A stretch of DNA of 12,939 bases, taken from an uncultured Gammaproteobacteria bacterium (lineage in GTDB: Bacteria; Patescibacteriota; Patescibacteriia; UBA2591; UBA6264). Below are positions 1 through 12,939 of the stretch, piece by piece. The notes under the pieces are model-generated. The model searched no databases. It was not told the DNA's origin and saw nothing but the letters and a program-made list of their open reading frames with translations. The stretch covers positions 1 through 12,939 of the forward strand of contig CAZDOL010000001.1 of the NCBI GenBank assembly GCA_964507075.1, read 5' to 3'. The translations under genes and the position numbers were made by a program. The stretch's first letter is position 1; each line of letters begins with the position of its first letter.

Positions 1-365
1 TTTTCTCCTACTTTCATTCCTAGGGTCCCTTGGTCCCAACCTTGAATTACTTGGCCGATGCCTACTGTAAAAGTAAAGGGTTCACCTCTGTCAATACTGG
101 AATCAAATTTAGAGCCATCAGTTAATGTTCCAACATAATGAACACTGATAACGTCATTTGCGACAACCATTCTTTCTCCAGTACCTTCTTGAAGAATGTC
201 TACTTGTAATGTAGTAGTTTCAGCTTCCACTACAACTTGCTCCTCTACGTTTTCTTCGCTTTGAGCATCTATCTCTGTTTCTTGATTATTGGCTCCTTTA
301 ACACATCCACTAATCATAAGCGTGATTAAAATTACACCAATTAAACCTAATGCTTTTTTTGTCAT
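1..365 (-). CDS. FKBP-type peptidyl-prolyl cis-trans isomerase, predicted lipoprotein (3' end runs off the window)
   Basis: Absent from the supplied ORF track because it is open at the window edge. Hand translation of the minus strand from ATG at 365-363 gives [122 protein letters not shown]. The string VHY.G.L.DG..FDSS..RG.PF.F..G.G.VI.GWD.G..GM.VGE is the classic FKBP catalytic-domain signature. The N-terminus is a hydrophobic signal peptide ending in lipobox I-S-G-C (Cys21). Confidence 0.9.
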
Positions 366-390
366 AATCATTCAAATTAAATTATTATTT

Positions 391-396
391 ATTATA
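391..396 (-). promoter_or_regulatory. Candidate -10 box (TATAAT on minus strand) for the FKBP gene
   Basis: A perfect TATAAT on the minus strand lies 25 nt upstream of the ATG at 365. There is no convincing -35 at 16-18 nt spacing: TTGATA sits 25 nt away. The background is AT-rich, so a chance match is possible. Confidence 0.25.
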
Positions 397-450
397 TTTA
401 ATAATGACCTATTAAAAATCATATCAAAAAATAACCAAAAAGTAAAGAGT

Positions 451-489
451 AAAAAGAAAGCGGGACGATCGCTTAGTATGCGCCGTCCC
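451..489 (-). terminator. Rho-independent terminator downstream of the 116-aa gene
   Basis: On the minus strand, just after the TAA stop (500-498), the sequence reads GGGACG(16-nt loop)CGTCCC, with stem arms at 484-489 and 462-467. This is followed by GCTTTCTTTTT (A-run 451-459 on plus). The GC-rich 6-bp stem may extend through internal loop pairing. Confidence 0.55.
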
Positions 490-497
490 TTATAATG

Positions 498-848
498 TTA
501 TTCTTTGATTAGGAACCCACCAAAGAGCTCCTCGAATCTTTCCCGAGATTCTACCCCAGAAAGATCATACTTTTGGATTGCCTCATCAAGGCTACCCCAG
601 TTTCCTAATCCAATAACGGGAACTCCTGGAAGATATTTCCAAAACCATGGAAGTGCCTGAGGTCCTTGTAAAGGACGACCATCAACGCTGTAACCGGGGG
701 TACGAAAAGCGAGAAAAACTGCATCTGGCGACAATTTCGCAACTGCCTCCAAATCCTTTTCTTTTATGCTCTTCATTGTTATGACTTCTACTCCAGCCAC
801 AGCAACAAACCGCAAATCCCCCTTTGGATCTATAACTAAGATTCTCAT
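498..848 (-). CDS. Hypothetical cytoplasmic protein, 116 aa, family not recognised (weak motif-level resemblance to the C-terminal half of a ribulose-phosphate-binding TIM barrel such as TrpF)
   Basis: Intact ORF with ATG start and a perfect AAGGAGG SD 6 nt upstream, plus its own promoter and terminator. No signal peptide or TM segment. The C-terminal string PVIGLGNWGSLDEAIQKYDLSGVES loosely resembles the G-G-x phosphate loop and SSGVE motif of TrpF-type barrels, but the protein is only about half barrel length. Confidence 0.75.
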   Translation of the reverse strand: MRILVIDPKGDLRFVAVAGVEVITMKSIKEKDLEAVAKLSPDAVFLAFRTPGYSVDGRPLQGPQALPWFWKYLPGVPVIGLGNWGSLDEAIQKYDLSGVESRERFEELFGGFLIKE

Positions 849-854
849 GGAGAA

Positions 855-860
855 CCTCCT
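855..860 (-). promoter_or_regulatory. Shine-Dalgarno site (AGGAGG) of the 116-aa gene
   Basis: The minus strand reads GAAGAAGGAGGTTCTCC-ATG. The AGGAGG core is followed by a 6-nt spacer and then the ATG at 848. This is the strongest SD in the window. Confidence 0.8.
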
Positions 861-894
861 TCTTCGTGATTGTTATTTTTTGAAAGATATTAGT

Positions 895-922
895 ATTATT
901 ACAGATTTAACCAATTTGTCAA
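895..922 (-). promoter_or_regulatory. Sigma-70-type promoter for the 116-aa gene
   Basis: The minus strand has TTGACA (917-922), a 16-nt spacer, then TGtAATAAT. This is an extended -10 element, with the -10 hexamer at 895-900. The -35 lies inside short inverted repeats (CCAATTTG..CAAATTGA, 911-937) that could act as an operator. Confidence 0.5.
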
Positions 923-962
923 TAACAAATTGACCAATTCCCAAAAGACAAACCAAAAACAA

Positions 963-1033
963 ACCCGACGGGTCCACCGCAGATTCAACTTTGATGACTA
1001 ACCCGACGGGTTAGTCATGAAGGTTGGTCATGA
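963..1033. repeat. Palindromic-unit mosaic A (REP/BIME-like) downstream of the giant gene
   Basis: Contains the core ACCCGACGGGT at 963-973 and 1001-1011. A perfect 11-bp-stem hairpin ATGACTAACCC-GAC-GGGTTAGTCAT spans 994-1018. An extra right arm GGTTGGTCATGA lies at 1022-1033. Positions 963-1016 match 8673-8741 at 49 of 54 positions apart from a 15-nt indel. Confidence 0.75.
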
Positions 1034-1064
1034 AAAAAAACAAACCCGACGGGTTTGTTTTTTT
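1033..1064 (-). terminator. Bidirectional Rho-independent terminator ending the giant gene
   Basis: The sequence is AAAAAAAA-CAAACCC-GAC-GGGTTTG-TTTTTTT. A 7-bp GC-rich stem with a triloop has an A-run on one side and a T-run on the other, so the minus-strand transcript ends in a U-tract about 40 nt after the TGA stop. A smaller hairpin GGGGAC.GTCCCC at 1082-1094 lies between the stop and this terminator. The stem is itself a copy of the palindromic-unit core. Confidence 0.8.
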
Positions 1065-1102
1065 GTAGAAGCTCGGCAAGTGGGGACAGTCCCCTATTTG
1101 TC

Positions 1103-4100
1103 TCAAAAGCCTGCGATAATTACAGGGGTGATTAGACTTTCGGCTAAAATTGTAATCGCGTCAGCTATAGTATAGGTTTCTGTTATTGGAATAGTGAAAA
1201 TCTTCTGACCTTCATATTTATTACTAATTAAAGCACTCCATGAAGCAAATGGCTTTAACTCTCCATTGCTTACTAAATAAACAGCAGAAGAATCAGTATA
1301 TTTGACCAAACAACCATTGGGATGTGTATCAGCTGATGTAATTGCTGTTCCTAAAGGATACTCAAATTTATCTAACAAATCATCTGGAACCCAAGTAACT
1401 AATTCCCAATTAGAATCATCAAATAATTCCTGATAAATTTCTCCTGATTGAACTGGCCTTAAAGTAGCATCTTCAACATAGAAAACTGCTGAAGCTGATT
1501 GTCCATATAATGAAAGAGCAGTGCCCCTAAACATTGAACCATCCCTAAATGGCACAGCGTCACCTTCTGTGAAATTTGTCAAATCATTCTCCGTAACCGT
1601 CTTAACACTTGAAAAATCTTTTGAATAATTCCAAGAATTATAAACAGCTATATGAGGAAAGACATGTCGTTGACCATTTAAGATTAAATAAACAGCAGAA
1701 CTATAACCTATTTTAACTAAATCCTGATCAAAAATTAATACCTCAGCGCTCACACCCGTGAGTTCTTCTAAAATAATTGAATCGGAAACCAATGAAGATT
1801 GATTAGACGATGCATCCATATACTTTACATAAACAATCTTTTCTCCGTCGCCATCGCTTAAAACCCAACTCATAGAAGTGGCGTAATCCTGCCATACTGA
1901 CTGAGAAAAATCAGATGAATTGCTAATAATCATTTTCACAGCATCAACTGCCGATAAAGATAAGAAAACATTTCGCGAATCTGTTGTTAAGCCTCCATTA
2001 TTAATGGATATTGAGATATTAGTTGGTCCAACATAAGGAGCTGAACCACTAGTGGAAGTAGTACTTCCTGGTGTTCCGGCTGAAGCAATCGTAACTGTTT
2101 GAGGAATAATTGCGGCAAATGTGGTCAAATGATTAACGCTAGCCTTAAATTTAACTTCACTAATATTACTCATATCAGCTAACACAGCATCTACTTCCAC
2201 TATGGTATCTCCTGAATAATAAGTCATAGTGGTCGGGACATTAACCCAATTATTAGTTGAATTATCCCAATAACCCATGCTCATTTTTTTCTGTTCAGTT
2301 AAAGTATCAATTTCATCAACAGCCAAAGTGCTGGTTGTATATTCCATAGTAATCTCAATATCACCATTTAATTGGGTAATTGGATTACCATTCTCGTCTA
2401 AAGCAGTGATACTTTTACCCTTTCCTGATAAAGGCTTGGACGAAGTAGTTGAAGGAATACTATTTGTTTCAGACACACTAAACTGTCCTGAACTACTGCC
2501 ACTACCCAAGGCCTGAGGAGGAACAACAATGTTAATTCCCATACTGGTATTTTTAATGGTTCCACCAGCTGAAGGTGTTAATGGTTGTGAAATTGGATTT
2601 TTTAATTTAGCAGCACCAGTTAAAAGTGTCAGGCTAAAATTTTTGCCTGTAATATTACCAGAACTTGTATTTGCGGATAAAGCTGTTGCTTCTGCATAAC
2701 CCTTTGCCACTGCCTTAATAGACCATGTTCCTGAAGTAACTGATAAAATATAAGTTCCGTCTGGATCAGTTTCAGTTCCCGACCAACCACCGCCTGTCTT
2801 TTCCGCCCAAATACGAGCATTAGCAACGGGATTAGCGCCGTCAGTTACAGTGCCAATAATTGTCCTATCATTAGCCGTCAAACTAAAATTTATGGATGAT
2901 TGATTGGCTCCGTTAAGAACCACTTCCTGCGGAACCGAAATATAACCTGGTTTATCAACTCCCATTTTATAAGTACCATTAGGAGCGTTAAGCGAATACA
3001 TGCCGTCGGAATTTCCGTCGTTAGATGTTGCAACGCCAAAGTACTCTTTGGTAGAATCATTTTGCACCCAAACCCATGCGTCATTAACGCCAGTACCACC
3101 AACTTTAACTTGTCCGCTAATTGCATAAAGTGTTGGTAATGTAATAGTAATTGATTCATCGCCATTAACAGTTAATTGTTTAGTGCTTGCGCTATATCCA
3201 TCACTAGTAATGGTTATCGCATCAAAATTAACTCCAGGCATAAAAGCATTGATATAGTAAACTCCGTCTGGCAACTGAATCTTTCTTGATGTTTCGCCTG
3301 ATGGAATTTTCAGACCATTGCCTATGCCACTTGTGCTAAAGAAATCAACAAAACTATCTCCATTAACAGAACTATTTAAAGTAACTGTTATGGTTCTTGG
3401 CTGGGCTACTGTCAGGTTTTTGCCAGTTTCATCGCCATCAACCACAACCGTCAAAGAAGCTAAATTTCCAATTCCTGGGATAAACGCTTCTACTGTATAT
3501 GTAGCGTAAGGCAAATAATTAATTTTATAAGTTCCATCGCTACCCGTCTTGGTTTCATTTCCTCCGCCAGGTCCCCAAGCATGCACCATTATTCCGGAAT
3601 CATCAGATGTACCCGGAATATCAATAGTTCCCGATATAGAGCCCAAATCAGAAGACGGAGAAAAATTTTGACCAGTCAAACTCTCTGTACTAACTGTTAA
3701 GGTTTTTGAACCCAAATAACCATAGCTTGGAGCATTAGCCTCTAATTGCCAAGTACCCGCTCCAACATAGATTGTATAATTACCAGTACTATCTGTTCGT
3801 CCATCAGCATGTCCTGGACCATCAGTACGATGTGCCCAAACAGCCGCATTAGAAATAATATTTGTTCCATCAGTTACCCGACCAGTAATTGTATAATCTG
3901 GCTTAGCAACTTTTAATATAACATTAGTAGTAGCTGTTGGTGAGCCACTGGCATAAACTGCCGAACTCGTAACAACTACTGAAATCTCTTGACTGGAAGG
4001 CATACCAGGAAGGAATGCTCCCACAATATAACTGCCCTCGGCAACATTCAAAGTATAGGCTCCGTCTGATTTAGTTTTAGTATGAGAGCCCATACCTCCG

Positions 4101-7100
4101 CCATTCGGACTATTGGCAAAAACCTCAGCATTAGCTACTGCGTTAGCGCTGCCGTCAAGAACATGTCCTGTGATGGTTTTATCAGCGCTAGCAAAACTAA
4201 AACCAACCGTAGAAGGATTAGCAAGCCATGGACTGTTTGTCACCATAAGATTGGTTGGTTGTGAAGGTAGCCAGTCAATTTCTGGCATAGCGCTCATCAT
4301 TGGGCCTTTAGGCATAGCCGGTCCCATACCAACATTCCAGTCGCCAGTTTGTGGCAAATATAAAGTAATTGGATTAGCTGATGAATCAGCAATATGAGCT
4401 ATTAATTCCACGCGGGTTAAAGTTTTAACCACAAACCCTCTTGGGCTTCCGGCAAAAATATCAATACTGTCATTAAATCCAAGATTAGCAGGCGCGTTAT
4501 TAGTTACTGTCCCAGTAATGGTTACAGTAACTGTCGCTCCGTTATCAGATGACGCTTCTTGAACAGTGAAATTCTTGGTTTCACCTCCGCTAACATAAAT
4601 TGGCTCTGGCCAATCCTGTCCATAATAATCAGCGCTACCAACAGTAAACATTGGCTCTGTCCACATTTGATAATTGCCAGCAGGTAAATTTTCAAACTTA
4701 TATTCTCCCGCATTATTTCCAGCAACTAAATCAACAGCGCCGTTTAAGGAAGTGAGCGCTTCCATTGGTCCTGTCATAGGTGAACCCAAGAAAACTCTTA
4801 CTCCATTTAAACCAGTAACTCCTGTTTTAACTGTTCCAGAAATAGTGTTTGTTCCTGCTCCACTCAAAAAGAAAGGCATTGAAGTCATTGCCTCAATTAA
4901 AGCGCCAGAAGAATCTTTGGTTTGAATATTTACTTGATAACCGCTTGTTTCAAAACCTTTTGGTTCGCTTGAATTAATAATGCCATCAAGGTCAAGGCTT
5001 AAGAAATCCTTTGATTGAGTGGCAACTGATAATTTAATTATGACTTTTCTCGCGCCAACAGCTACGCCAATACCATCGTTAGGTGTCCCGCCTGCGGCAA
5101 CTCCAGTGCCAGTTGGATCAGCGCTTGCAAAAGTAACTGTGCCAGGTCCTGGTCCATTAAAATCAGCATTCATTGGACTATATTGGTCCTGCTTTGCTCC
5201 GCTTATATTAAAACCAGCTGGAAATTGAAGCTCAAGAGTCCCATTAGCTGGAATAGCTGTATTTATTGGAACATCAACAAAATATACACTTGTCGCGCCA
5301 GCCATTTGATTCATAGGCATAACATTGATTGGTTCCATTCCCATTGAGCCCATATTAAAATCCTCAAAACCCATTGAGCCCATATTAAACATTCCCTGTC
5401 CTCCTGCAAAATTAGCCCCGTCCATAACTACGCCACTCCATGACTTAAATCCTGTGGCAACGCCATTCCCAGACAAATCAGTAACGCCAGTTGAGACCTC
5501 AATATAAAAGCCATGTCCTGGGGTTAATGTTAAGCCGTCTACCATAACTTCATTATTCATTGATTCATAATGGAAATTCACACCTGATTGCAAATTCTGT
5601 TGAGTGCCTGCGCTTGCGTCGCATCCTGAAGTAACGCAAGTTTTTAATGTGTAATTTCCGCCACTTTCTGCGGTTGAAGTAACTAATGATTCGTCAAACT
5701 GAATAAACAACCCATAATTATCAGCGTCTGCCCAAACTACTTGCGGGTCAGTTGTATCAGCCGCGCCAGTAGTAAAGGTCTTAGAAACTGCTGTAATGGC
5801 TTGACCAGAAATACTTTTAACAGCAGTAGAAATGGCAAATGTATAACTTGTATTTGGAAGCAAAACAGTATTCGGCATAAATTTAATTGAATTTCCATCC
5901 ATAGCGTTATAATTAACCGTTCCACCTATATTCAAAGTATTATTTTTCTTTAAAGTAACATTAGTTGTGTTAACAGTTGCCGGATTTAATGTATTGTCAA
6001 AATTGGCTCTAATTTCAAAACCAGTTGGCACGCCAGTCATTAAACCGCCAGACATATAAGCATCTAAATTAGAACCAGTCAAACTAGCGTTAATTGTAAC
6101 ACTACCTGAACCAGTATTAAAAGATTCTTTAAATGATCCCATATTACCGAAGCCGAAGCCGAAGCCACCACCTTCTGGCATACCAGCTAATTGTTCATTA
6201 TTAGAATCTCGGACGTCACGAGTAACAATAACCCTGTATTCGCTGTTAGCTTCGTAAGTATAACCAGTAATGGTTGCACTTCTGTTATCAGCGCTTGGCG
6301 TTAAGGTTACGGTACCAGAAGGCAGGATTGCTGATTCACTACCGCTAACCATTTTCTTAATATAAATATTGTTGGCAAAGGTCGTCGTATCCATGGGTCT
6401 GTCAAAACCAACTATAATTGCGCTAACATTTGTGGGTACATCCCATGAATTAGGCATTGGATAATCTAAAAATGCCATTGGAGGAAAAGAACCTCCCATA
6501 TCACCAGTAAATTGATTGTCCATACCAGGCATCCATCCGCCCATCATACCACCCGGACCTCCACCATCTGGAGGGGCTGTATAATTTCCACCTCCAGAAC
6601 CAGTGGCAAAAGAAAAACTATAAACTAATTCTGTTGAGGTTAGGGCAGGCATAAAAGAATCAAGAGAAGTATTGGAAACTATTGTTTTCTTTACTGAAGC
6701 CGTATAATTCATGCTATCACTAAATCCACTTGTTGCGTTAAATGAAACAAAATATTCTGTATTGCCACTCCAAGAATGATTGCCAGAGCTCCATTGTCCA
6801 GTTACAGCCACCCCATCGCCGTCAACAATAGAAAAATTACTTGTTGAAGTGTTGGTTAATGGGAAACTTCCGCTGGGTTCAGTGTTAAAGAAAAAATCAA
6901 TTGGCGCAAATGATGGAACATTAACATCACCGTTCATTGGGCCATAGCCAACAATAGCTAAAGTTGTTGGAGCGACAATAGTGGTCTGGGAAGTAATATC
7001 ATTGCCAGCAGTTACAGAACCAGAATTAGGAGTAACTGTGACTATGCTATCAATTGCGCCAGTGGCTTTCACCACCACCACTCCTTCACCATTATTTAAA

Positions 7101-8416
7101 CTAATATTTTGCGCAGTTGTTTGGTCTAAATTTTCATAACCAGTTGTGCTTCCGTTCACCGAAACAATAACTCCATTACTAACAGATATTGAAACATCAT
7201 TGATTGGATTGCCAATTAAATTATCATTTGAATCTCTCTGGTATAAAGCAACTTGCACTTGTCCATTTTCCACAACAGTTGAAGCAGCAACAGCAGAAAT
7301 ATGATCCGCGCCTTGCATGCCATAATCCATCACAGTGATAGCTTTATGACCATCTGCCTCAACATAATTGGTGCTATCAGACATAACATAAACATCAAAC
7401 GAGCCGGCATTAGTGTCTTTGCAAGTCACAGTTCCTTGACCTGTTGTTCCACTCATGCTCACCAACCAATGCTGGCTATTATATTGCTGAACAACGCTAA
7501 GATCTCCGCCAACAGACACAATACTGGCTGTGGTTGAATTTTCAAGGTCAATATATATTCCTGTTGTAGCAACATCAGTAGCAATGGTGCTCCCCTCAGT
7601 ATCAACCTGATCAATAGTTAGAGTGATTGGCGCGCCCGGACCAGTGCTAGCATTACTTGAATTAGTAACTTTTATATTATTCGCGGCTGTTAAAGTCGGT
7701 GATTTGATTACTGTGTCATCCATAGTATGATAATTGTCCCAACTCTTAAACACGCCCTCGCCCGCATTATAGACATTAGCAGTCCCGCCAGTACTTACTT
7801 TTGCATTATCCAAAACAGTTAAGGCAGCGCCAACCTGATAAGCGACGATTACTGCATCAGTAGAAGTGACATTGTCGCTCGTAGATATATAAACACCTTC
7901 GCCTATTTCATAAATTGGATTATTGCCAATATTGGTAGTGACCTTAGCATTATTCAATGTTTCCAAACTAGCGCCAACAACAAGTTCTTCTCTTAAGGCA
8001 GGAGTTTCGCTCCAATCCAAATATGTATCTCCATCTGAATCTAAAACAGTATTAGCGTCAATATAAAAACCCTCTCCAGACGCCCAATTAGCATCTCCGC
8101 CAGTTATCTTGGGATTAGCCAAAGCATATAAATCGTTTCCAATATCGCTATCTTCGCTCGTTACTACGCTCCCTACATTCAATCCTATTGGTGGAGCAAT
8201 TCGCACGTCATCTATTGAGACAACTGAATCTGCATCAGCGTCCAGATATATAAACTCAATATCTCTTTCCCAGACATCTGTCGCTCCGCCAGTATCTATT
8301 TTAAAATGGTCAACCGTTCCTGATGCATTAGCTGGTAAAGCAACAATTGGACTCAATGGTAAAATTATAACACTTATCATTGTTATAATTGATAAAAACT
8401 TTTTTGAATCTTTCAT
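1103..8416 (-). CDS. Giant secreted multi-domain surface protein (2,437 aa), adhesin or S-layer-like, with Ig-like modules and a carboxypeptidase-regulatory-like (CarboxypepD_reg) repeat array
   Basis: Uninterrupted 7,314-nt ORF. N-terminal signal peptide with an A-N-A/S cleavage motif. Composition is very rich in Thr/Ser/Gly/Asn/Val, with almost no Cys and few Lys/Arg. Domain motifs recognised by eye are listed in the sub-features below. No C-terminal TM helix, LPXTG or lipobox. Confidence 0.95.
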   Translation of the reverse strand: MKDSKKFLSIITMISVIILPLSPIVALPANASGTVDHFKIDTGGATDVWERDIEFIYLDADADSVVSIDDVRIAPPIGLNVGSVVTSEDSDIGNDLYALANPKITGGDANWASGEGFYIDANTVLDSDGDTYLDWSETPALREELVVGASLETLNNAKVTTNIGNNPIYEIGEGVYISTSDNVTSTDAVIVAYQVGAALTVLDNAKVSTGGTANVYNAGEGVFKSWDNYHTMDDTVIKSPTLTAANNIKVTNSSNASTGPGAPITLTIDQVDTEGSTIATDVATTGIYIDLENSTTASIVSVGGDLSVVQQYNSQHWLVSMSGTTGQGTVTCKDTNAGSFDVYVMSDSTNYVEADGHKAITVMDYGMQGADHISAVAASTVVENGQVQVALYQRDSNDNLIGNPINDVSISVSNGVIVSVNGSTTGYENLDQTTAQNISLNNGEGVVVVKATGAIDSIVTVTPNSGSVTAGNDITSQTTIVAPTTLAIVGYGPMNGDVNVPSFAPIDFFFNTEPSGSFPLTNTSTSNFSIVDGDGVAVTGQWSSGNHSWSGNTEYFVSFNATSGFSDSMNYTASVKKTIVSNTSLDSFMPALTSTELVYSFSFATGSGGGNYTAPPDGGGPGGMMGGWMPGMDNQFTGDMGGSFPPMAFLDYPMPNSWDVPTNVSAIIVGFDRPMDTTTFANNIYIKKMVSGSESAILPSGTVTLTPSADNRSATITGYTYEANSEYRVIVTRDVRDSNNEQLAGMPEGGGFGFGFGNMGSFKESFNTGSGSVTINASLTGSNLDAYMSGGLMTGVPTGFEIRANFDNTLNPATVNTTNVTLKKNNTLNIGGTVNYNAMDGNSIKFMPNTVLLPNTSYTFAISTAVKSISGQAITAVSKTFTTGAADTTDPQVVWADADNYGLFIQFDESLVTSTAESGGNYTLKTCVTSGCDASAGTQQNLQSGVNFHYESMNNEVMVDGLTLTPGHGFYIEVSTGVTDLSGNGVATGFKSWSGVVMDGANFAGGQGMFNMGSMGFEDFNMGSMGMEPINVMPMNQMAGATSVYFVDVPINTAIPANGTLELQFPAGFNISGAKQDQYSPMNADFNGPGPGTVTFASADPTGTGVAAGGTPNDGIGVAVGARKVIIKLSVATQSKDFLSLDLDGIINSSEPKGFETSGYQVNIQTKDSSGALIEAMTSMPFFLSGAGTNTISGTVKTGVTGLNGVRVFLGSPMTGPMEALTSLNGAVDLVAGNNAGEYKFENLPAGNYQMWTEPMFTVGSADYYGQDWPEPIYVSGGETKNFTVQEASSDNGATVTVTITGTVTNNAPANLGFNDSIDIFAGSPRGFVVKTLTRVELIAHIADSSANPITLYLPQTGDWNVGMGPAMPKGPMMSAMPEIDWLPSQPTNLMVTNSPWLANPSTVGFSFASADKTITGHVLDGSANAVANAEVFANSPNGGGMGSHTKTKSDGAYTLNVAEGSYIVGAFLPGMPSSQEISVVVTSSAVYASGSPTATTNVILKVAKPDYTITGRVTDGTNIISNAAVWAHRTDGPGHADGRTDSTGNYTIYVGAGTWQLEANAPSYGYLGSKTLTVSTESLTGQNFSPSSDLGSISGTIDIPGTSDDSGIMVHAWGPGGGNETKTGSDGTYKINYLPYATYTVEAFIPGIGNLASLTVVVDGDETGKNLTVAQPRTITVTLNSSVNGDSFVDFFSTSGIGNGLKIPSGETSRKIQLPDGVYYINAFMPGVNFDAITITSDGYSASTKQLTVNGDESITITLPTLYAISGQVKVGGTGVNDAWVWVQNDSTKEYFGVATSNDGNSDGMYSLNAPNGTYKMGVDKPGYISVPQEVVLNGANQSSINFSLTANDRTIIGTVTDGANPVANARIWAEKTGGGWSGTETDPDGTYILSVTSGTWSIKAVAKGYAEATALSANTSSGNITGKNFSLTLLTGAAKLKNPISQPLTPSAGGTIKNTSMGINIVVPPQALGSGSSSGQFSVSETNSIPSTTSSKPLSGKGKSITALDENGNPITQLNGDIEITMEYTTSTLAVDEIDTLTEQKKMSMGYWDNSTNNWVNVPTTMTYYSGDTIVEVDAVLADMSNISEVKFKASVNHLTTFAAIIPQTVTIASAGTPGSTTSTSGSAPYVGPTNISISINNGGLTTDSRNVFLSLSAVDAVKMIISNSSDFSQSVWQDYATSMSWVLSDGDGEKIVYVKYMDASSNQSSLVSDSIILEELTGVSAEVLIFDQDLVKIGYSSAVYLILNGQRHVFPHIAVYNSWNYSKDFSSVKTVTENDLTNFTEGDAVPFRDGSMFRGTALSLYGQSASAVFYVEDATLRPVQSGEIYQELFDDSNWELVTWVPDDLLDKFEYPLGTAITSADTHPNGCLVKYTDSSAVYLVSNGELKPFASWSALISNKYEGQKIFTIPITETYTIADAITILAESLITPVIIAGF
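1142..1741 (-). repeat. C-terminal triplicated module (aa 2226-2425), candidate wall- or cell-anchoring domain
   Basis: Three related segments are present. They are LVKIGYSSAVYLILNGQRHVFPHIAVYNSW, FRGTALSLYGQSASAVFYVEDATLRPVQSGEIYQELF and CLVKYTDSSAVYLVSNGELKPFASWSALISNKY. The shared pattern is [LV]-[VK]-x(2,6)-S-[SA]-AV[YF]-[LY]-[IV]-x-[ND]-G/A-x-[LR]-[KRH]-P/V-[FV]. Confidence 0.5.
2627..4843 (-). repeat. Array of 6 clear plus 2 degenerate CarboxypepD_reg-like domains (aa 1192-1930)
   Basis: The units start ISGTVKTGVTGLNGVRVFL, ITGHVLDGSANAVANAEVFA, ITGRVTDGTNIISNAAVWAHRTDG..TDSTGNYTIYVGAGTWQLEANAPSYG, ISGTIDIPG..TGSDGTYKINYLPYATYTVEAFIPG, ISGQVKVGGTGVNDAWVWV..SDGMYSLNAPNGTYKMGVDKPGY and IIGTVTDGANPVANARIWA..TDPDGTYILSVTSGTWSIKAVAKGY. 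All fit the i.G.V.d..g.p...A.v......t.Td..G.Y....l..G.Y.v.....Gy consensus. Confidence 0.7.
5340..5389. repeat. Perfect 20-nt direct repeat with 30-nt period inside the giant ORF
   Basis: CCCATTGAGCCCATATTAAA occurs at 5340-5359 and again at 5370-5389. On the coding strand this encodes FNMGSMG-FED-FNMGSMG within the third Met/Gly-rich linker. Confidence 0.9.
5417..6976 (-). other. Four Ig-like beta-sandwich modules of the SbsA-Ig/Big_5 type (aa 481-1000) separated by Gly/Met/Phe-rich linkers
   Basis: The module starts resemble the Big_5 pattern (P..g..nVp....i.i.Fs.pmd..t). Examples are GPMNGDVNVPSFAPIDFFF, PMPNSWDVPTNVSAIIVGFDRPMDTTTFANNIYI, TGVPTGFEIRANFDNTLNPATVNTTNVTL and DTTDPQVVWADADNYGLFIQFDESL. 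Assignment is by motif only. Confidence 0.5.
6149..6166. repeat. (GAAGCC)x3 hexanucleotide tandem repeat inside the giant ORF
   Basis: GAAGCCGAAGCCGAAGCC encodes GFGFGF on the coding strand, within the linker GMPEGGGFGFGFGNMGSF. In-frame, so copy-number slippage would only change linker length. Confidence 0.9.
7667..8116 (-). repeat. Three tandem ~45-55-aa protein repeats near the N-terminus (aa 101-250)
   Basis: The repeated pattern is N-x-K-[IV]-[TS]-[TG]...G-E-G-[VF]-[YF]. The instances are NPKITGGDANWASGEGFYID, NNAKVTTNIGNNPIYEIGEGVYIS and DNAKVSTGGTANVYNAGEGVFKS, followed by a further NNIKVTN. Family not recognised. Confidence 0.6.
8324..8416 (-). other. Sec signal peptide of the giant protein (aa 1-31)
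   Basis: The sequence is MKDSKKFLSIITMISVIILPLSPIVALPANA/SG. It has a basic n-region, a hydrophobic core and an AxA-type cleavage site. Confidence 0.85.
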
Positions 8417-8425
8417 AATTTTGTT

Positions 8426-8461
8426 ATTAAATATTATTAATATAATCCGTCAAAGACGGAT
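8426..8461 (-). promoter_or_regulatory. Hairpin plus possible proximal promoter immediately upstream of the giant ORF start
   Basis: A 7-bp stem hairpin ATCCGTC-AAA-GACGGAT lies at 8445-8461. On the minus strand TTGACG (8448-8453), a 16-nt spacer and TTTAAT (8426-8431) would place a transcription start only 2-3 nt before the ATG, giving a leaderless-type mRNA. No SD is visible: the 30 nt before the ATG are pure A/T apart from one C. Confidence 0.25.
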
Positions 8462-8517
8462 GCTCTAAATTCTTGCAAAATTTTCTACGCTTTTGCTTGA
8501 AAACTTTGAGAATTTAA

Positions 8518-8555
8518 GCAAAATAAAAAACCCTCCCTTTATTTCAAAGAAGGTT
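8518..8555 (-). terminator. Terminator-like or attenuator hairpin within the leader of the giant gene
   Basis: The minus strand reads AACCTTCTTT-GAAATAA-AGGGAGGGTT followed by TTTTATTTTG. The stem is about 10 bp and includes 3 G-U pairs, followed by a U-rich tract. The left arm and loop are the last codons and stop of the mini-ORF at 8539-8589. Confidence 0.4.
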
Positions 8556-8589
8556 CTATAAGAGTTAAATGACATATTTTAACACCCAT
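8539..8589 (-). promoter_or_regulatory. Candidate 16-codon leader mini-ORF (MGVKICHLTLIEPSLK)
   Basis: The ORF is ATG GGT GTT AAA ATA TGT CAT TTA ACT CTT ATA GAA CCT TCT TTG AAA TAA. It starts 7 nt after the TATAAT box at 8597-8602, so it would be nearly leaderless. It ends inside the terminator-like hairpin loop. Coding status unproven. Confidence 0.2.
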
Positions 8590-8596
8590 AACTTGA

Positions 8597-8625
8597 ATTA
8601 TATCACTAATTTTTAACTTTGTCAG
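8597..8625 (-). promoter_or_regulatory. Near-consensus sigma-70 promoter with extended -10, upstream of the giant gene
   Basis: The minus strand has CTGACA (8620-8625), a 17-nt spacer, then TGaTATAAT, a perfect -10 at 8597-8602 with the TG extension. This is the best promoter match in the window and lies about 180 nt upstream of the giant ORF ATG. Confidence 0.55.
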
Positions 8626-8637
8626 CCAAACCCTGTG

Positions 8638-8746
8638 CATAACCCATAACCTCATGACCAACCTCATGACCAACCCGTCGGGTCAACCGCAGATTCAACC
8701 TTGACGACCAACCCTTTTATGACCAACCCGACGGGTTAGTCTTTTT
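8638..8746. repeat. Palindromic-unit mosaic B (REP/BIME-like) between the last GT2 gene and the giant-gene promoter
   Basis: Contains tandem CATAACC x2 (8638-8651) and tandem TCATGACCAACC x2 (8652-8675). The core ACCCGTCGGGT lies at 8673-8683 and ACCCGACGGGT at 8726-8736. Positions 8673-8741 form a direct copy of 963-1016, matching at 49 of 54 positions with a 15-nt internal duplication TTTTATGACCAACCC at 8715-8729. The hairpin GACCAACCC-GAC-GGGTTAGTC (one mismatch) is followed by TTTTT. Confidence 0.75.
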
Positions 8747-8747
8747 A

Positions 8748-9536
8748 TTATCTCCATTTCCAGAAGTATTTTATGGCACTTTGGATATGAATCCATATTA
8801 TTTTAGAAAATAAAGAAGGTAAAGCCGAGCGCATATTTGATAGACGCTGATGTGCATGAATTATTTGCGCAGTCGGTAAATATATAACTTTCCTTCCCTC
8901 TTGCCAAACCTTGCGGGCTAAATCTACATCATCAAAATATAAAAAATATCTTTCATCAAAGCCTCCAATTTTTTCAAAAAAATCTTTCTTGAGCATTAAA
9001 GCAGCTCCTATCATCCAATCAACTTCTTTTTCTTTTCTATGATCATAGTCGTACATTAAATATTTTTTGAGCTTGTTCTTTAATAAAGGTAATCCTCCAA
9101 AAAAAGTTCTCCTTAAAAAGGGAGTATACCAATGAGGAAAACGACAACAAGAATGTTGAACAGTATGGTCTAAATTCAATAATTGCGGACCCACCATACC
9201 AACTTCTTGATGACTATTTAAATAAGAGTAAAGCTTTTCAATAGCTCCTGGCAGGATGATAATATCTGGATTACAAATAAAAATATAATCTCCTTGAGCC
9301 AATTTAACTGCCTGATTGTTGCCAGTGGCATAACCAGAATTATGATTATTAAAAACCACTTGCGTTTTAACTGGAGCTAAGTTAAGTTGAGATAAAAATT
9401 CCCTACTTTTGTCTTGTGAGTTATTATCAATCACAATAAGCTCATAATCTATTTTGATTTGAGCGCTTAAAATGCTTTTCAGACATTTCTCAAGAAGATT
9501 AACATTATTATAATTTAGGACGATAATAGACAACAT
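8748..9536 (-). CDS. Family 2 glycosyltransferase (rhamnosyltransferase-like GT2), 262 aa
   Basis: The N-terminus LSIIVLNYNNVNLLEKCLKSILSA...YELIVIDNNSQD has the GT-A fold signature. Also present are NSGYATGNNQA, the NPD (DxD-equivalent) motif and FDDVDLARKVWQEGRKVIYLPTAQIIH, typical of WbbL/RfbF-like GT2 enzymes. Confidence 0.9.
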   Translation of the reverse strand: MLSIIVLNYNNVNLLEKCLKSILSAQIKIDYELIVIDNNSQDKSREFLSQLNLAPVKTQVVFNNHNSGYATGNNQAVKLAQGDYIFICNPDIIILPGAIEKLYSYLNSHQEVGMVGPQLLNLDHTVQHSCCRFPHWYTPFLRRTFFGGLPLLKNKLKKYLMYDYDHRKEKEVDWMIGAALMLKKDFFEKIGGFDERYFLYFDDVDLARKVWQEGRKVIYLPTAQIIHAHQRLSNMRSALPSLFSKIIWIHIQSAIKYFWKWR

Positions 9537-9563
9537 ATAGTATAAAATCTCTAATTTCTAATT

Positions 9564-9583
9564 CCTGCCTGCCAGCAGGTAGG
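9564..9583 (-). other. GC-rich hairpin in the GT2-GT2 intergenic spacer
   Basis: CCTGCCTG-CCAG-CAGGTAGG forms an 8-bp stem (one G-U pair) with a tetraloop. It is strikingly GC-rich against AT-rich flanks. Confidence 0.4.
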
Positions 9584-9586
9584 CCT

Positions 9587-9613
9587 AATGACAAACCCGA
9601 CGGGTTTGTCATT
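9587..9613 (-). terminator. Palindromic unit forming a 12-bp-stem hairpin that overlaps the stop codon of the upstream GT2 (terminator-like)
   Basis: The sequence is AATGACAAACCC-GAC-GGGTTTGTCATT. The right arm includes the TAA stop (9614-9612) of ORF 9612..10643. There is no clean U-tract on the minus strand, so it may act as an RNA stabiliser or partial terminator rather than a canonical terminator. Confidence 0.45.
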
Positions 9614-10643
9614 ATACAAACCATTTATTAATTTTTTCTGGACTAGCTTTTGCTTTTCTCATAATATATTTTCTTTTGCGAATAATTTTAAAAAACTTTT
9701 TCCAGAAAGAAAAACCGCTCTGAAATAAAATTTTGGGCTGAGTAAAAAACAAATATGTTTTTTTAAGCGCCAAATAAACAAAAATATGACCTATATTTCG
9801 CCAAAAAATTGATGAATGAATATTTTTAATTAACATCCAAAGATGATTACGGAAAGAATAAAAATTTATCAAAGGAGATTGACAAAATCGTTTAGATTTG
9901 GGAGCTCCTGCGCGAAAATGATAAGCTTTAACTTCAGGAACATAAACATTTTTCCAGTTACGTAAATTTAAACGCCAAGCCAAGTCAACGTCCTCCTTAT
10001 AAGCGAAAAAGTCATCATCAAAATATTCATATCCCTTACTTCTGGGAATTTTAACATCTTCTAATGCTTTGCGACGATACAAAACGCAAGCACCAGAAAG
10101 GCCAAAAACATCATTTTCTTTGTCGTATTGCCCCTTGTCCTCTTCTCCTTCCCCTCGGTCGATTGTTTGTCCTGATTTTTTAATTAAAAGACCAGTACTA
10201 TCAATAATATCTGTCTTAATGCCCTTTACCTTTGTTTCTGAATTATTAAATTTCATTTTTAATAACTTGCCCGAGCAACTACCAATACGATGGTTGGTTT
10301 CCATCGTTGCTATCAATTTCTTTAAAAAATCTGGTTCTAAAACAACATCTGGATTCATTACTAAAATAAAATCTGATTGGCTAATATTAAAACCCTGATT
10401 GTGTGCGGGGGCAAAGCCTAAATTATGAACATTTTTCAAAATAAACAAATTTTTAAAAGATGAATATTTCTCTTTAACAAATTCAATGGTTTTGTCAGTG
10501 GAAGCATTGTCAATAATTAAAATTGAAAAATCTTTATAAGTTTGAGCAAAAACTGAATCAAGACAATTCTCTATAAAAAAACGACTATTCCAAGTAACAA
10601 TTTGAATCAATATTTTAGAGCTTCTCTTCTTTTTTGGATTCAT
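9612..10643 (-). CDS. Family 2 glycosyltransferase, 343 aa
   Basis: The motifs ILIQIVTWNSRFFIENCLDSVFAQTYKDFSILIIDNASTD, NLGFAPAHNQG, MNPD and YKEDVDLAWRLNLRNWKNVYVPEVKAYH are all present. The annotated ATG overlaps the upstream gene by 29 nt. An internal TTG around the ILIQ segment is an alternative start. Confidence 0.9.
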   Translation of the reverse strand: MNPKKKRSSKILIQIVTWNSRFFIENCLDSVFAQTYKDFSILIIDNASTDKTIEFVKEKYSSFKNLFILKNVHNLGFAPAHNQGFNISQSDFILVMNPDVVLEPDFLKKLIATMETNHRIGSCSGKLLKMKFNNSETKVKGIKTDIIDSTGLLIKKSGQTIDRGEGEEDKGQYDKENDVFGLSGACVLYRRKALEDVKIPRSKGYEYFDDDFFAYKEDVDLAWRLNLRNWKNVYVPEVKAYHFRAGAPKSKRFCQSPLINFYSFRNHLWMLIKNIHSSIFWRNIGHIFVYLALKKTYLFFTQPKILFQSGFSFWKKFFKIIRKRKYIMRKAKASPEKINKWFV

Positions 10644-12063
10644 GGTTAAAAATGATAATAACTGAAATTAAATAAAAAATTCCTAAAGCATGAAATAAAT
10701 ATGGGCCAGTAATAGTTGCTACCACTAAACTTAATAAGCCAGCGCCCAAACCAACAATCAATCTCTGTCGTTTGATGTTGCCTTGAGCTCTTTGAAATAA
10801 TTGTCGCCCCTGATAAAAAATAATTGCTAAAATAAAACAATATAAAATCAAACCTAATAATCCTAATTCTAGCCAAATCTCCAGATAGCCCCAATCAATA
10901 TGGAACGTAATGTCTTCTTTTTGAGAAAGAGGATTTAAATAAGATATAGTTGAACCTAAGCCGTATCCAAAAATCGGTTTTTCTTTTATCTTTTCTAATA
11001 AACGTGGCAAAATAGACAAACGAGTAGAGGCGCTTAATTCATCGTCAGGAGAAGTAATGCTTCTCATTCTCTGTTGTAAATAAGCTATATTTGGATTTTG
11101 ATTTATTAAAAAATTAAGAACTCCAAATTCAGTAATCAAAAAAATTACTATTATTAAAAAGAAAACTATCCATTTTTTAAATTTTAACCCTTGGGCCAAA
11201 AAAATCAATCCCAAAAATAAACCCAAAAAATAAGCACGAGAGAAATTTATCAAAAATGCTAAGCTTGCTAAAATGCACAAAAAAATAACACTCTTTTTTC
11301 TGGTAGAACGATTAGCCAGAAAACTAAGGAGAATTAAAAAGAAAGGCAAAATCAAAAGATGTGCTGAACTGACAATCCGAAAAAAATTATTACCAGCTGA
11401 AGTTGCCTTACCGAAAACTGTTTGTCTCCACCACCAGTAAAATTGATCGTGCACACTTACTAATCCAGTCGCAAAAAGAAAGAGAACTATAATTGTCAAA
11501 AGAGAAATACCTATAATCCCTGCTTGAATAATTTGTTTGCCTCTTTTTTGGAAAAATCTATTCCCTATTACTTCTGACAAAGGGAAGATTAAAAAGAAAT
11601 AAGAATAATTTAAAAAATCTTTAAGAGCTAAAAATTTGTTATTAATAAACCATCCACGACACAAAGAAAAAATAACTACAAACAAAAAAGCCAAAAGAGC
11701 AAAAGATAAAGGAGATTTATCTAAAAGAATTAAATTTTTTAATTTTTTAAAAGAAAATTTAGGCCAAAAAACTTTTCTAAAAAACCAAACTAGCATTATT
11801 ACAAGAAATAAAGACAAGCGGAGAGAAATGCCCCTAAAGCTAAAACAATGTCCTTCGTGTCCAGCCAAAAACTCAAATAATAAAAATAAAAAACCGTATT
11901 CAATCTTGCACCAACTAAAAATAATGGCTGCAAGAATAATTAAAAGAAAAATTATTTCTTGCAATCCTGGCCAAGAACGACCAAGCAGAGATAAGAATTG
12001 GAATACAAAATATGCATAAACTAAAAATCGAATTTTAAAAAGAGAATTAATAAATTTTGACAT
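10615..12063 (-). CDS. O-antigen ligase/polymerase family (Wzy_C-type) polytopic membrane protein, 482 aa
   Basis: About 10-12 hydrophobic helices are present. The characteristic Wzy_C region includes NFSRAYFLGLFLGLIF, then a large loop with RLSILPRLLEKIKEKPIFGYGLGS and the conserved His context FHIDWGYLEIWLELGLLGLILY. Both ends overlap the flanking GT2 genes. Confidence 0.85.
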   Translation of the reverse strand: MSKFINSLFKIRFLVYAYFVFQFLSLLGRSWPGLQEIIFLLIILAAIIFSWCKIEYGFLFLLFEFLAGHEGHCFSFRGISLRLSLFLVIMLVWFFRKVFWPKFSFKKLKNLILLDKSPLSFALLAFLFVVIFSLCRGWFINNKFLALKDFLNYSYFFLIFPLSEVIGNRFFQKRGKQIIQAGIIGISLLTIIVLFLFATGLVSVHDQFYWWWRQTVFGKATSAGNNFFRIVSSAHLLILPFFLILLSFLANRSTRKKSVIFLCILASLAFLINFSRAYFLGLFLGLIFLAQGLKFKKWIVFFLIIVIFLITEFGVLNFLINQNPNIAYLQQRMRSITSPDDELSASTRLSILPRLLEKIKEKPIFGYGLGSTISYLNPLSQKEDITFHIDWGYLEIWLELGLLGLILYCFILAIIFYQGRQLFQRAQGNIKRQRLIVGLGAGLLSLVVATITGPYLFHALGIFYLISVIIIFNHESKKEEKL

Positions 12064-12939
12064 TTTGCTTTCTGAATATTTTTTTAATTACCAAAAATAA
12101 ACCGCTTATCCAAGCCAAAAATAGACTTAAAGGATAAAAAAATGATAAAAATCCAACTTTCCAGGGATGATGTTTTTTAAAATAATAAATTGCGCTTCTG
12201 TTATAAATCTTTTGTTTAGCTAATGAAAGAACTTGGGCAAAACTTTGAGACCCATAATGAACAATGGTTGGCTCCGGAGAATAAACCACTTTCCATCCCG
12301 CCTTTTTTGTTCTTTTGCAAAAATCAACTTCCTCAAACCAAATATAAAATTTTTCATCTAACATACCAATTTTAGACAAAACCTCTCTCTTGGTCATCAG
12401 AAAAGCTCCCATAACTTGGTCTACTGAAACTGTTTTCTTATAATCAAAATTAAGTTGAAAATAGTTTTGCAATACTTTAGCTCGCGGAAAAACATGATGT
12501 AGTTTTAAAGAAATCATTATCTGGGGAATAAGTTTAGGAAAATTTCTAACTGATAATTGTGTTTGTTTATTGGCCTCCAATAAACGACAACCCAAAACTC
12601 CCCAGTCCTTATTTTTTTTCATCAACTCAACTGCTTTTGCTAAACTCCCCCTTTCTATAATCTCTGTATCTGGATTCAGTAACAAAACATATTCTCCTTG
12701 AGCTTGTTTTATGCCTTGATTATTAGCTTTGGCAAAACCTAAATTTTGATTATTAAGAACAATTTTCACATTTGCTTCAGTTTTAAAACTGGCTAAAAAT
12801 TCCTTGCTGTCATCACGCGTAGAATTATTATCAATCACGATAATTTCATAATCCAAATCAGAAGTATTCTTAATAACAGAAAGCAAGCATCTTTCTAAAT
12901 AATGCTTTACATTCCAATTAACAATAATAATTGATAAAA
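12047..12939 (-). CDS. Family 2 glycosyltransferase with C-terminal membrane anchor (5' end runs off the window)
   Basis: The ORF track starts at a TTG at 12886, but the frame stays open to the window edge and reads (F)LSIIIVNWNVKHYLERCLLSVIKNTSDLDYEIIVIDNNS. This is the canonical GT2 N-terminus, so the true start is beyond 12939. Also present are NLGFAKANNQG, LNPD and FEEVDFCKRTKKAGWKVVYSPEPTIVH. The C-terminal hydrophobic helix is LSFFYPLSLFLAWISGLFLVI. Confidence 0.9.
   Translation of the reverse strand, partial: LSIIIVNWNVKHYLERCLLSVIKNTSDLDYEIIVIDNNSTRDDSKEFLASFKTEANVKIVLNNQNLGFAKANNQGIKQAQGEYVLLLNPDTEIIERGSLAKAVELMKKNKDWGVLGCRLLEANKQTQLSVRNFPKLIPQIMISLKLHHVFPRAKVLQNYFQLNFDYKKTVSVDQVMGAFLMTKREVLSKIGMLDEKFYIWFEEVDFCKRTKKAGWKVVYSPEPTIVHYGSQSFAQVLSLAKQKIYNRSAIYYFKKHHPWKVGFLSFFYPLSLFLAWISGLFLVIKKIFRKQNVKIY

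Follow-up and report, generated by a model that had tools for sequence, protein, structure and literature searches.

A candidate fibrillar adhesin with a predicted break point and a predicted non-covalent wall anchor, probably from a member of the Patescibacteria

Introduction

How is a very large secreted protein kept on the cell surface when it carries none of the familiar anchoring signals? Patescibacteria are thought to live on other microbes and, to our knowledge, their contact machinery is poorly known, type IV pili apart. The 12,939-nucleotide stretch of DNA analyzed here (the window) encodes one such protein, and its closest relatives indicate that the source organism is probably a member of the Patescibacteria (CPR). 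The original prediction, made from the sequence, described a modular surface protein, either an S-layer or a host-attachment adhesin, and left its retention on the cell without an explanation. We propose that the explanation lies in two modules to which that prediction gave no name: a domain related to the autoproteolytic GAIN domains of adhesion GPCRs and a triple repeat at the C-terminus.

An Intact Gene with Its Own Flanking Signals

The single 7.3-kb reading frame that had been described, with no strand given, is present on the minus strand, and recognizable signals lie at both of its ends (here and below, a slash marks a cleavage site):

1103..8416, minus strand: complete ORF with an ATG start, 2,437 aa, 7.3 kb
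8324..8416, minus strand: Sec signal peptide, aa 1-31, with MKDSKK, a hydrophobic core and a probable ANA/SG site, as read from the sequence
8417..8625, minus strand: promoter-like site and leader, with CTGACA, a 17-nt spacer and TG-TATAAT at 8625-8597
1031..1064, no strand assigned: GC-rich hairpin with A/T runs on either side, 40-70 nt past the stop codon

The NCBI protein P0164, encoded on a 75.2-kb contig, is intact and identical to the 2,437-aa product of the window, and the frame is intact in two ENA assemblies as well. An assembly chimera or a frameshift, which the original prediction had named as grounds for refutation, can be rejected for the window allele, as the frame is intact and free of indels in all ten of the near-identical sister contigs. 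The mature protein is acidic (pI 4.2), with a mass of ~251 kDa, and in a Kyte-Doolittle scan the expected signal peptide is its sole transmembrane-like segment (19-aa mean above 2; value 2.38), again as predicted.

The 184-nt leader is strongly structured (MFE -48.7 kcal/mol, z = -6.5) and has no match in Rfam. The hairpin past the stop codon looks like a bidirectional terminator, such that the gene appears to possess both a promoter-like site and a terminator of its own. A mobile cassette bounded by 46-nt direct repeats (959-1004 and 8669-8714) was also considered and is not supported: the repeat is a hairpin that is also found between the two glycosyltransferase genes, and the surroundings, which include genes for HSP70 and ribosomal protein S9, are those of a chromosome.

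Head and Stalk

Behind the signal peptide, the outer part of the protein consists of a head and a long stalk:

7631..8320, minus strand: head part 1, aa 33-262, three GEG repeat units, from repeat comparison
6971..7630, minus strand: head part 2, aa 263-482, no family label supported
5435..6967, minus strand: four Big_5 Ig-like domains, aa 484-994, from Pfam
4847..5314, minus strand: module aa 1035-1190, under purifying selection (dN/dS 0.075)
2627..4846, minus strand: CarboxypepD_reg / transthyretin-like beta-sandwich stalk, aa 1191-1930, from Pfam and self-similarity

The three GEG repeats noticed earlier are readily located, with the motif GEG[FV][YF] at aa 114, 172 and 219 and with 53% identity between units 147-178 and 195-225. 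The second part of the head is probably beta-rich. The invasin/Big_1-like region that had been placed at aa 262-480 is not supported, as Pfam returned nothing at all for this segment up to E = 10, Invasin/Big_1 (PF02369, PF09134) included, and the whole-protein Pfam scan gave only an Ig-like GH2 C-terminal domain there (0.039). Neither a family nor a recognized adhesive domain distal to the anchor was found in the head (aa 33-482) by Pfam, NCBIfam, PHROGs or PDB sequence search, and a homologue search with aa 33-481 returned matches from the same population only. The head is presumed to bind a ligand; given that it has no recognizable adhesive domain, the label "adhesin" is one that the architecture supplies.

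The stalk is closer to its first description. Pfam places the four SbsA-Ig/Big_5-like modules at aa 484-602, 653-745, 794-883 and 904-994, separated by low-complexity linkers rich in Gly, Met and Phe, and the region described as unassigned (aa 1041-1190) is indeed without a family, since Pfam has no match for aa 1035-1190. CarboxypepD_reg appears as six stretches in the whole-protein Pfam scan (E 1e-33); when segments are scanned one by one, four are above the family cut-off and two (1609-1668 and 1191-1284) are weak, and a degenerate copy at aa 1672-1764 is visible by self-similarity only. With six domains from Pfam and one more from self-similarity, the earlier estimate of "six to eight" was a fair one. 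This part of the stalk also holds an insert, aa 1296-1412, without a family label. Tandem stalk domains of the kind by which fibrillar adhesins are recognized are thus present, with Big_5 in four copies and CarboxypepD_reg in six to seven.

A Probable Wall Anchor at the C-Terminus

At the other end of the protein lie two modules that the original prediction had listed and that are both real and conserved:

1772..2101, minus strand: Ser/Thr-rich linker and Ig-like "INNGG...YVKYMDASSN" module, aa 2106-2215
1106..1723, minus strand: triple module of EccB-like repeats (b-b-b-a-b-a in each), aa 2232-2437, predicted to anchor the protein non-covalently in the wall

The INNGG module is conserved in the proteins P0001, P0002 and P0014 and matches phrog_10898 (E 9e-9) and, weakly, DUF6060. 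The more important question is whether the protein ends in an anchor, and here the statement that none is recognizable holds in one part and fails in another. LPXTG, SLH and lipobox are indeed absent: the C-terminus has no LPXTG ahead of a hydrophobic segment and basic residues, LPxTG-like strings are internal only (LPNTS at aa 853 and LPQTG at aa 1354), there is no lipobox, and the Pfam scan of the protein contains no SLH domain. The C-terminus (...LITPVIIAGF) is a tail that belongs to the repeat domain, and a sorting signal in 'LAESLITPVIIAGF' was rejected, since copies of the domain that stand at the N-terminus match via the same positions. What fails is the view that retention is unknown, since the triplicated domain, three copies of one fold, is itself the probable anchor.

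The model of the triple repeat (pLDDT 80.8) contains three b-b-b-a-b-a units, each with four strands and two helices, and when it is compared with the PDB the periplasmic repeat chains of EccB take the top 11 places (prob 0.94-0.99). The overall TM of these matches is ~0.23, which is due to a different arrangement of the repeats. Each EccB repeat has been described as a four-stranded sheet plus two helices, like the wall-binding PlyCB, in a work in which the link of EccB and PlyCB to peptidoglycan is itself inferred (PMC4769845). At the sequence level, a PDB search with the C-terminus found no matches and Pfam does not match PF05108 (T7SS_ESX1_EccB) to the protein's own C-terminal repeats; it is matched by two members of the repeat family, with E 4e-10 for P0028 and E 9e-17 for a second member out of a further 44.

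A further line of evidence is the company kept by the repeat in other proteins. A profile search with the family, which has no Pfam model of its own, gathered 4,325 cluster representatives, and the domains found among 44 diverse carriers include SpoIID (nine), Amidase_2 (six) and YkuD, M23, CHAP and glucosaminidase (one each). An HMM of a single repeat, made from the third repeat of this subfamily only, finds 6-16 tandem copies beside catalytic domains. It is because such arrays adjoin SpoIID, Amidase_2, CHAP, M23, YkuD and glucosaminidase domains that we read the repeat as a predicted cell-wall-binding module and the triple repeat as the probable wall anchor of the giant protein. If so, its association with peptidoglycan hydrolases would offer the first comparative support for the long-suspected wall binding of EccB repeats in type VII secretion.

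A Predicted Self-Cleaving Domain between Body and Anchor

Between the stalk and the C-terminal modules lies the region that the original prediction had called a module ending NHLTTFAAI:

2102..2611, minus strand: MAIN / GAIN_B-like autoproteolysis-inducing domain, aa 1936-2105, from AF2, Foldseek and profile comparison
2123..2131, minus strand: HX(S/T) motif H2096-L2097-T2098, with predicted self-cleavage at L2097/T2098

This module is real and conserved, and it can now be named. When an AF2 model of aa 1936-2112 (pLDDT 82.7, pTM 0.79) was compared with the PDB by Foldseek, the top three matches were all GAIN domains, those of CD97 (9mqr_A), ADGRB2 (8oek) and CELSR1 (8vy2), with prob 0.99-1.00 and a moderate TMq of 0.47-0.52; the CD97 match has E 6e-4, prob 1.00 and TM 0.52. 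The fourth match is the ZU5 domain of ankyrin, which was rejected as a family label for aa 1936-2105, being a fold relative only, with a Pfam E of 0.0099 that falls short of the cut-off. In the model, the turn that joins the last two strands (152-159 and 164-170) contains H2096-L2097-T2098, and, independently, a sequence profile of the module aligns its "..tdHfTkfail" with the GPS region "CTHLTSFSILM" of ADGRF1 (E 0.02-0.04).

A word-indexed homologue search with the module returned nothing, and the alignment of relatives was made from the proteins collected here by means of a local HMM. Across these relatives, at just 17-27% identity to the module, the His is invariant and F/L-T/S nearly so; the middle residue is Leu here (HLT) and Phe in 14 relatives (HFT), and a diverged allele, L016, carries DHLTTFAAIV. 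Twelve library proteins possess both the MAIN-like module and the anchor, and in 11 of them the former is N-terminal to the latter.

Brogan and Rudner (bioRxiv 2026, doi 10.64898/2026.05.12.724683) define MAIN as the Microbial Autoproteolysis INducing domain and report ~15,000 proteins in which a signal peptide, an ectodomain, MAIN and an anchor follow in this order. Cleavage at HF/S was demonstrated there by Edman sequencing and S-to-A mutants, nearly all of the MAIN domains tested to date were cleaved, and many MAIN proteins carry hydrolases or toxins. The giant protein has the same order, its anchor being a predicted one. The fold and the motif fit a GAIN_B/MAIN-type domain with predicted autoproteolysis, and by analogy with the MAIN proteins of that study the chain would be cut at L2097/T2098.

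It is also conceivable that the fold is kept and the cut never made, in which case the module would be a non-cleaving beta-sandwich and the protein a permanently tethered fibre, acting as a fixed spacer or adhesin. Non-cleaving GAIN domains that keep their fold exist among adhesion GPCRs, one of the three best structural matches (8oek) was deposited as an uncleaved state, and the Leu at the middle position departs from the Phe of the 14 relatives. However, HL/T is the canonical cleavage triplet of adhesion GPCRs and the one that aligns with the motif; the His and Thr/Ser have been kept across relatives of very low identity, including the diverged allele; and the record of the MAIN domains tested so far favors cleavage. 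We therefore consider a fixed fibre unlikely.

If the ectodomain is released, it might alternatively be a carrier for an enzyme or toxin that is shed to act at a distance, with the catalytic part in the head (aa 33-482) or in aa 1035-1190, the two regions without a family match. The cargo of many MAIN proteins would agree with this, as would other carriers of the same anchor that have Peptidase_S8, GH123 or NHL/lactonase-like propellers. Yet the check for an enzyme family that the original prediction had called for detected no catalytic family anywhere along the chain, whether with Pfam, NCBIfam and PHROGs or with PDB sequence searches, and its composition is what one expects of beta-sandwich and repeat proteins, so the chance that we give to a catalytic cargo is slim.

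Alleles, Head Variation and the S-Layer Alternative

The population from which the window comes does not uniformly encode the full-length protein:

7487..7489, minus strand: codon 310, CAG (Gln) in the window, TAG (amber) in 8 of 11 sister contigs

With this amber codon, most of the sampled genomes cannot display the protein. That 8 of the 11 public contigs carry it, and that they do so with several different SNP backgrounds, is what might be seen if the gene were decaying in the population and the intact copy in the window were a minority allele without a current role. That reading is highly improbable, because codon 310 is the sole disabling change, always at the same site, with the remaining 2,127 codons open in every contig; because intact copies occur in four independent assemblies; and because dN/dS is ~0.10 against the diverged allele L016, each module being under purifying selection. 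The sequences appear to be better explained by an on/off polymorphism, either recent or balanced, than by long-term decay. Variation of another kind is seen in the paralogue P0014 (2,291 aa), which has only the last ~750 aa in common with the giant protein, such that the end of the stalk, MAIN and the anchor are conserved and the head is variable.

These observations also bear on the possibility that the protein is an S-layer subunit, self-assembling into a lattice that the C-terminal module holds on the wall. S-layers have been reported to be prevalent among Patescibacteria, and a large, acidic, Sec-exported protein composed of Ig-like beta-sandwiches with a predicted wall anchor would suit the role; furthermore, over its N-terminal half the MAIN-like profile shows a weak match to 4uj7_A, a solved chain labelled "surface layer protein" (E 6e-5). 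Apart from this partial profile match, neither a known S-layer anchor (SLH, CWB2) nor a lattice domain was found by Pfam. A 251-kDa chain of ~20 tandem domains resembles a fibre rather than a lattice unit, and four further points speak against a coat: the relatives of the head are confined to its own population, a predicted self-cleaving release domain lies between body and anchor, the amber allele is hard to square with a main structural coat, and a conserved family of ~1,240 aa in related loci, with the same wall module at the N-terminus, is a more conventional candidate. Together these make an S-layer role quite improbable.

A Model and Its Implications

The reading that we favor, and consider fairly probable, is that of a fibrillar adhesin that leaves the cell via Sec, is predicted to be held in the wall by a non-covalent anchor and has a predicted point of breakage. 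The modular secreted surface protein of the original prediction is thereby upheld, with an adhesin the likely role as judged by its architecture, and the S-layer alternative is weakened. From the outside in, the fibre would consist of the ~450-aa head, the stalk of four Big_5 and ~7 CarboxypepD_reg domains, MAIN, the Ser/Thr linker with the Ig-like module, and the triple repeat. After export, MAIN would cut its own chain between L2097 and T2098, in an N-to-O acyl shift for which H2096 would supply the base and T2098 the nucleophile. The 215-kDa ectodomain would then be kept on the 37-kDa stub only by the hydrogen bonds that tie the last strand (TTFAAIIP) into the beta-sheet, while the triple repeat would hold the stub non-covalently in the cell wall, with the linker and INNGG module as part of what is left there. 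Mechanical load on a bound head may pull the two pieces apart, by which the cell would be freed or the ectodomain shed. The observations behind this model are the intact ORF, its domains, the two modelled folds, the place and conservation of the motif, and the partner domains of the repeat family; self-cleavage, wall binding, an adhesive head and force-driven release are its predicted steps.

The neighborhood of the gene invites a more speculative extension. Of nine distant Patescibacteria loci, seven have genes for wall-anchored triple-repeat proteins that adjoin those for an ECF sigma factor and a single-pass DUF5667 protein, and the same arrangement lies two genes from the giant gene in the source organism; we infer that the DUF5667 protein is anti-sigma-like. 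The giant protein could then belong to a circuit that senses mechanical load on the envelope, an idea to which we assign a very slim chance. If it were true, loss of the 215-kDa ectodomain would expose TTFAAIIP on the wall-bound stub, to be read by the DUF5667 protein, in a bacterial counterpart of the tethered-agonist signaling of adhesion GPCRs. Signaling is not yet tied to the stub in the MAIN preprint (doi 10.64898/2026.05.12.724683).

Regardless of signaling, the locus offers a testable model that combines a fibre with a widespread predicted wall-binding foot, a break point of the adhesion-GPCR type and natural on/off alleles within a single population.

Comparison with Known Systems

The giant protein is one more member of a known architecture, with its biochemistry all predicted. 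Its nearest counterparts are MAIN proteins such as YfkN of B. subtilis and the IgA-Fc receptor of S. agalactiae, which are also very large, show the same order with a large ectodomain of repeated adhesion-type domains, and have the HX(S/T) triplet at the same position, in the turn before the last strand. It differs from them in having HLT, the adhesion-GPCR form, rather than HFS, with cleavage a prediction; in lacking an enzymatic or known adhesive domain; and in an anchor that is a triple EccB-repeat-like module and not a sortase signal, SLH or Pfam wall-binding domain. The MAIN study (doi 10.64898/2026.05.12.724683) does not mention the Patescibacteria lineage, so the just-described family would be extended both to a lineage absent from that study and to a new type of anchor.

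The predicted GAIN_B fold is like that of adhesion-GPCR GAIN/GPS regions (CD97/ADGRE5, ADGRB2, CELSR1 and ADGRF1), "..NHL/TTFAAI" aligns with "THL/TSFSILM", and the last strand would likewise stay bound after the cut, as does the tethered peptide of these receptors. In contrast to them, the giant protein has neither the helical GAIN_A subdomain nor the conserved GPS cysteines, and no 7TM receptor follows; instead, its stub ends in a predicted wall-binding module.

With EccB (type VII/ESX) and PlyCB (of the phage lysin PlyC), that module shares a tandem unit of ~55-70 aa with a four-stranded sheet and two helices. [quoted passage not shown] It adjoins peptidoglycan hydrolases, an association that has not been described for EccB. 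Modular autolysins, in which CWB, LysM, SH3b or GW domains are fused to amidases, are comparable in that the repeat family is likewise arrayed beside Amidase_2, SpoIID, CHAP, M23 and glucosaminidase domains, whereas the giant protein has no catalytic domain and uses the repeat as the foot of a fibre only.

Lastly, the giant protein resembles the fibrillar adhesins of monoderms (PMC8286594) in its distal N-terminal head, tandem stalk and predicted C-terminal wall attachment, and in being long and fast-evolving, and differs from them in having no known adhesive Pfam domain or known anchor. Roughly half of fibrillar adhesins have no known anchor (Monzon, Lafita and Bateman 2021, PMC8286594), and for some of these the triple repeat is a candidate.

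Integrity and Transcription of the Giant Gene

The giant gene (window 1103..8416) is a single ORF encoding 2,437 aa, as the original prediction had it; it lies on the minus strand and opens with ATG. An NCBI protein from a 75.2-kb contig (P0164) is identical to the product, near-identical unbroken copies are found in two ENA assemblies (L014 and L015), and the window is collinear, with zero indels, with each of its 10 near-identical sister contigs, which together rule out an assembly artefact, be it a chimera or a frameshift. A diverged allele on contig L016 (JGI 3300005645, Ga0077109_1001100; compared with window 1191-12939) is window-identical down to ~nt 6100 (aa ~771, inside the giant gene) and then switches sharply to 13-20% divergence, reflecting either intragenic recombination or a contig that mixes two strains. 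A 2-aa deletion is the sole length difference in the diverged part, where DHLTTFAAIV is kept. Codons 772-2406 are 80-87% identical to this allele at the nucleotide level, and dN/dS against it is 0.10 for the whole stretch and 0.075-0.137 for the individual modules; every part has therefore been kept as protein.

Judged from its flanks, the gene is apparently transcribed on its own. A promoter-like site at 8625-8597 (CTGACA, a 17 nt spacer, TG-TATAAT) precedes a strongly structured leader upstream of the start codon (window 8417-8600, minus strand, 184 nt). Its fold contains four hairpins (-48.7 kcal/mol, z = -6.5), and the one at 8557-8527 resembles a terminator; Rfam returned zero matches for this leader, which could be regulatory. 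Past the stop codon, at a distance of 40-70 nt, there is a hairpin flanked by T runs. The GC-rich palindrome AACCCGACGGGTT, with common flanks, occurs at only three intergenic spots (window 959-1064, 8661-8746 and 9583-9615), which are filled in all sister contigs, with no further copies within 20 kb, and a 46-nt direct repeat, 87% identical, is present on both sides of the giant gene.

Export Signal, Head and Stalk

The protein opens with a typical Sec signal (MKDSKK, then a hydrophobic core, then ANA|SG), which is the sole TM-like stretch in its sequence. C-terminal LPXTG and lipobox are both absent and Pfam found no SLH domain, so that the original prediction was right both about the signal peptide and about the lack of these conventional means of attachment. 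It also read the four Big_5-like modules and the triple GEG repeat correctly, and its six to eight CarboxypepD_reg-like domains correspond to six Pfam stretches and a degenerate copy; the domain scan lent no support to its invasin/Big_1-like region.

Features of the giant protein (minus strand; aa positions unless stated)
aa 114, 172, 219: GEG units, GEG[FV][YF]
aa 262-480: "Invasin/Big_1-like" label, unsupported
aa 484-602, 653-745, 794-883, 904-994: four Big_5 copies (Pfam)
aa 1035-1190 and aa 1296-1412: domain scan without assignment
Six stretches: CarboxypepD_reg (Pfam); two are weak in separate scans
aa 1672-1764: degenerate CarboxypepD_reg copy, by self-similarity only
aa 606-652, 746-764, 1001-1040, 1363-1378 (window 6461-6601, 6125-6181, 5297-5416, 4283-4330): low-complexity linkers

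The linkers between the beta-sandwich domains are unusual in being rich in Gly, Met, Phe and Pro (e.g., GGQGMFNMGSMGFEDFNMGSMGMEPINVMPMNQM), and they contain an exact 20-nt tandem duplicate (5340-5359 / 5370-5389). A search with the head (the first 450 residues) matched only 100% and 87% identical fragments from the same population, with no relatives found beyond it, and comparison of the head with PDB, NCBIfam and PHROG gave no match.

The C-Terminal Triple Repeat as a Probable Wall Anchor

How the protein is retained on the cell had been considered unknown, and here the original prediction can be revised, as the triple repeat at aa 2232-2437 is recognisable as a probable anchor by its EccB-like fold and by the hydrolases that keep it company. 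A word-indexed search with the repeat returned no more than 11 relatives, each of Patescibacteria or metagenome origin; three are small proteins in which a signal peptide leads directly into the triple-repeat domain. An exhaustive profile search (E <= 1e-3) yielded 4,325 cluster representatives, in which the repeat domain is C-terminal in other giant proteins, N-terminal in a ~1,175-1,350-aa protein family, or strung into long arrays of up to 16 copies as counted with a single-repeat HMM.

The AlphaFold2 model of the triple repeat (pLDDT 80.8) consists of three b-b-b-a-b-a units, and its best solved-structure matches are the periplasmic domains of EccB from ESX type VII secretion systems (top four probability 0.94-0.99). 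EccB repeats comprise a four-stranded sheet and two helices, resembling the wall-binding PlyCB, and the authors of that structure went no further than to suspect a peptidoglycan-binding role (PMC4769845). The domain company of the repeat makes the case for an anchor much stronger. Among nine array-type carriers there are glucosaminidase, Amidase_2 with SpoIID, SpoIID alone, and CAP domains, and one of the nine, P0028, matches PF05108 (EccB) directly (E 4e-10). Among 44 further diverse carriers there are SpoIID (9), Amidase_2 (6) and Peptidase_S8 (5) domains, one each of YkuD, M23, CHAP and glucosaminidase, and in one protein an EccB match (E 9e-17). The single-repeat HMM, built solely from the third repeat of this anchor subfamily, places 6-16 tandem copies beside the catalytic domains; in P0080, for example, Amidase_2 (60-226) is followed by eight repeats (255-712) and SpoIID (860-963). 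Autolysins with wall-binding repeats are classically laid out in this way, and on this ground the triple repeat would probably fix the protein to the cell wall by non-covalent contacts. For the conserved tail "LAExLxTPxI", a role as sorting signal was considered and rejected, since copies of the domain placed N-terminally align through these very positions; the tail is part of the repeat domain.

These associations also bear on type VII secretion, where wall binding by EccB had earlier been proposed solely from a weak resemblance to PlyCB: EccB-like repeats beside SpoIID, Amidase_2, CHAP, M23, YkuD and glucosaminidase domains provide comparative support for it.

A Predicted Self-Cleaving Domain

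For the module that ends in NHLTTFAAI (aa 1936-2105), Pfam offers only a sub-threshold ZU5 match (E 0.0099). A local HMM run among the proteins collected finds the module in 15, and in 11 of the 12 library proteins that have both it lies N-terminal to the anchor. Its His is conserved throughout the alignment and is followed almost always by F-T; in the giant protein the triplet is H2096-L2097-T2098, which the structural model (pLDDT 82.7, pTM 0.79) places in a turn between the last two strands. The top Foldseek match of this model is the GAIN domain of CD97 (E 6e-4, prob 1.00, TM 0.52), followed by the GAIN domains of ADGRB2 and CELSR1 and then by the ankyrin-B ZU5 tandem. Independently of structure, the sequence profile "...tvttdHfTkfail" aligns to "VTCQCTHLTSFSILM" of ADGRF1 (E 0.02-0.04), the stretch that comprises the HL|T cleavage site and, directly behind it, the tethered peptide.

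A May 2026 preprint by Brogan & Rudner describes the MAIN domain, which has a GAIN_B-like fold and an HX(S/T) motif cut before S/T, as demonstrated by Edman sequencing and S-to-A mutants, with the fragments remaining associated after cleavage; the proteins, of mean size 158 kDa, run from signal peptide through adhesion or enzymatic domains to MAIN and wall anchor, and are enriched in Bacillota, with Patescibacteria unmentioned (doi 10.64898/2026.05.12.724683). The NHLTTFAAI module matches exactly that kind of domain, with a GAIN-like predicted fold and a conserved triplet at which it is predicted to cleave itself. The predicted cut at L2097|T2098 would yield a 214.7-kDa ectodomain and a 36.8-kDa stub (calculated masses), in which the last strand is followed by a Ser/Thr-rich linker, then by the INNGG Ig-like module and finally by the triple repeat. 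The Ig-like module (INNGG...YVKYMDASSN, aa 2125-2216, window 1769-2044) matches phrog_10898 (E 9e-9), a phage family without assigned function, and weakly DUF6060.

A Natural Amber Allele

Codon 310 (window 7487-7489) reads CAG (Gln) in the window, and 8 of 11 public contigs from this population have the amber codon TAG there (L001, L012, L013 and L017-L021); the contigs come from different JGI, ENA and SRA samples, and the TAG is found on several SNP backgrounds. The TAG causes gene calls to be split into 309-aa and 2,117-aa products, the second of which would start only at M321, well past the signal peptide, and therefore most sampled genomes cannot display the fibre. That the giant protein is the main coat, the S-layer option of the original prediction, does not fit an amber codon in 8 of 11 contigs; the pattern fits a surface structure, for instance an adhesin or phage receptor, that is dispensable and may even be selected against.

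Genomic Neighbourhood

Neighbouring features
window 8748-12886 (minus strand; L012 3694-10789): complete Wzx/Wzy-type surface-glycan cluster, directly upstream of the giant gene
window 1-375 (minus strand): FKBP-type peptidyl-prolyl isomerase, lipoprotein signal LMISGC, cut by the window edge
L002-L011; L012 19886-20674; L022 11198-12046: trio-related coordinates
P0026-P0036 and similar; L002 13066-16764: ~1,175-1,350-aa family members

The upstream cluster, on the same strand, encodes a Polysacc_synt/MurJ-like flippase, GT4, GT2, a Wzy_C protein and two more GT2; its GC content is ~0.30, versus ~0.40 for the giant gene, and its products may build a wall polymer or glycosylate the giant protein. 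Downstream lie a 116-aa ORF, the FKBP lipoprotein, an ECF sigma factor and a single-pass DUF5667 protein. From the FKBP signal it follows that the organism makes lipoproteins; the giant protein is not among them.

In distant Patescibacteria, a conserved trio of ECF sigma factor, single-pass DUF5667 protein and ~1,240-aa protein lies immediately downstream of a giant-type gene in L003-L007, five loci of which L005 has the sigma gene inverted, and the ~1,240-aa protein carries the triple wall module at its N-terminus, right after the signal peptide. In the window organism, all examined sister contigs that reach the DUF5667 gene stop 73-93 codons into it. The ~1,175-1,350-aa family with an N-terminal wall module makes up about one third of the best 150 anchor matches. 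It carries no Pfam domain, and as an S-layer candidate it is more conventional than the giant protein. Relatives are labelled Patescibacteria, Parcubacteria or Falkowbacteria.

Proposed Mechanism and Comparison with Known Systems

The 2,291-aa paralogue P0014 has in common with the giant protein only the last ~750 aa (41% identity), a comparison indicating that a cassette of stalk end, MAIN and anchor is conserved under differing heads. We propose that the protein would cleave itself after export and attach non-covalently to the wall, that the head would bind a ligand, and that load might then separate the two fragments, so that the cell detaches or the fibre is shed. Predicted from sequence and models, this mechanism as a whole seems to us moderately likely. 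The original reading of a surface protein thus stands in the form of a surface fibre, probably an adhesin, having overlooked that the anchor is recognisable and that the key functional element, a MAIN domain predicted to cleave itself, precedes it.

The giant protein has the same architecture and typical polarity as the fibrillar adhesins of monoderm bacteria (PMC8286594). We place it in the MAIN family, defined only recently, among whose members it stands out by its lineage, by an anchor repeat without a Pfam family of its own, and by a natural on/off polymorphism.
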